Positions 1 to 64,000 of a stretch of DNA of 64,000 bases are shown here, one piece after another. This DNA is from a phage, in the sequence record PZ019085.1; one strand, written 5' to 3'. A program made the position numbers and the translations under genes. Under the pieces are notes generated by a model. It had not been told where the DNA came from, did no database searches, and saw nothing but the letters and a program-made list of their open reading frames with translations. How positions within the stretch are numbered: position 1 is the first letter of the stretch; every line of letters starts with the position of its first letter.

Positions 1-504
<504 letters not shown>

Positions 505-1329
505 TTATTGTTTTCTAGGACCAGGAGGGGTTGGTGGAGTCGGGATTGGAATATCGTGAGTATAAGTTTGTTCAACTTCGCCATTCCAATCTTGTGCTTC
601 AACGTCTCTCGGTTTAATTTCTGTATCAACTGATTCAAAAACATTGGCGGCTGTTTGAAGGTCTCGTTCATTAGCATGAAAATCAAGATAAGTCGTTTTA
701 ATAAGACCTTCTGCTGCGCCTACCGGAGGATACATCCATCCATTTACTTCAAATGTTAATGACCACTCTAAACGTCGACGAGATAAATTATCACCGTCTA
801 TTTGTTCATCCATTGCTGCTGCCATCCATACGACTTTAATATCCCTTTCAAATGGAATATCCTGCCCGTATTGCTCAATCATAGTCGTATTAAAATGCGG
901 CTGAAAATATGGAATAATTTGCTCAACGATTTGGAACATATCATCTTCATAACGAGTAAAGATGCTCAGTTCAAAAATCATTTTAATTGGTGATGGGTTG
1001 TATTGGTCTACAATATCCTTAGTCGATTTACTCAAAAGAGAGTTATTCAATATATTCGTTTTAAACGTTGGGTTATAAACGAAATCTACCATTTGGAGAT
1101 TTATACGTGGTAGAATAGTTTCGACTTTAGCCACATCTTCTTGTGAGTTTATAGAGGTCCATTTATTAAGTTTCATCATAAAGTGCTCTTTAGATGCATA
1201 CGTAATAGGAACTCTAATTAATTTATTGCCTGTAGACAATTGACGGTTAACTTGGATATTTGAAAACAAATCGCCCATCATTGTGATATATCGCCTGAAC
1301 GACGAGTTGTAAAAATAGCCAAACATCAT
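505..1329 (-). CDS. 15: tail sheath stabiliser / tail completion protein (T4 gp15-like)
   Basis: 274-aa ORF MMFGYFYNSSFRRYI...; sequence recall and synteny between 16 and 14. Confidence 0.85.
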   Translation of the reverse strand: MMFGYFYNSSFRRYITMMGDLFSNIQVNRQLSTGNKLIRVPITYASKEHFMMKLNKWTSINSQEDVAKVETILPRINLQMVDFVYNPTFKTNILNNSLLSKSTKDIVDQYNPSPIKMIFELSIFTRYEDDMFQIVEQIIPYFQPHFNTTMIEQYGQDIPFERDIKVVWMAAAMDEQIDGDNLSRRRLEWSLTFEVNGWMYPPVGAAEGLIKTTYLDFHANERDLQTAANVFESVDTEIKPRDVEAQDWNGEVEQTYTHDIPIPTPPTPPGPRKQ

Positions 1330-1337
1330 TTCTCCTA

Positions 1338-1355
1338 ACCGGCCTTTCGACCGGT
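1338..1355 (-). promoter_or_regulatory. GNRA-tetraloop stem-loop in the 14-15 intergenic gap
   Basis: minus-strand ACCGGTC-GAAA-GGCCGGT directly upstream of the gene 15 SD; no U-run, so more likely an RNA stability/processing element than a terminator. Confidence 0.35.
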
Positions 1356-1378
1356 GTTTGCTTTATCTTATCTATTTA

Positions 1379-2143
1379 TTAATTCATAAACCCATCGTCA
1401 AATGGTGAATTTTGTCTACCACGGTTGTTAACTACTACATACGGCTCAACGTATTCACTTGCCTCTGAATTGATTTGCTCAACTTCAGAATATTCATCGA
1501 TATTAATGTCATGGATACCGTCAAGATTTCTAACAGGGTTAAGTTCCAAGTCACTAAATTCAGGTATATTGATACCTTCATTTTTCTGAAGCACCGGATT
1601 GATTTCTTCGCCAGAGTAAATAAACTTGCCTGCAGTAATTTTACGAATCGCATTTTTACCTACTTGATAGAATGGGTCATATGGTTCAACCCAGTTAATC
1701 TCAAACAAACTGTTGTCCATTGGGAAGTATATTAAATCACCTTCCTTAGGCTCCTGATTGTTGACCTGGTGTTTGAAAAGACCCGGGTTAATAGATAATG
1801 TAACTTCGTCTTGAACTTGCATTCCGAAGTTGCTGAAGAACGATTTCGCTCCTTCATAACCTTCAAAAGAGTTCAGATATGCAGCAAATTTCCATGCTTT
1901 AGTAAATTTATTTTTAAGGTCCTCACCAAAGATAAGGTCCACGGCAACATATTCACGTGGAACATAAAAACATTCAATACCGCGCATCTGTATGCTTTCT
2001 GCCACTAGAACATCGGCTAATGTCTGGCTATTCTCATAGTTATTAAAATTGACAAATGGATTGAGGATTTCGGTCTCATTTGTCTGAGAATACCCACCAC
2101 GATTTTCTAGTTTGGCGAAAAGATTTTTATCGTAAGTTGCCAT
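1379..2143 (-). CDS. 14: neck protein (T4 gp14-like)
   Basis: 254-aa [23 protein letters not shown]...; T4 gp14-like by recall and synteny. Confidence 0.85.
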
Positions 2144-2144
2144 A

Positions 2145-3071
2145 TTAACCTACCAAAATACCTGCAGGAGGGTCCAGTAAATATAACTCTTCTCGTAAAG
2201 CTTCTTTCTCTAAACGAGCTTCTTCAATTAATCGAACACCATCAACAGTGACGCCACCGGGTAACATCATACCTTGATGTTTAGCAAGAATTTGTCCATT
2301 AAGCTCTTTAGCTAATGCAGTTGCATAATCTTTAACCCAGCGGTTGTTATATGCGCCTTGTTTAGTTGCAGGATCTTCGCCAACTCGACGTCCGACCAAA
2401 TTATGGTCTGGATTATCATAACGTTCAGAAATAGACCATGAATCACGAGGACCTACTTGACCGTACCCTACTGTATTTCCTACCATCTTATGGGTCTCGA
2501 TATAAGAGCGAACATACGATTCAACGATAATGACATCTTTCTGTCTAAAGTTACCAATTACTTTTAATTGCTCGTTTGCAGAGTTAAACCAAAAATCTGG
2601 AAGAGGAGCAATCATATCTTGAAGCATACCCATATAAGATACTAATTGAGAATAATACCCGAGATCAGCGCCAAAAGCGTTCGGCCCGTAGAATTTACCG
2701 CAATTACTACCCATACCACCTGAAACACCGGCCATTCCTAAAAGGAAATCAGTGAACCATGGATAAGTTGCATTACCATCCATTGAAGTAATAGAGCCAA
2801 CGTTTGTTCTTATAATTCTTGTTACAGCAAATACGTTAGAACCACGCATATCAAATACGCCGTGACGGTATTTTTCTTCGTCATCAACAAAAAATACATG
2901 GAAACCTTTATTCAACCCGTCAAAATGGTATTCGCCATAAAGTTCTAACGCCCGTGAAATACAATCATAAATTTGATCTGTAGTTAATTCAACATTTACA
3001 ATAGGAGCGCCTAAACGACGTAATATTACGTCCTTTAATTCTTTAGGGTTTTGTGCATTATAACCTGACAT
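2145..3071 (-). CDS. 13: neck protein (T4 gp13-like)
   Basis: 308-aa ORF; size and position of T4 gp13; start ATG at 3069-3071. Confidence 0.85.
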
Positions 3072-3083
3072 ATAAATCCTTTA

Positions 3084-3097
3084 GGGCCCGAAGGCCC
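3084..3097 (-). promoter_or_regulatory. UUCG-tetraloop stem-loop between wac and 13
   Basis: minus-strand GGGCC-UUCG-GGCCC in the 32-nt wac-13 gap, followed by SD AAAGGA and the gene 13 ATG; no U-run. Confidence 0.35.
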
Positions 3098-3103
3098 TTT
3101 TCA

Positions 3104-4552
3104 TTAAGCTGTAGGAAGTTCAACCCATGCACCATCTTTGCGAACATAGAATTTACCATCTGAAGGAGCATCTTCAATATATCCAGCGTCCTTAAGAGTT
3201 TGGATTTCAGCTTCTGCAGCGGCCAAATCAGTTTCAAGAGTAGCAATTCTAGAAGTTAAACTATTAATTGTCGTATCATGACTTTTAACTGTAGGCAATA
3301 TACCACGTTCTTCAACAGTCGAACCGTTTGGGTTAGTGCCATTTATAAGAGTATTTAATGTGTTTACAGAACCCTTAATTCCTGTGGTATTAGTCCCAAC
3401 ATCAGTTTGAATGTTCTGAATGTCATTACTCATCCCACTGATAGTTCCTTCAAGCTCTCGAGTACGATAAAGCAAAGAGCCGTCTGGTTCCGGTTTCCCA
3501 CCTGAAGCGTCAACACCGACTACGTTATTTAACCATGACACATTAAAACGCAATCCTGACGAAGAATCAGAGCCGACAACAGTGTTCAATGCTCCGATAG
3601 CATCAGTATTGAGTTTAATACGTCCTTGGATTGTAGTAGGCAAATCATCAGCGCCAATGGCAGTTTCTACCGTAGTCAAACGAGGTTTAATACCACCTGA
3701 TTGATTGAGCTCAAGATTAATGTCGTTTATTGCTGAACTATTCGCATTAGTTTTAGTAATAATAGAAGTCGTATTAGGATACCCAATAGACTGTTTAATG
3801 CCATCCAAGTCAGCATTTTGACGCGACAAAGTTAAATCAATACCGGAAAGACGACTAAACACTGGAGTAGTGAAAGAAGTGCGAGGTCCCATTTCTTCGC
3901 GCAAGTGTTCGATTTCAATAGTTAAAGAGCCGACGTCAGAATCGGCAAATTTAGTTTCTAAATCAGTTAATCGAACACCATGGTCAACAATTACGGAGCT
4001 ATTGGTCATAATACGGCGTTTCATACCAGTGCTTTCATTTCCTGGAGTAGGAACCCCATTAATATCTTGACCGGTATATTGTCCTAATTCATTTTTAATC
4101 CAAAGCAGGTCGTTACGAACCGTTCTATAAACTGAATCTGTTTCCTGATTATAAACACCAATATCATCAGTATTCGCATCAATATGTTCATTCAAATCAT
4201 TCAATTCACTAGCATGGGTTTGAACTGTGACTTTAATGACATCGATATCTTGGGTGTTCCGGCCTATCTGTGCAAGAGCATCAACATCCCCAGAAACATC
4301 TAAAATACCTTGAATAGCTTTGATATCTTCATTGGCCGTATTCAAAGAAGATGCTATAGTTTTAATATTAGCATCTAACGCTTCTACGTTACGTTGAACT
4401 TCAACAATAGGACGGTTCATTACACCTTCAGAACCGTATTTTGTGTCAGCACCTGTTATTTCTTCATCGTTTTTAATCCATTCAATACGACTCTGACCCG
4501 CGTCTGGCGGGCCGTCAACATATGGTAAATCTACCAGAGTTATATCAGTCAT
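3104..4552 (-). CDS. wac: fibritin (whisker/neck fibre)
   Basis: 482-aa ORF; N-terminus [25 protein letters not shown] and C-terminal foldon GYIEDAPSDGKFYVRKDGAWVEL match T4 fibritin. Confidence 0.9.
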   Translation of the reverse strand: MTDITLVDLPYVDGPPDAGQSRIEWIKNDEEITGADTKYGSEGVMNRPIVEVQRNVEALDANIKTIASSLNTANEDIKAIQGILDVSGDVDALAQIGRNTQDIDVIKVTVQTHASELNDLNEHIDANTDDIGVYNQETDSVYRTVRNDLLWIKNELGQYTGQDINGVPTPGNESTGMKRRIMTNSSVIVDHGVRLTDLETKFADSDVGSLTIEIEHLREEMGPRTSFTTPVFSRLSGIDLTLSRQNADLDGIKQSIGYPNTTSIITKTNANSSAINDINLELNQSGGIKPRLTTVETAIGADDLPTTIQGRIKLNTDAIGALNTVVGSDSSSGLRFNVSWLNNVVGVDASGGKPEPDGSLLYRTRELEGTISGMSNDIQNIQTDVGTNTTGIKGSVNTLNTLINGTNPNGSTVEERGILPTVKSHDTTINSLTSRIATLETDLAAAEAEIQTLKDAGYIEDAPSDGKFYVRKDGAWVELPTA

Positions 4553-6135
4553 TATTTTACCTTAATGATATAGTTTAAAGAAATATTCCATGGGCGAGTT
4601 TCATTTCCAATTAATTCTGGACGATTCAGGGTATATTTAGAGTTACGCTGAGACGCTGGATCAATTTCATATCCATCGTTAGTAAAATACGAACGGTTAT
4701 CCCAGTCAAGTCCTTTACGAGTACCAACAAAGTTTGAACGACGAGTATTACCGAATGCTCCTGCATCGTCATGTTCACCAAAACCGCCAGCATGCTTATG
4801 ATATGACATTTGTTGTTTTTGCACTTCACCAACATATCCACCGGTACAACCGACCGCCAGACGAGGCTTACCGAATTGGTCATTACCATTAACATTAGGG
4901 TTAGTTAAATGGTTACCACGACCCGAGCCGCGAACAAATAATCCACGCATATCAGGCAAGCCTGGGTTAGAAGAGCTACCACCATATCGTGTCCCAATTC
5001 TGGAAGCATATACTGGGCATTCTGAAGCAGAAACGGTCCCACCGTGACAGAAGCGCCAGTCGGAACTCGGTAAACTATCCGCAGCCCACATTGTAATAGC
5101 GCCAACTGGAAGAATTCGGTCTAATTCATTTTGAGTCACAATACGATTGCCTTGAATATAACCACCGGACATATTGACATTACCAGTTATATTAGCGCCA
5201 CCAGAACCGACCGTCAACGTATTATTAATGCGAAGCGTGCCATTAATAGTTTGTCCGCCTCGTTGGTGGATAACATCGGCATTCCAAGCAAGGGCAGAAG
5301 AACCATCGCCACCTGATTGGCTACCCGCTTGTGTAGTTAAACGAACAACTCCACGTAAAGAAGTTGTAGCGCCACGCCCGTTTAATGTTGCACCGGTCAC
5401 TACAACTGAAGAGTTGTTACTATTTACTTCAGTCTGTGTCCCTAGTTTAACGACACCTTTATTAGTTTCTGATGCTACTGAATTCATAAAGGTATAAGGT
5501 GAAATTGCATAGCCTTCACGCAGGGTGCCTTGTTGTGCTTGAGCAACTGTAGCCAAACGAACAACACCTGTAATAGATTCGGTGGCGTCACTATTATTTG
5601 GAGCAATTTGCGAAATAAGTTTAATTGCTAATTGTTGCGTTTTTAACGGGGTCATTGCCGTTGTATCGTCAGAACCAGCTAATGCCGCGGCAGAAGTTGA
5701 AATTTTAATTACACCATTTGTTGCTTCTGTTGACACTTTTGTCTGAAATACATTGTCTATTTTTTGATTCAATTTAAGCGGAGTAATTGATGCATCGTCA
5801 ATAGCTCCGGTTACTGCTTCATCTTCAGTAGCATAACGAGTTAAGCCGTATTTGGTTTCGGTTGCATTAGGATATTGTAGACGAGCATTCAGTGATGCCG
5901 GAGTAACAGCTTTACTATTATCTAATCCATCAATAACTTCTTGTGGAGTAGCTATTTGAATAATTCCTGGTGTAGTAGTTGTTGCTTCCGGGACACCGTT
6001 AACACCTGAAGGAGAAATAGCAGCTAATGCGGCTTGGACATTAGTGATTGTATCTGGAAAATTCGACCCCGTAGGGTCGAATTCAACGTAAATTGATTCG
6101 TTTGAAACGTGTTGGTATGTATTGTTATTACTCAT
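4552..6135 (-). CDS. 12: short tail fibre (T4 gp12-like)
   Basis: 527-aa ORF; near-collinear with T4 gp12 incl. ...[24 protein letters not shown]... and C-terminal [24 protein letters not shown]. Confidence 0.9.
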
Positions 6136-6791
6136 GAGGCTCTCACAAAGTGGTAGAAAACGGTAGGAGTATCATGGTTATCAAGAGTAACCGTTTGGGC
6201 ACCCAATAAATTCCATGTTCCGTATCCGGATTTTGCTTCAGACAAAATTTCTTGCGAAATTGTTACACCAAACGAAGCATATGTTGGCAACACATGACGT
6301 TGGTTATCTAAATATGTCACCTGAAGTTTATTACCTTCGGTCGGATGGTCTTTATAAGAAGAAATAGCGATTTGATTAGCAATGGCTTCTTGTAAAGCTA
6401 TACGAACTTGTGCCGTTAATTCGTTATCAGTCATACCGATTGTTGCTTTAACAGCAAGTCCAAATACGTTAATAACGACCGGCGTTCCAGTGGTCAAAGT
6501 ATCGTCGAGAACATCACCAGAAAAAGTCCAATAATCAACTTGTGCTGCACCTTCAGGCGATACGCCTGAAGTGTTTGTGACAACAGTACCAATATCAGCT
6601 CGTGCCATATTATGGACATCATTTATTGCAGATTCTACGTTAGCATCATAAAAACCGCGAGCTAACTGAGAAATAGTCACGGAACCTACAGCTTGGTTGT
6701 TTAAAACATCAATTTGAGCTGGATTTTTTCTGTAATTCAAAAAATCAGCATGACGGGAAATAACTCCCGCCTTTGTATTAAGTACAGTCAT
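6132..6791 (-). CDS. 11: baseplate wedge protein (T4 gp11-like)
   Basis: start set at ATG overlapping the gene 10 stop (TAATG), giving 219 aa as in T4 gp11; an in-frame upstream ATG at 6809 is also possible. Confidence 0.85.
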
Positions 6792-8596
6792 TATGCAATC
6801 CTTACCCAACGGTATACAGTTATAGATGGCTGAATATTAGTTATAGAACGCGCTGGAACATGAGATCCATTAGTCTTTGCATGGTCTTCACGATATTTAG
6901 TGTAAATAGGTCCTTCTTCATCTGGGTCATATTGACAACCGCCTATAATTACTGTACCATTATCATCAGAAATAAGAACCTTTTCATCGGTTTGTGTAGC
7001 TGGTAAATCAGCATTTTCTAATGTGATGGTTGTTACACCAACGGTCCCACCTGCGGTATGAGTAGGGTTACCATTGATGTCAAGGTCATTATTATTTAAT
7101 GCAAAATTAGGATCTGACGCGTCATCATTCCAACCTGCTAATACTTTGCCTTGACCCCAAATTTTCCACGAACCAAAACCTAAATAAGTTGCCGGATTAT
7201 TAGGGTTAACCGCATTTTCGTAAATAGTCCCGACAGGATAAATTGTGTCAAATATTGCTGAGATAGTCGAGAATTCACGTTCATATGTAGGAACAGGTTC
7301 TACATTAGGCCAGCCAATTTTATCAAAATCGGTTAATGCAACATCGCCAGTAATTTCAATGTTAGACCCTTGAGAAACATATTTCTCGTCAGTGGCATCA
7401 AGGATTTCTTCCATTTCAAGAAGAGTTCCTAAATCGTTATTAAACCATGTGATGGTAATAATGTCTTGGTCTTCAAATTGACGGTCAAACAGAATTGCGC
7501 TAGGGATATTATCGGTATACTCAATCGCATAATCTGTATACGATTGAGTCCATGTCCCGCCGAGATTAGCGCATGACTCTTCAGAATCAGCATCTACACC
7601 TTCACAACGGAAAATAGGAGTTCCAACAGTACCAGCTAATTCTTGGAGAATACCGTTGAAGCGAACTTCTAATGAATTAGGGTTAGGTGGTTCTGTAGGA
7701 TTAATACCAAATGCTGTAAATGGAATAGACCGGAACGTACTCAAATCAGTGACGTAAATACTTCCATCAATAGACTTTTTAGCAGTCAATTTACTATCTA
7801 AAATGCGAACTTGGCGACGAGTATATGAACTACGCCACTGAGAAACACCATCTAGGAACGTCTCAATTTGTACGGTGTCGCCAACATTACATGGTTGGCG
7901 TAATCTAATATTAAATCCATCAAGTGCAACCAGTTCACCAGGATTAGCGCCTGGAGAACCAAAATCACTATTATCACTGAATACATCACCATAATACAAT
8001 TCGTTGCCACGATGTTTTACGCGAATGTTGTTAACGTTATAAGAGGTCCCGTTAAAAACATCCATGAAATCGGTCTGACCTTGGGTTTCAACCAGATATT
8101 CTCTACGAGCAACATTACTAATGTCAGAGCTAACTATTTTATCAATTTGTTTGTTCTTGATGTATTCCCAACGTCCAGGAGCACAATAAACTAATTCTAA
8201 ATCAGAGAACTGAACGTTAATTTCTACTGGAGATGAAGAACCTTTAATCGTGTCCCCGTTTGCCGGAATTAAAGTAACAGGGTTAATGTTCCAAGTTGCA
8301 AATACGTCACGAGCACGAATAACTTTATTATAGTCTGCAATCGTCCCTTTAGGAAGATTTACTGAAACTCGTCCAGAAGTAGTATTAATTGCATAAGATT
8401 TACCCCAAGCGGCCTTAAGATTAAGACCATCAGCCGCATCATAAGTCTTCCATGCGCCAGCGGCATAAGGAACTTCACCATCACCTAATTCATAATAGAG
8501 TTCGTCAAAGTTCTCGTTTATTTTTTCACCACCTCGACGAAGGTAATCGCCTTGTCCGTCATCAACGACGTTACCAATTTTAATATTTTGTTTCAT
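6791..8596 (-). CDS. 10: baseplate wedge / short tail fibre attachment protein (T4 gp10-like)
   Basis: 601-aa ORF; size and synteny of T4 gp10. Confidence 0.85.
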
Positions 8597-9468
8597 TATT
8601 GAGCGACCCCAATTTTCTGAGTTGAGATAATTTTAACTGCTGAACGTAATCCAATAATATCGGATGTAATCGTCATAGTAGCAAAGTTGTTAATAATACT
8701 AAAGCTAATATTAGCAATCTCGTCGGTTTCATCTACATTACCAACTCGCATTACTGCAAATTCGGTAGAAAGAACTTCTGAGTTAATTGTATCTATTAGA
8801 ATATTTATTTCACATGTTTTTATTTTTCTACCGTCAGCGGATTGGCATGTAACAAGCAATTTAGCCATGTTATAATCTGTGCGATAAAAGAGAGGAATAG
8901 AAACTGTGTTTCCTGTAAGACTCCAAGTCCCATCGACAGGAGATTCTTTCTGCCCAAACATGCTATCAGTAGAATAATTCCATACCGAAGTTGGCCCATT
9001 AATTTCAACACAACGAAGAACAACATGGGTATAAGGGGTGGAAATAACAAGATTATTAAGAACACCTTTAATCGAACCATCAGTTACTTGGATACTTAAA
9101 GGATTGTTAACAGAAATAGACCCATTAGAGTTTATGAATTCTACAGAGTCACCTAATTCAGGACGGTCAATAATAACAATCACACCGCCATCAGAAGCAT
9201 CAATATCATGCATCGTGCCGGGTTTAATAGGAGTTTGATAATCGACCGCCTTTCCTTTTTGATAATAGCCTGTGGCATGAATAGTTTGACCTGTGGGCCC
9301 GGTTCCATCTGCTACAGCCATTTTACGTTGATCGCCAAATGCATTGTAAATAGCGTTGATATCGTCATTTATTTTATTACCACCGTCGAATAAGATATCA
9401 CCTGTTGAGGCATTACCAATTTCGCCGGTATCGATTAATTGTTTAGGAGTTTGCTTAAAAAATGCCAT
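8596..9468 (-). CDS. 9: baseplate wedge / long tail fibre connector (T4 gp9-like)
   Basis: 290-aa ORF MAFFKQTPKQLIDTGEIGNAS...; synteny; start ATG at 9466-9468. Confidence 0.85.
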   Translation of the reverse strand: MAFFKQTPKQLIDTGEIGNASTGDILFDGGNKINDDINAIYNAFGDQRKMAVADGTGPTGQTIHATGYYQKGKAVDYQTPIKPGTMHDIDASDGGVIVIIDRPELGDSVEFINSNGSISVNNPLSIQVTDGSIKGVLNNLVISTPYTHVVLRCVEINGPTSVWNYSTDSMFGQKESPVDGTWSLTGNTVSIPLFYRTDYNMAKLLVTCQSADGRKIKTCEINILIDTINSEVLSTEFAVMRVGNVDETDEIANISFSIINNFATMTITSDIIGLRSAVKIISTQKIGVAQ

Positions 9469-9500
9469 AATTCTGCCTTTTGTTGTCCTATATTATATTC

Positions 9501-9508
9501 TATTTATA
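9501..9508 (-). promoter_or_regulatory. T4-type late promoter (TATAAATA) for gene 9
   Basis: minus-strand TATAAATA about 33 nt upstream of the gene 9 ATG; T4 late promoters are defined by this octamer. Confidence 0.6.
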
Positions 9509-9511
9509 GAT

Positions 9512-9537
9512 ACAAAAATGGGAGCCCGAAGGCTCCC
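9512..9537 (-). terminator. rho-independent terminator downstream of gene 8
   Basis: minus-strand GGGAGCC-UUCG-GGCUCCC hairpin followed by AUUUUUGU, immediately after the gene 8 stop. Confidence 0.6.
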
Positions 9538-9540
9538 TAA

Positions 9541-10545
9541 TTAAAACATAAACAAAATGTTAATTTCTTCTGTTTGGTCCATTGCCATAATAACAGGTGG
9601 TCGGTTTTCCATATAAATCATTTCACCAGAATGACGCTGCAGGTCTCTAGGGTCGTAATAATCCTTTTCTGCTTTAACATTAGGGTCATTTGGATTTTTC
9701 TTAGCTTCTAACGGGTTTGCGATAATTGATATCTGTCTAAAACCCTTGTTACCAGGCAAAGCTGCCTCAGGGAAATAAACAGAATCAAAATATGCTTTAA
9801 ACCGCATCGTATTGGCTTTAACACGGTAAATCAAGCCGTAGTCATCTTGTTGCCAAGTTAAGTTATTTTCATATCCCCAACGGGTGGGGTCTTCTTTAAT
9901 TTCTTCCGGCCATGGAACTACAAGATATTCATTAGTGCAACGGTTAATTGACACATCGGCAGGAATCTCATAAAGATATTCCCAAATATATCCATCACCG
10001 GTTTCGATAACCCCATTAGCATCGCCTCTGCCTTCAGGAGGAGACATAGAACGAACAGACGGAGTCCATTTACCACCTAATTTAAGACATTCATCTTTAT
10101 TATCTAAAGATTCTATTGAACAGAGCCCTACGTCAGGGACATCTAAACAACGGTAAATTAACCAACCAGCTCCAACTTCTGTCGCGTTGTAAGGAGCAGT
10201 ATTACATGCGACTATATCGTTAATTCTAAACGTGTAAGGGTCTGGATATCGCACATCTCCCCAATCACGTCTAGGAATAACAGAATCTAACATTGAAGGT
10301 AAAACTTTAACGGTGCCCATCATATGGGTCCACATATCAGTAACACCAAGAACAGAATCTGTAGGATAAGGTGGGGCGAAGCCCACCTCATTTTCATTTG
10401 ACGCCCAAGGCTCTGAACGTCCAAACGTAATATAAATGGAGTTCTTATCATCTCCATCCCCAACTGAATTATAAAAATTCAGCATTTTCTCTGTTCTAAA
10501 TTTTGATGTAACTATTGCACGATAGATAACACTTGAATCATTCAT
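9541..10545 (-). CDS. 8: baseplate wedge protein (T4 gp8-like)
   Basis: 334-aa ORF, same length as T4 gp8; synteny. Confidence 0.85.
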   Translation of the reverse strand: MNDSSVIYRAIVTSKFRTEKMLNFYNSVGDGDDKNSIYITFGRSEPWASNENEVGFAPPYPTDSVLGVTDMWTHMMGTVKVLPSMLDSVIPRRDWGDVRYPDPYTFRINDIVACNTAPYNATEVGAGWLIYRCLDVPDVGLCSIESLDNKDECLKLGGKWTPSVRSMSPPEGRGDANGVIETGDGYIWEYLYEIPADVSINRCTNEYLVVPWPEEIKEDPTRWGYENNLTWQQDDYGLIYRVKANTMRFKAYFDSVYFPEAALPGNKGFRQISIIANPLEAKKNPNDPNVKAEKDYYDPRDLQRHSGEMIYMENRPPVIMAMDQTEEINILFMF

Positions 10546-13500
10546 CTAATTTAACCTGTGGTGGATTCACGGGGTCTCTTGGATTTCCTACATTATCGAT
10601 TAACCGTTGTTCAACCAAATCTCTAAATCTAGAGAATGTTGTTCCGGACGCATCAAATAATGGGCTCATCAGTTTACGTCGTTCCGATGGAAGTTGACCT
10701 TGAAATATGGAGTTATTGTTTTCAGCGTTATAATCTTCAGGCAATGGATAATCTTGACCAGCCATAGGGCCTATTTCATATATCGCTTTACCTGTAATAG
10801 GGTCAAACTCAACATTTCCTTGTGGGTCTAATTTAGCCACTCGGTCTGCATATTTAGTCGGTAATCCAGAATCCCACTTATAGTTTTTGTATTTATTAAT
10901 AATGGTTTCAACATGTTTAAGTGTTAATCCGGTGTTAATAAACATTGTGAGAAGGGTAATTGCGATAAATCCAAATCCAACCGGATGAACAAAACGTAAT
11001 ACGTCTGATTTCCAACGAGACGATGGAAGTTTAGATTTAATCTTCATTACGTAGTATGCTCTACCACGATTTATGTAATCGATGTTGTTCTGAGAAAGCT
11101 CTTTACCTTTAATACCACGAACAATTTCACCTTCAAAACCAGGGAGTCTTTCAGCTTTAACTTCCTGTCCTTGGATTAAACGACCTAAGAGGTTGTGAAT
11201 TGTTACAGTCCATTGTAATTTACCTTTAGAGTAACTTCTCTCGATATACGTCACATTACAACGTCCTGTAGCGGTGTATATGGTTTGTCCGACCAAATCT
11301 TCTGTCAACGAATCAGATTCAATGATGATATCATATTCGGTCCCGGAACTAGATTCAATTTCAATTTCAACATCTTCGTTATAAAGCACTTTAAACAAGA
11401 ATTTATATGATGCTTCAGTTCCTTTAGTTGAATAGAAGTCATAACTTCTTGATTCAAAGAAACGAGACACTAAATCGCGTTTTTCGGCGTTTAAGTAAAT
11501 GTTTCGTTTATAAATCTCAGACCATAAATATTCCCACGCATGTTCTTCTCGCGGATATTTATTTTTAATAAGATTTAAAAGGTTGTTATAATGGGTCCCA
11601 TAGCCGTCAGAAAGATACTGAATATAAGCCTCACAGAATGCTTCGAAGTTTGTATTATCTAAAAGATAAGACTCCGGCATCATTGTAGTGAGCAATGGAC
11701 GTAAATCTGGGTCCGCGATACCATTCTCTTCCACAGGAGTCCATGTGGTATCTTTTTCTTGGTTTTGTAACGACGCTGTTAAGAATATATTAGTAGGCTT
11801 CCAAATTATAGAAACATTATCTCTAACACGGTAACTAAAATCATAATAAGAAATAATCTCACCTGATGCTTTATAGAAAATCATGCCAGATGCATATTTT
11901 TTAAATCCAGTGAAATCTACGTTAGGCATCACTATTGTACAGTCACCGTCCTTCCAATATTCGTGAACTTCACGGTCTGAAGAACTAAGTGGATGATTCT
12001 CAATAACCTTAGTGTAAAGTAAATCAGAATAAATTACAACGGCCTTGTCTGAGTTATTAATCCAGCAGCGAGTACCAGACTTTCTAGAATAACTAAAGAA
12101 TGGCTCAGCATAGTATTCCATCGGTTGAGGAGTGAACGATTCCCATTGAGAGTCTTCAGTTGAAATAAATGCCATCATATGATAATGTTTATCAGCCAAC
12201 CATTCGCGAGGATACTCATATTTAACAGCACCGATTAAACCGTACTTGACTTGTGTTTTTGGGTCATCAACAATATCCGATTCTAGAAATTTAAAATTAC
12301 TAGATGAAATAGATAACTCAACACCATCAGTAGACATACTGGTGTACCCAGGTTCAATACGACGGCGTTCTTCTTCAGTATTACCAAACACACGTTTAAA
12401 TGTGCCAGCATCATGGTCTAGAACGTAAATACCCTTATCAACAGAATCAACAATAGGAGTTGTCCTCGGGTCGTCATTAAGATTAACAACTTCACCAATA
12501 ATCAGTGCAAATATTTTACCACCGACAGAATCCATTTTATAGCAAACTGCCTTAGGGTTACCTGTGATGTTAAATGTTTCTTGTTCAAACAAACGTTCGG
12601 AATATGTCGGAGATAACGGGTCTGAATCAATAGGGGCATTACTAGTTTTAATAAAACGAACTTTATCTCGAGCAGCAACGTATACATAATCGTCATTGCA
12701 AACGATAGCTTCTGCAATACGTGATACGTTAGCAGGTAATGATGCATAGTTGCCAAATATTTCTACGTCAAATCCTAAATTTAACTGGTCGCCAATTTTA
12801 GCAAATGTTATATCTTGAGAACTAAATCTCACATCATCAGCAGACCAACGAACGTCTGTTGATTTACGGCCGTAAAATAATTTATCATACCCAAGAACAT
12901 ACGTGGTGTAATCTGTCTGGTAATACACTGTTCTTGATATAGGGTACCCTACACGGTCATTAAACAATTTAACCGATTTCCAGGTTTGTCCCTTATCATT
13001 AGAGACTTTAACAACAGGCTGATACCGTTCAAACAAATAAAGAATTCCTTCGGATTCCATCAAATAAACACGGTTTATATCATGACACACCTGTTGAATC
13101 GAACCTTGAATTTCATGATACTCATTTTCGCCAATAATGAAATTTTTAATAGATGAAATATCCGCATAAGCAGGGCTAAATTGGAACGATTCATTCATTA
13201 GAGCTGCCATTATAGTGTCGTTATTAAAATCGACATAAGCCATGTTGTTATTTGTAAATTTTTCTCTAATAAAAGTGTTAGCCAATTGCATTTCAATCAT
13301 ATGTTGAAATGTATACGCGTTAGTCTGAAACGATTCAAATATTTCAGTATATACCCAATCAGACCTCTCGAAGCCTTCAGCGGCAGTTGATACACGAATA
13401 ATATAAGAAGTTAATGGGTCTAAGCTATTTTCGAACCAGTTGCTATTAGGAGTATATCCTAAATTTATCCATCTGTAGCTGGCAGGGGGAATTATTTCCC

Positions 13501-13636
13501 CATCTGCCGTTTTAGTCTCAGCGATTTCTACGAAATAGTAGAAATTAGCACCAACGTCATCCCAGCGTATTTGAACTTGGTTAGCGGACAACTTGGATAT
13601 TCTGAGACTTGTGACTGCTGGCGCTTTTACTGTCAT
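10538..13636 (-). CDS. 7: baseplate wedge initiator (T4 gp7-like)
   Basis: 1032-aa ORF, same length as T4 gp7; synteny. Confidence 0.9.
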   Translation of the reverse strand: MTVKAPAVTSLRISKLSANQVQIRWDDVGANFYYFVEIAETKTADGEIIPPASYRWINLGYTPNSNWFENSLDPLTSYIIRVSTAAEGFERSDWVYTEIFESFQTNAYTFQHMIEMQLANTFIREKFTNNNMAYVDFNNDTIMAALMNESFQFSPAYADISSIKNFIIGENEYHEIQGSIQQVCHDINRVYLMESEGILYLFERYQPVVKVSNDKGQTWKSVKLFNDRVGYPISRTVYYQTDYTTYVLGYDKLFYGRKSTDVRWSADDVRFSSQDITFAKIGDQLNLGFDVEIFGNYASLPANVSRIAEAIVCNDDYVYVAARDKVRFIKTSNAPIDSDPLSPTYSERLFEQETFNITGNPKAVCYKMDSVGGKIFALIIGEVVNLNDDPRTTPIVDSVDKGIYVLDHDAGTFKRVFGNTEEERRRIEPGYTSMSTDGVELSISSSNFKFLESDIVDDPKTQVKYGLIGAVKYEYPREWLADKHYHMMAFISTEDSQWESFTPQPMEYYAEPFFSYSRKSGTRCWINNSDKAVVIYSDLLYTKVIENHPLSSSDREVHEYWKDGDCTIVMPNVDFTGFKKYASGMIFYKASGEIISYYDFSYRVRDNVSIIWKPTNIFLTASLQNQEKDTTWTPVEENGIADPDLRPLLTTMMPESYLLDNTNFEAFCEAYIQYLSDGYGTHYNNLLNLIKNKYPREEHAWEYLWSEIYKRNIYLNAEKRDLVSRFFESRSYDFYSTKGTEASYKFLFKVLYNEDVEIEIESSSGTEYDIIIESDSLTEDLVGQTIYTATGRCNVTYIERSYSKGKLQWTVTIHNLLGRLIQGQEVKAERLPGFEGEIVRGIKGKELSQNNIDYINRGRAYYVMKIKSKLPSSRWKSDVLRFVHPVGFGFIAITLLTMFINTGLTLKHVETIINKYKNYKWDSGLPTKYADRVAKLDPQGNVEFDPITGKAIYEIGPMAGQDYPLPEDYNAENNNSIFQGQLPSERRKLMSPLFDASGTTFSRFRDLVEQRLIDNVGNPRDPVNPPQVKLDE

Positions 13637-15606
13637 TGTGAAATAGGCTCCAAATCTATAGTTAAGTACTGAGGACGTAAGTCATTTTCGAATACGATTA
13701 AAGAACCATCCTTTGTAAAAATAATATCATCTGCAGGGTCTGAATAAAGTTCAATTGTTTGAACTTCAAAACGGTCTGAAGTGAGGTCAATTTTAGCAAT
13801 GTTCCAATAAATCGAATCGGCAGGATAATTCACTTCGCCAATTGAATAGTATTTGTTTCGTCCGTCAGTAACAGTAAGTTTATTAAAATCATTACCTGTA
13901 TAAGGTTGTATATTTTCGTTTTCAACAACATCACCGTCTGCAAATGGACCAATAATAACTTGACCTATGCCACGGTCATTACGGTCAGAAGATACTATGC
14001 GAACACCGTATTTAATAGTTTCGTTTGCATTTTCTGGATTAGGTCTGTGTGAATCAAACGAGAATATATTAGATTCCATCGATCTATCTTTAATCTGATT
14101 ATTGTATTTAATACCGGCCTCAGGCGTTTTATAGAAGTTTTGTACTTCGCGAACCATTTGAATAGTAGCTGAAGAACCAATAATAGAAATATCTGCATCA
14201 TCGACATAAGTTAGCATTTTAGATTTTGCAAACGATGAGTTAAAAATTTCTACATCTTCAATATAATATCGGTCAATTTTATTAATAATTTGCCCTTCAA
14301 GGTATTGCTCTGATTCTTGAAGCTTATTCAAAGCATATGTAACTTTGATATTCATTTTGATAAACAAATAATCAGGCGAAATAACAACAGGTGTAATAGT
14401 CCCTAAGTTATAATCATTCAAATAGTTTTTGATATCATCACGTTGGACAGAAGTCAAATACAATCCAGATTTAGGCTTAGCAGCAATATATGCGTACCCT
14501 GGTTTAGATGAATCTGTGAATGTTTGAACAGCTTGAATAATAGAACCAAACCGCTCAGAGACGAATGTATCATAATCTGAAGCGGTTACACAACGTTGTT
14601 GAGTTTCGCGTTTAATTGTGCCTAATTCGCGGATACGTTCAATATCTTCAGGGTCACCACCACCGTCTGCCCCAACAAAGTCTGGGTTATTGCTAGGGTT
14701 CTCGTTAATATCGATTACCGTGATATTAGCTAATGTATCAGCATAAGAAAATCCTACAGCACCGTTAGCATCTGCGCCATTAGTAGAAATATACTCAATT
14801 ACGATTTTAGAACCCTGAACAGGTTTAAGGCCACCAATATAGTTAGATGTTAACGCGCCTTCTGACGTGTTAATAGAGATTTCGCCTTCACCAAAATAAA
14901 ATTCGGTGTTCCCATCAACCGTTTCACGCATATAATAGATTGTTGATGTAGAATCAGCGTGAACCATCGACTTACGAGTCCAGTTAATCCATTCTGCTCC
15001 GTCAACATACAACTTAACCAAATTACGGTCAATATTCTTATCACGAATAATGATAGGTTTTAATTTATCAAATGTTAATTCAGTGCGAACAATACGTCCT
15101 TGAGCTAATCGAAGACGTGGAAAATATTGGTTATTTTTGTCTTTAACTACAATGACATCTTCAGTAGAAACAAAGTTATATGGGTTAACAGAAGTATCTT
15201 TAGCGTATGCTAAGAAACGAGTGCCACGTGGAATGGTGATATAGTTTCTATTTAACGCATCCGTACATGTGAGCATAATTTCTGTTTGTGCTGCTGATTT
15301 AGATGAAGGCAGATATCCATTATCTTGAGCCGCTTGTACAACAGAACTACGCAAGTTTGCAGTACGCATAAAACTTTCATACACTGCACTATTACTGAAC
15401 TGTTGGATGTAAAGAGTGTTATATGCTAAAAGGTCGCACAATACGTTTAAGCGTGAACCTTCAAAATCATAATCAAGAAATTCATTCTGTCCATGGAGCC
15501 ATTCAATAATGTTTTGTTTGATTTCGGCAAATGTGCCCCCGATAAAAATCTCGGGAATAGCATTCGCTGTTCGGGTTAATTGATAATTTACAGGAGTGTT
15601 TGCCAT
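13633..15606 (-). CDS. 6: baseplate wedge protein (T4 gp6-like)
   Basis: start set at internal ATG giving MANTPVNYQLTRTANAIPEIF..., matching the T4 gp6 N-terminus and avoiding overlap with 5.4; 657 aa. Confidence 0.9.
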   Translation of the reverse strand: MANTPVNYQLTRTANAIPEIFIGGTFAEIKQNIIEWLHGQNEFLDYDFEGSRLNVLCDLLAYNTLYIQQFSNSAVYESFMRTANLRSSVVQAAQDNGYLPSSKSAAQTEIMLTCTDALNRNYITIPRGTRFLAYAKDTSVNPYNFVSTEDVIVVKDKNNQYFPRLRLAQGRIVRTELTFDKLKPIIIRDKNIDRNLVKLYVDGAEWINWTRKSMVHADSTSTIYYMRETVDGNTEFYFGEGEISINTSEGALTSNYIGGLKPVQGSKIVIEYISTNGADANGAVGFSYADTLANITVIDINENPSNNPDFVGADGGGDPEDIERIRELGTIKRETQQRCVTASDYDTFVSERFGSIIQAVQTFTDSSKPGYAYIAAKPKSGLYLTSVQRDDIKNYLNDYNLGTITPVVISPDYLFIKMNIKVTYALNKLQESEQYLEGQIINKIDRYYIEDVEIFNSSFAKSKMLTYVDDADISIIGSSATIQMVREVQNFYKTPEAGIKYNNQIKDRSMESNIFSFDSHRPNPENANETIKYGVRIVSSDRNDRGIGQVIIGPFADGDVVENENIQPYTGNDFNKLTVTDGRNKYYSIGEVNYPADSIYWNIAKIDLTSDRFEVQTIELYSDPADDIIFTKDGSLIVFENDLRPQYLTIDLEPISQ

Positions 15607-15614
15607 TTTAATTC

Positions 15615-15908
15615 CTATTTTATAAAGACTTTTGACGAGGCCTGAGAAACAGTATCCCCGCATGAAATTGGGTCAGCCATTTGAACGGCTTTTTTACCGG
15701 TGACGTATACTTTAGATGTACGAGGTTCAGTAACACCTCCATGAGTCTCGTATGGTTTTTTAATTTCTGTATGAGGTGTTATTTGGTCTCCTGCCACAAG
15801 AACAGGAATACCGCCGGTGAACACTTTAGATTGGGAAGCATTTATTACAGTAGGAGGCCATGCTTCATGACCTGTTGTAACGCACTTGTCGTAACTTAAG
15901 CCAGACAT
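15615..15908 (-). CDS. 5.4: PAAR-like baseplate spike tip protein (T4 gp5.4-like)
   Basis: 97 aa from [19 protein letters not shown]...; length and sequence match T4 gp5.4 as recalled. Confidence 0.85.
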
Positions 15909-15910
15909 TT

Positions 15911-16426
15911 TCACGGCCTCACATAAACATAGTTTCGTAATTGATGAGCCCATTTGCTCCAATTTCCTACTATAGTTTTTGTATAAACCTTAGTAAGAGT
16001 TTTTTGTACTGGAGCCGGTGGAGGTTCTGTACCAGAGTCACTTCTAGAACCGCCTGATGAACTTTCTTCTTGGTAGTTATAAATCATTTCAACCGTATAA
16101 CTAAACACTTTACGAAGATTCTGAGGAGCTCTCCACAAATATAACTGTGTTGATTCATCTTTTGGTAAATCATCCCATGAAGATGCGGTTTCAAAATCAT
16201 CATTTAATCGGTATTTCAATGCATCCGAAGAAAAGCTAAACACACTTTCATATGTTCCATATAAACGATTACCATCTACCGTAATGCCTTGTGTCGGTTC
16301 ATAATCTGTTATATTTATTGACACTAAAGTTTCGGTTGTTTCTAACTGTGGAGTAAAAAGGACGTCAATAGACGCCCCTTCCATGTCTTCTCCTAAGTCG
16401 GTATTTAAAGGAAGTATTTGTGCCAT
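15911..16426 (-). CDS. 5.1: baseplate hub-region protein (T4 gp5.1 position)
   Basis: 171-aa ORF between gene 5 and 5.4; assignment by position only. Confidence 0.6.
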
Positions 16427-16429
16427 ATA

Positions 16430-18163
16430 TTACCCAATATCAATACGAGATCCGTCAACAGTGTATTGTCCTGAAGCTACTGAGCTCATTGTAGACATTG
16501 TTTCTGCCCAATCCCCTGCAACAGTCATATCAACATTACCATTAACAGTCCATTTAACGTTTCCGTTGACGGTGTAATCATGATTCCCTTCGACCTGAGT
16601 TTTAGCATCACCTTTAACAAGAATATCTGCATTTCCGTCAACAACTATTTTGATATTGCCCTTAACGTAAAGAGTTCCATCGCCTTCAACAGTTTTAGTT
16701 TGATTACCACGAATAAAGATTGTGTCATTGCCGTCTATTTGATGGAGGCGGTCTGCCATGTTATAATATATTTCATTAGCACCAACGTTAACAAGTTTAT
16801 CACCAGAAATCAAGAAGTTCCCATCGCCATTAGTAATGTCAAAAAGGTCTTCTACAGTTTTACGAGTACGACGTCCAGACGGAGAAACTTCCTCATATGA
16901 CCCTGTTGGATGAACTAAGCGATAACGTTCATTACCTGGAGTATCGTCAAATTCTTGGATATGACCACTTTCTGTTTCCATAGCATGAACGTATGGATAC
17001 TCACCACGATAACTTGATTCCGGTTCTTTAAAAAGGATACGTGAATCTAATGGAACAGGAGGACCAGCCGGGTCTTCTGGATCGGTATTTCTAGTAACTA
17101 AATCGGCACCAACTCCTGGTGAAGGAGGTGTTTTAACAGGAACACCGTATGATTCCATGTTACCGGTTAAAATAATTGTTGTTACACGTGAAGCGCGCCC
17201 TTTAGTCTGTTGGAACCATAATGAATCGCGTCCGGACTTGTATGCGGTTTTCCAATCACCTGTGGCCATTGCTTTAAGCATAGTATTGAATTTTGCTACA
17301 CCGCCAACGCCCATCTGGAAGCACATGTTTTCTAATGCCATTTGGCGAGATCTGTTCATTTTAGCGTAAACAGGACCTACTTTAGAATTAGAACGAATGT
17401 CTTTCTGCATCTTAGCAAGGTCTTTCTCAAATAACGCTGTTGCTTCTTCTAATGTAATAGTTCCCGGATTTCCTGTTACTTCACGTCCTACTTGATCAGA
17501 TAACAATTTATTAATTCGAGACATATCTCGGGTCTTTTCCATTACGATAAGGTGTCCAATACCTACTGTAGGATACCCGAGATGGTCCCAATACACTTTA
17601 TCACGAAGACCTTCGTCACGACGTAACATTTCTGTTATTGTAAAATTAGGGTCATCATCTTCTGGAATATTTGCTAAATCTGTGTCGTCTGGGTTTATAC
17701 CATAATCCAAGTTGTTATCTTGAATTACGTTAGAGTTCGAATAATAACCAGCTTCACCACCTTGGTTTAACACGTTCGTATCATTACCTAAACGACGCGG
17801 ATACTGACCTGTCGGGTCTGAAAAACCTTCAAGTCTATTAGGCTTTTCACGTACGATTCCGCCGTATGTACCAAGTACAATCCCGTTTGTTTTCCATTTG
17901 TCTAAGAAATGACCATATACTCGAGTTCCTTCAACAGGGCCTGTAACAGAACCACCAATACCTGACATTGACGCAGACGTAATAGGTTGAATAACAGTCA
18001 TCCATGGAAGTTTTTCTGTAGGAATACCTTGTACATCACCTTGTGCCCTCTGTGCCGGATGAAGACCAACGACTCGAACTCGAACTCGCCCTTGTTTTAA
18101 TGGGTCCATTCTGTCCTCGACAACACCCACGAACCAATTAAGGCTACTGCTAATCATTTCCAT
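16430..18163 (-). CDS. 5: baseplate hub subunit and tail lysozyme (T4 gp5-like)
   Basis: 577-aa ORF; lysozyme-like central domain and C-terminal repeats VKGNIKIVVDGNADILVKGDAKTQVEGNHD... typical of the gp5 beta-helix. Confidence 0.9.
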   Translation of the reverse strand: MEMISSSLNWFVGVVEDRMDPLKQGRVRVRVVGLHPAQRAQGDVQGIPTEKLPWMTVIQPITSASMSGIGGSVTGPVEGTRVYGHFLDKWKTNGIVLGTYGGIVREKPNRLEGFSDPTGQYPRRLGNDTNVLNQGGEAGYYSNSNVIQDNNLDYGINPDDTDLANIPEDDDPNFTITEMLRRDEGLRDKVYWDHLGYPTVGIGHLIVMEKTRDMSRINKLLSDQVGREVTGNPGTITLEEATALFEKDLAKMQKDIRSNSKVGPVYAKMNRSRQMALENMCFQMGVGGVAKFNTMLKAMATGDWKTAYKSGRDSLWFQQTKGRASRVTTIILTGNMESYGVPVKTPPSPGVGADLVTRNTDPEDPAGPPVPLDSRILFKEPESSYRGEYPYVHAMETESGHIQEFDDTPGNERYRLVHPTGSYEEVSPSGRRTRKTVEDLFDITNGDGNFLISGDKLVNVGANEIYYNMADRLHQIDGNDTIFIRGNQTKTVEGDGTLYVKGNIKIVVDGNADILVKGDAKTQVEGNHDYTVNGNVKWTVNGNVDMTVAGDWAETMSTMSSVASGQYTVDGSRIDIG

Positions 18164-18738
18164 TATGCAATCTCCATCTCACGAATCAAATCTGTGATAA
18201 ACGAGTTTATATCTTCTTTTGCAACAATTTTTATTTTACGAAGTTTTTCATTATCTAATACTGCCGCTTCATAAGTATCTACTGCAGCTAAAGGTCCTTT
18301 ATATTGCGGATACTTACGAGCTTCATCACCTTTATCGTACCACACTAAAGGCTCGTCCGGATATGAAACTAAATTGTAAAATTTCTCACGATTTTCATTA
18401 ATATGGTAAAGAACTTGGTCACCGCCGGCATTTGCATATTTCTGAATAGAAGCTTGATACGCTGCTTCCTGAGATGTAATCCAACCATAATACGGATCAT
18501 AGTTATCATTACACATCAAAAGAACCCAGTATAATTGTGGGTTTCCATAAATTATGTTTGCTAATTCTTCAGGACGCGGAGAGCCTTTAATATAATAAGA
18601 ACGTAATCTATAATTGGCAGCCACACGCTTAAAGTACTCTTTATAGTTACGAAATATGTCTGTCATAGGAATAGTAGGTGCATTCTTATCAACTGTTTTA
18701 GCACTATATCCTATTGGGTCGAAGAATGTAAATAACAA
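18163..18738 (-). CDS. 53: baseplate wedge protein (T4 gp53-like)
   Basis: 191 aa MLFTFFDPIGYSAKTV... as T4 gp53; initiation codon read from sequence is TTG preceded by SD AAGGAG. Confidence 0.85.
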   Translation of the reverse strand: MLFTFFDPIGYSAKTVDKNAPTIPMTDIFRNYKEYFKRVAANYRLRSYYIKGSPRPEELANIIYGNPQLYWVLLMCNDNYDPYYGWITSQEAAYQASIQKYANAGGDQVLYHINENREKFYNLVSYPDEPLVWYDKGDEARKYPQYKGPLAAVDTYEAAVLDNEKLRKIKIVAKEDINSFITDLIREMEIA

Positions 18739-18765
18739 GATAGTCTCCTTCCAATATGAAATTGG

Positions 18766-18773
18766 TATAAATA
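18766..18773 (+). promoter_or_regulatory. T4-type late promoter (TATAAATA) for gene 4
   Basis: plus-strand TATAAATA 27 nt upstream of the gene 4 ATG. Confidence 0.6.
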
Positions 18774-18780
18774 ATAATAC

Positions 18781-18788
18781 TATTTATA
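18781..18788 (-). promoter_or_regulatory. T4-type late promoter (TATAAATA) for gene 53
   Basis: minus-strand TATAAATA about 43 nt upstream of the gene 53 start; divergent from the gene 4 promoter. Confidence 0.55.
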
Positions 18789-18799
18789 AGGAGGACAAC

Positions 18800-19249
18800 A
18801 TGGCCTACTCTGGTAAATGGGTCCCAAAAAATTTAAAAAAATACCGTGGAGACCATACCAAAATAACGTATCGTTCAAACTGGGAAAAATTCTTTTTCGA
18901 ATGGTTGGATAAAAATCCAGAAATTATTGCATGGGGCAGCGAAACGGCAGTAATTCCATATTTCTGTAACGCAGAAGGTAAGAAACGTCGATACTATATG
19001 GACATATGGATGAAAGATGCATCAGGTCAAGAGTTCTTTGTAGAAATAAAACCAAAGAAAGAAACTCAACCGCCTATTAAGCCCGTAAATCTTACGACCG
19101 CAGCAAAGAAACGTTATATGAATGAAATCTACACGTGGTCTGTGAACTGTGATAAATGGAAAGCTGCCTCAGCTGTTGCTGAAAAGAGAAATATAAAATT
19201 TCGAGTTCTAACCGAAGACGGACTTAGGAAACTCGGATACAAGGGGTAA
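18800..19249 (+). CDS. 4: head completion protein (T4 gp4-like)
   Basis: 150 aa from ATG 18800 with SD GGAGGA; [19 protein letters not shown]...; the longer ORF-track start at 18656 would overlap gene 53. Confidence 0.85.
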
Positions 19250-19251
19250 TT

Positions 19252-20073
19252 ATGAGCATATTCCAAATTATATCTGAAGGCGTACAAGCCCCTAAGATTG
19301 CTCAGTCTATGAATGAAAGAAAATGGATTGAGATAGGATTAGAATATAAGAAAGCTAAAGAGAAAGGAATCACTGCAAAAGCATTTGCAGAATCAAAAGG
19401 AATAAAATACTCGTCGTTTACATCTGCAATGTCTAGATATGCATCATCTATTAAGACCGCACAGAAAATTGAAACGCTTGAATCTAAACCTAAAAATAAA
19501 CTCAATAAGCAAGAACGTCAACTTCTGATGATAAACTCGTTTCGCAGTTCAATACGAGAAAAGATTAGAAATGAAGGCGCAGCAGTAAACAACAAATCAT
19601 CTAAGTGGTTTGTTGAAACAATTAAGAAAAGTGTAAAAGGTCATAAAGTAGTCAAGCCTACGCCAGGCAAAATTTATACTTACGTGTATGATGCTAAACA
19701 TAAAGATACTCTGCCATACTGGGACAGATATCCTTTGATTATTTATTTAGGATTAGGTAAACATAATTTGATGTATGGGTTAAACTTGCACTATATCCCA
19801 CCTAAAGCACGTCAACAGTTTCTTGAAGAATTGCTGAAGCAATATGCTAGCACAACTACTATTACTAATAACACAAAGTTGAAGATAGACTGGAGCAAGG
19901 TGAAAGGATTTCAAGGTGCTGACAAAATGATTAAAGCATACCTGCCAGGCCACATTAGAGGAACAATAACAGAAATAGCTCCTAAAGACTGGGCTAACAT
20001 AATCATGTTACCTACTCAACAGTTTATGTCAAAAGGAAAACGTTTCTCTGCGAATACTGTTTGGAAATCTTAA
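19252..20073 (+). CDS. 2: DNA end protector protein (T4 gp2-like)
   Basis: 273-aa ORF; size and position (4-2-3-1 order) as T4 gp2. Confidence 0.8.
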
Positions 20074-20175
20074 TTCTATTCTCTTCCGTTCGTCTGATAT
20101 TCTGTTGAACCGGATTAATGGAAGAGACCTAAAACCATTATACTGCATTTTTATTAAAGCGTTTTTGAGGTGCTT

Positions 20176-20760
20176 ATGACTCGTCCAGCGAGACAGATTT
20201 TTAACCAAACAAATATAACAAACTTTGTTGTGGATATCCCAGATAGTACACGAACTTCAGGTTTTGTGCTCAATGCCCAAACGGCACCATTACCAGGTGT
20301 GAGAATTCCTGTTGTTGAAACTGTGACAGGCACAATGGGGTTAGGACGTGCAATGCGTGCAGGCACCACATTTGAATATGACCCTTTTATTGTACGATTT
20401 ATAGTTGATGAAGACATGACGTCCTGGATGAACATGTATAAATGGATGCTCAGCACTAATAACTATATAACTGGCCATAATACTGCACACTCTGATGGTC
20501 CTGAGTTTGTTACTTTGCACATTTTAAACAACAATAAGACCGAAGTAGTTTTGACGGCAAATTTCTATAAACCATGGATTTCTGATTTGAGTGAAATTGA
20601 ATTTAGTTACACTGAAGACTCTGACCCTGCCGTTACTTGCGTAGCAACTATTCATTACGCGTATATGACGATAGAAAAAGATGGCGAAGTCATTGTATCT
20701 CAACAACCACGTCAAGCGGTCGAATCTAAATCCATTTCTAGACACCCTTCCTTGCGTTAA
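20176..20760 (+). CDS. 3: tail completion / sheath stabiliser (T4 gp3-like)
   Basis: 194 aa from ATG 20176 (SD GAGG); position between 2 and 1 as in T4. Confidence 0.8.
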   Translation: MTRPARQIFNQTNITNFVVDIPDSTRTSGFVLNAQTAPLPGVRIPVVETVTGTMGLGRAMRAGTTFEYDPFIVRFIVDEDMTSWMNMYKWMLSTNNYITGHNTAHSDGPEFVTLHILNNNKTEVVLTANFYKPWISDLSEIEFSYTEDSDPAVTCVATIHYAYMTIEKDGEVIVSQQPRQAVESKSISRHPSLR

Positions 20761-20813
20761 TCGCTTCTAGCTCCGTATGTTATAATCACTCATAAATTAT
20801 ATGAGGAAAACCT

Positions 20814-21548
20814 ATGGAGCTAATCTTTTTAAGCGGCATCAAACGTAGTGGTAAAGACACCACCGCTGATTACATCAATTCAAACTTTAAATCCGTAAAA
20901 TATCAATTGGCATATCCGATTAAAGACGCTCTAGCAATAGCCTGGGGACGTAGGCATGCTGAAAATCCTGATGTATTCACAGAGTTGAAATACGAATACT
21001 TTGAAGGCATTGGATACGACCGTGAAACACCATTAAATCTCAATAAGTTGGATGTTATTGAATTATTGGAAGAAGCGCTAATTTATTTGCAAAGTCAATA
21101 TTTACCAATTAATAATGTTAAAGTATTATCATCGTTAGAAGGTGGATATTCGTATCTAGATATTAAACCATATGAAGCCCTGCGTGAAGCTATAAATAAT
21201 ATCAACGACACATGGTCAATCCGCCGTCTTATGCAAGCCCTCGGTACGGATGTTGTCGTTAATTTATTTGACCGTATGTATTGGGTTAAACTTTTTGCAT
21301 TAAACTATATGGATTATATTGGAAGCGATTTCGATTACTATGTTGTAACCGATACACGCCAAGTCCATGAAATGGAAACCGCTAGAGCGATGGGTGCTAC
21401 AGTTATTCATGTGGTTCGCTCTGGTACGGAATCCACCGATAAACATATTACAGAAGCTGGGTTGCCTATTGAAGAAGGCGATTTAGTTATTACAAACGAC
21501 GGCTCTTTAGAAGAGCTTTATTCTAAAATTGAAACAATCTTAAGGTAA
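20814..21548 (+). CDS. 1: deoxynucleoside monophosphate kinase
   Basis: 244 aa MELIFLSGIKRSGKDTTADYI... with P-loop; close match to T4 gp1 as recalled (..RMYWVKLFAL.., ..ARAMGATVIHVVR..). Confidence 0.9.
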   Translation: MELIFLSGIKRSGKDTTADYINSNFKSVKYQLAYPIKDALAIAWGRRHAENPDVFTELKYEYFEGIGYDRETPLNLNKLDVIELLEEALIYLQSQYLPINNVKVLSSLEGGYSYLDIKPYEALREAINNINDTWSIRRLMQALGTDVVVNLFDRMYWVKLFALNYMDYIGSDFDYYVVTDTRQVHEMETARAMGATVIHVVRSGTESTDKHITEAGLPIEEGDLVITNDGSLEELYSKIETILR

Positions 21549-21552
21549 TAAA

Positions 21553-22238
<686 letters not shown>

Positions 22239-22251
22239 TTTTCACAAAACG

Positions 22252-22290
22252 GTTTACATAAGGATGATGGTGTGTTACTATCATCCTATC
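22252..22290 (+). promoter_or_regulatory. early promoter with inverted repeat (PeSL-like cassette)
   Basis: GTTTAC -35-like hexamer then inverted repeat GGATGATGG...CTATCATCC around a -10-like TACTAT; upstream of the ipI-like gene. Confidence 0.5.
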
Positions 22291-22315
22291 AAATAAACAG
22301 CCTCAAGGAAATAAA

Positions 22316-22603
22316 ATGAAAACCTATAAAGAATTTATATCACCTGTTGCTAACGTTTCTACTCTGACCGAAGCAACCCTTACTTCTGAAGTTATTAAAA
22401 CAAATAAAGGACGTGAGGGTAAACCAATGATTAGTCTGGTTGACGGTGAAGAAGTAAAAGGTACTGTTTACTTAGGGGATGGATGGTCTGCTAAGAAAGA
22501 CGGCGCTACTATTGTTATCTCTCCGGCTGAAGAGACTGCATTGTTTAAAGCTAAGCATATTTCTGTAGCTCAGCTTAAAATTATTGCAAAAACTCTTCTG
22601 TAA
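22316..22603 (+). CDS. ipI: internal protein I-like (capsid targeting sequence protein)
   Basis: 95 aa starting MKTYKEFISPV, the T4 capsid-targeting-sequence motif (MKTYQEFIAE); ipI position next to 57B; length equals T4 IPI precursor. Confidence 0.7.
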   Translation: MKTYKEFISPVANVSTLTEATLTSEVIKTNKGREGKPMISLVDGEEVKGTVYLGDGWSAKKDGATIVISPAEETALFKAKHISVAQLKIIAKTLL

Positions 22604-22606
22604 GTA

Positions 22607-22645
22607 GTTTACAACACGATAGGACTATGTTATAGTAGTCCTATC
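22607..22645 (+). promoter_or_regulatory. early promoter with inverted repeat (PeSL-like cassette)
   Basis: GTTTAC then palindrome ATAGGACTAT-GTTA-TAGTAGTCCTAT then CAAATCAAATGAG; near-identical copies at 29368 and 30663. Confidence 0.55.
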
Positions 22646-22673
22646 AAATCAAATGAGTAAATGGAGAAATAAA

Positions 22674-22859
22674 ATGAAACGCGCTGAACTGATTCGTAAT
22701 GTTGCTGTAGTAATTGCTTCAATGGCTTTTAGTTTTTCGATGTTTGTAGGATTCATTTGTGGACTACTGACAACAACAGAAAATTCTATCTCATTGGTAG
22801 TAGCATTTCTAATCGGCTTAATCGCTATCGTTATGGATAAAATTGCAAAAGGTGAGTAA
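22674..22859 (+). CDS. small membrane protein, hypothetical
   Basis: 61 aa from ATG 22674 (SD GGAGAAA); hydrophobic core VAVVIASMAFSFSMFVGFICGLL; alternative start at 22653. Confidence 0.55.
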   Translation: MKRAELIRNVAVVIASMAFSFSMFVGFICGLLTTTENSISLVVAFLIGLIAIVMDKIAKGE

Positions 22860-22860
22860 A

Positions 22861-23223
22861 ATGAAATATCACGTATATGCTGATTTTGAAGCAAATCCTT
22901 CTAAAGACCCGGATTGTCGTTTATTCCGTAATCCGTTTGATTCAGCAGCTCAAGCATGGGCCTGGATTAAAACTTGTACTCCTTCTTACACTTTCTTTGA
23001 AGTGGTAGACGATAACGGAGTTCTGCATCCAGAACCTACAGAAACTATTAATTTCCTTCTGTTTGCTGGTTACGACTGTTATCCTCTTGGTGGTATTGAC
23101 GACCTTGTTGCTACAGGAAAAACTGTTGAGGTTCTTCGCGAAATTTATAAAAACGCAGAAGAAAATTTTGACTGGTATCATATTGTTGATGCTCATACCT
23201 TTGAAATGGTGGAACATTCATGA
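22861..23223 (+). CDS. hypothetical protein
   Basis: 120 aa from ATG 22861 (SD GGTGAG); no recognised family. Confidence 0.6.
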   Translation: MKYHVYADFEANPSKDPDCRLFRNPFDSAAQAWAWIKTCTPSYTFFEVVDDNGVLHPEPTETINFLLFAGYDCYPLGGIDDLVATGKTVEVLREIYKNAEENFDWYHIVDAHTFEMVEHS

Positions 23224-23510
23224 TTCTTTATGCTAAGGTAAAATCCGTTGAGAATGGATATGAAAGCGACCGAGCTGCAGCTAAAGCACTAGTCGATTAC
23301 CATGGTATTTTGACCCACTTTGAAGTTGAAAAGGTTTACGTCGACCGTTCATCTTCACAGGTTAAATTACTTTGGGAAGACCGCAAATTTAATAGTGTGA
23401 ACTTTGATTTCTTTATTGAAACAGAAAAAGGTCCTCTTGAATATGATATTTTCAAGAATCCTTTGAAATTACGTTGTATTGAATACAATTACATTAATAT
23501 GGTACGGTGA
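23220..23510 (+). CDS. hypothetical protein
   Basis: 96-aa ORF overlapping the upstream stop (ATGA); no recognised family. Confidence 0.6.
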   Translation: MILYAKVKSVENGYESDRAAAKALVDYHGILTHFEVEKVYVDRSSSQVKLLWEDRKFNSVNFDFFIETEKGPLEYDIFKNPLKLRCIEYNYINMVR

Positions 23511-23514
23511 GTAA

Positions 23515-24030
23515 ATGAATATTCGTTTAGGCAGTACAATTCCTAAGGGCTACGTAATTGATGTCACTACCTATGAAAATGATGGTGACAACTATAAAAC
23601 CAAAACATTGTTTGAAGTGGAAGAGCATGAGCTCCAACAGTTTAAATATCTCTTGAAGAAATTTAAGAGCCGTCATTCTAGCACCAAAGCCGAACGTTAT
23701 TGTGGTAATACACCATTCAGTGATTGCTCGCTTTTAATCTATGAATACTTGGTTGAAGGACTGTTCTCAGACCAGCTTTATCCAGAATTTATTAAAAAGG
23801 TCTTTGATATTGAAGTCGACCTCGGTAATAAATCTGAAGAAGATGAATCACGCGTATTCGACCTGTTCTTTGTGAAAGGCGATGAGATATCTCAAGGTCT
23901 TATTGATATTCTTGGCTACGCTTCTGAATACTATGATTACGATTTCTTGCGTGTAGTTGAACGTGTCGAATTTGCTTATATTGAAAAAGAAATTGTTTTG
24001 CCAACCGTTAAAATGGTTGATTTGCTTTAA
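23515..24030 (+). CDS. hypothetical protein
   Basis: 171-aa ORF, acidic; no recognised family. Confidence 0.6.
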   Translation: MNIRLGSTIPKGYVIDVTTYENDGDNYKTKTLFEVEEHELQQFKYLLKKFKSRHSSTKAERYCGNTPFSDCSLLIYEYLVEGLFSDQLYPEFIKKVFDIEVDLGNKSEEDESRVFDLFFVKGDEISQGLIDILGYASEYYDYDFLRVVERVEFAYIEKEIVLPTVKMVDLL

Positions 24031-24109
24031 GAATTATGTGTTATTATTAATTCATACCCTCTATTACCAAAGGTGCCCTAAAGTGCCTTTCATAATAGAA
24101 AGTTATTTA

Positions 24110-24184
24110 GGCCCTGTAGCTCAATGGGAGAGCTGTCAGCTCATAACTGATAGGTAGCTGGATCGAAACCAGCCAGGGTCACCA
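24110..24184 (+). tRNA. tRNA with CAU anticodon (Met or Ile2)
   Basis: hand-folded cloverleaf: acceptor GGCCCTG/CAGGGTC, D-arm GCTC-AATGGGA-GAGC, anticodon stem GTCAG/CTGAT with loop CTCATAA, T-arm GCTGG-ATCGAAA-CCAGC, encoded CCA. Confidence 0.75.
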
Positions 24185-24187
24185 ATC

Positions 24188-24264
<77 letters not shown>

Positions 24265-24282
24265 ACTTTAAGTGAGGAAAAT

Positions 24283-24627
24283 ATGAAAGGCAATGTTTAT
24301 CTGGTAGTTCATGATTTAACGTTTTATTTTAACGAACGTGAAACAGTTATTTCCGATAGGTTAATTAATTCGCTGTATCAGCATGCCGATTACATCTATG
24401 TTCAAAATGAATTTGGACATTGGAAGTTTCTTAAAAACCGTTCCGGGTTAACTAGTTTTGAATACTTTGACCGTAAAGACCTTTTAAACGAAATCCCATT
24501 GCAACATCGGTTCCAGAAACGCGAATCACTATACTATTGTCGTCATATACCAAATGCTGAATGTGCTAATGAAGCGATTAATCTATGGCGTCGGCGTCGA
24601 GAGCAAATTGATAATATGCCAAAATAA
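24283..24627 (+). CDS. hypothetical protein
   Basis: 114 aa from ATG 24283 (SD GAGGAAA), chosen because the longer ORF start lies inside tRNA-Arg. Confidence 0.55.
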   Translation: MKGNVYLVVHDLTFYFNERETVISDRLINSLYQHADYIYVQNEFGHWKFLKNRSGLTSFEYFDRKDLLNEIPLQHRFQKRESLYYCRHIPNAECANEAINLWRRRREQIDNMPK

Positions 24628-24931
24628 GAAGCCGGGTCGCTACCGGCAAGTCGTCGGACTGATGTTCCCTGAGTAAGGACTGGTCTTAATAAATCTTTAT
24701 GATTTGTTAATATCCCCTTACATCACAGCAGAAACGGCGCACAGAATTATCGATTCGAGGAAATATCTTTGCCGTAAGCCGAGTAGCGTTTTTGACGGAA
24801 CGTTCGGATATGGTCGAGATATGGCCTTTTAAAAATATTGAGTAGCGTCAACTGCTTAATAACCGGGTTCGAATCCCGGCGTTTCGTACAAACACTTGCC
24901 TTAGTAGGTGGAAACCCCGACAAGGTATATA
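24628..24931 (+). ncRNA. candidate structured non-coding RNA region
   Basis: about 300 nt with no ORF of 60 aa or more on either strand, downstream of the tRNAs; contains a tRNA T-arm-like CCGGG-TTCGAAT-CCCGG and a GCCGG hairpin; T4 encodes small stable RNAs next to its tRNA cluster. Confidence 0.3.
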
Positions 24932-24959
24932 GCCCCTTCCGAAAGGTTGGGGCTTTTTT
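24932..24959 (+). terminator. rho-independent terminator
   Basis: GCCCCTTCC-GAAA-GGTTGGGGC hairpin (two internal T:T mismatches) followed by TTTTTT. Confidence 0.65.
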
Positions 24960-24960
24960 G

Positions 24961-24968
24961 TATAAATA
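24961..24968 (+). promoter_or_regulatory. T4-type late promoter (TATAAATA)
   Basis: exact TATAAATA 35 nt upstream of the ATG at 25004, directly after the terminator. Confidence 0.6.
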
Positions 24969-25003
24969 TAGTAAACAATAAACCTACTTTCTAAGGACCA
25001 TCA

Positions 25004-25630
25004 ATGTATACTTTTAATGAATTTTTAGCCGAAACGGAAGTAATCACCGAAGCCGGTGTACGTATGACAAAAGAGAAATGGCAAGCTGCTTACGATGCTA
25101 TTTCTGGTACAAAAACTAGTACAGAGTTTTTCAAAAACGTTCAAGCCATGTATGGTATCGACACTTCCAGCCAAAAAGAATATTACAGAGCTTCTAAAGC
25201 ATTCAAAGATATTGTTAGTGGCGGTGTTTCTGCTAAATCGGGTTCGCCTAAAGTAAAACCTGCTCCTACCGTTCCTAAACCTGCGACCCCTAAAGCAATA
25301 GCAAAACCTGAGCCTAAGCCGGAAGTAAAAGCAACTCCTAAAGCTCCTGCTCTTAAGTTTGATACTTCTAGCCTGGAAAAAAAATATAAACAACTATCTT
25401 CGCTTGTTCGTGATATTGAATCCGATACATCTTCACTCGTTCGTGAATTCAACAGTCTTCGTAATGGCCAACATATCAACAACCTTGATACCCCAGACCT
25501 TTATCGTCTTTATTTGACTATCGAAGGTTTGAAGTATACTCAACCACTTCACGATGCGATTAAAGAAAAACTTCGTCAGGCAGGTCGTTTGGCTGCTGAC
25601 GCTGCTCAGTATGCAAAAACCCGTAAATAA
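25004..25630 (+). CDS. capsid-targeting-sequence protein with Lys/Pro-rich linker (candidate internal/injected protein)
   Basis: 208 aa; N-terminus MYTFNEFLAETE resembles the T4 CTS; central KPAPTVPKPATPKAIAKPEPKPEVKATPKAP linker; late promoter directly upstream. Confidence 0.6.
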   Translation: MYTFNEFLAETEVITEAGVRMTKEKWQAAYDAISGTKTSTEFFKNVQAMYGIDTSSQKEYYRASKAFKDIVSGGVSAKSGSPKVKPAPTVPKPATPKAIAKPEPKPEVKATPKAPALKFDTSSLEKKYKQLSSLVRDIESDTSSLVREFNSLRNGQHINNLDTPDLYRLYLTIEGLKYTQPLHDAIKEKLRQAGRLAADAAQYAKTRK

Positions 25631-25649
25631 TTAAGTTACAATCACTTAA

Positions 25650-25674
25650 GCCCCTTCCTATGGAAGGGGCTTTC
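25650..25674 (+). terminator. hairpin, possible terminator
   Basis: GCCCCTTCC...GGAAGGGGC perfect inverted repeat followed by TTTCGGG (weak U-run). Confidence 0.45.
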
Positions 25675-25708
25675 GGGCATCTAGGGCAGATAAATTTTTC
25701 ACAAAGTT

Positions 25709-25750
25709 GTTTACTTCTCCTTGAGGTATGATACTATAGACCTATCAAAA
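25709..25750 (+). promoter_or_regulatory. early promoter cassette (PeSL-like)
   Basis: GTTTAC...GATACTATAGACCTATCAAAACAAATGAGG upstream of the ATG at 25768. Confidence 0.5.
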
Positions 25751-25767
25751 CAAATGAGGAAAACATT

Positions 25768-26271
25768 ATGAGTCTTTATACTGAACTGAATAAAAAATCT
25801 GAAGAATCGCGTGACGTTGTTTTTAAAAATGTACAAAAGCGTATTTTGGAAAAGATGTATGATGCTGCATCTAAAGGTGAAAAATCATGCCGCTTTCCGA
25901 TGAGATGTTCTACAGATTTATGCTCAAATACTATTGAATGGTTAGAAAGCGAAGGTCTTACTGTAGAGAAAAACCCGGCGACTTCTATTGACGGTGAATC
26001 ATATATTAGTATTTCTTGGGATAAACCACAGGTTAATGAGAAAGACGGTGATTGGGTTGTGGATGTTAAGACTTCTGACGGTGGACGTTCTGTTGAAGTT
26101 TCAGCCGTAGTTAAAGGTACACATGGGCAAAATAGCTGGGGGTGTGGTGGTGAAGAAAAAGAAATTGTTCTTAGTGTGATTGCAAGGTCCACTAGCAATA
26201 AAATTGCCCAGAGCATCATCTATGCTGCGTGCATTGAAGCTGGAAAAATTTGCAAAATTAAAAATAAATGA
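25768..26271 (+). CDS. hypothetical protein
   Basis: 167-aa ORF; several Cys (CRFPMRCSTDLC, WGCGG); no recognised family. Confidence 0.6.
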   Translation: MSLYTELNKKSEESRDVVFKNVQKRILEKMYDAASKGEKSCRFPMRCSTDLCSNTIEWLESEGLTVEKNPATSIDGESYISISWDKPQVNEKDGDWVVDVKTSDGGRSVEVSAVVKGTHGQNSWGCGGEEKEIVLSVIARSTSNKIAQSIIYAACIEAGKICKIKNK

Positions 26272-26310
26272 TGTACAAACACCAAGGACGGTGTTACTAT
26301 AGACCTATCA
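26271..26310 (+). promoter_or_regulatory. early promoter cassette (PeSL-like)
   Basis: ATGTAC...GGTGTTACTATAGACCTATCAAATCAAATGAGAGG upstream of the ATG at 26333. Confidence 0.5.
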
Positions 26311-26332
26311 AATCAAATGAGAGGAAAATAAA

Positions 26333-26560
26333 ATGGCTAAAGTTAGTATTGATGTCGTTGATTATGAATACACCGAAGAAGTTATTCGCAACCGTCACCC
26401 TGAAGTTCGTATCGATTCAGTCCAAGATTCCAAGTTCTGGACAACTGAGCTTAATCTGAGTGGTCCTTATGAAGCCGTTAAGAAGTTCATGGTTGAAGAA
26501 TACTGTGAAGGCATGCACCCGGAAGACGCCGAGTTTTATGTCAATTTGATTAAAAAATAA
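26333..26560 (+). CDS. hypothetical protein
   Basis: 75-aa acidic ORF. Confidence 0.6.
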   Translation: MAKVSIDVVDYEYTEEVIRNRHPEVRIDSVQDSKFWTTELNLSGPYEAVKKFMVEEYCEGMHPEDAEFYVNLIKK

Positions 26561-26595
26561 TTTACAAACTCTTGAGAGCAGAGTATAATGCTCTC
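26561..26595 (+). promoter_or_regulatory. sigma70-like promoter inside an inverted repeat
   Basis: TTTACA, 17-bp spacer, TATAAT; palindrome GAGAGCAGAG-TATAAT-GCTCTC; near-identical copy at 56751-56792. Confidence 0.6.
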
Positions 26596-26606
26596 GTTGG
26601 ATAATA
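26565..26606 (+). repeat. 42-bp direct repeat, copy A
   Basis: CAAACTCTTGAGAGCAGAGTATAATGCTCTCGTTGGATAATAAA; 41/42 identical to 56751-56792. Confidence 0.8.
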
Positions 26607-26630
26607 AACCACCAATTGAAAGGTAATAAT

Positions 26631-27224
26631 ATGAACACACTGAAGAAACTTGTTGAATTCATCCGCACTAAACTGGGTACCGCTATGGCTAAAAATCTGA
26701 CTGTCGAAGAACAGTATAACGCAGCTGCAGATAAGTTGATTACCCAAATCAAAGAACTAAAAACGGCTTCTGTTAAATCTATTAATGAAGAAAAACGTAT
26801 TCGTGAACTTGTTAATGAAAAGAACAAACAAGCCGCTTCTAAGGAACGTGAAATTCGTAAGCTCCTGGCTGAAGGACAGGATGTTACCATGCATGCTAAG
26901 CTTGGTCTTCTGTATCGTCGAACTGCCGAACAACTTAATACAAAAGCTGACGGGTATGCCGCTATGCGAATTGAAATTGCTCGTAAGGTGGTTGAACTTG
27001 ACGATGCTCGTCAGAACCTGGCAATCAAACTCGAATACATTCGTGAAACTCGAGCAGCCAATGCCCTTGGTATCTCTACGGCTGATGATGTAATTGAAAT
27101 CGCTGCACTGACTAAGGTTGATATCGAAGACACTCTGACTCGTGTTGAAACGTTCAATGGCACTCCAGCTGGTGTCGAAACCACTTCTGCTGATGTACAA
27201 GAATATATTAACTCTTTGAAATAA
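26631..27224 (+). CDS. coiled-coil protein, hypothetical
   Basis: 197 aa from ATG 26631; largely helical, charged heptad-like sequence. Confidence 0.6.
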
Positions 27225-27232
27225 AATAATAC

Positions 27233-27254
27233 GGAGGACTCCGGTCCTCCTTTT
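27233..27254 (+). terminator. rho-independent terminator
   Basis: GGAGGAC-TCCG-GTCCTCC hairpin followed by TTTT. Confidence 0.6.
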
Positions 27255-27273
27255 GGATAATAAAGGAGTTAAC

Positions 27274-27870
27274 ATGCGAAACCAAAATAATGATATTGAC
27301 TCAATGTTCGAAGAGTTCCGAAATAAGGTAAATCCACCTACGTCTTTAGTTGATTCATTACGATATGTTGCAACTGGACGTAAATGGTACTGGTCGTCTT
27401 CTTATGAGACCACTGAATATGCAAATCGCCGAAAATCTTTATTAGCCCCAGGTATTATGATTCATGATATCGGAGCTATTGCTAAACTAGTTGCAGACCA
27501 TGATATTAGATTCACCGATTTCGTTGCTCCTACGTGGTCTGTTTGTTGTTTAAACACTGAATTGGAATATATCAGCGAACGCTCTGAAGATTATTATGGT
27601 TTTAGAGATAAGCTTCTGAGGTCTAATATGTTTTATATCGATACAGAAGTTCTAGTCGATAATAAAAAATATTACTTTACGTTAATCGTCGATTCTGAAA
27701 CTATGTATGAAGGCAAGCCCTTGCTTAAAAGAGTTGATGCTTTAAGTGCTATTGATGCGCTTTATGAAACCATGATTGTTAGTCCTAATTTCACTAACAA
27801 TTTAATCCTTGAGCAATTTATTATGGAATGTAGAGAATATGTCAAAGCCAACCCTGTACATGCCAATTAA
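27274..27870 (+). CDS. hypothetical protein
   Basis: 198 aa from ATG 27274 (SD AAAGGAG). Confidence 0.6.
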   Translation: MRNQNNDIDSMFEEFRNKVNPPTSLVDSLRYVATGRKWYWSSSYETTEYANRRKSLLAPGIMIHDIGAIAKLVADHDIRFTDFVAPTWSVCCLNTELEYISERSEDYYGFRDKLLRSNMFYIDTEVLVDNKKYYFTLIVDSETMYEGKPLLKRVDALSAIDALYETMIVSPNFTNNLILEQFIMECREYVKANPVHAN

Positions 27871-28234
27871 GCCCTGGGCATACGAATACAAACGTAAATT
27901 AATCCCAAACGAAGTACTATTTGGCCCTATTTTAGCTTTAGCATTTTTAATCTTTATGATTATAGGAGCTATTTTAGATTCCAATAAAGTTATATCGTCT
28001 GATGCAGCGTTTTCATTAATGTTCGTCGCACCACTTATTGTACCATTTTTATTAATGCCTATTAACTGGGTGGGATATTGGTACCAAGGCCGTCATCACA
28101 GAGCCCGATTAAGAGAATGGAAAGTTCAGTGCGCAAAAGCCCAAGCTCAGTATGATGAAGCTGTTAAAAAGTATGAATATGAAGAAGCTATGGAATTCGT
28201 TAAGGAAATAAGATGCAAAAGCCTCAGCTCTTAA
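27839..28234 (+). CDS. membrane protein, C-terminal EFVKEIRCK motif family
   Basis: 131 aa; two predicted TM helices; C-terminus EAMEFVKEIRCKSLSS related to the C-termini of ORFs 28213, 30721 and 31714; alternative start 27860. Confidence 0.55.
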   Translation: MSKPTLYMPIKPWAYEYKRKLIPNEVLFGPILALAFLIFMIIGAILDSNKVISSDAAFSLMFVAPLIVPFLLMPINWVGYWYQGRHHRARLREWKVQCAKAQAQYDEAVKKYEYEEAMEFVKEIRCKSLSS

Positions 28235-28572
28235 CCGTACGGCCTTCTCTTGGTGAGAACATTCTAATTTTTATTATGAGTATTGGCATGGGATTTGCCT
28301 TTGGATTAGTTGGATTTCTTATTGACGGCGTTGTGTTAGGATTTATAGGGAACACTGGTGGATTCACAGACCAATGGCAGGACTTACGGTATACCCAAGC
28401 CTTTGCATCCATCGCATCATTTTGTACTGTAGTCTATTTTTACTACGATTTTATAAACCATAACAAGAAAAATAAAAAGGTTTACGCTTCTCAAATGGTT
28501 AGTTATAATGAACTTCTAGCTAAACGTGAAAATGAAACAATCGAAAACTTTATTAAGGAATGTAGAAAATGA
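28213..28572 (+). CDS. membrane protein, C-terminal ENFIKECRK motif family
   Basis: 119 aa; TM helices FIMSIGMGFAFGLVGFLIDGVVLGFIG; C-terminus ...NETIENFIKECRK. Confidence 0.6.
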   Translation: MQKPQLLTVRPSLGENILIFIMSIGMGFAFGLVGFLIDGVVLGFIGNTGGFTDQWQDLRYTQAFASIASFCTVVYFYYDFINHNKKNKKVYASQMVSYNELLAKRENETIENFIKECRK

Positions 28573-28874
28573 GTAAGATTATTGAAATTAAAGTACCAGA
28601 GTTTAATGATGCCAAATCCGCTTCAGATGCAATTTATAAACTTCTGAATCAAGCTGAACGTATCGAAGAAGAAGCAACAAAGATCGCAGACCAATATGCC
28701 GTATCATTTTCTGTAGGTGATTATGGTAGCGGTCGTACTTATTATCCTAAGGGTGAAATCGTATCCCAGTGGATGAAAAATGAAATTGAAAATAATGGTG
28801 GCGATGTTAAGCGTGAAGGTAATGGTTACGTTATTACTGAAGGTGCTTGGGTTTCGTCTTCTGCGTTGTGCTAA
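28569..28874 (+). CDS. small protein, GWVSSSxxC paralog 1
   Basis: 101 aa ending ...EGAWVSSSALC; shares GDYGSGRTYYPKGE-like motif and C-terminus with the next two ORFs. Confidence 0.6.
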   Translation: MSKIIEIKVPEFNDAKSASDAIYKLLNQAERIEEEATKIADQYAVSFSVGDYGSGRTYYPKGEIVSQWMKNEIENNGGDVKREGNGYVITEGAWVSSSALC

Positions 28875-28883
28875 GGAATCATT

Positions 28884-29156
28884 ATGTCTAAAGAACAAAC
28901 CGAACTGGCCGAAGCTGTAGCAAAAATCTATGCAGCTATTGAGGCTGCCAAAGAAATTGCTGATAAACAAAACACAACATTCGATTTGTATCCAGCTTAT
29001 GGTATGGGTGGAACCTATCATTCACCCGGACAGCTTAAAGCCGATCTTGAACGTTGTACAAAAAACGGCTATGCTGAATGGGCCGACGTTTACCAATACG
29101 ACTACAACCTGAGCCTTGAAGATGGCGGTTGGGTTGCATCTTCTCACACTTGCTAA
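28884..29156 (+). CDS. small protein, GWVSSSxxC paralog 2
   Basis: 90 aa ending ...DGGWVASSHTC; internal YGMGGTYHSPGQ. Confidence 0.6.
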   Translation: MSKEQTELAEAVAKIYAAIEAAKEIADKQNTTFDLYPAYGMGGTYHSPGQLKADLERCTKNGYAEWADVYQYDYNLSLEDGGWVASSHTC

Positions 29157-29165
29157 GGAAACAAT

Positions 29166-29363
29166 ATGTCTCGTGAATTAGATTGTGCTGTACGTACCGC
29201 AGTAGCTGCCCTGGAAAACCTGTTCCAAATTGCAACAGAAGAACGCGAAGAAGTTACATTGTGGATTGAAGATAACGCAGGTCTGAATCTCCAGAACGCG
29301 ATCTCATTATCCAACAATAGTATCACTGTTCAAGGCTGGGTATCATCTAGTTATTCTTGCTAA
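29166..29363 (+). CDS. small protein, GWVSSSxxC paralog 3
   Basis: 65 aa ending ...VQGWVSSSYSC. Confidence 0.55.
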   Translation: MSRELDCAVRTAVAALENLFQIATEEREEVTLWIEDNAGLNLQNAISLSNNSITVQGWVSSSYSC

Positions 29364-29367
29364 AACA

Positions 29368-29406
29368 GTTTACAACAAGATAGGGCTATGTTATAGTAGT
29401 CCTATC
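29368..29406 (+). promoter_or_regulatory. early promoter with inverted repeat (PeSL-like cassette)
   Basis: GTTTACAACAAGATAGGGCTATGTTATAGTAGTCCTATC; about 90% identical to the copy at 22607. Confidence 0.55.
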
Positions 29407-29425
29407 AAATTAAACGGAGTCCACA

Positions 29426-29665
29426 ATGATTTATTACGAAAGTATTGGAACCGAAGTGGTTGCTAAAACCATTACTCGTGAAAAGTTTGCAAAGATATTC
29501 GATATGCGTTATAAAAAATCTGAACACAAAGGCATCCGATTTGAAGATGCACACTGCACAATTTGCCCTTATAATGAAGACATAAACGGTACAATCGTTC
29601 CATTGGTAGAGGCTTCACATGATGACCTCTGGGATGAATATGATATCGCATGTCGTGAAATTTAA
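29426..29665 (+). CDS. hypothetical protein
   Basis: 79-aa ORF; Cys/His pair ...HCTICPYNED... Confidence 0.55.
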   Translation: MIYYESIGTEVVAKTITREKFAKIFDMRYKKSEHKGIRFEDAHCTICPYNEDINGTIVPLVEASHDDLWDEYDIACREI

Positions 29666-29693
29666 GTTAATGAATTAATCCGAGGAAAATATT

Positions 29694-30650
29694 ATGATGT
29701 TAGTTATTGGTTCTCGTGCACTTCACTATCATGGTCTTATTGATTCTAGCGCTATCAAAAATAGCGATTGGGACTTTATTGCGGACCAAGGTTCTTGGAA
29801 TGCATTCAAAAATCAAATGATGGGTGTATATGTTCACCAAGATAACCCTGATGTCCAAGTTTTCAAATGCTTCCATAATGGACGCGAAACTCATTTTGAA
29901 GCATATATTGTTCCGGCAATCACTAATGTCCGTGAATTAGTCGGTGAACTCACTCCTGAAGATTTCACGTCTTCTTATGACCTTTTAAAATACGCCAAGA
30001 AAAATTTGACTAAAGATCGTTTGACCGGGTTTTACTGGGCAACTCCTGAGATATGTCTTGCAATTAAAATGTCTCATCGTTTCAAGAAAAATAATCCATT
30101 CTTTTTAAAGACTATGAACCATATTCAGTATCTTCGTGGTAAAGGTGTTACACTGAACGATGAACTTACTGAAATTATGCTGAAACGCCAGAAAGAAACC
30201 TTGAATTATGCTCACCCAGTTCTTGACACTTCTAAAAGTGCGTTCTTTAAAGATGACATCTATACATATGACCATGATACTATTCATGAAGCCATTGCAC
30301 TAACAGACCGCCCAGCGTATACATTTTATATGAAAGATGGTTCTGAAGTCATGACCTCACGCGAGAAGTTCGAATCATTACCGGAAATGGTCAAATTGGC
30401 CGGTGTATACGAAGAATCATGTGTACTAGCGTTAGAACGTTCTCAGATTCCTAATGACTTTAAAATTAACCCTGAAGCCAGTTTTATGATGGCATTGGAA
30501 AAAGTCTGTACAAGCATCACCTCTGGTTGGTTCCGTGAATACGCCTGGGAAAACTACAGCAAAGTAGTAAGTATGTACCAAAGCTTAGGACATGATGATT
30601 ACGTTAAACGTTTCAAACAAAATTTCCATATGGTAAAACCTTTCAAATAA
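29694..30650 (+). CDS. putative nucleotidyltransferase-fold protein
   Basis: 318 aa; N-terminal hhhGS...x14...SDWDF (MMLVIGSRALHYHG...NSDWDFIA) resembles the Pol-beta superfamily GS / DxD active-site pattern; remainder helical. Confidence 0.5.
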   Translation: MMLVIGSRALHYHGLIDSSAIKNSDWDFIADQGSWNAFKNQMMGVYVHQDNPDVQVFKCFHNGRETHFEAYIVPAITNVRELVGELTPEDFTSSYDLLKYAKKNLTKDRLTGFYWATPEICLAIKMSHRFKKNNPFFLKTMNHIQYLRGKGVTLNDELTEIMLKRQKETLNYAHPVLDTSKSAFFKDDIYTYDHDTIHEAIALTDRPAYTFYMKDGSEVMTSREKFESLPEMVKLAGVYEESCVLALERSQIPNDFKINPEASFMMALEKVCTSITSGWFREYAWENYSKVVSMYQSLGHDDYVKRFKQNFHMVKPFK

Positions 30651-30662
30651 TTTCGCAAAACT

Positions 30663-30700
30663 GTTTACACAATTATAGGACTATGTTATAGTAGTCCTAT
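30663..30700 (+). promoter_or_regulatory. early promoter with inverted repeat (PeSL-like cassette)
   Basis: GTTTACACAATTATAGGACTATGTTATAGTAGTCCTAT. Confidence 0.55.
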
Positions 30701-30720
30701 TAAAACATGAGGAGAATATT

Positions 30721-31026
30721 ATGAAATTAACAGAAACCAATCTAATCGGTCTTTTAACAATATTTGCATCACCTTTTTACGCAGCCCTTTCTGTTGCAGT
30801 ATTACAAAAGGCTTACGATATGGATGGTGTTCCTGGTTTTGTATTCTTATCACCATTTTTATTATTCGTCGGAGCATTGTTATTATATGCCACGACTAGT
30901 TTCGACCATAACGTCTGGGTCAATTATAAATGCAAATTGTCTGAAGAAGAACACGCAGAAGCTCGTAAAAAAGCTATTGAATCTACCAATCTAGAAAATT
31001 TCATTAAAGAATGTCGAGGAAAATAA
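30721..31026 (+). CDS. membrane protein, C-terminal ENFIKECRGK motif family
   Basis: 101 aa; two TM helices; C-terminus ...ESTNLENFIKECRGK. Confidence 0.6.
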   Translation: MKLTETNLIGLLTIFASPFYAALSVAVLQKAYDMDGVPGFVFLSPFLLFVGALLLYATTSFDHNVWVNYKCKLSEEEHAEARKKAIESTNLENFIKECRGK

Positions 31027-31027
31027 T

Positions 31028-31714
31028 ATGAATAGTTCTAAAGTGTTTAATAGCCAAGCTCGTGCAGTAGGTGGTTTTGCTGGTAAAATTTCTAATGATA
31101 AAATCAAAAACGAAACTATGTTCTTCAACAGCTCATTGGCTTTCGCTTTTGATAATGGTGGCCCAATTACTCGTAGCTTCATCATGAACTTGCCGGATGA
31201 TTGGAACACTGACCAGGTTGTATTTGATTCACGAGTCCACATGCTGATGCCTGGTTGGTATCCTGCTATTCCTGGATATCACCATGATGACGTACCACGT
31301 CCTGATATTCCAGTTGGTCAACACTTTATTACTGCAGGACAACCTGATTATGACAATCCTCGTTACCATTCTGAACATATTCTTGGTCTTGTTAACGCTG
31401 ATGTGTGTCCTACTCATTTTGCAACAGGAACTGCAGAGTTCAGTCAGATTCCTGATGGCGAACTTATCTATCGTCAGTGGCACAAAGAAGTCCTCGAAAA
31501 AATTGAAAAAGGTGAACTAGAGAAATGGGAAGCTCCAGATCGTACTCTTCTTCAGTTTGATTGGCAAACATGGCACACTGGTTCTCGTGCAATTAGTAAT
31601 GGATGGCGTTGGTTCGGACGTGTATCTCGTAATACAGACCGAGTTAAAAAGATTACCAATGAAATTCGTGTCAATGCCCAAGTTTATCTGGAATTCCCTA
31701 TGGAAGGCTGGTAA
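31028..31714 (+). CDS. hypothetical protein with His/Asp-rich motifs
   Basis: 228 aa; GWYPAIPGYHHDD and CPTHFATG motifs, Trp-rich C-terminus; no family recognised. Confidence 0.6.
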   Translation: MNSSKVFNSQARAVGGFAGKISNDKIKNETMFFNSSLAFAFDNGGPITRSFIMNLPDDWNTDQVVFDSRVHMLMPGWYPAIPGYHHDDVPRPDIPVGQHFITAGQPDYDNPRYHSEHILGLVNADVCPTHFATGTAEFSQIPDGELIYRQWHKEVLEKIEKGELEKWEAPDRTLLQFDWQTWHTGSRAISNGWRWFGRVSRNTDRVKKITNEIRVNAQVYLEFPMEGW

Positions 31715-32205
31715 TGATTAACAAAACATATTGGTCTAATATAGACGATGACAATGAAGGTATTTCATACTATTCAGTAGATTGGACAGGATGTCCATCC
31801 TACTTAGTGAAAAATATTTGCCAAGAATTTAAAATCGACCAGCCAGCAGGTATTATCGTGAACAGATACATTAATGGATATCAACCTATCGATGAAGTAA
31901 TACGAACAACTCAAGCTGAGCTTGAAAAGTTTTTCAATAAGTGCCAATGGATAACAGGATGGATTATATTTGTACCGTCTATATGGTTTTTCAGCACTAA
32001 GGTGAGTTCTTTCGGTTTTGTTGATATTATTGCTATCTTATTAGCATCTAGTATCATAAGTGTTGTTGGTGGCATCATTGGTGGCGGTACTGCAGCCATC
32101 ATTATTAATCTTGTTAAAAGTAGTTTACAGGAACGTAAAGACAAGATAAAGGCCAAGAATAATGAAGTTGAACGTTTTATTACCGAATGCAGGAATTTGA
32201 GATGA
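31714..32205 (+). CDS. membrane protein, C-terminal ERFITECR motif family
   Basis: 163 aa; TM segments WIIFVPSIWFF and IIAILLASSIISVVGGIIGGGTAAIII; C-terminus ...NNEVERFITECRNLR. Confidence 0.6.
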   Translation: MINKTYWSNIDDDNEGISYYSVDWTGCPSYLVKNICQEFKIDQPAGIIVNRYINGYQPIDEVIRTTQAELEKFFNKCQWITGWIIFVPSIWFFSTKVSSFGFVDIIAILLASSIISVVGGIIGGGTAAIIINLVKSSLQERKDKIKAKNNEVERFITECRNLR

Positions 32206-32438
32206 GTATAGCAATTTACATTAAATCAGAATCATGTGATTCTTATCTGTATTCCTATGATACCGGAACGTCAGAAGAGAAAATCAAAGAAGATTTAGAA
32301 AGCGACTTGGATATGTTCCGACCTATTTCTGATTATATGGTCCAAATATCTGATAGTGAAAGTCCGTCAACAGAAACATGTGTTGAACTTATTATACAAG
32401 ATATCTTTAAACAATCATGGGACCGAGATGATGAGTAA
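32202..32438 (+). CDS. hypothetical acidic protein
   Basis: 78 aa from ATG 32202 (SD AGGA); overlaps the nudE start; alternative start 32187. Confidence 0.5.
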   Translation: MSIAIYIKSESCDSYLYSYDTGTSEEKIKEDLESDLDMFRPISDYMVQISDSESPSTETCVELIIQDIFKQSWDRDDE

Positions 32439-32886
32439 GAAAAATAAAGTGAAAGAACTATCAGCCGGTATTATTTTCCTTACCGAAGATAAAGAATTAT
32501 TCATGGGGCGTGTAACTGGTTCTCGTCCTAAAGGTTCTTTAGCTCATCGGTGGGATATTCCTAAAGGTCGTGTCGAGCCCGGTGAATCTCCTATCGAAGC
32601 CGCTATTCGTGAATGCGAAGAAGAAACTGGGTTTACACAATATGACCCTGCCTTCCTGAAAGACCTAGGTGAACATCATTACTCAGACAATAAGAATATT
32701 CATCTGTTCCTATATACCATCCCTGTAGAGCACGAGCAATTCAGAAACAGTGTTTGTAATTCCTATCATACATTCCCAGACGGACGACAGATTCCTGAAT
32801 TTGATGCATTCGCTTTAATTAAACCTTCTCAATGGGAGTATGTAATGGGCAAATCATTATATAAGGTGCTCACTACCCTCCTATAA
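32428..32886 (+). CDS. nudE: Nudix hydrolase (T4 NudE / e.1-like)
   Basis: 152 aa from MMSKK; Nudix box GRVEPGESPIEAAIRECEEETGF; immediately upstream of e as in T4. Confidence 0.85.
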   Translation: MMSKKNKVKELSAGIIFLTEDKELFMGRVTGSRPKGSLAHRWDIPKGRVEPGESPIEAAIRECEEETGFTQYDPAFLKDLGEHHYSDNKNIHLFLYTIPVEHEQFRNSVCNSYHTFPDGRQIPEFDAFALIKPSQWEYVMGKSLYKVLTTLL

Positions 32887-32895
32887 GTAATAAAT

Positions 32896-32917
32896 ACCTC
32901 CTATAAACGTGGGAGGT
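32896..32917 (+). promoter_or_regulatory. SD-sequestering hairpin with late-promoter-like octamer in the loop, upstream of e
   Basis: ACCTCC-TATAAACGTG-GGAGGT: the 3' arm contains the lysozyme SD GGAGG; loop holds TATAAACG (6/8 match to TATAAATA); T4 gene e is known to be controlled this way. Confidence 0.45.
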
Positions 32918-32920
32918 ATT

Positions 32921-33409
32921 ATGAATATATTTGAAATGCTTCGTAATGACGAAGGTCTTAGACTGTCTTTATACAAAGACACTGAAGGCTTTTGGACGAT
33001 TGGCATAGGCCATTTAGTAACAAAGAACCCGTCTTTAGCCGTAGCTAAAGCTGAACTTGACAGAATGATCGGACGTAAATGCAACGGTACAATTACCCTT
33101 GATGAGGCTGAAAAGCTATTTAATGAAGACGTTGATAAAGCCGTTCGCGGAATCTTGGGTAATGCTAAACTTAAACCGGTATATGATTCTTTAGATGCGG
33201 TTCGTCGATGTGCATTGGTCAATATGGTCTTCCAAATGGGTGTAGCAGGCGTCGCTGGTTTTACTAATTCTCTTCGTATGCTTCAGCAGAAACGTTGGGA
33301 TGAAGCGGCAGTAAATCTAGCCCAATCTAAATGGTATCGTCAGACACCTAATCGCGCGAAACGCGTAATCTCAACATTTAAAACAGGAACTTGGAAAGCG
33401 TATATATGA
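32921..33409 (+). CDS. e: endolysin (T4 lysozyme)
   Basis: 162 aa [32 protein letters not shown]...; close match to T4 lysozyme incl. catalytic E11, D20, T26 context. Confidence 0.95.
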
Positions 33410-33687
33410 AAACATATAGTGAATTTTTATCAGAATCTATTCTTAACGAAGCTACTGACACATTTGCAACTAAGCTAGGTGCAGCTTTGGTTGAAGCTGA
33501 AAGTCTATTAGCACGTATTTCTGAACTTGCTAGTAAGATAGATACTCGCAAATTTGAACGTACCAGCGATATCGTTAAGCTTGAAGCATTGTTGCGTATG
33601 TGCGATAAACCGGAAGAAATCGCTAAGAATGGCTCGCTAATGAAACAACGTCTTGAAAAATATATTTCAGGCGCTTCAGAAAAATAG
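33406..33687 (+). CDS. internal protein-like (capsid targeting sequence protein)
   Basis: 93 aa [16 protein letters not shown]...; CTS-like N-terminus; ATGA overlap with e stop; position of ipIII/ipII in T4. Confidence 0.65.
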
Positions 33688-33688
33688 T

Positions 33689-33725
33689 GTTTACTTCCTC
33701 CAAGGACTTTGATACTATACATTCA
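33689..33725 (+). promoter_or_regulatory. early promoter cassette
   Basis: GTTTAC...GATACTATAC upstream of denV. Confidence 0.5.
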
Positions 33726-33745
33726 TCAACTACTTGGAGGAAATT

Positions 33746-34159
33746 ATGACCCGTATCAATTTAACACTTGTTTCTGAACTGACCGACCAACATCTTATGG
33801 CAGAGTATCGTGAATTACCACGCGTATTTGGTGCAGTCCGTAAACATGTTCAAAACGGTAAACGTGTAAAGGATTTTAAAATCTCTCCAACATTTATCTT
33901 AGGCACAGGTCACGTAACATTCTTTTACGACAAACTCGAATTTTTACGTTTACGTCAAATCGAGCTAATCGCTGAATGCTTGAAACGTGGTTTCAAAATC
34001 AAGGACACGACTGTCCAGGATATTTCCGACATCCCTGCCGAATTTCGTAATAATTATGTCCCGTCCGAAGCGTCCATTGCGATAAGTCAAGCTCGCTTAG
34101 ATGAAAAAATTGCTCAACGTCCTACTTGGTACAAATACTATGGTAAATCAATTTACTAA
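33746..34159 (+). CDS. denV: endonuclease V (pyrimidine dimer DNA glycosylase)
   Basis: 137 aa [35 protein letters not shown]...; near-collinear with T4 DenV as recalled. Confidence 0.95.
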
Positions 34160-34165
34160 GGAAAA

Positions 34166-34426
34166 ATGAAAATGTATCAAGAATTTATCGCTGAAGCAGA
34201 TGACAAAGGTCCTAAATTTAAAGTTAAAGCTTTCATTGGTGATGCGGAAGACTTTGGCTCATTAAAACGTAATGGGTATTTTTTCTTAGGTGGCGATGGT
34301 AAAGAAATCAACACCTATGCAAAACGTAGTGAAATTGCTTATGTTGTAGCAAGCCCTAAAGTAGATGTTGACGATATTGGATACGATTTTAACAACTTCG
34401 GAATTATTTCTGGCGGTAAAGCTTAA
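34166..34426 (+). CDS. internal protein-like (capsid targeting sequence protein)
   Basis: 86 aa MKMYQEFIAEADDKG...; CTS motif. Confidence 0.65.
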   Translation: MKMYQEFIAEADDKGPKFKVKAFIGDAEDFGSLKRNGYFFLGGDGKEINTYAKRSEIAYVVASPKVDVDDIGYDFNNFGIISGGKA

Positions 34427-34429
34427 ACG

Positions 34430-34459
34430 GTTTACGCTTAAGTATTAATATAGTATAAT
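34430..34459 (+). promoter_or_regulatory. sigma70-like early promoter
   Basis: GTTTAC, 18-bp spacer, TATAAT. Confidence 0.55.
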
Positions 34460-34489
34460 TACTCTATCAAAACAAACAAGGAAACAAAA

Positions 34490-34804
34490 ATGAAAACGTA
34501 TAAAGAATTTATTGCAGAATCCGCCAACCAACGCGTTGAAGGTGGTTATATTTGGATTGAACAAGTTGAGCCGCCGAGCCGCACTTCTACAGGTAAATGG
34601 AAAATTACTGTTGATGGTCCTGGCGGTAAACGTAGGACTCTTAAAGAAATTAACGGGTACTATGAAGAAGCTCTTTCGGATGCAGGAACTTACATGATGC
34701 AAATCATGATTAAAAACCCTGAAAACCGTTTTGCAGCTAAAGTCTTCCGCCGTATTGGTAATAAACTTTATGATGCATACTCTAAAAACTTCCCTAAAGA
34801 ATAA
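34490..34804 (+). CDS. internal protein-like (capsid targeting sequence protein)
   Basis: 104 aa MKTYKEFIAESANQRVEGG...; CTS motif. Confidence 0.65.
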   Translation: MKTYKEFIAESANQRVEGGYIWIEQVEPPSRTSTGKWKITVDGPGGKRRTLKEINGYYEEALSDAGTYMMQIMIKNPENRFAAKVFRRIGNKLYDAYSKNFPKE

Positions 34805-34829
34805 CATAAATTAAAACAATAGGAACAAA

Positions 34830-35159
34830 ATGAAAACATATCAAGAGTTTATCACTGAAGTTACATTATCTGCGGAACAGAAAGCTGCTATCGAAGAAGG
34901 TAAAAATCCCAAAGTAACATATAAAGTAAATAGTAAAGGCGTTTTTGATGACTTGGTTCAAGACCCTGAATTGAAAAAGGCTCTTTCTAAAACTAATGCG
35001 TACTTTGCTCCTAAATTTAACACAGCCGGTGTACTTATTGGATTGGATGTATTCAACTCTAAAGGTGTTCTATCTAATGCCTTTGGTTATGCCGCTAACA
35101 AAATTACCAAAGCCGCATGGGAATCCAATACTAAACAAGCTCAAAAGCCTAGAGTATAA
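34830..35159 (+). CDS. internal protein-like (capsid targeting sequence protein)
   Basis: 109 aa MKTYQEFITEVTLSAEQ...; CTS motif. Confidence 0.65.
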   Translation: MKTYQEFITEVTLSAEQKAAIEEGKNPKVTYKVNSKGVFDDLVQDPELKKALSKTNAYFAPKFNTAGVLIGLDVFNSKGVLSNAFGYAANKITKAAWESNTKQAQKPRV

Positions 35160-35331
35160 TTCTTGCCTAATAAAGGGAAACGCAACCTCTCCTTATGAAC
35201 GTCGAGTCCTCTGAGTGATGTACCTTTTCCAACCTGTAATAAGGTCGAGCGCAATGCGGTAATGGGTTTACATAGCGAGTCGAAGGACATAACATGTGCC
35301 ACGGAATGGCCCAAACCTTAAGAGAAATAAT

Positions 35332-35871
35332 ATGAGAACATTTTTAACTGGTCCTTATCTATCCCTGATGAATGCTTTTACACACCATTCTGATGCTAGA
35401 GTAGAAGAAATTTGTAAGAACGGTTATGCCCCACCATTTGAAGACGTACTCAAGCAGTACTGTACACTTCGTTTAGACGGCGGCAGACAATCAGGTAAAT
35501 CGACCGCAGTAACTAATTTTGCTGTTAATTGGCTGTATGACGGTGGAACAGTTATTGTTCTTTCTAATACTTCAGCTTATTCTAAAATTTCTGCTGGCAA
35601 TATTAAAAAAGAATTTTCTCGTTATTCTAGCGATGATATTCGATTCCGTTTATTTACTGATTCTGTCCGTAGTTTTATTGGCAATGAAGCTTCTAAATTC
35701 CGTGGATTAACGCTTTCTCGTATTCTGTATATAATTGACGAGCCTATTAAAGCTCCTGATATGGATAAGATTTACAACATACATATTAAAACAGTCCAAC
35801 ACTGTTGCAAAAGCAAATATTGCATCGGCGGTATTGCTCGTCCTCAATTTTTTGTGATTGGAATGCAATGA
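35332..35871 (+). CDS. P-loop NTPase, hypothetical
   Basis: 179 aa from ATG 35332; Walker A GGRQSGKST and Walker B-like ILYIIDEP. Confidence 0.6.
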   Translation: MRTFLTGPYLSLMNAFTHHSDARVEEICKNGYAPPFEDVLKQYCTLRLDGGRQSGKSTAVTNFAVNWLYDGGTVIVLSNTSAYSKISAGNIKKEFSRYSSDDIRFRLFTDSVRSFIGNEASKFRGLTLSRILYIIDEPIKAPDMDKIYNIHIKTVQHCCKSKYCIGGIARPQFFVIGMQ

Positions 35872-36176
35872 TGACCACTATTGAAGTTTTTGAATATTGT
35901 TATAATAGCCAAGTATGCAATAAAAGGGCCCTTGTAGAAAATTACGAGATTTACCATTTTAAACCTAAACGATATCGTTTGACTAAAGGTCCGTTCGCAG
36001 GGCAGCAGGTTCTTTGTACTGCTCCTAATGCACGGTTGATGACTAGTATTCCGCATTTCAAAATGGAATTTATTGATGGACCATTTAAGGGATTAATCAC
36101 TCAAAGTTTAATGGCGTTTAATTCCGACCCATTTTTGATTAAAGAAAAAACTTGGATAAATTTATTTTCTAATTGA
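35868..36176 (+). CDS. hypothetical protein
   Basis: 102 aa from ATG 35868 (ATGA overlap with upstream stop). Confidence 0.55.
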   Translation: MMTTIEVFEYCYNSQVCNKRALVENYEIYHFKPKRYRLTKGPFAGQQVLCTAPNARLMTSIPHFKMEFIDGPFKGLITQSLMAFNSDPFLIKEKTWINLFSN

Positions 36177-36182
36177 GGTTAT

Positions 36183-36545
36183 ATGAAAGCATATCAAATT
36201 CTTGAAGGTGCACATAAAGGCACTATTTATTTTGAAGACGGTACTCAAGCTCGGATTATCGTCTCTAAGACTTTTAAAGAAGACGCTATTGTAGACCCGG
36301 AAATTTTCTACGGTTTGAATGCCCGTGAAATTGAAATTGAACATCAACCTAAAGTTAAAATTGAAGGTGGTCAACATCTGAACGTTAACGTTCTGCGTCG
36401 CGAAACTCTGGAAGATGCAGTTAAGCATCCTGAAAAATATCCGCAGCTGACCATCCGCGTATCCGGTTATGCAGTTCGCTTTAACTCTCTGACTCCGGAA
36501 CAGCAGCGCGACGTTATCGCTCGTACCTTTACTGAGAGTCTATAA
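36183..36545 (+). CDS. autonomous glycyl radical cofactor (GrcA/YfiD-like; T4 Y06I equivalent)
   Basis: 120 aa; C-terminal 65 aa [59 protein letters not shown] carry the RVSGYAVRF glycyl-radical motif and match E. coli GrcA as recalled. Confidence 0.85.
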
Positions 36546-36769
36546 TGGCTAAATTGATTATAGAAGGGTCTGATGATGTTTTAAAATGTTTTGCCGCCTG
36601 GTTTAGTTGCTCAGGCGAGCAATCATTCGTTGAAGCATTTAGAACGGGTGATATTACTGGAAAATATCCGTCAACCGATATCACTGTACGCGGATATGGT
36701 ATTAATGAGCCTATCCAATTGGTCGAATATGACCTTGCCACCGATGAGGAAATTCCTTATGTCGATTGA
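36545..36769 (+). CDS. hypothetical protein
   Basis: 74-aa ORF. Confidence 0.55.
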   Translation: MAKLIIEGSDDVLKCFAAWFSCSGEQSFVEAFRTGDITGKYPSTDITVRGYGINEPIQLVEYDLATDEEIPYVD

Positions 36770-37025
36770 AGACATCAAAGGCTACAAGCCGCATACCGAT
36801 GATAAAATCAGTAAAGTGAACGCTATTAAAGATGCAGAAGTCCGTCTTGGATTGATGTTTGATGCTCTGATTGAAGAAGCATATATCTTGAAAGAAAACG
36901 AAACAGAGCAACAAACCAAAGAAGATATGGATGCAGTGCAGGCTCTTAAGTATGCTAAGCAACACCTAAAAGAAGCCAGCATGTGGGCATGTCGTGCAGT
37001 ATTTCGACCTGAGGAAAAATACTAA
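36759..37025 (+). CDS. hypothetical helical protein (T4 vs.4 / Acb2 position)
   Basis: 88 aa from ATG 36759; second ORF upstream of regB, the relative position of T4 vs.4 (Acb2); assignment positional only. Confidence 0.5.
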   Translation: MSIEDIKGYKPHTDDKISKVNAIKDAEVRLGLMFDALIEEAYILKENETEQQTKEDMDAVQALKYAKQHLKEASMWACRAVFRPEEKY

Positions 37026-37240
37026 TGGCCTCTACTATTACCGGGTTATTGGACTTTCAAGAAAAGGTCAACAAAATTTGTAGTGAATACTTAAAGTATC
37101 TTGAAGAAGACCTTGAAGATTGTAAGGAAGAAGGCGAAGAAGACTATGCTGACCAGCGTCGTCGCCAAATCGAAGAGATGAGGCATTTCGCCAATATGGT
37201 ATCTAAAGAATCTTGGGCTTTAACTCCATTTTATCAATAA
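37025..37240 (+). CDS. hypothetical acidic protein
   Basis: 71-aa ORF. Confidence 0.55.
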   Translation: MASTITGLLDFQEKVNKICSEYLKYLEEDLEDCKEEGEEDYADQRRRQIEEMRHFANMVSKESWALTPFYQ

Positions 37241-37244
37241 AGTA

Positions 37245-37285
37245 GTTTACTTCTCCTCTAGATGTGTTACTATAGACCTGTCAAC
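37245..37285 (+). promoter_or_regulatory. early promoter cassette (PeSL-like)
   Basis: GTTTAC...GTGTTACTATAGACCTGTCAAC upstream of regB. Confidence 0.5.
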
Positions 37286-37301
37286 TAGAGGAGAAATCAA
37301 A

Positions 37302-37760
37302 ATGACTATCAATTCAGACGTTTTTATCCGCCGTAATAAACTCCGTCGAATCTTTGAAACGGAGTTCCGCAAAATAAATGCCGGTATAAAAGATGCTGCA
37401 AAGTCTCTTGGACTACCAGGCTTTCATATCAAGTATTCTCAACATCTCTTAGATCGTGCCATCCAGAGAGAAATAGATGAGAACTACGTTTTTGAATTAT
37501 TTCGTAAAGTAAAAAATCATGTTAAAGAAGTTGCAGAATTTTTATCAATGCCGGCACGTCCAGATGTTGATGAAGATTTTGTCGAAGGCGTCGAATATCG
37601 CCCAGGCCGTTTAGAAATAACTGATGGAAATCTTTGGTTAGGACTTACAGTCTGTCGCGAAAATCCAGCATTCAAAATGAAGACTCTTCAATGCAGAATG
37701 GCTATTATTAACAGTAAACGACTACCAGGAAAAGCTTCTAAAGCAGTGATTAAAATCTAG
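37302..37760 (+). CDS. regB: RegB site-specific endoribonuclease
   Basis: 152 aa MTINSDVFIRRNKLRRIFETEFRKIN...; near-collinear with T4 RegB as recalled. Confidence 0.95.
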   Translation: MTINSDVFIRRNKLRRIFETEFRKINAGIKDAAKSLGLPGFHIKYSQHLLDRAIQREIDENYVFELFRKVKNHVKEVAEFLSMPARPDVDEDFVEGVEYRPGRLEITDGNLWLGLTVCRENPAFKMKTLQCRMAIINSKRLPGKASKAVIKI

Positions 37761-37768
37761 AGGTAAAC

Positions 37769-38311
37769 ATGAGAAAAGCACTACTCGCTGGTCTATTTGC
37801 TCTTTCGTTATCAGCACATAGCTCCGAGCATACTTTTAGTAATGTCCAACTCGATAACTTGAATTATGCTTATCAGTTTGGGGAACAGTTTTCTAAGGAT
37901 GGAAAATTTAAAACGCATGAAAATATGCATAAGAAAGGACTTGGATACATAATGGCCGCAATACTATGGCAGGAATCATCTGCCGGTATTAATCTTAAAG
38001 ATAAGAAAGGTCACCATGCGTATGGAATGTTCCAAAATTATCTACCAACAATGAGGGCAAGAATTAACCAGCTTGGTTATAATATGACTGACGCCCAAAT
38101 TAAGAAAATGCTATCTAAGCGGTCTAATTCAGCCAGATGGGCTTATATCGAATTTTCTTATTGGTTAAATATACATAATGGGGATATAAGAAAAGCTATA
38201 TCCTCATATAACGCGGGATGGAAGACAAGTGCTGGAAGTAAATATGCTTCTGAAGTCCTAGAAAAGGCCAATTACCTTAAATCAAATAAACTACTGGAAA
38301 TAAAAGAATGA
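37769..38311 (+). CDS. secreted lytic transglycosylase-like protein (SLT domain)
   Basis: 180 aa; signal peptide MRKALLAGLFALSLSAHS; SLT-like motifs WQESS, AYGMFQ, YNAG; position of T4 vs.1. Confidence 0.65.
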   Translation: MRKALLAGLFALSLSAHSSEHTFSNVQLDNLNYAYQFGEQFSKDGKFKTHENMHKKGLGYIMAAILWQESSAGINLKDKKGHHAYGMFQNYLPTMRARINQLGYNMTDAQIKKMLSKRSNSARWAYIEFSYWLNIHNGDIRKAISSYNAGWKTSAGSKYASEVLEKANYLKSNKLLEIKE

Positions 38312-38655
38312 CCAAAATGTTGGCTTTAATAGTTGGCTTGGTTTCATTTAACGCTCTTGCTAATACTACATATACTGATATAACGGAGTATACAAACAGA
38401 ACGGCGTCTGATTATTGTGGTCAAAGTCAAGAGTGTAAAGTAGATTTTTCACAAAAATTGTTATATGCGTATAAAGACGGAGAAAAAGATGGGGCGTCTA
38501 GTAGGTTCAAGGCGTCTACCTTAATTAAAAGATACTATAAAAAATGGCAAATATTAGAATGCTCGGTGGCGGAACCTAAAGATAAGGCAGCATGCAATTC
38601 TATGGTAGACCGTCTAGTTGACTCTTATAATAGAGGACTTGCAGCAAGTGATTAA
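38308..38655 (+). CDS. hypothetical secreted protein
   Basis: 115 aa; signal-peptide-like N-terminus MTKMLALIVGLVSFNALA; four Cys. Confidence 0.55.
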   Translation: MTKMLALIVGLVSFNALANTTYTDITEYTNRTASDYCGQSQECKVDFSQKLLYAYKDGEKDGASSRFKASTLIKRYYKKWQILECSVAEPKDKAACNSMVDRLVDSYNRGLAASD

Positions 38656-39115
38656 AAACTATATCAAGGGCGATATTGTCGCCCTGTTTTCTAAAGGTAA
38701 TAATATCGCTCATGGGTGTAATTGTTTTCATACAATGGGCGCCGGTGTGGCAGGACAATTAGCAAAGGCTTATCCAAAAATTCTGGAAGCTGATAAACTT
38801 CAAACCGAATTCGGAGACGAGTCTAAACTCGGGACTTATTCGGTTTATGAAAAATATTTTAAGACACATAAAGCTTATTGCTTTAATCTTTATACACAGT
38901 TTGAGCCGGGACCTAATTTTGAGTACTATGCTTTAATGAATTGTATAATAGAATTAAATGAATTCGGAAAAAATAAGATAACAAAGCCTGTAATTTATAT
39001 GCCAAGAATTGGTGCGGGTATTGGTGGCGGAAACTGGGATGTCATCGAAGAGATTTTAGATACGTATTCCACTAAACTAGAAATTGTGATTGTTGATTGG
39101 GAACCATTATTATGA
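38648..39115 (+). CDS. macrodomain protein (TARG1/DarG-like ADP-ribose hydrolase fold)
   Basis: 155 aa from GTG 38648 (SD AGAGGA; no in-frame ATG near the 5' end); motifs AHGCNCFHTMGAGVA and MPRIGAGIGGGNW parallel the TARG1 LAHCIS..MGAGIA and MPRIGCGLD motifs. Confidence 0.75.
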   Translation: MIKNYIKGDIVALFSKGNNIAHGCNCFHTMGAGVAGQLAKAYPKILEADKLQTEFGDESKLGTYSVYEKYFKTHKAYCFNLYTQFEPGPNFEYYALMNCIIELNEFGKNKITKPVIYMPRIGAGIGGGNWDVIEEILDTYSTKLEIVIVDWEPLL

Positions 39116-39324
39116 ATATACATTATCCACATCCATATGACCCAAAGAATAAGGCAGTAATTATTCGTCAATGGGAACGCATTTGTCGTACCAAATGTCC
39201 AATTAATAGTCCACATGATGTAGATAAAGACTACATCGGAACATTCGTTGAATATACCTTTATTGATAAGAAAGGCCATAAACAACATGTAGAAGAATAT
39301 TGCTTAAAGGTGACATGGCTATGA
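39112..39324 (+). CDS. hypothetical protein
   Basis: 70 aa from ATG 39112 overlapping the macrodomain stop. Confidence 0.5.
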   Translation: MNIHYPHPYDPKNKAVIIRQWERICRTKCPINSPHDVDKDYIGTFVEYTFIDKKGHKQHVEEYCLKVTWL

Positions 39325-39527
39325 GTCAAACAAAAATTCTTACAGGTGCTAAATGCGAAAAATGCGAATGGCCTGTAGTTTTTGCTTTATGCAATGACGA
39401 AATGGCTTGTGATTTTGATTATTGGTGTTACTGTTCGAACAAAGGTTGTAGCAATCATAAAGGTGAAGGGTTTTACTCAGGATTTTACCCTTACCCAGAT
39501 TTCGTTAAAGAAGGTGAACCTAAATGA
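39315..39527 (+). CDS. Cys-rich small protein (putative zinc-binding)
   Basis: 70 aa; CEKCEW...CNDEMACDFDYWCYCSNKGCSNH. Confidence 0.5.
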   Translation: MAMSQTKILTGAKCEKCEWPVVFALCNDEMACDFDYWCYCSNKGCSNHKGEGFYSGFYPYPDFVKEGEPK

Positions 39528-39706
39528 AATTAACTAAAGAAGAGAAAGCTAAACTGTTTGAACTTATTCATGACCTATTGGATGAGCAAGCAGCCACCAA
39601 TGCGTACGATGAATATGCTCCTTTAACAGATGAAGAATATCAAGCATTGATGGAATCATTTGACAGGAAAGAACAAGAACTCATTGACTACGTGAATTCA
39701 CTATAA
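39524..39706 (+). CDS. hypothetical acidic protein
   Basis: 60-aa ORF directly upstream of tk. Confidence 0.5.
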   Translation: MKLTKEEKAKLFELIHDLLDEQAATNAYDEYAPLTDEEYQALMESFDRKEQELIDYVNSL

Positions 39707-39715
39707 GGGACTCTT

Positions 39716-40297
39716 ATGGCTAGTTTAATTTTTACATATGCCGCTATGAACGCTGGTAAGTCTGCTTCATTACTTACTGCCGCACATAACTATAAAGAAC
39801 GTGGCATGGGTGTATTAGTTCTTAAACCGGCTATTGATACTCGCGATTCAAAAGGTGAAATAGTCTCTCGTATTGGTATTCGTCAGGACGCCAATATAAT
39901 TACAAAAGACATGGATATCTTTGAATTCTATAAATGGGCTGCGGCACAAAAGGATATTCATTGTGTATTTGTTGACGAAGCTCAGTTCTTAACTACTGAA
40001 AAGGTGTATCAACTTAGTCGTATTGTTGACGTATACAATGTGCCAGTAATGGCATATGGACTACGAACAGATTTTAAAGGTAATCTATTTGAAGGTTCTC
40101 AAGCATTAATGGCTATTGCCGATAAGCTTGTTGAACTTAAAGGTGTCTGTCATTGTGGTAAAAAGGCCACAATGGTAGCTAGAGTCACGGAAGACGGACT
40201 TCCAATTACGGATGGCAGTCAAATTGAAATTGGTGATACCGATAGATATGTGTCATTATGCCGGAAGCATTGGAATGATTTGACAGGGTTGTTATAA
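39716..40297 (+). CDS. tk: thymidine kinase
   Basis: 193 aa; P-loop NAGKSASL; C-terminal zinc site CHCGKKATMVARV...CRKHW; T4 Tk-like. Confidence 0.95.
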   Translation: MASLIFTYAAMNAGKSASLLTAAHNYKERGMGVLVLKPAIDTRDSKGEIVSRIGIRQDANIITKDMDIFEFYKWAAAQKDIHCVFVDEAQFLTTEKVYQLSRIVDVYNVPVMAYGLRTDFKGNLFEGSQALMAIADKLVELKGVCHCGKKATMVARVTEDGLPITDGSQIEIGDTDRYVSLCRKHWNDLTGLL

Positions 40298-40324
40298 ATA
40301 CTAATATCTAACCAAGAGGTATAT

Positions 40325-40537
40325 ATGCAGCAATTAAACGAAAGACAACTTCGTAATCTTACTGTAACCCAATTGGATGAAATCCGAAGAGAATTAGGAC
40401 ATTCTATTTCTCATTTAAACGAGGATATCCGTCAAACTGGTTCTAAAGCTGATTATACACGCAAGCGCAAGCTGGAAAAATACCTCACAGATGTTAAGGC
40501 CGTCCAAAGGCGAAAAATAAATACTGGCCAAAATTAA
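40325..40537 (+). CDS. hypothetical protein (T4 rI.-1 position)
   Basis: 70-aa ORF between tk and rI. Confidence 0.55.
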
Positions 40538-40549
40538 CAGGAGGCCTAT

Positions 40550-40852
40550 ATGGCCTTAAGAGCGATAGCTGTCATGGCGATGCTGGGGTTTTTTGCAGCA
40601 ACAACTCCTAACGTTGGTACTGCGTACACCGACCCATATTTTGATAACTTTATGGAATCAGGGATTAAAAACGTATATACTTTGTTTGAAATTCAAAATG
40701 TCGAGAATTCTGAAAAATTCTATAAGTATATGGCAAAGCATTACAAAAATAGCCCCTGTGACGATGCATTTGAATGTCATGAACAAGGCATAAAAACTGC
40801 CAGACAATTTGCCGAGTTCATGAAAATAAAATTAGAGCCTACATCTATCTAA
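40550..40852 (+). CDS. rI: lysis inhibition regulator RI (antiholin)
   Basis: 100 aa MALRAIAVMAMLGFF...DPYFDNFMESGIKNVYTLFE...; matches T4 RI as recalled, incl. N-terminal signal-anchor. Confidence 0.9.
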   Translation: MALRAIAVMAMLGFFAATTPNVGTAYTDPYFDNFMESGIKNVYTLFEIQNVENSEKFYKYMAKHYKNSPCDDAFECHEQGIKTARQFAEFMKIKLEPTSI

Positions 40853-40859
40853 TTTACTA

Positions 40860-40887
40860 GCCCCTTCCTTACGGTTGGGGCTTTTTT
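40860..40887 (+). terminator. rho-independent terminator
   Basis: GCCCCTTCC-TTAC-GGTTGGGGC hairpin followed by TTTTTT, just after the rI stop. Confidence 0.65.
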
Positions 40888-40897
40888 GCATTTAGCA

Positions 40898-40935
40898 GTT
40901 TACTTCTCCTCAGGTTGTGTTATAGTAGACCTTAC
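40898..40935 (+). promoter_or_regulatory. early promoter cassette (PeSL-like)
   Basis: GTTTAC...GTGTTATAGTAGACC. Confidence 0.5.
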
Positions 40936-40953
40936 TTACTAGAGGAGAACGTT

Positions 40954-41133
40954 ATGACACGTAAAGAAAAGATTTCTAAGTTGATGTTTTTGATTGAAGA
41001 GTACGCTAATGCGGTATCTGATTGGGAAAATGCTCATGGTTGCGAAGATGGAGACATCGACATTAACAGAGCTATGAAAAAGATGGCCGATGCCCACACC
41101 GAATTGCAAATGTATGTTAACGAGATTATGTGA
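40954..41133 (+). CDS. hypothetical protein
   Basis: 59 aa from ATG 40954 (SD GGAGAA). Confidence 0.5.
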   Translation: MTRKEKISKLMFLIEEYANAVSDWENAHGCEDGDIDINRAMKKMADAHTELQMYVNEIM

Positions 41134-41140
41134 GGATATT

Positions 41141-41305
41141 ATGCTTTACGATTATACTGGAAAATCTGAAGACGGTGTACTTGAACTTTTACCTGAAAGC
41201 GCTGAAGATGATATGGTAGTGATGTTTTGTGTCGGTTGTCAATCAATGCGTGATGAAATTTTTAAACGTGAACCAAGAAACTGTTGGCACAGGAGCATGA
41301 GATGA
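41141..41305 (+). CDS. small Cys-containing protein, MLYD paralog 1
   Basis: 54 aa MLYDYTGKSEDGVLELLPESAEDD..CVGC; SD GAGGA; paralog of 41397. Confidence 0.5.
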   Translation: MLYDYTGKSEDGVLELLPESAEDDMVVMFCVGCQSMRDEIFKREPRNCWHRSMR

Positions 41306-41397
41306 TTTACTATCTTGAACCTTGGGCTTGGTTAACAATGGCTATAGGGCCTGTTTTAATTGGTTTATTCTTTTCATGGTTAGCGAGGAAACTGTAA
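41302..41397 (+). CDS. 31-aa hydrophobic micro-protein
   Basis: MIYYLEPWAWLTMAIGPVLIGLFFSWLARKL; SD AGGAG; ATGA overlap with both neighbours; below ORF-track size cutoff. Confidence 0.4.
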   Translation: MIYYLEPWAWLTMAIGPVLIGLFFSWLARKL

Positions 41398-41612
41398 TGT
41401 TGTATGACCCAAGTGGTAATTTTGAAAATGGTGTGATTGTTCTGGAACCTGAGCATCCAGTTGGTGACGTATACCGCCCAGTTGAAGTATGCGAATGTAA
41501 TTTTGTTGCAGGTAATACTGGTGGGATTTCCATTGAGCAAGATGATGATGTTATTTACCTGGATGCAAGCCAAGTAGAAGCGCTTTATAGTATTTTAAAA
41601 CACAATCGGTAG
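41397..41612 (+). CDS. small Cys-containing protein, MLYD paralog 2
   Basis: 71 aa MLYDPSGNFENGVIVLEPEHPVGD..CEC; SD GAGGAAA. Confidence 0.5.
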   Translation: MLYDPSGNFENGVIVLEPEHPVGDVYRPVEVCECNFVAGNTGGISIEQDDDVIYLDASQVEALYSILKHNR

Positions 41613-41650
41613 TTTACGTCTTGGTAGGACTATGATATAGTAATCCTACC
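41612..41650 (+). promoter_or_regulatory. early promoter with inverted repeat (PeSL-like cassette)
   Basis: GTTTAC then GGTAGGACTATGATATAGTAATCCTACC palindrome. Confidence 0.55.
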
Positions 41651-41669
41651 AAAACAAATGGAGAACAAA

Positions 41670-41780
41670 ATGAAACTTTTGCTTATCGCTTATGTTGTAG
41701 TACAATACAATTATCCGATGTTTACTTATAACATGGTAAACGGCATAGTGAATCTTATTGAAACGAGTATGGTAAAATGA
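41670..41780 (+). CDS. 36-aa small ORF
   Basis: MKLLLIAYVVVQYNYPMFTYNMVNGIVNLIETSMVK; SD GGAGAA; first ORF after the promoter cassette. Confidence 0.35.
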   Translation: MKLLLIAYVVVQYNYPMFTYNMVNGIVNLIETSMVK

Positions 41781-41956
41781 CCCGTGAACAAGCTAATAAA
41801 TTGATGGACCTTATCCATGACTTACGTGAAGCCGATTCAGATTTGAATGATGTAGCTTATCATGCGGTAAATGATAACGTAGACTTTTATGAAAATCAGG
41901 TTGATGCTTGCCAGGATGCTTTGGTGAATTTTGTTGAAACTTTAATTGGTGAATAA
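41777..41956 (+). CDS. 59-aa acidic small protein
   Basis: MTREQANKLMDLIHDLREADSDLNDVAYHAV...; ATGA overlap with upstream ORF. Confidence 0.4.
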   Translation: MTREQANKLMDLIHDLREADSDLNDVAYHAVNDNVDFYENQVDACQDALVNFVETLIGE

Positions 41957-41957
41957 T

Positions 41958-42488
41958 ATGAAAACTGTAATTGAAACAACCGAGTTGTTTGGTGATTTAT
42001 GTATCGAAAAACGTGGTCATGTGTATGTTCTGACACAAGAAGATGATGCGGTCACTATTCTTCCTATGGAACTGGACAAGATTTTGAAACTCAATCCACC
42101 AGGCCATGCATCTGTAATTAACATTGACGAAGACCTTCAAGTTCGTTTTTATCATGGACTTTATAGTGGGGTTAATATCGAAACTGAAGACGAATGTTTT
42201 TCTATTAATAATTGGAAAACATTCGTCACTAAGGTGAAAGAATTCATGGAATCTGAAACAGCCAAAAAGGCCAAACTTCAATGGGCTAAATGCCGTAATG
42301 CTTTTATTACAAATCAGGACCGCCCTGACTATACAACAGTCCTAGGCGTTAATCCTTCGTATGAAGATGGTGACGTCGTAGTTATTCGCCAAATTGACGA
42401 CCTTCGTCAACATATCATTACATTAGACAAAGATGAAGCAGTTGCTCTTAAAGCTTATCTTGATTCTATTATCCCGACTTTGAAATAA
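41958..42488 (+). CDS. hypothetical protein
   Basis: 176 aa from ATG 41958. Confidence 0.6.
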   Translation: MKTVIETTELFGDLCIEKRGHVYVLTQEDDAVTILPMELDKILKLNPPGHASVINIDEDLQVRFYHGLYSGVNIETEDECFSINNWKTFVTKVKEFMESETAKKAKLQWAKCRNAFITNQDRPDYTTVLGVNPSYEDGDVVVIRQIDDLRQHIITLDKDEAVALKAYLDSIIPTLK

Positions 42489-42497
42489 GGAATTATT

Positions 42498-42971
42498 ATG
42501 ATTATCAATGAAAACTCTTGGCACTTTAAAATTTATGCCATGTTCAATAGTACATGGCATCGTCCGAAAACGTTGTGTGCTTATTTTTGGAAAACGTTAA
42601 TCCCAGTATTGGCTGTTTCAATTATTGGATTTGCTATTTTAGCAGCAGTCGTAATCATTGGCCAGGAATTTTTAACTAGATTCTTTGTTTTTAGCAGTCT
42701 ATGGACATTAGTTCCGGCCTCAATTGGCGTAGGCATTTTAATGGTAGCAGTCATGGCTTTTATTGCTACCGGGTTGGTAATTGGCCCGTCTTGGTTGTTA
42801 GACAAATATAACGACAGAAAATATTATAAAGAAATTGAGCTCATTGCACAAAACCAAGAACGAATTAAAAATGGACTTGAGCCTATTGAACGTAAGAAAT
42901 CATTAATAGGTGAATACCTTAAAGCTCGTAAAGAAAAAATCTGTCCTACTCTTGAATATAAGGCTAAATGA
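42498..42971 (+). CDS. integral membrane protein, hypothetical
   Basis: 157 aa with about three hydrophobic helices (LIPVLAVSIIGFAILAAVVII, VFSSLWTLVPASIGVGILMVAVMAFIATGLVI). Confidence 0.6.
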   Translation: MIINENSWHFKIYAMFNSTWHRPKTLCAYFWKTLIPVLAVSIIGFAILAAVVIIGQEFLTRFFVFSSLWTLVPASIGVGILMVAVMAFIATGLVIGPSWLLDKYNDRKYYKEIELIAQNQERIKNGLEPIERKKSLIGEYLKARKEKICPTLEYKAK

Positions 42972-43957
42972 TGAAAACAATTATGAAAGGCTACTTTGGT
43001 AGTCACCTTTATGGAATGTCTACTCCTGAATCCGACGTCGATTTTAAAGAAATTTATGTCCCTCATGCTCGTGATATTTTGACCGGTAACGTTAAAGAAC
43101 ATATGAGCAAGAACACGAATAACACATCTTCTAAGAACACAAAAGACGACGTGGACCACGAGTTGTATAGTCTCAAATATTTCTTTAAACTAGCTGCAGA
43201 TGGTGAAACCGTCGCATTAGATATGCTTCACACTCCACCAGGTTTAGTAGTTAAATCTGATTTGCCTGACGTGTGGAAGTATATTCAAGATAACAGGTCT
43301 CGTTTCTATACCACTAACATGAAATCTTATTTAGGGTATGTCCGTAAGCAAGCTTCTAAATATGGTGTCAAGGGTTCTCGACTGGCTGTTCTTCGTCAAG
43401 CCCTTAAACGTTCTAATGAATGGGGACAATACTTTGATAATGGTGCAGTAATTCGTTTATCACATATGAAGAATGTTCTGCCTGTAGGTGAATTTGCTTC
43501 ATGGGTTGAAACCGAAAACGAGAAAACAGGTAAGCAAACATTCTATAATCTGTTAGACCGTAAATTCCAAGACACATTAACCAATAAAGAGTTCAATGCC
43601 ATCCTTGTTAAACTAGAAGAGAACTATGGCGAACGTGCTCGTAAGGCAGAAGCTAACGAAGGTATTGACTGGAAAGCATTGAGTCATGCATGTCGTGGTG
43701 GACTTCAATTATTGGAAATTTACAAAACAGGCGACCTGGTTTACCCACTTCAGGATGCTCCGTTTATTCTCGATGTTAAGCTTGGTAAACATACGTTTAA
43801 AACTGTACAAGAATTCCTAGAAGATATCGTTGACCAAGTTGAACATGCGTCAGAACAAGCTGCCAAGAACGGTATGCAACAAAAAGTAGATATGAGTTTC
43901 TGGGATGACTTCCTTGAACAAGTCTATCTCGAAAATCATAATTCTTACTATAAATAA
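42968..43957 (+). CDS. putative nucleotidyltransferase (Pol-beta superfamily motif)
   Basis: 329 aa; N-terminal GSHLYGMSTPESDVDF fits the G[SG]x9-13Dx[DE] nucleotidyltransferase signature; ATGA overlap with the upstream membrane protein gene. Confidence 0.6.
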   Translation: MMKTIMKGYFGSHLYGMSTPESDVDFKEIYVPHARDILTGNVKEHMSKNTNNTSSKNTKDDVDHELYSLKYFFKLAADGETVALDMLHTPPGLVVKSDLPDVWKYIQDNRSRFYTTNMKSYLGYVRKQASKYGVKGSRLAVLRQALKRSNEWGQYFDNGAVIRLSHMKNVLPVGEFASWVETENEKTGKQTFYNLLDRKFQDTLTNKEFNAILVKLEENYGERARKAEANEGIDWKALSHACRGGLQLLEIYKTGDLVYPLQDAPFILDVKLGKHTFKTVQEFLEDIVDQVEHASEQAAKNGMQQKVDMSFWDDFLEQVYLENHNSYYK

Positions 43958-43988
43958 GTAGATAAATAACCCTTAACTTGAGGTAAAT

Positions 43989-44255
43989 ATGAAAAAACTA
44001 GTAATTGGTTTATTCGCAGTAATGATGGCGTTCTCTGTTGGTGCTACCATGGGTGCAGGAGCTGGTGGTAACCAGTCTTCTGGGCCTTCTAATGGTTCTG
44101 TAAATGCATCACATTCTCAGGGTATTGAGAACATTAAATCAAGCTATATTAATAGCACGGCTGGACAAGCAACTGAAGCATGGTCAAAGGGCCGAGTAGT
44201 TACTCACTCCGTATTCTGTGATATGCCTAATTATGTTGCTAAGTGCGATAAGTAA
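43989..44255 (+). CDS. secreted Gly/Ser-rich small protein
   Basis: 88 aa; signal peptide MKKLVIGLFAVMMAFSVGA then GAGAGGNQSSGPSNGS; two Cys near the C-terminus. Confidence 0.6.
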   Translation: MKKLVIGLFAVMMAFSVGATMGAGAGGNQSSGPSNGSVNASHSQGIENIKSSYINSTAGQATEAWSKGRVVTHSVFCDMPNYVAKCDK

Positions 44256-44260
44256 ATGTG

Positions 44261-44280
44261 GGGACCTTCGGGTCCCTTTA
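44261..44280 (+). terminator. hairpin, probable terminator
   Basis: GGGACC-TTCG-GGTCCC followed by TTTA. Confidence 0.5.
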
Positions 44281-44307
44281 GGGGGTTAAAATATTTTTAA
44301 AAAAGTA

Positions 44308-44345
44308 GTGTACATGCTTTTAGGATATGTTATTATAGACCTATC
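44308..44345 (+). promoter_or_regulatory. early promoter cassette (PeSL-like)
   Basis: GTGTAC...GGATATGTTATTATAGACCTATCGAAACGAAATGAG. Confidence 0.5.
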
Positions 44346-44374
44346 GAAACGAAATGAGTAAATTGGAGAATAAA

Positions 44375-45355
44375 ATGTTCAACGTTCAAATCAAAAAAGG
44401 TATCTATCGTAATAACGAAATCTCTGGTTCTTATGTTGCCACAAAGACATGGTTCCCGGCAAAGCTTAATCCTGAATGTTCCCACTTAGGTGATGGTAAA
44501 ATTTTCGTTATGATTGATGGTTCTGAACGTGGAGTATGGGTCTTCAAATCAGACATCGTAATGGAAGGAGTTGAGACATCACCAGTTGCAGTTGTTGAAA
44601 GCACTGAAGATATGAAAACTCGTATCAACAAACGCTTTAAAGTAATGAACATGATGACGAATGGCATTATCGATGGCAAAATTCGTTCACTCATTATTTC
44701 AGGTGCAGCTGGTATTGGTAAGACGTATTCTCTGGATAAAGCACTTAATAATGCTAATGATAATGGTTTCATCAAATACAAAAGCATTAATGGTAAAATC
44801 TCCGGTATTGGCCTTTACGAACAGCTTTGGCTCAACCGTGATGCAGACAGCGTTCTCTTAATCGACGACGTTGACGTATTCTCGGATATGGACATCTTGA
44901 ACCTTCTTAAAGCAGCATTAGATACCGGAGATAAACGCAAAGTTTGTTGGAGCACTGCGTCATCTTATCTCGATGATAAGGGTATTGATAAAGAATTTGA
45001 GTTTGAAGGTACTATCGTTTTCATTACAAACGTTGATATCGATAAAGAGTTAGAACGCGGTTCGAAACTTGCTCCACACCTTCAAGCTTTAGTATCTCGT
45101 TCAGTGTATCTCGACCTTGGAGTACACTCTAATGAAGAGATTATGGTTCGAGTTGAAGATGTAATATTATCTACTGACATGATGCAGAAACGTGGCTTGA
45201 CTGATGCTGAAACGTACAAAGCATTGTCCTGGATGAAGGCTAATGTATCTCGTCTTCGCAATGTATCATTACGTACCGCTCTTTATGTAGCAGATTTTAT
45301 TTCAACTGATAAAGATGGTTGGGAGGAAATCTCTGAAGTTACTTTACTGAAATAA
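44375..45355 (+). CDS. P-loop ATPase (AAA-like), hypothetical
   Basis: 326 aa from ATG 44375 (SD GGAGAA); Walker A GAAGIGKT, Walker B LLIDDVD. Confidence 0.65.
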   Translation: MFNVQIKKGIYRNNEISGSYVATKTWFPAKLNPECSHLGDGKIFVMIDGSERGVWVFKSDIVMEGVETSPVAVVESTEDMKTRINKRFKVMNMMTNGIIDGKIRSLIISGAAGIGKTYSLDKALNNANDNGFIKYKSINGKISGIGLYEQLWLNRDADSVLLIDDVDVFSDMDILNLLKAALDTGDKRKVCWSTASSYLDDKGIDKEFEFEGTIVFITNVDIDKELERGSKLAPHLQALVSRSVYLDLGVHSNEEIMVRVEDVILSTDMMQKRGLTDAETYKALSWMKANVSRLRNVSLRTALYVADFISTDKDGWEEISEVTLLK

Positions 45356-45493
45356 GCTTATAGGAAGTTCTGAGGTAACAAAAGCCATAAAGATGAATAA
45401 TCATATGGCTTACCTCAAAGAAGGACACCAGGAACCTACTGAGGGCATAGAAATATTTAAAAATAATGTTGTACAAATCAAAGAGGATATGAT

Positions 45494-45781
45494 ATGGATT
45501 TTATGCAAAAAATTAAAGCCGCAGTCGAACTGTATGCTCATCGTATGGTTAGTTCTACGATGCAATATAGCGAGGAGGTTCGCCAGGACTCTTCCTTGAA
45601 AGGAAAAACTAAAGCCTTAATTACCTTAGATCGTCTACAAAAGAATGCCCTAGAGTTGTTCCAGTACGACAAGGATGCATATAAGAAAGAACAGGAAGAG
45701 AAACTTAAATCCGAAAAATTACAGAAAATTCCGAAGTCGGTTTGGTTCAGTGGAAAAAATACCGAAAAAAGTTTCTTTTAG
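45494..45781 (+). CDS. hypothetical protein
   Basis: 95 aa from ATG 45494 (SD AAGAGGA); Lys/Glu-rich. Confidence 0.55.
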   Translation: MDFMQKIKAAVELYAHRMVSSTMQYSEEVRQDSSLKGKTKALITLDRLQKNALELFQYDKDAYKKEQEEKLKSEKLQKIPKSVWFSGKNTEKSFF

Positions 45782-45783
45782 TT

Positions 45784-45822
45784 GTTTACAAGGTCTATGG
45801 TTATGTTATTATAGACCTATCA
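45784..45822 (+). promoter_or_regulatory. early promoter with inverted repeat (PeSL-like cassette)
   Basis: GTTTAC then GGTCTATGGTTATGTTATTATAGACC palindrome. Confidence 0.55.
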
Positions 45823-45839
45823 ACTACTGGAGGTAAAAC

Positions 45840-46367
45840 ATGAACGCTAAAGATATTTTCAACCTGGTAAATTATAACGACGGTAAATTTAAATCTGAAG
45901 CACAAAGCAAGTTCTTTAATGACGTTGCTTATGGTAATCTCATTACCGTGGATGGAGGTCAGATTTTCAAATCTCGCTGGAATTGGATTGCTATCATCGA
46001 TTCAGTTGGAATTGTGGAAGTCTACAAAAACACTAACAAAAAACGTACATTATTCTGGTCTCGTGAAACTAACGAGCAGTACAAAAAGGATAAAGCATCT
46101 CGTTTATCCAAAGTAACCCAGGAAGATATCGAGTTTATCAAGAAAGATATCGAGATGTACGAAAATTTAATCGCTGAAGACCAGGCAGTACTCGATAAGT
46201 TTGATGAAATTAAAGCTTCTCGTGAAATCCCTGACTTCATGAAAGAATCAGTAAACGAACGATACGCTCTCACTTCAGAACGTATTGCAAACTATACAAA
46301 ACAGAAAGCAGAACGCATTAGTACTCTTCGGAAATTTGAAGAACGTTTAAAGACGGTTCACGCATAA
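45840..46367 (+). CDS. hypothetical protein
   Basis: 175-aa ORF; helical, charged C-terminal half. Confidence 0.6.
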   Translation: MNAKDIFNLVNYNDGKFKSEAQSKFFNDVAYGNLITVDGGQIFKSRWNWIAIIDSVGIVEVYKNTNKKRTLFWSRETNEQYKKDKASRLSKVTQEDIEFIKKDIEMYENLIAEDQAVLDKFDEIKASREIPDFMKESVNERYALTSERIANYTKQKAERISTLRKFEERLKTVHA

Positions 46368-46369
46368 AC

Positions 46370-46394
46370 GCTTTACCCAAGGACGGGTTATAAT
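46370..46394 (+). promoter_or_regulatory. middle-type promoter (MotA-box-like + TATAAT)
   Basis: CGCTTTA (one mismatch to the T4 MotA box TGCTTtA) then 13 nt then TATAAT. Confidence 0.45.
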
Positions 46395-46429
46395 GGTTTT
46401 GAGTTCCAATTCAATATGAGGAAATAGTT

Positions 46430-47425
46430 ATGAGCATTACATCTGATGCGGTAAAACATGAAATTAACGGTTTATGTGCTTCACAGATTAAAGTGTGGTT
46501 TAAAGACCATAATGATCGCAGAGCACTTAATTATGAGCAAATTGCTATCCAAGTTCATCAATTACTGACTAGTAAATTTGATTTTCATATGCCATCTGAA
46601 ATCTATACTAATCTGCCGCGAGCACTTATTAAAGCGTGTAAAGGTTATGGAAAATCAATGGCCGATGGAATCTTCAGCGCGCTGAATAAACTTAACGTTC
46701 TGTCGATGATTAACTCTAACAATATCCTGCGTAATCTAGGACGTACTGATTTGTTCGGTCGTGAACAGTGTAAAATGCCTTTGAAATGGATTGTTGCTCA
46801 TCTTAACGAGAACCAAACACGTTTTCTGGCCGTATCAGCACGCTTACAAATGGGCCTAGATCGTCAGATGAACTTTAAAACTCATCCACGTTATTCAGGT
46901 TCAACAGACTTTTATAAATGTGAGCTTCAAAAGGTTGCAGGTAAAACTGTCTTGGTAGTTCGTGTAACGTTTGAAGGACGACGTCAAGGATATTTTGACC
47001 TAATCGGCTCTGGTCTCAAACATTGTGGATTTATCGACGAAGTTGATATCAAGCGAGACGGCACTGGATACCGTATTGGATATGTTTGCACTCTTAAAGA
47101 AGAGATTTCGGGACCAGCACCAGGACTAAAAGATGTTAGATATAAAGACGAGCTCGTTGAAGAAATAAAAGAAGTTGAATATGATATCAACCAAGAAGAT
47201 GCTCTTAAAGACCTTATTGACGAACTAAACCAAGACGTTATTCCGGTTCAGAAATTTGAATCAAAACATGCTGAGCAAATCAAATACTTTGAAGCTTTGA
47301 TTAACGAACTTAATGTAACTATTCAACAGACTGATGATGAAATCTCACGATTAGCAGGCTTAAATGGTAAAAATAAAACGGAACGAGCTAATCTTATTCA
47401 AGTAGTAAAACTTCTTAAGGAATGA
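46430..47425 (+). CDS. hypothetical protein with C-terminal coiled coil
   Basis: 331-aa ORF; Cys-containing N-terminal domain; acidic C-terminal heptad region ...EEIKEVEYDINQEDALKDLIDELNQ... Confidence 0.6.
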   Translation: MSITSDAVKHEINGLCASQIKVWFKDHNDRRALNYEQIAIQVHQLLTSKFDFHMPSEIYTNLPRALIKACKGYGKSMADGIFSALNKLNVLSMINSNNILRNLGRTDLFGREQCKMPLKWIVAHLNENQTRFLAVSARLQMGLDRQMNFKTHPRYSGSTDFYKCELQKVAGKTVLVVRVTFEGRRQGYFDLIGSGLKHCGFIDEVDIKRDGTGYRIGYVCTLKEEISGPAPGLKDVRYKDELVEEIKEVEYDINQEDALKDLIDELNQDVIPVQKFESKHAEQIKYFEALINELNVTIQQTDDEISRLAGLNGKNKTERANLIQVVKLLKE

Positions 47426-47454
47426 TGTACAACCAGGGATGGTTGGAGTATAAT
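47425..47454 (+). promoter_or_regulatory. sigma70-like promoter
   Basis: ATGTAC, 18-bp spacer, TATAAT; spacer motif GGATGGTTGGAGTATAAT repeated at 48438-48456. Confidence 0.5.
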
Positions 47455-47480
47455 AAATTTTTCAACATGAGGAATATAAA

Positions 47481-48455
47481 ATGGCTTTTATTACACGTAG
47501 AGAACTTATCAAAGAATTTACCTCGAACGCATATACCCCAGGACCTAATCCTATCCGTATGCCTGTAAAGACTCCTGAAGAGATTGAGGAAATCTGTTCA
47601 TATTATGGGATTAATTCTCGTATGTTTACTCAATTTGAATGCATTACTAACACACCCGTTAAAGAGTTCATTAAAAATGGTGAGTTCAGCCGTTTATTAG
47701 CCAAACAGAAACTTCGTAATTTTTGTATCGGCGGTGAAGGACAATATTTCGCTAAACAGTTCCGAAATAACCTTAACAATCTGATGGCCATTGCTTCTCG
47801 TATTCGTCCTCAAGCAATTAACATGAAACATTTGAAATATACTTACGATAAGTTAGAAATCATGGTTATCAGTGAGAACGAGTTCACTCTTACATATAAT
47901 CCTAAGAATGATAACGTTGCTCGTGTATTCCACCAAGCACTAGAAGTTTTAGGCGATAATATCCACCAGATTAAAGCGATTTATTCTCGTGAGCTTAATA
48001 TTATTGACCCTATCAAGAATAAGGGCAATATCGCTATCCAGGCTCGTGTATCTATTGGTAAAAAGGTTCCTGCGCCATGGTGGCACAAAGACTCTGAATA
48101 CTATCAAAATCTTAAAAAGGAAAATGCATTGTTTGAAGCATCGCTTACTGGGACCCCAATTGAACAGGCCGAAGTCCTAAGTGCTTATTCTACTTCGGGT
48201 AAATCAATGTTTAAAGGTTTGCCAAATGTGTGCAAACTGTCTGCAGTAAAACTAAATGTTTCTAATGACCTTCTTCCGGCCGAAGATTACCATTACAATC
48301 AAATCAAGGCCACTATGGACCAACTGTCTGTTGAACTTGACAAAGCACAAGCTAAGCTTCGTGATGCTCAAAGTGTTGTAACGAATCTCCAGTTGCAGTA
48401 TTCTAAACTTTTTAACGCAATGAATGCATTAAAATCATGGATGGTTGGAGTATAA
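47481..48455 (+). CDS. hypothetical protein with C-terminal coiled coil
   Basis: 324-aa ORF; C-terminus ...QLSVELDKAQAKLRDAQSVVTNLQLQYSKLFNAMNALKSW. Confidence 0.6.
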   Translation: MAFITRRELIKEFTSNAYTPGPNPIRMPVKTPEEIEEICSYYGINSRMFTQFECITNTPVKEFIKNGEFSRLLAKQKLRNFCIGGEGQYFAKQFRNNLNNLMAIASRIRPQAINMKHLKYTYDKLEIMVISENEFTLTYNPKNDNVARVFHQALEVLGDNIHQIKAIYSRELNIIDPIKNKGNIAIQARVSIGKKVPAPWWHKDSEYYQNLKKENALFEASLTGTPIEQAEVLSAYSTSGKSMFKGLPNVCKLSAVKLNVSNDLLPAEDYHYNQIKATMDQLSVELDKAQAKLRDAQSVVTNLQLQYSKLFNAMNALKSWMVGV

Positions 48456-48456
48456 T
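48427..48456 (+). promoter_or_regulatory. possible promoter inside the 3' end of the upstream gene
   Basis: GGATGGTTGGAGTATAAT, same motif as 47438-47454, overlapping the last codons of ORF 47481-48455. Confidence 0.4.
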
Positions 48457-48484
48457 GAATCTATCTTAACGAGAGGAAAATATT

Positions 48485-49435
48485 ATGACACGTTCACATT
48501 ACATTGAATACTTTGCCGGTCTTATCGCTAACGTTCATGCCCAACGTGCTTCTGGTTCATTAGGATTTGATGTTCCACATCGAGTTGTAGTAAGTGGTAT
48601 TCTTCGAGATTTTGGTACATACACAGGCCAAGAAAATCATATCTGTAAAGATACTCAAAATGCGTATTCTCATTCATTAGGGACACTGCTTCAATGGTTC
48701 AAACGTTCTCGTTTATTATCTTCTACTGTGGCTCGTGATAACATTAAAAACTTTATGAAGCCCAGCTTTATTAAATCTGTGACATCTAAAACCGATTTAG
48801 TTGAATTTACTATTATTAACGATGTTAAAAAGACTCATTTGGCCGATTGGTTATCTACCATTCCTGAAACTAAATTTGCTGATAAATTTGCTTGTGAATT
48901 CAATAACCAAGTGAATATGCTTTTTAAACATTCTCGTAAATTATTCACAGGCGGCGATGATCGTACAAATAAAGTTCATGTTAAAGATTGGGTTACTGCA
49001 GTATTCAAACCAACCGGTAATGGTAACGCATCATTGTCAATTGATATCCAGGTTCCTTATTACTACTCACGTAATCTCGGCACCATGAAAGCTGAAGAAA
49101 TTAAGAAGCACAATAAAACCATTCGTTCGCTGTCTTATAAACTTCGCATGATGTTACAGACTATGGATGTTGTTGAAATGTTCGACGAAACCGAAGATAA
49201 TGGTTCAATGTTATTCAGTTCTCGAATTAAAATTAAACTGAAGAACCCTAACGAGTATAAGCCTAAGCCTATTAAAGAGCCTAAAGCAGAAAAAGTTGAT
49301 AACTTAAGAGAAGAACGCGAATATCTCAAATCCCGTCTGAAAGAAGTCGAAGCCCAGATTGCAGAACAAACTAAATCGTTAAAAGCTCTGAATGCGAAAG
49401 CGGACGGTTTAAGAAATGCCATTGAGGTTTTATAA
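48485..49435 (+). CDS. hypothetical protein with C-terminal coiled coil
   Basis: 316-aa ORF; C-terminus ...KVDNLREEREYLKSRLKEVEAQIAEQTKSLKALNAKADGLRNAIEVL. Confidence 0.6.
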   Translation: MTRSHYIEYFAGLIANVHAQRASGSLGFDVPHRVVVSGILRDFGTYTGQENHICKDTQNAYSHSLGTLLQWFKRSRLLSSTVARDNIKNFMKPSFIKSVTSKTDLVEFTIINDVKKTHLADWLSTIPETKFADKFACEFNNQVNMLFKHSRKLFTGGDDRTNKVHVKDWVTAVFKPTGNGNASLSIDIQVPYYYSRNLGTMKAEEIKKHNKTIRSLSYKLRMMLQTMDVVEMFDETEDNGSMLFSSRIKIKLKNPNEYKPKPIKEPKAEKVDNLREEREYLKSRLKEVEAQIAEQTKSLKALNAKADGLRNAIEVL

Positions 49436-49740
49436 TGAAACTACGTCTTTTAGAGGATATTGATATGAGCACTAATCACAGCTTGGTTAAGTTTATTGAC
49501 GATAGTTCAAAGATTGAATTTGTTCAGCGAGATAAAATCCACAGTGAAGAAGAGTTCGTTCCTCCGGCATGGAACGAAATAATGAAAATGGTTGAACGAC
49601 GTGAAAATGCTGCCAAATCGGCAGCAAAACATCCATGCCCGGAATGTGGAACTATCCAAGTCCAACTGGTTAACTGGACCACTGATAACTTGAAATTGAA
49701 ATGCCGTAAATGCTTCCACAAATTTGAGAGAACATTATAA
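49435..49740 (+). CDS. zinc-ribbon protein, hypothetical
   Basis: 101 aa; CPECG...(17)...CRKCFHKF four-Cys arrangement. Confidence 0.6.
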   Translation: MKLRLLEDIDMSTNHSLVKFIDDSSKIEFVQRDKIHSEEEFVPPAWNEIMKMVERRENAAKSAAKHPCPECGTIQVQLVNWTTDNLKLKCRKCFHKFERTL

Positions 49741-50153
49741 TGAGATATAGCCTTCGTTGTTTTATTGCAGCTTTAGTTTTTGCCATCATTCCATTCATTT
49801 GGAACAGCCAGAATACTTACATGGAAACTAAAGTAATTCCTGTGGAGGTAGTGGAATTAATCTCAGGCCAATCTACAGGAAAATATTCTAAATTAGAATT
49901 TATTGCCGTCTATAAAGATGAGCAAGGACGAGTTTTTGACAGGCATGTATCACCGTCGTTTTATACGCTTCTGAATAAAGGTGATACGATAGCTATAGAA
50001 ATTCGTGAGATGGATATCAAACAAACTACTAAAGATAACTTGATTTGGTTCTTTGGTACAGTGTTGTTGGTTTCTATCTGTATCACAGGTTTTATTACAT
50101 GTATTGTATTTGGCATTGCATATTTAATTGATGAAAGGAAAAATAATGTTTAA
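49740..50153 (+). CDS. membrane protein, hypothetical
   Basis: 137 aa; N-terminal TM LRCFIAALVFAIIPFIW and C-terminal TM LIWFFGTVLLVSICITGFITCIVFGIAYLI. Confidence 0.6.
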   Translation: MRYSLRCFIAALVFAIIPFIWNSQNTYMETKVIPVEVVELISGQSTGKYSKLEFIAVYKDEQGRVFDRHVSPSFYTLLNKGDTIAIEIREMDIKQTTKDNLIWFFGTVLLVSICITGFITCIVFGIAYLIDERKNNV

Positions 50154-50409
50154 AGTGTACGGGTATGACTCTACTATTCATAAATGCATTTATTGTGATA
50201 ATGCGAAACGATTGCTGACTGTTAAGAAACAGCCATTCGAATTCATTAATGTTATGCCAGAAAAAGGTGTGTTCGATGATGAGAAAATTGCTGAGCTTCT
50301 GGTTAAGCTTGGACGTGAATCACAAGTCGGATTGACTATGCCTCAAGTGTTTGCTCCTGATGGAAGTCACATTGGTGGATTTGACCAACTACGAGAATAT
50401 TTTAAATGA
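50146..50409 (+). CDS. nrdC: thioredoxin/glutaredoxin NrdC
   Basis: 87 aa MFKVYGYDSTIHKCIYCDNAKRLL...; near-identical to T4 NrdC as recalled; active-site CIYC. Confidence 0.95.
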   Translation: MFKVYGYDSTIHKCIYCDNAKRLLTVKKQPFEFINVMPEKGVFDDEKIAELLVKLGRESQVGLTMPQVFAPDGSHIGGFDQLREYFK

Positions 50410-50762
50410 CATATTCATTAAATCTTAAAGATTTCCAAGATGTATACGAAGTTTGTGCCAATGAACTTGGTCCTGATGCTCCAACTATTATTGAAGTTTT
50501 AAATGTGCTCCCTTCATCATTAGCTTACGAAGCCAAATCATGGGGTTGGAACGACACTGTCGTTCGTGATGACCTTTACGTCCTGATGAACGATATGATG
50601 GTTAAAAAGTCAGAACCGGTTGCACCAATGGTTACCATTACCGTTGAAGAATATAATCGCCTGCAAGCCATTGAAGAGCTTCTGTGGAACATTGAATGTG
50701 ACCTGCCGTCAGGGCTAGAATCCTGGATTGATTATGAAGAGCTCAATAAACTCCGGGGTTAA
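50406..50762 (+). CDS. hypothetical protein (nrdC.1 position)
   Basis: 118-aa acidic ORF. Confidence 0.6.
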   Translation: MTYSLNLKDFQDVYEVCANELGPDAPTIIEVLNVLPSSLAYEAKSWGWNDTVVRDDLYVLMNDMMVKKSEPVAPMVTITVEEYNRLQAIEELLWNIECDLPSGLESWIDYEELNKLRG

Positions 50763-50811
50763 ACCGTGGTATTCTGCTCGATGGGAGACTGTCGAGCCAG
50801 ACGTCGAAACA

Positions 50812-50840
50812 GTTTACAACGACGAAGAAACGTGTTATGA
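50812..50840 (+). promoter_or_regulatory. sigma70-like early promoter
   Basis: GTTTAC, 17-bp spacer, TATGAT. Confidence 0.5.
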
Positions 50841-50890
50841 TGAACCTACAGTAAACGATATGATTGATTTAGAAATGGGAAGAGATTATT

Positions 50891-51058
50891 ATGCAAGTTA
50901 AATTGTTATACCGTTTATTAAAAAGTGGCGAACATGATTGGTATGTGTTGATTAAAACTGAACCAAATTTTTTCTCCGGACAACCATTTACGGTTCGTCC
51001 TACTAAACGTCAGCTTCGCAAAGCTAAACGTTCTCATCGTAACTTTTATAGAGAATAA
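50891..51058 (+). CDS. 55-aa basic small protein
   Basis: MQVKLLYRLLKSGEHDWYVLIKTEPNFFSGQPFTVRPTKRQLRKAKRSHRNFYRE; SD GAGATTATT weak; below ORF-track cutoff. Confidence 0.4.
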   Translation: MQVKLLYRLLKSGEHDWYVLIKTEPNFFSGQPFTVRPTKRQLRKAKRSHRNFYRE

Positions 51059-51063
51059 TTGAT

Positions 51064-51489
51064 ATGAATATTTCTGAAACTCGCGGTAAATGGTTCAAGA
51101 TTGTTAAAGAAGATGAAGAACTACAAGACAAGTTTCCTGAATTAAAGAAAGATACGATCATCAAGGTAATTGGTACTACTACCGAAGATGGTTATGGCGA
51201 CCATGGCATTATCGAAGTGATGTTGAACACAGGTGAGAAACTTTGCATCTATGACCGTGATACTTCTCTTTGGTGCTTCTGGGAATCCCATTCAATAGAT
51301 GAACTCGAAGAAATTGATTCGGCTGATATTGCAGATGTGCTAGGTAGTAAACTTGGTGAATTCGAAGGTGAACGAATTTCTTATGCATTAGCTAAATTAG
51401 CCGGACAAGAAAATAACGACGGCTATGAAGGTAACCTGATGCAAGCAGCCGCAGAATACATTGAATATTTAGAAAGACGTTTAAGTTAA
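51064..51489 (+). CDS. hypothetical acidic protein (T4 pin position)
   Basis: 141-aa ORF immediately upstream of gene 49, where T4 carries pin; no sequence-level confirmation. Confidence 0.55.
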   Translation: MNISETRGKWFKIVKEDEELQDKFPELKKDTIIKVIGTTTEDGYGDHGIIEVMLNTGEKLCIYDRDTSLWCFWESHSIDELEEIDSADIADVLGSKLGEFEGERISYALAKLAGQENNDGYEGNLMQAAAEYIEYLERRLS

Positions 51490-51494
51490 TAAAT

Positions 51495-51519
51495 ACCCTT
51501 ATCTATTTAAGGTAAGGGT
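51495..51519 (+). promoter_or_regulatory. stem-loop upstream of gene 49
   Basis: ACCCTTA-(11 nt)-TAAGGGT inverted repeat 6 nt before the gene 49 ATG. Confidence 0.35.
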
Positions 51520-51524
51520 TTATC

Positions 51525-51998
51525 ATGTTATTATCAGGCGCAAAATATAAAGAAGAAAAACAAAAATTTTATGACGCACAGAACGGTAAGTGTCCTATTT
51601 GCCACCGCGAATTAGACCCTGATGTTCAAGGTAACCATCTTGACCACGACCATGAATTAAACGGGCCAAAAGCCGGTAGAGTTCGTGGATTACTCTGTAA
51701 TCTGTGCAACGCAGCAGAAGGTCAAATGAAGCATAAGTTCAACCGTTCTGGTCTTAAAGGCCGTGATGTCAACTACCTAGAATGGCTTGAATCTCTTCTT
51801 GATTATTTGAAACAAGATTATTCTGATAATAATATCCATCCTAATTTTGTTCCAGACAAAACTAAAGAGTTCTCAAGACTAGGTAAAGATGAAATGATGG
51901 CTGAGATGCTTCAAAGAGGATTTGAATATAATGAATCTGACACTAAAACACAGTTAATAGCTTCATTCAAAAAGCAGCTTAGAAAGAGTTTAAAATGA
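51525..51998 (+). CDS. 49: endonuclease VII (Holliday junction resolvase)
   Basis: 157 aa MLLSGAKYKEEKQKFYDAQNGKCPICHRELDP...; near-collinear with T4 endo VII as recalled. Confidence 0.95.
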   Translation: MLLSGAKYKEEKQKFYDAQNGKCPICHRELDPDVQGNHLDHDHELNGPKAGRVRGLLCNLCNAAEGQMKHKFNRSGLKGRDVNYLEWLESLLDYLKQDYSDNNIHPNFVPDKTKEFSRLGKDEMMAEMLQRGFEYNESDTKTQLIASFKKQLRKSLK

Positions 51999-53812
51999 AA
52001 ATTGAAAAAGAAATTGAAGGATTAATTCATAAAACTAATAAAGATCTTTTGAACGAGAATGCTAATAAAGATTCTCGTGTTTTTCCAACTCAACGGGACC
52101 TTATGGCTGGTATTGTGTCTAAACACATTGCCAAAAATATGGTCCCGTCTTTTATTATGAAAGCGCATGAAAGCGGAATTATCCATTTCCACGATATTGA
52201 TTATTCCCCTGCTCTTCCATTTACTAATTGCTGTTTAGTAGATTTAAAAGGGATGCTTGAGAATGGATTTAAGCTTGGTAATGCGCAGATTGAAACTCCT
52301 AAATCAATCGGTGTTGCTACTGCAATTATGGCACAAATTACTGCACAGGTTGCTTCTCATCAATATGGTGGAACGACTTTTGCGAATGTAGATAAAGTAC
52401 TTTCTCCTTATGTTAAACGCACCTATGCAAAACATATCGAGGATGCAGAAAAATGGCAAATCGCCGATGCACCGAATTATGCTCAATCTAAAACAGAAAA
52501 AGACGTATACGATGCATTCCAAGCTTATGAATATGAAGTAAATACTCTCTTTAGTTCAAACGGGCAAACGCCTTTTGTAACAATTACATTTGGCACGGGA
52601 ACTGACTGGACTGAACGAATGATTCAGAAAGCAATTCTGAAAAATCGTATTAAAGGTCTTGGTCGTGATGGAATAACTCCTATTTTCCCTAAGCTTGTTA
52701 TGTTCGTCGAAGAAGGTGTTAATCTTTACAAAGACGATCCGAACTATGATATTAAGCAGCTTGCTCTAGAGTGCGCAAGCAAAAGGATGTATCCTGACAT
52801 TATTTCGGTTAAGAATAATAAAGCTATTACTGGTTCTTCAATTCCAGTTTCTCCAATGGGTTGCCGTAGTTTCTTGGGCGTATGGAAAGATTCGACTGGT
52901 AATGAAATTCTTGATGGACGTAATAATCTTGGTGTTGTAACGCTGAATCTTCCTCGAATTGCGTTAGATTCTTATATTGGAACACAATTTAACGAACAGA
53001 AATTTATTGAATTATTCAATGAACGTATGGATTTGTGTTTTGAAGCTTTGATGTGTAGAATTAGTTCTTTAAAAGGAGTTAAAGCAACTGTTGCTCCTAT
53101 TCTTTACCAAGAAGGTGCATTCGGGGTTCGTCTTAAACCGGATGATGATATAATTGAGTTATTTAAAAACGGTAGAAGTTCAGTGTCTTTGGGATACATT
53201 GGTATTCACGAATTGAATATTCTTGTCGGTCGTGATATTGGACAAGAAATTTTAACTAAAATGAATGCTCGTCTTAAGCAGTGGACCGAAAGAACCGGTT
53301 TTGCTTTTAGCTTGTATTCTACTCCTGCTGAAAACCTTTGCTATCGCTTCTGTAAACTTGATACTGAAAAATATGGAAGTGTAAAAGATGTTACTGATAA
53401 AGGATGGTACACTAATAGTTTCCATGTTTCAGTAGAAGAAAATATTACTCCGTTTGAAAAGATTTCTCGCGAAGCGCCATATCATTTCATTGCGACAGGC
53501 GGTCACATTTCTTATGTTGAACTTCCTGATATGAAAAATAACCTAAAAGGTCTTGAGGCTGTCTGGGATTATGCTGCACAACATTTAGATTATTTTGGTG
53601 TTAATATGCCAGTAGATAAATGTTTTACGTGTGGAAGTACCCATGAAATGACTCCGACTGAAAACGGATTTGTTTGTTCAGTTTGTGGAGAAACTGATCC
53701 TAAAAAGATGAACACAATAAGAAGAACATGCGGCTATTTGGGAAATCCGAACGAACGCGGATTTAATCTCGGTAAAAATAAAGAAATAATGCATAGGGTT
53801 AAACACCAATGA
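51995..53812 (+). CDS. nrdD: anaerobic ribonucleoside-triphosphate reductase
   Basis: 605 aa; C-terminal glycyl-radical motif RRTCGYLG and Cys cluster CFTCGS...CSVCG; uninterrupted ORF. Confidence 0.95.
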   Translation: MKIEKEIEGLIHKTNKDLLNENANKDSRVFPTQRDLMAGIVSKHIAKNMVPSFIMKAHESGIIHFHDIDYSPALPFTNCCLVDLKGMLENGFKLGNAQIETPKSIGVATAIMAQITAQVASHQYGGTTFANVDKVLSPYVKRTYAKHIEDAEKWQIADAPNYAQSKTEKDVYDAFQAYEYEVNTLFSSNGQTPFVTITFGTGTDWTERMIQKAILKNRIKGLGRDGITPIFPKLVMFVEEGVNLYKDDPNYDIKQLALECASKRMYPDIISVKNNKAITGSSIPVSPMGCRSFLGVWKDSTGNEILDGRNNLGVVTLNLPRIALDSYIGTQFNEQKFIELFNERMDLCFEALMCRISSLKGVKATVAPILYQEGAFGVRLKPDDDIIELFKNGRSSVSLGYIGIHELNILVGRDIGQEILTKMNARLKQWTERTGFAFSLYSTPAENLCYRFCKLDTEKYGSVKDVTDKGWYTNSFHVSVEENITPFEKISREAPYHFIATGGHISYVELPDMKNNLKGLEAVWDYAAQHLDYFGVNMPVDKCFTCGSTHEMTPTENGFVCSVCGETDPKKMNTIRRTCGYLGNPNERGFNLGKNKEIMHRVKHQ

Positions 53813-54279
53813 ATTATGATAGATTTTATCCTTGCGATTTTGTGAATGGCCCTGGTTGCAGGGTCGTTCTTTTCGTTACAGGTTGTTTGCATAAATGCGA
53901 AGGGTGTTATAATAAATCAACATGGAATGCTAGAAATGGTATTCCATTCACTAGTGAAACACTAGAACAATTAATTGAATGTTTGAATAATGATTATATA
54001 GAAGGATTAACTATAACTGGAGGAGACCCTCTTTATCCTGATAACAGAGACGTTATTCACTCTGTGATTCAAACTATTAAAAATCTTTATCCCAATAAAA
54101 GCATTTGGTTGTGGACAGGATATAAGTTTGAAGATATTAAACAACTAGAAATGCTTAAATATGTTGATGTTATTATTGATGGTAAGTATGAGAAAAATCT
54201 TCCGACCAAAAAGTTGTGGCGAGGATCAGATAATCAGCGACTTTGGTCAAATACCGATGGGGTGTGGAAACATGATTAA
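53809..54279 (+). CDS. nrdG: anaerobic RNR activating enzyme (radical SAM)
   Basis: 156 aa; CxxxCxxC-type cluster GCLHKCEGCYN. Confidence 0.9.
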   Translation: MNYDRFYPCDFVNGPGCRVVLFVTGCLHKCEGCYNKSTWNARNGIPFTSETLEQLIECLNNDYIEGLTITGGDPLYPDNRDVIHSVIQTIKNLYPNKSIWLWTGYKFEDIKQLEMLKYVDVIIDGKYEKNLPTKKLWRGSDNQRLWSNTDGVWKHD

Positions 54280-54393
54280 ATTGAATTATATTATGGATAC
54301 TATAAATGATATGATTTTTCATTTTGGTCCAGAATTTTATTCACAGTGTAGTTTAGTGCTTATCAATGCTTGGTTAACCAATTAAGGGTAAAT

Positions 54394-54609
54394 ATGTATA
54401 AATTTCGTAAAGGTTTAGCTGATTTTCTTACAACTGTAACGTTCTTTTTGTTTATGGCAGTTGGAGCTATTTTTCTTATTCCTTTTACTGTTGTATTTTT
54501 CGTGATTAGTTTAATTTCTCCAGAAAAAGGACTATCTTCTAGCGAGTTTAATGAACGCCTGGATAAAATTACTAATAAGTTGAATGATGTTCTTGATAAA
54601 AAGGCTTAA
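54394..54609 (+). CDS. small membrane protein, hypothetical
   Basis: 71 aa from ATG 54394 (SD AAGGG); TM FFLFMAVGAIFLIPFTVVFFVISLI. Confidence 0.55.
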   Translation: MYKFRKGLADFLTTVTFFLFMAVGAIFLIPFTVVFFVISLISPEKGLSSSEFNERLDKITNKLNDVLDKKA

Positions 54610-54611
54610 TT

Positions 54612-54923
54612 ATGATTAGTTTTGAGCGGTATGTGGTAGAGAGTTGGAAGGGGTTTGATATGTTCGGTAATGACTATTATTTTTACGAATGTAGTCTAAA
54701 TCCTAGTTTTTGGGCTGGACGTGAACGAGATCTCGAAGAAATTAATGCTCGTGCCGAATTGTTAGGTGAACTGCCTACGGTTTATTTTACCTTTGACGCG
54801 TCTGGATTTGTTATCCAGGTTTATTTTCCTGAAGAAAACTCTGGTGAGGATTCTGTTAATCCTCCTTATTGGGCTTATCAAGGAATTATTTCTCGTGGAA
54901 CAAAACTCGAACTTAAAGAATAA
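54612..54923 (+). CDS. hypothetical protein
   Basis: 103-aa ORF. Confidence 0.6.
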   Translation: MISFERYVVESWKGFDMFGNDYYFYECSLNPSFWAGRERDLEEINARAELLGELPTVYFTFDASGFVIQVYFPEENSGEDSVNPPYWAYQGIISRGTKLELKE

Positions 54924-55218
54924 GATTGAAATTTATGGCATCCCTGAAGAAGTAGGACGTTGTCCAGGATGTTATACTGTTACAAAACTTTTAAAGGAAC
55001 TCAATGCTCCTTATACATTTTATAAAGTCCTCACTAATAATGGTAAGATTGAATATGACCGTCCTTTAATCGTATCTCTTGCTAAACGTGCAGGATTCAC
55101 TTCACTTAATATTCGTTATCCTGTCATATTTTTAAATGGTAAGAAACAAAAGAATATTGCAGAGTTTAAAAAGTCCTTGATTTCATTAGGATACGACTCT
55201 GATATCATAGAAGATTGA
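54895..55218 (+). CDS. nrdH: glutaredoxin-like protein (NrdH position)
   Basis: CPGC redox motif and thioredoxin-fold-like length; start uncertain: no in-frame ATG upstream of the CPGC, so GTG 54895 (SD AGGA) is assumed. Confidence 0.55.
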   Translation: MEQNSNLKNKIEIYGIPEEVGRCPGCYTVTKLLKELNAPYTFYKVLTNNGKIEYDRPLIVSLAKRAGFTSLNIRYPVIFLNGKKQKNIAEFKKSLISLGYDSDIIED

Positions 55219-55243
55219 CCAGGTGCCGCCTGGTCTTCTTTAT
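55217..55243 (+). terminator. rho-independent terminator
   Basis: GACCAGG-TGCCG-CCTGGTC hairpin followed by TTCTTTAT. Confidence 0.6.
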
Positions 55244-55326
55244 CTCATTTCTAATATAATCCATTGGAATCTTCACTTCACTATCTCCTTGTGCCCCTCT
55301 CAAATCAAAAATATTTTCATAAAACA

Positions 55327-55370
55327 GTTTACATCCTCAATAGATGTGTTAAGATTAAACCATCTACTAT
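55327..55370 (+). promoter_or_regulatory. early promoter with inverted repeat (PeSL-like cassette)
   Basis: GTTTAC then TAGATGTGTTAAGATTAAACCATCTACTATAG. Confidence 0.5.
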
Positions 55371-55383
55371 AGAGGAAAATAAA

Positions 55384-55566
55384 ATGACAATTGAAGATAA
55401 AGAAATTAAGGTCGACCAGTACTATTCTGTCAACGGTAATGCAGTACAGATAACCAGAGTTTCAAGCCTGGATGTTTGGTACCGTTCAATCAAATATCCA
55501 GAAATTGGTGAAATGCTTTGTGACCGTGGTATCTTCTGTTCAATTGCGAAGGAAATTAAGTCATGA
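55384..55566 (+). CDS. hypothetical protein
   Basis: 60 aa from ATG 55384 (SD AGAGGAAA). Confidence 0.5.
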   Translation: MTIEDKEIKVDQYYSVNGNAVQITRVSSLDVWYRSIKYPEIGEMLCDRGIFCSIAKEIKS

Positions 55567-55811
55567 TTAGTTTAGATTCAAAGAAAGTTGTTCTAACCCT
55601 TAAAGTTAATGACGAGCGACTGGTATTCATTACCATTTCCGATTTACATGTTGAAATTGCTAATGGCGTCCGTACTTATCAAACGACTAAAACACAATGG
55701 GATTATATCCCGATGTTGACGTTCACTCAGCGTTTAGAATCAATCGGTCTCAAAGACCTTTCAGTAAGTGAAGTGAATTTTATCAAACGTGTCGTATCAA
55801 TCAACCTCTGA
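55563..55811 (+). CDS. hypothetical protein
   Basis: 82-aa ORF. Confidence 0.55.
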   Translation: MISLDSKKVVLTLKVNDERLVFITISDLHVEIANGVRTYQTTKTQWDYIPMLTFTQRLESIGLKDLSVSEVNFIKRVVSINL

Positions 55812-55818
55812 GGTACTT

Positions 55819-56112
55819 ATGGGTAAAACATATCGTCGTAAAGATTTGAAAGTTCGCGATTACGACTATTTTGGTAAGCGTAAAGCTCCTGACGGTGTTA
55901 GCCACAAAGATATGGTTGAAAACATTTTCCGCTCAGATAAATGGAAACGTATGAAAGGCGTTGATTCTGAAGTCAAGAATGAAATGAATCGACAACTCCG
56001 CAAAGAAGTTCGTAAGTTGAAAAAAGATGTTTACAGTAAAGAAGATTATGATTATAATACTTCTCATATTGAAGCCAAACGTAAAGCTAACGAATGTTAT
56101 CGTTACAGTTGA
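55819..56112 (+). CDS. basic small protein, hypothetical
   Basis: 97 aa from ATG 55819 (SD GAGG); Lys/Arg-rich. Confidence 0.55.
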   Translation: MGKTYRRKDLKVRDYDYFGKRKAPDGVSHKDMVENIFRSDKWKRMKGVDSEVKNEMNRQLRKEVRKLKKDVYSKEDYDYNTSHIEAKRKANECYRYS

Positions 56113-56119
56113 GGAAATT

Positions 56120-56254
56120 ATGAATATCAAACGAATGCTTTTTAAGCAGGGATTATATACTTTAAATGTTAATCCAAAGGGTGATACAACTAAATGGTCT
56201 GTAAATGACTGGATTAAGTTCATCGATGAAAATGGGACGTGGAACACAAAATGA
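56120..56254 (+). CDS. 44-aa small protein
   Basis: MNIKRMLFKQGLYTLNVNPKGDTTKWSVNDWIKFIDENGTWNTK; SD GAGGAAA. Confidence 0.45.
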   Translation: MNIKRMLFKQGLYTLNVNPKGDTTKWSVNDWIKFIDENGTWNTK

Positions 56255-56451
56255 ATCCTGAAAATATTGTGTCATGGCAACTTCGTGAAGAACGTGCCGA
56301 ATTCTTTGCCAATATGAAACTCAACGGTGTTGAGGATGAAGACTTTTTACGCTGGTTCTGGATTTACAAATACAAAGAATGCCAACATGCTGTGCTATTG
56401 ACTTGCGCAATTATGTACGAAGGCTGGAAAGGCGCTAAAAAGTTCGGTTAA
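56251..56451 (+). CDS. hypothetical protein
   Basis: 66 aa from ATG 56251. Confidence 0.5.
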   Translation: MNPENIVSWQLREERAEFFANMKLNGVEDEDFLRWFWIYKYKECQHAVLLTCAIMYEGWKGAKKFG

Positions 56452-56453
56452 TA

Positions 56454-56490
56454 GTTTATGATGGTAGGAAGATAACACTTCTTCCTACCA
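56454..56490 (+). promoter_or_regulatory. early promoter with inverted repeat (PeSL-like cassette)
   Basis: GTTTAT then GGTAGGAAGATAACACTTCTTCCTACC palindrome. Confidence 0.5.
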
Positions 56491-56506
56491 ATTTGAGGAG
56501 AATACC

Positions 56507-56746
56507 ATGGAACAAGAATTAGACATTATTACATCGAAAAAACGTCTTGAAGTCGTAGTGAATGGCTCAACTATTAAGTTTGTATATGACACTTTAACTG
56601 ATGCTATTACTGTTAGTTGCGGTGGAAAGGCTTTTAGTCTAGATTCTACTGAAAACAAATACCCGTTCTATAAAGGTATCTTTGATATGGGTGTTGATAT
56701 CAGTGTTCGCCAAGCAAACTATTTACATTATCTTATCACGAAATAA
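56507..56746 (+). CDS. hypothetical protein
   Basis: 79-aa ORF (SD GAGGAG). Confidence 0.6.
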   Translation: MEQELDIITSKKRLEVVVNGSTIKFVYDTLTDAITVSCGGKAFSLDSTENKYPFYKGIFDMGVDISVRQANYLHYLITK

Positions 56747-56750
56747 CGCA

Positions 56751-56792
56751 CAAACTCTTGAGAGCAGAGTATAATGCTCTCATTGGATAATA
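56751..56792 (+). repeat. 42-bp direct repeat, copy B (promoter-in-palindrome)
   Basis: CAAACTCTTGAGAGCAGAGTATAATGCTCTCATTGGATAATAAA; 41/42 identical to 26565-26606; contains TATAAT at 56770-56775. Confidence 0.8.
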
Positions 56793-56812
56793 AAATAACC
56801 GAGGAAAATAAT

Positions 56813-57145
56813 ATGTCTACTAAAATAAAAAACGTAGTTAATTCTTTCGCTTTCGATAAAGTTGTTGCTCTTCTAGAAAAAGGCGGTATTGTTACTCCTC
56901 AAGTTCTTGACGCATGGGAATTCCGTCTTTATGAAATCATGCAAAAACACGACCAGAAAATTGGACGTAATTCTATTCGTGAAATTCTAGTACAATATAT
57001 TCTTTCCGAATTTGACGTTGCTGCATTTGGTGTTGAATCTAAAGCTTATCAGAAACATGAAATCTCTGAAAAAACTATCCGTCGTATGAAAAATCAACGT
57101 AAGAAAAAATTCGTTGACCTAAAAATTGTTAAGGCGGTAAAATGA
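56813..57145 (+). CDS. hypothetical protein
   Basis: 110 aa from ATG 56813 (SD GAGGAAA). Confidence 0.6.
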   Translation: MSTKIKNVVNSFAFDKVVALLEKGGIVTPQVLDAWEFRLYEIMQKHDQKIGRNSIREILVQYILSEFDVAAFGVESKAYQKHEISEKTIRRMKNQRKKKFVDLKIVKAVK

Positions 57146-57369
57146 GCGTATTAACAGAAACTTTGATTAATGATCTGCGTCTAGCTGGTTACGAAGTTGG
57201 TACAAATAGTCTAGGTCTTCCTCAGATTGAAGGTCCTGGATTTATTCTAGAATATGAATTTAAACAATGGTGGCTATATGCTACGGTTGACGATGCGTTG
57301 AATATTGATTTCGTTGACCAATTTGATTCGCTGGATGCTGCTCTTGAAGCAGCAAAGGAACTAGAATGA
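57142..57369 (+). CDS. hypothetical acidic protein
   Basis: 75-aa ORF. Confidence 0.55.
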   Translation: MSVLTETLINDLRLAGYEVGTNSLGLPQIEGPGFILEYEFKQWWLYATVDDALNIDFVDQFDSLDAALEAAKELE

Positions 57370-57635
57370 AACTATCTCGAATCGCTATAACTGAAGAAAA
57401 GCTGGGCGAATTTTACGTCGACAACTTTATGAAAGTCACGTATTTTCCATTCGTTAAAGGTGTTGGTTTTTGGGAAACTCATGTATCTCAATTAAACGAA
57501 GGCGACTATAACGAAACACATGAGAACTTTTTAGATTTTCTTTATAATGCCGGTCTTACTGAGCTTTATATCGATATCCATGAGTTCAAACGTTTAATGG
57601 AAAAAGTGTTTCAGGCTTATTGTTTGCTCCGATAG
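57366..57635 (+). CDS. hypothetical protein
   Basis: 89-aa ORF. Confidence 0.55.
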   Translation: MKLSRIAITEEKLGEFYVDNFMKVTYFPFVKGVGFWETHVSQLNEGDYNETHENFLDFLYNAGLTELYIDIHEFKRLMEKVFQAYCLLR

Positions 57636-57642
57636 TATCTCG

Positions 57643-57690
57643 TGCTTTAAGATAGGTCTCTAAATATTATGATATAATAGACCTATGAAT
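57643..57690 (+). promoter_or_regulatory. promoter region upstream of gene 55 (MotA-box-like + palindrome)
   Basis: TGCTTTA (exact MotA box core) then ATAGGTCTC...TATTAT..TATAAT..AGACCTAT palindrome. Confidence 0.45.
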
Positions 57691-57707
57691 TGAGCCAAGA
57701 GGTACTT

Positions 57708-58265
57708 ATGACTGAACAAAAACCTAAAAATAACTATGTGAATAATAAAGAGCTTCTCGCCGCTATAATCGAGTGGAAAAAGGAGCTCTTAAATAATAAA
57801 GACCCAAACAAAATTATTCGTCAGAATGATACCATCGGTTTAGCAATTATGCTTATTGCCGAAGGCCTGTCTAAACGTTTCAACTTTTCAGGATATACCC
57901 AGTCTTGGAAGCAGGAGATGATTGCAGATGGGATTGAAGCCTCTATTAAGGGACTTCATAATTTCGACGAAACTAAGTACAATAACCCACATGCATACAT
58001 AACTCGAGCTTGTTTTAATGCTTTTGTCCAACGTATCAAAAAAGAACGTAAGGAAGTTGCAAAGAAATATAGTTACTTCGTTCATAATGTCTACGACAGT
58101 CATGACGATGATATGGTAGCGTTAGTAGATGAAACGTTTATTCAAGACATCTACGATAAAATGACGCATTATGAAGAATCCGCTTATAAAGCTCCTGGGG
58201 CTGAAAAGAAGGAAGTTGTTAGCGATTCGCCTAGTTTGGATTTTTTATATGAGGATGACAATTGA
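57708..58265 (+). CDS. 55: late sigma factor gp55
   Basis: 185 aa from [27 protein letters not shown]...; near-collinear with T4 gp55 as recalled. Confidence 0.95.
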
Positions 58266-58464
58266 CATCTCTAACTACTTAGAAGAACCTTTTGACGAAG
58301 CAATCCCTTATTTGGTAAAACTGTTGGGTCGTGAATTTAAAATTAATTTTGACATCGACCCTTTGAACCCACATGACGTGTCATTTTCAATAAATGGGAC
58401 TCCAGTTGAGTACGAGTTCTGTATTGAAGAGGATGGACGTTTTTATTTTAATTTAATGAGATAA
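58255..58464 (+). CDS. hypothetical protein
   Basis: 69 aa from ATG 58255 (SD GAGGA) overlapping the gene 55 stop. Confidence 0.5.
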
Positions 58465-58465
58465 T

Positions 58466-58789
58466 ATGACTACCGAGATTATTGAAAATAAAGAAGCAGA
58501 AGATGCAGTAGCTAAAATGCTACAAGAAATCCAAAAGAAAAATGAAGCTGAAGCACGTAAAAAATCCGAAAAGATTCTTAAAAAGAATCGTTTTGAACTA
58601 AACCGTCTTTATGCCCACGCTCAAGAAGCAGCAATTCAAAACAACTTCGAAGCTTACGAATATGCTATTAAGAAATCTCGGGATATTCTACGACAACCAT
58701 ATAATGACAAGTTAATTAAAATCCAGTGGGTTACTACTCGTCAGGCTATTGAGGACATTATTAATGGCACTAGTTCAAACAAAGTTTAA
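58466..58789 (+). CDS. hypothetical protein
   Basis: 107-aa ORF; Lys/Glu-rich helical. Confidence 0.55.
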   Translation: MTTEIIENKEAEDAVAKMLQEIQKKNEAEARKKSEKILKKNRFELNRLYAHAQEAAIQNNFEAYEYAIKKSRDILRQPYNDKLIKIQWVTTRQAIEDIINGTSSNKV

Positions 58790-58970
58790 ACGTCTGAAGC
58801 TGAACGCGGGGTTCACCATTAAATTGGGAGGTCCTCTTTGTGTTAAAATTTCTGAAAAGGAATATCACGACGGTTCTATTACAGAAATTTGTCCGCCTAT
58901 TGTAAAGGCAGACCCAAAACAACTCGTGTGGGTCGATTCATTTCAAGTTAAGAAATGGTGGAAACGATGA
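58764..58970 (+). CDS. hypothetical protein
   Basis: 68 aa from ATG 58764. Confidence 0.45.
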   Translation: MALVQTKFKRLKLNAGFTIKLGGPLCVKISEKEYHDGSITEICPPIVKADPKQLVWVDSFQVKKWWKR

Positions 58971-59009
58971 GAGAAATTGATTTAGGCATTTTCTGAGAGG
59001 TGCTTATGC

Positions 59010-59183
59010 ATGACGAACATCCCGATTTCTGAAAATTTCGATAAAATCCGTAAAGGCAAAGCAGAAAGAATGAGACGTTTTAAAGAGTCTTATGATAAAG
59101 CTAAAGCCGAAGGAACTATTACATACAAGCCCATTCGATTTAAAAGTTCAAATGAGCCTCTGTACGGTGTACTATGTGGATAG
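59010..59183 (+). CDS. 57-aa basic small protein
   Basis: MTNIPISENFDKIRKGKAERMRRFKESYDKAKAEGTITYKPIRFKSSNEPLYGVLCG; SD GAGAGG; terminator immediately downstream. Confidence 0.4.
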   Translation: MTNIPISENFDKIRKGKAERMRRFKESYDKAKAEGTITYKPIRFKSSNEPLYGVLCG

Positions 59184-59207
59184 GAACTCTTCGGAGTTCC
59201 TTTTTTT
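59183..59207 (+). terminator. rho-independent terminator
   Basis: GGAACTC-TTCG-GAGTTCC hairpin followed by TTTTTTT. Confidence 0.7.
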
Positions 59208-59230
59208 GCTTTATAAACGGATGATAGAAT
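59207..59230 (+). promoter_or_regulatory. middle-type promoter (MotA box + -10) for 47/46
   Basis: TGCTTTA then 11 nt then TAGAAT, 24 nt upstream of the gene 47 ATG. Confidence 0.45.
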
Positions 59231-59253
59231 GAATTAACTAATGAGGAAATAAT

Positions 59254-60273
59254 ATGAAAATTTTAAATTTAGGTGATTGGCATTTAGGTGTTAAAGCCGA
59301 TGATGAGTGGGTTCAATCCATTCAGTTGGATGGAATTAAGCAGGCGATAGAATATTCTAAGAAAAATGGAATTACTACATGGATTCAATACGGCGATATT
59401 TTTGATGTGCGAAAAGCAATCACGCATAAAACTATGGAGTTCGCACGTGAAATAGTTCAAATGCTTGATGATGCTGGTATTACCCTACATACTGTTGTAG
59501 GAAACCATGATATGCACTTTAAAAATACTTTAACTCCAAACGCTTCTACTGAGCTTTTAGCTAAATATCCTAATGTTAAAGTATATGATAAGCCTACTAC
59601 AGTAGATTTTGACGGATGTTTGATTGATTTAATTCCTTGGATGTGCGAAGAAAATACTGGTGAAATCTTAGAGCACATCAAGACTTCTTCTGCTGCGTAT
59701 TGTGTTGGGCACTGGGAACTGAATGGCTTTTATTTCTATAAAGGAATGAAGTCTCATGGGCTTGAACCTGATTTCTTAAAGACCTATAAACAAGTCTGGT
59801 CTGGCCACTTCCACACAATCTCTGAAGCTGCTAACGTCAAATATATTGGGACACCATGGACCCTTACTGCAGGCGATGAGAACGACCCACGCGGATTCTG
59901 GGTATTTGACACTGATGTTGAACGTATGGAATTTATTCCTAATGAAACAACATGGCATCGACGAATCACTTATCCGTTTAAAGGCAAAATCAATTATTCT
60001 GATTATACTAATCTAGCCGTACGTGTTATAGTATCAGAAATTGATTCAGAGTTGACTAAGTTTGAATCTGAACTTGAAAAAGTAGTTCACTCTCTTCGTA
60101 TGGTTTCTAAAGTTGATAACAGTGTTGAATCTGATGACGACCAGGAAATCGAGATTAAATCACTTCAAGATATCATTAAAGAATATATTGACGCGATTCC
60201 AGATATCTCAGACGAAGACAGAGAAGCGCTGGTCAAATATTCCAACGAACTTTATATTGAGGCAACACAATGA
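59254..60273 (+). CDS. 47: recombination endonuclease subunit (Mre11-like, T4 gp47)
   Basis: 339 aa MKILNLGDWHLG...; phosphoesterase motifs (GDxHxG, GNHD); length equals T4 gp47. Confidence 0.95.
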   Translation: MKILNLGDWHLGVKADDEWVQSIQLDGIKQAIEYSKKNGITTWIQYGDIFDVRKAITHKTMEFAREIVQMLDDAGITLHTVVGNHDMHFKNTLTPNASTELLAKYPNVKVYDKPTTVDFDGCLIDLIPWMCEENTGEILEHIKTSSAAYCVGHWELNGFYFYKGMKSHGLEPDFLKTYKQVWSGHFHTISEAANVKYIGTPWTLTAGDENDPRGFWVFDTDVERMEFIPNETTWHRRITYPFKGKINYSDYTNLAVRVIVSEIDSELTKFESELEKVVHSLRMVSKVDNSVESDDDQEIEIKSLQDIIKEYIDAIPDISDEDREALVKYSNELYIEATQ

Positions 60274-60527
60274 CTTTAGATGAATTTAACAATGCTGGAC
60301 TCAGGCTTGAAGTTGAAATGGACGTTAAAGATGATGATGGATTCGAGAACACTATCAAGTATTGGATTGAGCCATTACGCGTTGAAGGCAATGAAGTTAA
60401 AGCAGTTCATGTCTGCACCGACTGGGCCATTGAATTTAGCTTTAATATAATGGACAACGATACTCCTGGCTCTATTCTTAAAATGGCCGAAGCGTGTATT
60501 GAGGATGCGTATAATGACGAAGACTGA
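60270..60527 (+). CDS. hypothetical acidic protein
   Basis: 85-aa ORF between 47 and 46. Confidence 0.55.
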   Translation: MTLDEFNNAGLRLEVEMDVKDDDGFENTIKYWIEPLRVEGNEVKAVHVCTDWAIEFSFNIMDNDTPGSILKMAEACIEDAYNDED

Positions 60528-60753
60528 CTATGAAATCCATCGTCATGAATTTAGTATTGGTGACGGTTATATTGGTATCGTTGAATGGACCGAGAATTAC
60601 GAGGAATCAACTCCTCGTTTCTTTGGAACAATGTATGTTACCTGTGAGTACGCACCAGGTGTTGTTATGTATGCAGAACTAGATGAATATTTTGCTGATA
60701 GAGATGACATGTTAAAATATGTAGAGGACTTCATTCGAAGAGAATACATATGA
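60514..60753 (+). CDS. hypothetical protein
   Basis: 79 aa from ATG 60514 (SD GAGG); alternative starts 60499 (TTG) or 60505. Confidence 0.5.
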   Translation: MTKTDYEIHRHEFSIGDGYIGIVEWTENYEESTPRFFGTMYVTCEYAPGVVMYAELDEYFADRDDMLKYVEDFIRREYI

Positions 60754-62438
60754 AATCATTTAAATTAAATCGTGTTCGTTATCAAAATATCATGTCGGTA
60801 GGCGGGAATCCTATTGATATCCAATTAGATAAAGTCCAAAAGACATTAATCACTGGTAAAAATGGTGGTGGTAAATCTACGATGTTAGAAGCCATTACTT
60901 TCGGACTTTTCGGTAAACCATTTCGTGATGTTAAGAAAGGGCAAATCATTAATAGCACGAACAAGAAAGAGCTCTTAGTTGAGCTTTGGATGGAATTCGA
61001 TGGTAAAAAATACTTCATTAAACGCGGCCAAAAACCCAATATTTTCGAAATCTCCGTTGACGGTGTTCGTCTTGATGAATCTGCCAGCAGTCGTGACTTC
61101 CAAGAAGAATTTGAACGTAGCATCGGAATGTCATACGCGTCTTTTAAACAAATCGTTGTGCTTGGGACGGCAGGGTATACCCCTTTCATGGCTCTTAGCA
61201 CCCCTGCTCGTAGAAAACTTGTCGAAGACCTTTTAGAAGTCGGCACACTCGCTGAAATGGATAAAATCAATAAGTCTCAAGTTCGAGAACTTAATTCCCA
61301 GGGACAAGTTCTCGATGCCAAGAAAGACGGTGTTATCCAACAAATTAAGATTTATAACGAGAATATCGAACGTCAAAAGAAATTATCAGGTGATAATGTA
61401 GCGCGTCTACAGAATATGTATGACGACCTAGCCAAAGAAGCTCGTTCATTAAAAGCAGAAATTGAAGAAGCTAACGAGCGACTACTTAATATAGTTCTTG
61501 ACGAAGACCCTACTGAGGCGTTCAACAAGATCGGACAAGAAGCATTCTTGATTAAATCTAAAATCGACTCATATAACAAAGTTATTAAGATGTATCATGA
61601 TGGTGGTACATGTCCTACTTGTGCATCACAGTTGCACCAGGGTGATCCTATTGTCTCTAAGATTACCGATAAGCTTCATGAATGTAATCACTCATTCGAG
61701 CAACTTACATGTCACAGAGATAATCTGAGTGTCCTAGTGGACGAATATAGAGCTAATGTTAAGACTAAACAGGACCTTGCATCTGATATTCGTACCAAGA
61801 AACAAGCATTGATTGCCACTATTGATAAAGCTAAGAAAGTTAAAGCTGCAATAGAACAAGCCTCGGCGGAATTTATCGACCATGCCGATGAGATAGCTTT
61901 GCTTCAAAAAGAACTTGATAAAATCATTAAAACAAAATCGGATATCGTTCTTGAAAAATACCATCGTGGTATTATCACAGATATGCTAAAAGATTCTGGT
62001 ATTAAAGGTGCTATCATTAAAAAATATGTGCCTCTGTTCAACAAGCAGATTAACCATTATCTTAAAATCATGGAAGCTGATTACGTGTTTTCTATTGATG
62101 AAGAATTCAATGAATCTATAAAATCACGTGGTCGTGAAGATTTTAGTTATGCTTCATTTAGTCAAGGTGAAAAGGCACGTATCGATATCGCATTGTTGTT
62201 TACATGGCGAGATATTGCAGAAAAGGTCTCTGGTGTTAAAATCAATACATTAATTATGGACGAAGTCATGGATTCCGCGACTGATTCTGAAGGTATTAAA
62301 GCTATTTCAACAATTCTTAACTCTCTAACCGATGCAAACGTGTTTATAATTAGTCACAGAGACCATGACCCACAAGCTTATGGACAACATCTTCAAATGA
62401 GCAAAGTTGGACGATTTACGGTAATGACTGTTTCATAA
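60750..62438 (+). CDS. 46: recombination endonuclease subunit (Rad50/SbcC-like, T4 gp46)
   Basis: 562 aa; Walker A GKNGGGKST, zinc hook CPTC, signature SQGEKARIDIA, Walker B LIMDE. Confidence 0.95.
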   Translation: MKSFKLNRVRYQNIMSVGGNPIDIQLDKVQKTLITGKNGGGKSTMLEAITFGLFGKPFRDVKKGQIINSTNKKELLVELWMEFDGKKYFIKRGQKPNIFEISVDGVRLDESASSRDFQEEFERSIGMSYASFKQIVVLGTAGYTPFMALSTPARRKLVEDLLEVGTLAEMDKINKSQVRELNSQGQVLDAKKDGVIQQIKIYNENIERQKKLSGDNVARLQNMYDDLAKEARSLKAEIEEANERLLNIVLDEDPTEAFNKIGQEAFLIKSKIDSYNKVIKMYHDGGTCPTCASQLHQGDPIVSKITDKLHECNHSFEQLTCHRDNLSVLVDEYRANVKTKQDLASDIRTKKQALIATIDKAKKVKAAIEQASAEFIDHADEIALLQKELDKIIKTKSDIVLEKYHRGIITDMLKDSGIKGAIIKKYVPLFNKQINHYLKIMEADYVFSIDEEFNESIKSRGREDFSYASFSQGEKARIDIALLFTWRDIAEKVSGVKINTLIMDEVMDSATDSEGIKAISTILNSLTDANVFIISHRDHDPQAYGQHLQMSKVGRFTVMTVS

Positions 62439-62440
62439 AC

Positions 62441-62464
62441 GCTTTAACACGATGTGGTTATAAT
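62441..62464 (+). promoter_or_regulatory. middle-type promoter (MotA-box-like + TATAAT)
   Basis: CGCTTTA then 12 nt then TATAAT; -10 sits inside palindrome ATGTGGTTATAATGACCACAT. Confidence 0.5.
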
Positions 62465-62492
62465 GACCACATCAAATTAAATGGAGAACAAC

Positions 62493-62681
62493 ATGGAGTA
62501 TTCAACTGGTCAACATCTTCTCGTTGTCCCTGAAATTAAAAAATATGTTTTGACCAATACGTTTTCAGGTGAAGAACATATTGTTACTGAACAAATGCTC
62601 AAATCTGCTTTTAAAGATGAGTATAATAAAATAATGTCTAATCGCAATTCCGCATGGACAGTTACCGACTTCTACGAATAA
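62493..62681 (+). CDS. hypothetical protein (T4 45.2 position)
   Basis: 62 aa from ATG 62493 (SD GGAGAA). Confidence 0.55.
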   Translation: MEYSTGQHLLVVPEIKKYVLTNTFSGEEHIVTEQMLKSAFKDEYNKIMSNRNSAWTVTDFYE

Positions 62682-62693
62682 GAGAGAAATAAT

Positions 62694-63110
62694 ATGTTTA
62701 CTACTGCTAAAGGTTTCACTGCTGCTGATCTGAAAGTTACTTCTATCCGTACTGACGCTAACCCACATAACCATAATCGTGTTCGTAAAGCATGGGTCCT
62801 GCATTGTGATGACGCAAGTGCTAAAAAACTCCAATCTTTGCCACAAGAAACTCGTTTTATGATTTATGGTTTTATTGATAATGATGTATCTGATATGTGG
62901 ATTCATCTGATGCGTAAGCACTATAAAGATTCTATTGAAGCCGGCGGAAAAATCGTTCTTGATAAAGATGGTTCTGAGCGTCTGGAAGATCTCTACTGTG
63001 TCGATGCCGACGAACAACTAATTGCAGCTGGCGAAATTGTTGCTTCTAAAATTCCAGAATATATTGAATCACTGCCTGAAGCTATTAAAAAGCAGATGGT
63101 TGCTGCATAA
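62694..63110 (+). CDS. rpbA: RNA polymerase-binding protein RpbA-like
   Basis: 138-aa ORF in the rpbA position between 46 and 45; assignment mainly positional. Confidence 0.65.
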   Translation: MFTTAKGFTAADLKVTSIRTDANPHNHNRVRKAWVLHCDDASAKKLQSLPQETRFMIYGFIDNDVSDMWIHLMRKHYKDSIEAGGKIVLDKDGSERLEDLYCVDADEQLIAAGEIVASKIPEYIESLPEAIKKQMVAA

Positions 63111-63152
63111 TAAATTTGTTATAAACTTTGAATTGTCTTGAAAGGAAATAAA

Positions 63153-63839
63153 ATGAAACTGTCTAAAGATACTATCGCTATTCTGAAAAACTTTGCCTCT
63201 ATTAACTCCGGCATTCTGCTGAGTCAAGGTAAATTTATTATGACTCGTGCTGTTAATGGCACCACTTATGCGGAAGCAAATATCTCTGATGAAATTGATT
63301 TTGACGTAGCACTTTATGATTTGAATAGCTTCTTAAGCATTTTGAGTCTAGTGTCTGATGATGCTGAAATTTCAATGCACACTGATGGCAATATTAAAAT
63401 TGCAGATACACGTTCCACAGTTTATTGGCCTGCCGCTGACAAGAGCACCATTGTTTTTCCTAATAAACCAATTCAATTCCCAGTGGCTTCTGTGATTACT
63501 GAAATTAAAGCTGAAGACCTTCAACAATTGCTTCGAGTTTCACGTGGTCTTCAGATTGATACAATTGCTATTACAAATAAAGATGGTAAAATTGTTATCA
63601 ATGGCTATAATAAAGTTGAAGATTCTGGACTAACTCGTCCTAAGTATTCTTTGACTCTTACCGATTATGATGGTTCTAACAACTTTAACTTCGTAATCAA
63701 TATGGCTAATATGAAAATCCAGCCAGGTAACTATAAAGTAATGTTGTGGGGAGCTGGTGATAAAGTTGCAGCCAAGTTTGAAAGCTCTCAAGTAAGTTAT
63801 GTTATTGCGATGGAAGCCGATTCTACTCACGACTTCTAA
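63153..63839 (+). CDS. 45: sliding clamp gp45
   Basis: 228 aa from MKLSKDTIAILKNFASINSGILL...; near-collinear with T4 gp45 as recalled. Confidence 0.95.
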   Translation: MKLSKDTIAILKNFASINSGILLSQGKFIMTRAVNGTTYAEANISDEIDFDVALYDLNSFLSILSLVSDDAEISMHTDGNIKIADTRSTVYWPAADKSTIVFPNKPIQFPVASVITEIKAEDLQQLLRVSRGLQIDTIAITNKDGKIVINGYNKVEDSGLTRPKYSLTLTDYDGSNNFNFVINMANMKIQPGNYKVMLWGAGDKVAAKFESSQVSYVIAMEADSTHDF

Positions 63840-63914
63840 GTCAAAGCTTTACGTTTATTGTGATACGATTATGGAGGAGAAATCCTCCAGTTTAATGATA
63901 ATGAGGAAAATTAC

Positions 63915-64000
63915 ATGATTACTATCAATTCCAAAGAACACATTCTAGAACAGAAATATCGTCCTTCTTCCATTGACGAATGTATTCTGCCTGCGTATGA
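63915..64000 (+). CDS. 44: clamp loader subunit gp44 (5' fragment, runs off the window)
   Basis: MITINSKEHILEQKYRPSSIDECILPAYD matches the T4 gp44 N-terminus; truncated by window end. Confidence 0.9.
   Translation, partial: MITINSKEHILEQKYRPSSIDECILPAY

Follow-up and report, generated by a model that had tools for sequence, protein, structure and literature searches.

Tandem, fast-diverging NrdC.5-family genes upstream of nrdC in a Mosigvirus-like phage as candidate counter-defence genes

The closest described system is T4 NrdC.5 (DUF7235, PHROG 2351), the only member of its family with functional data, all of it at the level of phenotype. T4 NrdC.5 neutralizes the Dsr1 sirtuin defence, which depletes NAD+, and T4 nrdC.5 supplied in trans restores plating on dsr1-carrying cells (Srikant et al. 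2022, PMC9391042). T4 NrdC.3, NrdC.4, and NrdC.6 (Y04O, Y05B and relatives; PF26897 and PF26899; PHROGs 1435 and 2257) are uncharacterized. The early genes around nrdC form a hyperplastic neighbourhood to which two further inhibitors belong, nrdC.1 acting on Septu (bioRxiv 10.1101/2025.11.20.689424) and gp49.2 on OLD (PMC13096335); both are small proteins unrelated to the NrdC.5 family and act as single-gene inhibitors. Further afield, DSAD1 of an SPbeta-like phage inhibits DSR2 by direct binding (PMC10973363, PMC10981675, PMC11087589). It may be viewed as a functional analogue, as it too counters a SIR2-domain, NAD+-depleting defence, although it comes from another phage lineage, its target is DSR2 rather than DSR1, and the direct binding documented there is something we infer for the family considered here. 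According to the HIDEN-SEQ supplement, T4 nrdC.1 to nrdC.11 are all non-essential on Escherichia coli K-12; insertions in the T4 family members carried no fitness cost, and one conditional comparison in that supplement records no significant fitness effect for nrdC.3, nrdC.4, nrdC.6, nrdC.2, and nrdC.7.

The Mosigvirus form of a T4 locus

The DNA analysed here (the window; 64,000 nucleotides, PZ019085.1) comes from a Mosigvirus-like T-even phage. Five ORFs, all on the + strand and all present as given in a preliminary description, precede nrdC: an NrdC.6-type protein (46430-47425; 331 aa), which is the most divergent family member, an NrdC.5-type protein belonging to Pfam DUF7235 (47481-48455; 324 aa), an NrdC.3-type protein paralogous to T4 NrdC.4 (48485-49435; 316 aa), an NrdC.2-type 4-Cys zinc-ribbon protein (49435-49740; 101 aa), and an NrdC.7-type membrane protein (49740-50153; 137 aa). 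The last two lie just upstream of nrdC, as had been described; nrdC (ATG at 50146) follows directly, and its product is 92% identical to T4 NrdC. The nucleotide-metabolism genes nrdC, nrdD, and tk surround the locus.

The five ORFs are orthologs of T4 nrdC.6, nrdC.5, nrdC.3, nrdC.2, and nrdC.7, and the block represents the Mosigvirus version of T4 nrdC.6-nrdC.5-nrdC.3-nrdC.2-nrdC.7. ORF 46430 is 30% identical to T4 NrdC.6 (E 2e-18), matches phrog_2257 (E 1e-127), and has a precomputed assignment to PF26899. ORF 48485 is 57% identical to T4 NrdC.3 and falls in phrog_1435, which also holds NrdC.4. ORFs 49435 and 49740 are 51% and 41% identical (E 5e-26 for the latter) to T4 NrdC.2 and NrdC.7, respectively. 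ORF 47481 shares both its Pfam and PHROG families with T4 NrdC.5 over its full length (DUF7235, E 5e-122; T4 NrdC.5 is itself a full-length member, E 5e-126), and resembles it in size, in its C-terminal coiled coil, and in its place in the locus, with the nrdC.6 type on one side and the nrdC.3/4 types on the other, yet the two proteins are just 25% identical (E 2e-9).

At the same position T4 carries nrdC.3, nrdC.4, nrdC.5, and nrdC.6, encoding 308, 333, 340, and 275 aa, so the earlier statements that these proteins have no obvious T4 relatives and occupy small-ORF territory in T4 were wrong. The two loci differ in content and order: the window has neither an nrdC.4-type copy nor an nrdC.1 homolog, and in it nrdC.7 follows nrdC.2, whereas in T4 nrdC.7 lies between nrdC.8 and nrdC.6. 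ORF 50406 of the window has no resemblance to T4 gp49.2. Divergence in the family far outpaces that of its surroundings, with window-to-T4 identities of 25 to 57% for family members vs. 77 to 98% for neighbouring genes, and divergence rates are very unequal among the paralogs.

Diverged paralogs of one family

BLASTP among the three ~320-aa proteins of the window returned nothing (E >1), hhalign with shallow alignments was negative, and Pfam keeps them in three families (PF23882, PF26897, and PF26899). Taken at face value, these results would suit three unrelated proteins that have no more than their length and a C-terminal helix in common, with bias in composition or in the coiled coil giving a false family signal. 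Profile-profile comparisons (hhalign) run with the coiled coil (C-terminal 75 aa) removed, together with null controls, make that reading very improbable. Without those 75 residues the signal persisted or strengthened and was collinear over 130 to 200 columns; real comparisons scored 38 to 58 vs. 10 to 20 for reversed and column-shuffled nulls, and the unrelated neighbours nrdC.10 and nrdC.11 gave only E 0.05 to 0.8.

The nrdC.3, nrdC.4, and nrdC.5 types and single-copy homologs from Karam- and Jiaodavirus were joined at probabilities of 86 to 96% (E 1e-7 to 5e-12). Between the nrdC.3 and nrdC.4 types paralogy is clear: their groups matched at a probability of 97.6% (E 5e-12), and the remote homology search proposed in the preliminary description, run with an nrdC.3 profile against 1.84 billion representative proteins, retrieved the nrdC.4 type (E 5e-6). 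With the coiled coil removed, the nrdC.5 types joined at 86 to 96% (E 5e-6 to 1e-8), including a match of the nrdC.3/4 and nrdC.5 groups at 86% (E 5e-6). A bridge profile of five single-copy Karam/Jiaoda members, likewise without the C-terminal 75 aa, matched nrdC.3/4 (94%, E 1e-7) and nrdC.5 (92%, E 7e-7), such that independent single-copy homologs link the groups. PHROG cross-hits also tie the groups together, and two proteins outside the profile set were recognized, Yersinia phage gp94 (93%) and Acinetobacter phage orf117 (67%).

The nrdC.6 type, the most divergent member, is linked less strongly than the others. Its link (direct E 0.002 to 0.27) spans mainly about 90 residues and depends partly on bridge sequences. 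The bridge protein EnA02_0082 matched the nrdC.6 group at 85% (E 6e-6), and nrdC.6 plus bridge matched nrdC.3/4 plus bridge at 95% (E 7e-8). The superfamily profile scored 38.4 against nrdC.6 (E 7e-5), compared with 10.8 for the reversed null and 11.8±1.3 for column-shuffled nulls. The nrdC.3, nrdC.4, nrdC.5, and nrdC.6 types are fast-diverging copies of one gene family of T4-like phages, and the three ~320-aa proteins of the window are diverged tandem paralogs. The suggestion of a diversified family was borne out by this pairwise comparison, more weakly for nrdC.6. The family occurs only in Straboviridae, the T4-like phages, with a copy number that depends on the genus: one in Karam-, Jiaoda-, and Lazarusvirus, three in Mosig- and Dhakavirus, and four in T4. 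Some phages carry remnants of family genes.

Shared architecture and coiled coils

The three proteins have four parts in common. Their N-terminal and central region is helical and conserved, and carries the motifs S-R-L-L-S..x..L-x-N-F and F-x-x-N-x-x-x-L-x-x-x-[AS]-[SA]-[RK]-L; after it come an alpha/beta region of high variability (aa about 150 to 240), a flexible linker, and a C-terminal coiled-coil helix. AF2 models placed a helical N-terminal and central region, a beta-hairpin (about 162 to 179), a linker, and interrupted C-terminal helices in ORF 46430, and in ORF 48485 an N-terminal helical bundle (aa 1 to 85 at pLDDT >80), an alpha/beta middle region, a disordered linker, and a C-terminal helix (275 to 315). 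Both models are of low confidence (pLDDT 49 and 56), and the case for a common fold therefore draws on the profiles and on secondary-structure order, which runs parallel in the two models, not on superposed structures; together these suggest one fold. Foldseek found no cross-match between families, as unrelated proteins would predict; with models this poor, the negative carries no information.

A long, charged coiled coil had been attributed to each of the three proteins; the coiled coil was recovered in two and the charge in one. In ORF 47481 the segment (48279-48443, + strand; aa about 267 to 321) had a heptad score of 0.90 vs. a shuffle 95th percentile of 0.65, and is the part best conserved with T4, at 50% identity against 16 to 32% elsewhere. 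In ORF 48485 (49307-49429, + strand; aa 275 to 315), where the AF2 helix coincides with the heptad signal (aa about 275 to 316), the score was 0.88 vs. 0.68; this helix is nearly invariant across alleles (invariant columns 272 to 316) and is 70% identical to T4, compared with 46 to 61% elsewhere in the protein. Heptad periodicity in ORF 46430 was not above the 95th percentile of shuffles, and its C-terminus is helical but interrupted in the model. Charged residues make up 43% of the last 60 aa in ORF 48485, vs. 20% and 30% in the other two.

Transcription, coupling, and a probable counter-defence role

Promoter-like elements had been noted upstream of each paralog. Two are sigma-70-like with 10/12 matches, namely TGTACA-17-TATAAT before ORF 47481 (47426-47454, + strand) and TTAAAA-16-TATAAT before ORF 48485 (48429-48456, + strand), the latter overlapping the 3' end of ORF 47481. 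Their cassettes have the 18-nt GGATGGTTGGAGTATAAT in common, and a cassette comprising a -35-like element, TGGTT....TATAAT, GAGGAA, and then ATG recurs at five gene starts in the locus. The element before ORF 46430 (46370-46394, + strand), GCTTTA-13 nt-TATAAT, has no canonical -35 and was not listed by the sigma-70 scan; its spacing may resemble that of a T4 middle (MotA-box) promoter. Promoter-like sites across the region numbered 23, vs. 21.5±4.8 by chance, and so were not above expectation.

The zinc ribbon of ORF 49435 was confirmed by CPEC (68 to 71) and CRKC (90 to 93), which are kept in all homologs, and the two-TM prediction for ORF 49740 by hydrophobic segments (about 1 to 23 and 99 to 132; Kyte-Doolittle) flanking a soluble domain of roughly 75 aa. 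The stop codon of ORF 48485 and the ATG of ORF 49435 run into each other (TAATG), indicating translational coupling of the last paralog to the NrdC.2 zinc ribbon. The same arrangement, a family member followed by the ribbon with a 1- to 4-nt overlap, occurs in five genera (Mosig-, Tequatro-, Dhaka-, Karam-, and Jiaodavirus), and paralog and ribbon are probably partners, physically or functionally. The start of ORF 49740 overlaps the stop of ORF 49435, and in this phage ORF 48485 is translationally coupled also to the membrane protein NrdC.7. Karamvirus EnA02 has the same order of member, zinc ribbon, and membrane protein (E 2e-23), while in Dhakavirus and Jiaodavirus the loci examined have no nrdC.7.

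This recurring order, the tight tandem on one strand, the stop-start overlaps that run through the last three genes, and the scope for hetero-oligomerization through coiled coils could all speak for a single five-gene machine, e.g. a membrane-anchored host-takeover or exclusion complex. We consider this improbable, given that the number of paralogs varies from one to four between genera while the ribbon stays single, that a separate promoter-like cassette precedes every paralog, and that divergence rates differ greatly among the paralogs. T4 keeps nrdC.7 at another place, and the Dhakavirus and Jiaodavirus loci just mentioned do not have it; against Dsr1, T4 nrdC.5 is enough by itself when supplied in trans (PMC9391042). 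The multi-component system proposed earlier survives for the last three genes, in the stop-start overlap of member and ribbon across five genera, and not for the three paralogs together.

The reading we favour, with some reserve, is that the three ~320-aa proteins are paralogous counter-defence (host-range) proteins rather than a new kind of system. The family genes would be transcribed individually and early, as dispensable accessory genes. The T4 protein that counters the Dsr1 sirtuin falls in the same NrdC.5/DUF7235 family as ORF 47481; being only 25% identical to that protein, ORF 47481 may not have retained anti-Dsr1 specificity. For ORFs 46430 and 48485, the predicted targets are different immunity proteins of the host or further variants. 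The proteins would act as a coiled-coil oligomer that binds its target stoichiometrically, without catalysis, and the variable alpha/beta region would set target specificity. No catalytic-type residues are invariant across the family, and searches of PADLOC, NCBIfam, and the PDB gave no relatives offering a mechanistic clue.

A housekeeping-like or host-takeover role in transcription, the nucleoid, or nucleotide metabolism, unrelated to immunity, is unlikely by our estimate. NrdC.5 would then rescue plating on Dsr1 cells indirectly, for instance by removing or masking a phage-derived trigger or by altering NAD+ metabolism. The early-promoter-like cassettes do resemble those of many T4 host-takeover genes, nrdC, nrdD, and tk are neighbours, and the literature reports no direct NrdC.5-Dsr1 interaction. 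Against such a role, neither an enzymatic nor a nucleic-acid-binding domain could be detected in the family, proven defence inhibitors adjoin it, and its T4 members are non-essential on K-12, insertions being free of fitness cost in the HIDEN-SEQ supplement. Extreme divergence, copy-number flux, and gene loss between close relatives are what one expects of arms-race genes and not of a conserved takeover function.

Databases keep separate families for NrdC.3, NrdC.4, and NrdC.6, which are here united with NrdC.5 in one superfamily. Since one member, T4 NrdC.5, disarms a bacterial immune protein, these genes are probably host-range (anti-immunity) genes.

Five genes upstream of nrdC and their T4 orthologs

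The window DNA was 96 to 97% identical to Mosigvirus genomes. The tandem of five ORFs, three of them encoding proteins of ~320 aa, was confirmed at the positions given in the preliminary description, all on the + strand: ORF 46430 (46430-47425, 331 aa), ORF 47481 (47481-48455, 324 aa), ORF 48485 (48485-49435, 316 aa), ORF 49435 (49435-49740, 101 aa), and ORF 49740 (49740-50153, 137 aa). Each mapped to a T4 gene, namely nrdC.6 for ORF 46430 (30% identity over 270 aa, E 2e-18), nrdC.5 for ORF 47481 (25%, E 2e-9), nrdC.3 for ORF 48485 (57%), nrdC.2 for ORF 49435 (51%), and nrdC.7 for ORF 49740 (41%), with ORF 48485 also weakly matching T4 nrdC.4. T4 carries four ORFs of 275 to 340 aa at this same position; hence, the earlier statements that the proteins do not resemble those of T4, and that the locus is small-ORF territory in that phage, were wrong. 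The genes are already known T4 ORFs, mostly uncharacterised, and the locus is therefore ordinary rather than new. Homologs of nrdC.4 and of nrdC.1, the reported anti-Septu gene of T4, were absent from the window.

ORF 47481 matched Pfam PF23882 (DUF7235; gathering score 30 bits) at 407.5 bits (E 5e-122, profile positions 1-307 of 307), as did full-length T4 NrdC.5 (420.6 bits, E 5e-126), and it was placed between nrdC.6-type and nrdC.3/4-type genes, 5' of nrdC, in the window, T4, Shfl2, VR5, and dhabil. ORF 48485 matched phrog_1435 (E 1e-104, positions 1-333 of 334), a group that also includes T4 NrdC.4, and PF26897 was precomputed for all of its homologs, while ORF 46430 matched phrog_2257 (E 1e-127) with PF26899 precomputed. 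By these profile assignments, ORF 47481 belongs to the NrdC.5/DUF7235 family, ORF 48485 to the NrdC.3/NrdC.4 family (PF26897, phrog_1435), and ORF 46430 to the NrdC.6 family (PF26899, phrog_2257). The PHROGs of all five proteins are function-unknown groups. The widespread GenBank 'thioredoxin' labels on homologs of nrdC.2-nrdC.11 were discarded because no profile match supports them, and look like a name spread from neighbouring nrdC or from 'nrdC.x'; one 'Mur ligase domain-containing protein' label among these homologs was likewise devoid of any profile support.

As described earlier, the block adjoins nrdC, which lies directly 3' of ORF 49740 and encodes a protein 92% identical to T4 NrdC. 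The mechanical ORF call for nrdC (50128-50409) uses a TTG start, giving 93 aa and overlapping the end of ORF 49740; an ATG at 50146, whose 87-aa product aligns collinearly with T4 NrdC, is the more probable start. The start codons of ORFs 49435 and 49740 each overlap the preceding stop (TAATG), so ORFs 48485, 49435, and 49740 form a translationally coupled unit. Sigma-70-like sites with 10 of 12 matches were found just 5' of ORFs 47481 and 48485, and GCTTTA-13 nt-TATAAT lies 5' of ORF 46430. One cassette, consisting of a -35-like element, TGGTT....TATAAT, GAGGAA, and ATG, was common to five gene starts of the locus. Thus, the suggestion that each of the three large ORFs has its own promoter was reasonable, though the density of promoter-like sites in the region was not above that of shuffled sequence (23 versus 21.5±4.8). 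Short identical repeats were also located upstream of genes, GGATGGTTGGAGTATAAT at 47437-47454 and 48439-48456 (5' of ORFs 47481 and 48485) and ATGTTATTATAGACCTATC at 44326-44344 and 45802-45820 (5' of nrdC.10 and nrdC.8); these may represent promoter duplications, or may supply microhomology to the recombination, duplication, and deletion seen at the locus.

Elsewhere in the window, nrdD (51995-53812) was one unbroken ORF of 605 aa, the T4 gene being split by a group I intron with I-TevII. An 88-aa ORF whose N-terminus is signal-peptide-like (MKKLVIGLFAVMMAFSVGA...) was located between nrdC.11 and nrdC.10 (region 43989-44336); after it come, in this order, a G+C-rich hairpin ending in a T-run (44271-44287) and a promoter-like cassette (44309-44336). 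This terminator and early-promoter unit resembles the mobile 'promoter-early stem-loop' cassettes of T4-type phages. After nrdC, ORF 50406 (50406-50762, 118 aa) was rejected as a homolog of T4 gp49.2, itself a homolog of the reported T6 anti-OLD protein, having no similarity to it, nor was any similarity to T4 gp49.3 detected; over a 44-aa stretch, ORF 50406 was 84% identical to a Shfl2 ORF of 56 aa that carries the annotation 'antitoxin from a toxin-antitoxin system'.

Relatedness of the nrdC.3 to nrdC.6 types

Pairwise BLASTP between the three window proteins matched nothing, and hhalign with shallow close-homolog alignments (Neff ~1.6) was negative, with too little power to inform. The protein homolog search gave only relatives of at least 56% identity, too little diversity for profiles, and IMG/VR scans gave just 7 and 3 loci. 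Given these blank comparisons, the locus was gathered from Tequatro-, Mosig-, Dhaka-, Karam-, Jiaoda-, Teguna-, and Lazarusvirus genomes, and family alignments were built locally.

The nrdC.3 and nrdC.4 types clustered already by BLAST and were joined by hhalign (probability 97.6%, E 5e-12). Searched exhaustively by HMMER with the nrdC.3 profile, 1.84 billion representatives yielded only nrdC.3- and nrdC.4-type clusters, an nrdC.4-type protein at E 5e-6 being the sole find beyond the nrdC.3 type, and no relatives outside the T-even phages from which function could be inferred. The merged nrdC.3/4 profile matched the nrdC.5 profile (probability 77%, E 2e-5), and did so better once the C-terminal 75 residues were removed (probability 86%, E 5e-6, 166 collinear columns), placing the signal in the globular body and not the coiled coil. 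A bridge profile, comprising five single-copy Karam- and Jiaodavirus sequences, matched both nrdC.3/4 (probability 94-96%, E 6e-9 to 1e-7) and nrdC.5 (probability 92%, E 7e-7).

Direct profile comparisons of the nrdC.6 type (ORF 46430) with the other groups ranged from E 0.002 to 0.27. With bridge sequences, probabilities for nrdC.6 were 76-95% overall: EnA02_0082, the bridge protein of Karamvirus EnA02, matched the nrdC.6 profile (probability 85%, E 6e-6), and profiles each supplemented with one bridge sequence gave a probability of 95% (E 7e-8, 252 columns). The superfamily profile devoid of coiled coils matched nrdC.6 with a score of 38.4 (E 7e-5, probability 63%, ~92 columns), against nulls of 10.8 (reversed) and 11.8±1.3 (column-shuffled); across all superfamily comparisons, null scores were 10-20. 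The unrelated neighbours nrdC.10 and nrdC.11, used as controls, always gave E 0.05-0.8. Two proteins outside every profile were recognised, Yersinia phage fHe-Yen9-01 gp94 (probability 93%) and Acinetobacter phage Konradin orf117 (probability 67%).

The trimmed-profile results, the null scores, and the bridge sequences contradict the view that the proteins are unrelated and merely alike in size. Instead, judged from sequence, the nrdC.3, nrdC.4, and nrdC.5 types and the single-copy genes can be grouped as one family with high confidence, to which the nrdC.6 type probably also belongs as its most divergent branch. The idea of a diversified family, raised in the preliminary description, was thereby borne out above controls for the first three types, and less firmly for nrdC.6. 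The four 'orphan' T4 families (nrdC.3-.6) and the single-copy genes of Klebsiella, Enterobacter, Yersinia, and Acinetobacter T4-like phages thus appear to be one family. In Karam-, Jiaoda-, and Tegunavirus, an ORF of ~260 aa lies before the family member; as an additional candidate for the family, it was rejected (hhalign E 0.05-0.8). This ORF is conserved at ~255-270 aa and 48-65% identity between the three genera, just 5' of the single-copy member (L016 11295-12083, L017 11648-12439, L018 11702-12469, and L020 4003-4782 in the collected phage loci), lying ~1.5 kb upstream in Tegunavirus.

Regarding a common fold, AF2 predictions built on close homologs only gave two poor models (pLDDT 55.5 and 48.9). 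In both of these low-confidence models the order of elements was near-identical, with five N-terminal helices, two helices at ~118-143, a beta-hairpin at ~162-180, and finally a helix, a linker, and a C-terminal helix or helices. Secondary-structure order ran in parallel, but Foldseek searches of BFVD with such poor models, uninformative across families, gave no cross-family match, returning own orthologs and, from other T4-like genera, weak matches to proteins of ~300-370 aa that are uncharacterised. The C-terminal coiled coils proposed for all three proteins held for ORFs 47481 and 48485, whose heptad periodicity exceeded shuffled controls (0.90 versus 0.65 and 0.88 versus 0.68, respectively), but not for ORF 46430 (0.60 versus 0.68), the C-terminus of which was helical but interrupted in its AF2 model. 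Foldseek against the PDB returned nothing meaningful (best ARPC2, E 0.02, TM 0.22), the PDB sequence search nothing, and PADLOC and NCBIfam nothing above cut-off; no homolog of known structure or activity outside the family was found across Pfam, PDB, PADLOC, NCBIfam, Foldseek, and exhaustive HMMER.

Copy number, divergence, and the putative zinc-ribbon partner

Mapping presence and absence across T4-like genera revealed one to four copies of the family: four in Tequatrovirus, three in Mosig- and Dhakavirus, and one (possibly two) in Karam-, Jiaoda-, Teguna-, and Lazarusvirus. The most economical history is one ancestral copy that was later duplicated in tandem in the E. coli T-even phages. 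Family members were 25-57% identical to their T4 orthologs, compared with 77-98% for the neighbours nrdC.10, nrdC.8, nrdC, and nrdD. Conservation along the proteins was highest in the C-terminal helix and in the central helical region (aa ~61-150) and lowest at aa ~151-240, where it fell to 16-20% in the nrdC.5 and nrdC.6 types. In some phages, only C-terminal gene remnants were found. ACG-C40 (NC_019399.1, 47515-47652) keeps just the final ~45 codons of an nrdC.3-like gene (84.8% identity) and Pinarejo (PP925831.1, 50021-50155) those of an nrdC.6-like gene (60% identity), both unannotated, which suggests recent deletions sparing the conserved C-terminal helix region.

ORF 49435 has the four cysteines reported earlier (CPEC at 68-71 and CRKC at 90-93), and the CPEC-18 aa-CRKC arrangement was kept in all homologs; matches to Zn_ribbon_8 (E 0.017) and the YnfU family (E 7e-4) were both below model cut-offs. 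In Mosig-, Tequatro-, Dhaka-, Karam-, and Jiaodavirus, nrdC.2 comes right after a family member and overlaps it by 1-4 nt. Such conserved translational coupling to a putative zinc-ribbon gene points to a unit of two proteins, in which NrdC.3 presumably works together with NrdC.2. ORF 49740 likewise has the two hydrophobic segments expected of a membrane protein (~1-23 and 99-132). An nrdC.7-like membrane gene comes next after nrdC.2 in Karamvirus EnA02, as at 49740-50153 in the window, and the window order of family member, nrdC.2, and nrdC.7 may therefore be ancestral; T4 nrdC.7 (8902-9303 of the T4 locus) is placed differently, between nrdC.8 and nrdC.6.

Counter-defence as the predicted role

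Neither E. coli ECOR17 nor MG1655 equipped with ECOR17 dsr1, a sirtuin defence, supports plating of a T4 clone whose deletion includes nrdC.5, and plating on dsr1 cells is restored by nrdC.5 supplied in trans, a result for the T4 allele only (PMC9391042). Nearby in the locus, Septu is inhibited by nrdC.1 (bioRxiv 10.1101/2025.11.20.689424) and OLD by gp49.2 (PMC13096335). All of T4 nrdC.1-.11 were classed as non-essential on K-12 by HIDEN-SEQ. The locus is thus a variable accessory region with proven inhibitors nearby, whose members are fast-evolving and variably present. Given the T4 NrdC.5 phenotype, the neighbouring inhibitors, dispensability, fast divergence, copy-number flux, and early-promoter-like cassettes, the best-supported reading is that the window paralogs are counter-defence (host-range) proteins. 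The proven anti-Dsr1 phenotype of one member makes the remaining paralogs concrete candidate inhibitors of other defences. ORF 47481, 25% identical to the T4 allele, may retain the anti-sirtuin role, and ORFs 46430 and 48485 would target other defences. A single machine built from all five gene products is unlikely, as copy number varies, each paralog has a promoter-like cassette of its own, and nrdC.5 works by itself.

Our literature search found no paper on the function of nrdC.2, nrdC.3, nrdC.4, nrdC.6, or nrdC.7 or on the mechanism of NrdC.5. Nor was a direct NrdC.5-Dsr1 interaction found in published work, in keeping with a non-immune host-takeover role whose effect on Dsr1 is indirect, an explanation we consider less probable. 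Under the counter-defence reading, the paralogs would be coiled-coil oligomers that bind their targets rather than enzymes, because no invariant catalytic-type residues are common to the family, and the variable alpha/beta region would set specificity. By function only, they can be likened to the phage protein DSAD1, which binds the related DSR2 sirtuin directly and so blocks it (PMC10973363, PMC10981675, PMC11087589). Tentatively, NrdC.3-6 might form a modular binder family, in which an oligomerising coiled coil and a conserved helical core display a hypervariable alpha/beta module. Repeated duplication and divergence would adapt this module to the capture of different bacterial sensors or effectors of immunity, and the ancestral single copy would work as an obligate pair with NrdC.2.

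Three points extend current annotation: the proposed joining of these families into one expanded superfamily, its conserved pairing with a putative zinc-ribbon protein, and the resulting predicted anti-defence roles for nrdC.3, nrdC.4, and nrdC.6. As plausible host-range determinants, these genes bear on phage therapy and on engineering the host range of T4-like phages, and the locus could reveal several new phage immune antagonists. If the modular binder model is true, the NrdC.3-6 family would be a ready entry point to new defence systems and their inhibitors, and E. coli T-even phages would be equipped with a small set of paralogs that antagonise immunity, comprising anti-Dsr1 and at least three further specificities.

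Follow-up and report, generated by a model that had tools for sequence, protein, structure and literature searches.

Gene Content of the Interval between Genes 55 and 47

Between gene 55, encoding a late sigma factor, and gene 47, encoding an SbcD-like nuclease subunit, the window (the whole stretch of DNA that was analyzed, 64 kb of a genome of roughly 168 kb) contains four small ORFs, a predicted intrinsic terminator, and a MotA-type promoter motif (Table 1). The longest ORF inside this interval is 107 aa. The a-gt gene, which had been described as lying between 55 and 47 in T4, is indeed found there in the T4 gene order, and is truly missing at this position in the window. The preliminary description had listed only four ORFs of 69, 107, 68, and 57 aa and a terminator, and this inventory was reproduced, the first ORF matching positions 58255–58464 and the three others the positions given in Table 1.

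Table 1. Features of the gene 55 to gene 47 locus and of two other genes of the window. Percentages are amino acid identities to the named protein.
Feature	Position	Strand	Evidence and remarks
Gene 1, dNMP kinase, 244 aa	20814–21548	+	Collinear with JS09_026 (deoxynucleoside monophosphate kinase)
ipI homolog, internal head protein, 95 aa	22316–22603	+	Collinear with JS09_029 (IpI internal head protein); putative anti-GmrSD role
Gene 55, late sigma factor gp55, 185 aa	57708–58265	+	T4 gp55 90.7% (tblastn, 57708–58253); same annotation in JS09, RB69, and mar005P1
a-gt.5 homolog	58249–58464	+	T4 a-gt.5 46.6%, E 1e-14 (tblastn, 58249–58461); DUF5491 E 5.8e-13; phrog_1169 E 1e-24
a-gt.4 homolog, 107 aa	58466–58789	+	T4 a-gt.4 57.7%, E 2e-32 (tblastn, 58478–58768); DUF2654 E 1e-27; phrog_951 E 1.3e-36
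a-gt.3 homolog, 68 aa	58764–58970	+	T4 a-gt.3 70.8%, E 3e-29 (tblastn, 58770–58964); phrog_1648 E 4.9e-34
a-gt.2 homolog, 57 aa	59010–59183	+	T4 a-gt.2 74.1%, E 2e-23 (tblastn, 59022–59180); DUF5486 E 7e-28; phrog_2140 E 1.2e-32
Predicted intrinsic terminator, AGGAACTC-UUCG-GAGUUCCU stem-loop, then T7 run	59182–59207	+	Terminator scan
Predicted MotA-type middle-promoter motif, TGCTTTA-N11-TAGAAT	59207–59230	+	Pattern search; placed to drive genes 47-46
Indel junction, 34 bp in place of 2252-bp T4 block (mobB, a-gt, 47.1)	59218–59251	+	blastn versus T4
Gene 47, SbcD-like nuclease subunit, 339 aa	59254–60273	+	T4 gp47 85.8% (tblastn, 59254–60270); JS09 gp47 100%; Pfam Metallophos
Tequatrovirus-derived recombination patch, gene 47 5′ ~410 nt	59254–59660	+	Abuts the a-gt-less junction

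The four small ORFs look like real genes, judging from their Pfam and PHROG profiles and from synteny in five genera. Pfam bit scores were 49–97 against cut-offs of 25–27 (DUF5491, DUF2654, and DUF5486; E 6e-13 to 7e-28), the a-gt.3 homolog matching no family in the Pfam scan, and all four ORFs matched PHROGs with E values from 1e-24 to 1e-36. For a-gt.5, homology with T4 makes the ATG at 58249 (71 aa) a more likely start than the ATG at 58255 (69 aa); the 5′ end of this gene overlaps the 3′ end of gene 55, as it also does in T4. The families of a-gt.5 to a-gt.2 are recorded in Pfam and PHROGs only as DUFs or as being of unknown function, and a full-text literature search on their function returned a single paper, where a-gt.4 is given as conserved among T4-like phages, its function being unknown (PMC1524935). 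One further PHROG match of a-gt.2, annotated as "head maturation protease", was weak, partial, and limited to 34 residues, and was set aside.

Only 70 nt (59184–59253) separate the stop codon of a-gt.2 from the start of gene 47, and they are filled by the terminator and the promoter motif. The terminator hairpin (59182–59201) has an 8-bp stem and a UUCG loop, with a folding energy of −13.2 kcal/mol (z = −2.5), and a similar hairpin is found 3′ of a-gt.2 in T4 and 3′ of a-gt in T4 and in phage Mineola. Following the consensus of T4 middle promoters, we searched for a MotA box (TGCTTtA) followed, after 11–13 bp, by a TAnnnT −10 element. This pattern matched 12 times in the window, versus 3.7 matches expected, and the match at 59207–59230 is intergenic and kept in RB69, Dhakavirus, and T4. 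If both motifs work as their sequences suggest, the interval would be an ordinary early/middle transcription unit comprising four small genes, a terminator, and a MotA-type promoter, the latter restarting transcription into genes 47-46 past the terminator.

Comparison of the Locus with Other T-Even Phages

By its sequence, the window is part of the genome of an RB69-like T-even phage of the genus Mosigvirus. The best matches were Mosigvirus records (94.6–98.7% nucleotide identity), and the window is collinear with positions 71724–136232 of the complete JS09 genome at 95–98.6% identity, apart from short variable stretches, such as 25630–26307 and 34216–35229 of the window, that align poorly or not at all. 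No record of the phage collection was identical to the window, the closest reaching 98.7%. Two tRNA genes are present in the window, the same number as in Mosigvirus NP (PMC13390438).

The gene order at the locus is the same in RB69 (RB69p067–p071), JS09, and mar005P1, an arrangement that has figured in the annotation of the RB69 reference genome since 2003. In RB69 (NC_004928, RB69p066–p071), genes 55, a-gt.5, a-gt.4, a-gt.3, and a-gt.2 are likewise followed by a hairpin, a MotA-type promoter, and gene 47. The intergenic sequence departs from that of the window at only two points, the T-run (one T) and the −10 element (one base); identity is 94.2% over 57600–60300 at the nucleotide level and 88.8% between the gene 47 products. 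In JS09 and its subclade (TU01, RPN187, ST0, phi25-307, and DCP548), the locus is 98–98.7% identical to that of the window. The a-gt-less interval was found at ≥90% nucleotide identity in approximately 153 records of the phage collection, of which approximately 147 span it in one piece.

T4 shares with the window genes 55 and 47, a-gt.5 to a-gt.2 in the same order and orientation, and a UUCG hairpin and MotA-box cassette after a-gt.2. However, the T4 order is 55, a-gt.5, a-gt.4, a-gt.3, a-gt.2, mobB, a-gt, 47.1, and 47, and T4, unlike the window, has an extra 2.25 kb with three genes, namely mobB for an HNH homing endonuclease, a-gt for a 400-aa protein with a GT-B fold, and 47.1, together with a second hairpin/promoter cassette after a-gt that the window lacks. 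Homology with T4 ends at position 59217 of the window and restarts at 59252, the T4 counterparts being 1798 and 4051 (blastn, reverse-complement locus). The Klebsiella phage Mineola (Jiaodavirus) also has 55, a-gt.5 to a-gt.2, and 47 in this order with a terminator before 47, but carries a-gt (66% amino acid identity to T4 a-gt) straight after a-gt.2, at the same site as T4. The 55–47 intervals of Dhakavirus (UGJNEcP4) and Karamvirus (UFV01) resemble that of the window in having four small ORFs and no a-gt. The Dhakavirus promoter cassette is close to that of the window, but is separated from gene 47 by a retained, unannotated 47.1 homolog; Karamvirus has approximately 160 nt there, whereas in the window the promoter and ribosome binding site run directly into gene 47. 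The term "canonical locus" used for a-gt in the preliminary description is thus appropriate for Tequatrovirus and Jiaodavirus, but not for Mosigvirus, Dhakavirus, and Karamvirus, all of which are a-gt-less at this site.

Search for Glucosyltransferase Genes

The window, positions 1–45,000 of RB69, and the complete JS09 genome were searched for glucosyltransferase genes by tblastn (E ≤ 10). In the whole 64-kb window, the best match to T4 a-gt, mobB, and 47.1 had an E value of 0.3, that of a-gt being 0.53. In complete JS09, T4 a-gt, b-gt, mobB, and 47.1 gave no match at E ≤ 1e-3, the best chance matches having E values of at least 0.75 (1.4 for a-gt), and T2 ba-gt reached only 0.85, i.e., no homolog. 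Neither T4 b-gt nor T2 ba-gt matched at E ≤ 1e-3 in any of the three sequences (best E 0.85); the canonical b-gt site, beside gene 42, is outside the window. As the matches were at chance level alone, we rejected the possibility that a-gt, b-gt, or ba-gt had diverged or moved elsewhere in the sequences searched. RB69, like the window, is devoid of these genes: it was reported to have no a-gt or b-gt homolog and to contain arabinose (Thomas et al., PMC6024577).

We also considered a glycosyltransferase hidden among ten large ORFs of the window that are unannotated or tentatively named (RB69ORF134c, nrdC.11, nrdC.10, nrdC.6, nrdC.5, nrdC.3, e.6, e.5, ORF132c, and a JS98-like ORF), but none matched a glycosyltransferase Pfam family. 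Several of them, including nrdC.3, nrdC.6, e.5, and e.6, matched no Pfam family at all, and for these the role is excluded only by lack of sequence similarity and by their T4-ortholog names; T4, from which these names come, has its own a-gt and b-gt.

Cytosine Hypermodification in Mosigvirus

Mosigvirus phages are already known to lack a-gt, and the missing gene is real but ordinary. Published LC-MS/NMR work revealed arabinosylated 5-hydroxycytosine in RB69 DNA (PMC13326640) and 5-ara-dC and 5-ara-ara-dC in the DNA of Mosigvirus NP (PMC13390438). These phages have no a-gt because arabinose is placed on 5-hydroxycytosine, and not glucose on hydroxymethylcytosine (hmC), whereas T4 makes glucosyl-hmC via gp42, a-gt, and b-gt. 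In this pathway, the thymidylate-synthase homolog gp48 of RB69, the counterpart of gene 42, makes 5-hydroxy-dCMP, and the modified base then enters DNA. One or two arabinose residues are subsequently attached by the arabinosyltransferases gp46:47 and gp3, with a sugar donor supplied by a phage-encoded arabinose gene cluster (gp50–55).

In close relatives, the arabinosylation genes occupy two sites that fall outside the window, one flanked by uvsX and gene 43 and the other by rIIA and gene 39. In JS09, the set begins approximately 5 kb past the position of the 3′ end of the window (about 4.8 kb past the end of gene 45). RB69 gp3, gp28, gp45, gp46, gp47, gp48, gp50, gp51, gp52, gp53, and gp55 are all present in JS09 with 97–100% amino acid identity (98–100% for the two arabinosyltransferases and the arabinose-donor genes), and gp49, which has no assigned role, is found there in two pieces (88–94%). 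The JS09 counterpart of gene 42 shares 24.8% identity with T4 gp42 and 99.2% with RB69 gp48; its residues aligned with ThyA D169 and N177 are N and D, respectively. An N at the D169-equivalent position is a signature of 5hodCMP synthases (PMC13326640), and the Mosigvirus gene 42 counterpart is a 5-hydroxy-dCMP synthase and not a dCMP hydroxymethylase. The preliminary description had proposed searching the complete genome for glucosyltransferase and dCMP hydroxymethylase genes. In the complete close relative JS09, the first query found none; the second is misleading, because the counterpart that it would find is the 5-hydroxy-dCMP synthase.

Two genes of the window itself may also be related to DNA modification. 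Gene 1 (RB69p159) is the only window gene in the list of the modified-dCMP pathway established by Lee et al. (Table 1 of PMC13326640). The window also contains an ipI homolog. The T4 counterpart, IPI*, blocks GmrSD, a type IV enzyme. An IPI homolog is also encoded by RB69 (PMC13326640).

In a survey of 50,697 phage records, a-gt and the arabinosyltransferases were distributed in a complementary fashion. The a-gt gene was found in 657 records, at ≥90% identity in Tequatrovirus and at 60–80% in Klebsiella-phage records (also in Raoultella phages); the one Klebsiella-phage record that was inspected, Mineola, belongs to Jiaodavirus. Of the arabinosyltransferases, RB69 gp3 reached ≥95% in 156 records and AraT1 did so in 154, including the nearest relatives of the window (DCP548, PNJ-6, ST0, phi25-307, and phage 55). 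Outside Mosigvirus, some phages of Escherichia, Enterobacter, and Klebsiella also had AraT1 homologs (60–80% amino acid identity).

Taken together, these data indicate that the window very probably comes from a Mosigvirus-type phage that has no a-gt anywhere and carries a different cytosine hypermodification, arabinosyl-5-hydroxycytosine. By analogy with its relatives, the other ~100 kb of this genome would contain the same arabinosylation cluster and no a-gt. Of the two alternatives raised in the preliminary description, an absence of alpha-glucosylation is supported, indirectly yet strongly, by the gene content of JS09, its collinearity with the window, and the published chemistry of Mosigvirus, whereas an a-gt located elsewhere found no support in the window or in complete JS09.

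Alternative Explanations

It could be argued that the phage alpha-glucosylates hmC by means of an a-gt relocated to the ~100 kb outside the window, since the window is only part of the genome, and the patch of Tequatrovirus-type DNA in gene 47 (see below) attests to a past exchange with a-gt carriers, so that acquisition of the gene elsewhere is possible in principle. However, no homolog of a-gt, b-gt, or ba-gt is present in the complete, collinear JS09 genome, none is found in RB69 (Thomas et al., PMC6024577), and the 657 a-gt matches fall either at ≥90% or at 60–80%, with no band fitting Mosigvirus. Moreover, the substrate of a-gt is hmC in DNA, and a phage whose gp42 is replaced by a 5-hydroxy-dCMP synthase would not make it (PMC13326640). 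Relocation is, therefore, extremely unlikely. Even harder to sustain, with a negligible probability, is the idea that a phage normally endowed with a-gt at this site lost it by a deletion confined to this isolate or by an assembly artefact. The near-identical hairpin-plus-promoter cassettes that flank the T4 block could support such a deletion, but RB69 and JS09 share the junction sequence of the window, the whole interval is contained in one piece in approximately 147 records, and Dhakavirus and Karamvirus are likewise without a-gt at this site. Because independent genomes have kept this junction, the explanation was ruled out.

A phage with neither a-gt nor a working arabinosylation system, whose DNA would contain unmodified cytosine or bare 5-hydroxycytosine, is also very improbable. 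The arabinosylation genes do sit outside the window, and the split ORFs 046/047 and 052/053 of the RB69 reference record show that database records can contain frameshifts at these genes. However, the 154–156 Mosigvirus records that carry both arabinosyltransferases at ≥95% amino acid identity are roughly as many as those that share the locus, and Lee et al. ascribe the split of RB69 ORF 46/47 to a sequencing error (PMC13326640). The retention of gene 1 (dNMP kinase) and ipI in the window also fits a modified-DNA lifestyle.

Consequences for Annotation and Defence Sensitivity

The finding bears chiefly on annotation. A T4-like genome in which a-gt is missing from this locus is best annotated as that of a probable arabinosyl-5-hydroxycytosine (Mosigvirus-type) phage, and not as unmodified or hmC-only, and a "dCMP hydroxymethylase" homolog in such phages as a 5-hydroxy-dCMP synthase. 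The altered sensitivity to modification-dependent defence anticipated for this phage has in fact been published for Mosigvirus phages: the alpha-glucosyl-hmC glycosylase Brig1 fails to restrict Bas46 and Bas47 (PMC11078745), and the GmrSD-family enzyme BrxU cleaves arabinosylated DNA (PMC13390438). It is thus already documented that such phages escape Brig1, stay sensitive to BrxU, and resist many type II enzymes, a defence profile that bears on the choice of phages for therapy and on phage engineering.

Recombination Patch in Gene 47

Over its first ~410 nt, gene 47 shares just 66–77% identity with RB69, because a Tequatrovirus-type patch is located there; the same stretch is 96–98% identical to many Tequatrovirus phages. 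Among the sites that differ between RB69 and pSs-1, all but two of those classified are of the Tequatrovirus type up to nt 405, and almost all are of the RB69 type from nt 414 onwards. The patch demonstrates past DNA exchange between this lineage and carriers of a-gt.

The ~410 nt of Tequatrovirus gene 47 were acquired by the subclade of the window, the left edge of the patch lies exactly at the a-gt-less junction, and the T4 a-gt block is bracketed by the two hairpin-plus-middle-promoter cassettes and adjoins mobB. We tentatively consider, as a possible but rather unlikely reading, that the 55–47 junction is an active exchange point between T-even genera with chemically different DNA modifications. 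Coinfection with glucosyl-hmC phages might lead to endonuclease- or cassette-mediated gene conversion, with a-gt being repeatedly excluded, as it would have no substrate in a 5-hydroxycytosine phage. If true, the published view of RB69-type phages as genetically isolated from those of the T4 type would need to be qualified. Finally, in some cyanophage records the gene 47 match overlaps the annotated gene 55, a hint that the 55–47 interval grew by insertions.

Gene Content of the Interval between Genes 55 and 47

In T4, the genes are arranged in the order 55, a-gt.5, a-gt.4, a-gt.3, a-gt.2, mobB (encoding an HNH homing endonuclease), a-gt (alpha-glucosyltransferase), 47.1, and 47. A blastn comparison showed that homology to T4 stopped at position 59217 of the window and restarted at 59252; therefore, 34 bp of the window replace a 2252-bp T4 block containing mobB, a-gt, and 47.1. 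These three T4 genes had no match anywhere in the 64-kb window by tblastn, and no glycosyltransferase domain was detected in ten large window ORFs that were unannotated or tentatively named. The lack of a-gt between 55 and 47, as reported in the preliminary description, was thus fully borne out, and the small ORFs found there have exactly the lengths that it had listed (69, 107, 68, and 57 aa).

These four ORFs matched the Pfam families DUF5491, DUF2654, and DUF5486 well over curated cut-offs, and PHROGs 1169, 951, 1648, and 2140 with E-values of 1e-24 to 1e-36, all of which are families of unknown function. Judging from these matches, they should be genuine conserved genes. The 70-nt spacer between a-gt.2 and gene 47 contains a predicted terminator and a MotA-type motif that overlaps the terminator T-run; the corresponding pattern was found 12 times in the window versus 3.7 expected. 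The interval would be an ordinary early/middle transcription unit of four conserved small genes, terminated at its 3' end, and the middle promoter past the terminator would allow transcription to resume into the 47-46 nuclease genes.

Features of the window and of related loci. Identities are amino acid identities to the T4 counterparts.
Feature	Position	Strand	Description
Gene 55	57708-58265	+	185 aa; 90.7%
a-gt.5 homolog	58249 or 58255 to 58464	+	71 or 69 aa; 46.6%
a-gt.4 homolog	58466-58789	+	107 aa; 57.7%
a-gt.3 homolog	58764-58970	+	68 aa; 70.8%
a-gt.2 homolog	59010-59183	+	57 aa; 74.1%
Intrinsic terminator	59182-59207	+	AGGAACTC-UUCG-GAGUUCCU + T7 run; predicted from sequence
MotA-type middle-promoter motif	59207-59230	+	TGCTTTA-N11-TAGAAT; predicted from sequence
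Gene 47	59254-60273	+	339 aa; 85.8%
Gene 1	20814-21548	+	dNMP kinase; RB69p159 in the list of Lee et al. (PMC13326640)
ipI homolog	22316-22603	+	Internal protein I; 95 aa
tRNA genes	24110-24264	+	Met(CAT) and Arg(TCT), adjacent
ORFs without Pfam family	46430-47425, 48485-49435, 25004-25630, 26616-27870, 31028-31714	+	nrdC.6, nrdC.3, e.6, e.5, and RB69ORF132c homologs, JS98-like ORF
T4 cassettes	23681-23731 and 21586-21624 (T4 locus record L003)	-	Hairpin-promoter cassettes
47.1 homolog	about 2860-3003 (Dhakavirus locus record L010)		UGJNEcP4; MELLLGYVVLFMAFYTFTRACWIGFFSTPDGFISIILFCIAITVLGL

Absence of a-gt across the Genus and Evolution of the Locus

The window, including this locus, shares 94.6-98.7% nucleotide identity with genomes of Mosigvirus (RB69-like Tevenvirinae), and it is collinear over its entire length with positions 71724-136232 of the relative JS09 (95-98.6% identity). 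In RB69, RB69p066-p071 are likewise annotated as 47, a-gt.2, a-gt.3, a-gt.4, a-gt.5, and 55, with nearly the same intergenic sequence. Because this arrangement matches and approximately 147 records span the interval in one piece, the absence of a-gt is a trait of the genus, not a quirk of one sequence; it is an already known, documented property of RB69-like phages.

The a-gt gene occupies this very site in Tequatrovirus (T4, pSs-1) and Jiaodavirus (Mineola, 66% aa identity), and is absent from it in Mosigvirus, Dhakavirus, and Karamvirus. The description of the locus as canonical thus holds for the former two genera only. T4 carries two "UUCG hairpin + MotA box + -10" cassettes, after a-gt.2 and after a-gt, flanking mobB and a-gt, whereas a single hairpin-promoter cassette is present in Mosigvirus (59182-59230 in the window, and RB69) and Dhakavirus. 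This pattern looks like the footprint of a cassette-mediated insertion or deletion. Gain or loss of the block via recombination between repeated regulatory cassettes would fit. Dhakavirus UGJNEcP4 has an unannotated homolog of T4 47.1 between a-gt.2 and 47, whereas Mosigvirus, including the window, is devoid of 47.1 and the same promoter/RBS runs straight into gene 47.

At its 5' end, over ~410 nt (59254-59660), gene 47 showed 96-98% nucleotide identity to many Tequatrovirus phages (such as pSs-1, ime09, ECML-134, and Shfl2) versus 66-77% to RB69, and the remainder, from ~nt 414, was 96-100% identical to RB69. When the 266 gene 47 sites differing between RB69 and pSs-1 were mapped, all classified sites up to nt 405 save two were of Tequatrovirus type, and nearly all from nt 414 were of RB69 type. 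The patch is clearly a tract of gene conversion between genera. On the left, its edge coincides with the a-gt-less junction, where inter-genus homology ends, and this gp47 is common, at ≥99% identity, to only 17 records (the JS09 subclade). The patch shows that this subclade recombined with glucosyl-hmC phages, yet gained no a-gt.

Search for a-gt Elsewhere and DNA Modification

Two alternatives had been proposed, namely that a-gt lies elsewhere or that the phage does not alpha-glucosylate its DNA. The complete JS09 genome, joined from four pieces, was used as a stand-in for the remaining ~100 kb of the phage. T4 a-gt, b-gt (beta-glucosyltransferase), mobB, and 47.1, and T2 ba-gt (beta-glucosyl-HMC-alpha-glucosyltransferase), gave only chance matches in JS09 (E ≥ 0.75). 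All RB69 genes assigned to cytosine arabinosylation were found there with 97-100% aa identity (gp3, gp28 (dCTPase), gp45 (kinase), gp46:47, gp48, gp50, gp51, gp52:53, and gp55); gp49, to which no role has been assigned, matched as two pieces with 88-94% identity. The main cluster begins 4.8 kb downstream of gene 45, just past the 3' end of the window, and the gp3 homolog sits between gene 39 and rIIA.1. The gp48 protein (JS09_0136) is only 24.8% identical to T4 gp42, and in the alignment it has N at the ThyA D169 equivalent and D at the N177 position, a signature of 5-hydroxy-dCMP synthase (Lee et al., PMC13326640).

RB69 was reported to lack recognizable homologs of a-gt, b-gt, and ba-gt and to contain arabinose in its DNA, ORF003c, with a homolog in JS09, being the likely transferase (Thomas et al. 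2018, PMC6024577). Mono- and poly-arabinosylated 5-hydroxycytosine were then found in RB69 DNA; the ThyA homolog gp48 makes 5-hydroxycytosine at the mononucleotide level, gp46:47 and gp3 were assigned as arabinosyltransferases, and gp50-55 to sugar donor synthesis (Lee et al. 2026, PMC13326640). In an independent study, 5-ara-dC and 5-ara-ara-dC were detected at 1:4 in Mosigvirus NP (PMC13390438). The JS09 gene content and this published chemistry support the second alternative, a phage that does not alpha-glucosylate its DNA. It is highly probable that its DNA is modified by an arabinosyl-5-hydroxycytosine pathway encoded outside the window; the window itself contains only two pathway-related genes, gene 1 and the ipI homolog. 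The T4 counterpart of the latter, IPI*, is an inhibitor of GmrSD, a type IV enzyme.

The proposal that the absence of a-gt alters sensitivity to modification-dependent defence was correct and had already been demonstrated, since Brig1, an alpha-glucosyl-hmC glycosylase, restricts BASEL Tequatrovirus phages but not Mosigvirus Bas46/Bas47 (PMC11078745), and NP is still sensitive to, and cut by, the GmrSD-family enzyme BrxU (PMC13390438, AEM 2026).

Distribution across Phage Records

Over 50,697 phage records, T4 a-gt matched 657. Among these, 502 were Tequatrovirus matches at ≥90% and 143 came from Klebsiella/Raoultella phages at 60-80%; the single member of the latter group that was inspected is a Jiaodavirus. 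RB69 gp3 and the first arabinosyltransferase, AraT1 (JS09_0137), were found at ≥95% in 156 and 154 records, respectively, and the a-gt-less 55-47 interval at ≥90% nucleotide identity in about 153. The a-gt and arabinosylation systems are complementary across these records. DCP548, PNJ-6, ST0, phi25-307, and phage 55, which are among the nearest relatives of the window, were named in the arabinosyltransferase match lists, and, outside Mosigvirus, AraT1 homologs with 60-80% aa identity were observed in phages of Escherichia, Enterobacter, and Klebsiella.

Other Features of the Window

Six plus-strand ORFs of 200-330 aa matched no Pfam family at E ≤ 0.01. Only two tRNA genes are present in the window, in agreement with the two reported for NP; the Tequatrovirus phages studied alongside NP have ten (PMC13390438). 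By megablast, 25630-26307, 34216-35229, and ~48194-48261 gave a poor alignment to JS09 or none, with only 87.8% identity over 25703-26029, for example; such stretches look like small segments, variable or hyperplastic, that separate blocks of 95-98% identity. Finally, a 90-bp segment of the wac/gp12 region (4702-4791) matched JS09 169059-169148, at the extreme end of that record and not at the collinear position; the cause is probably a quirk of the JS09 assembly or of the boundary of its record.
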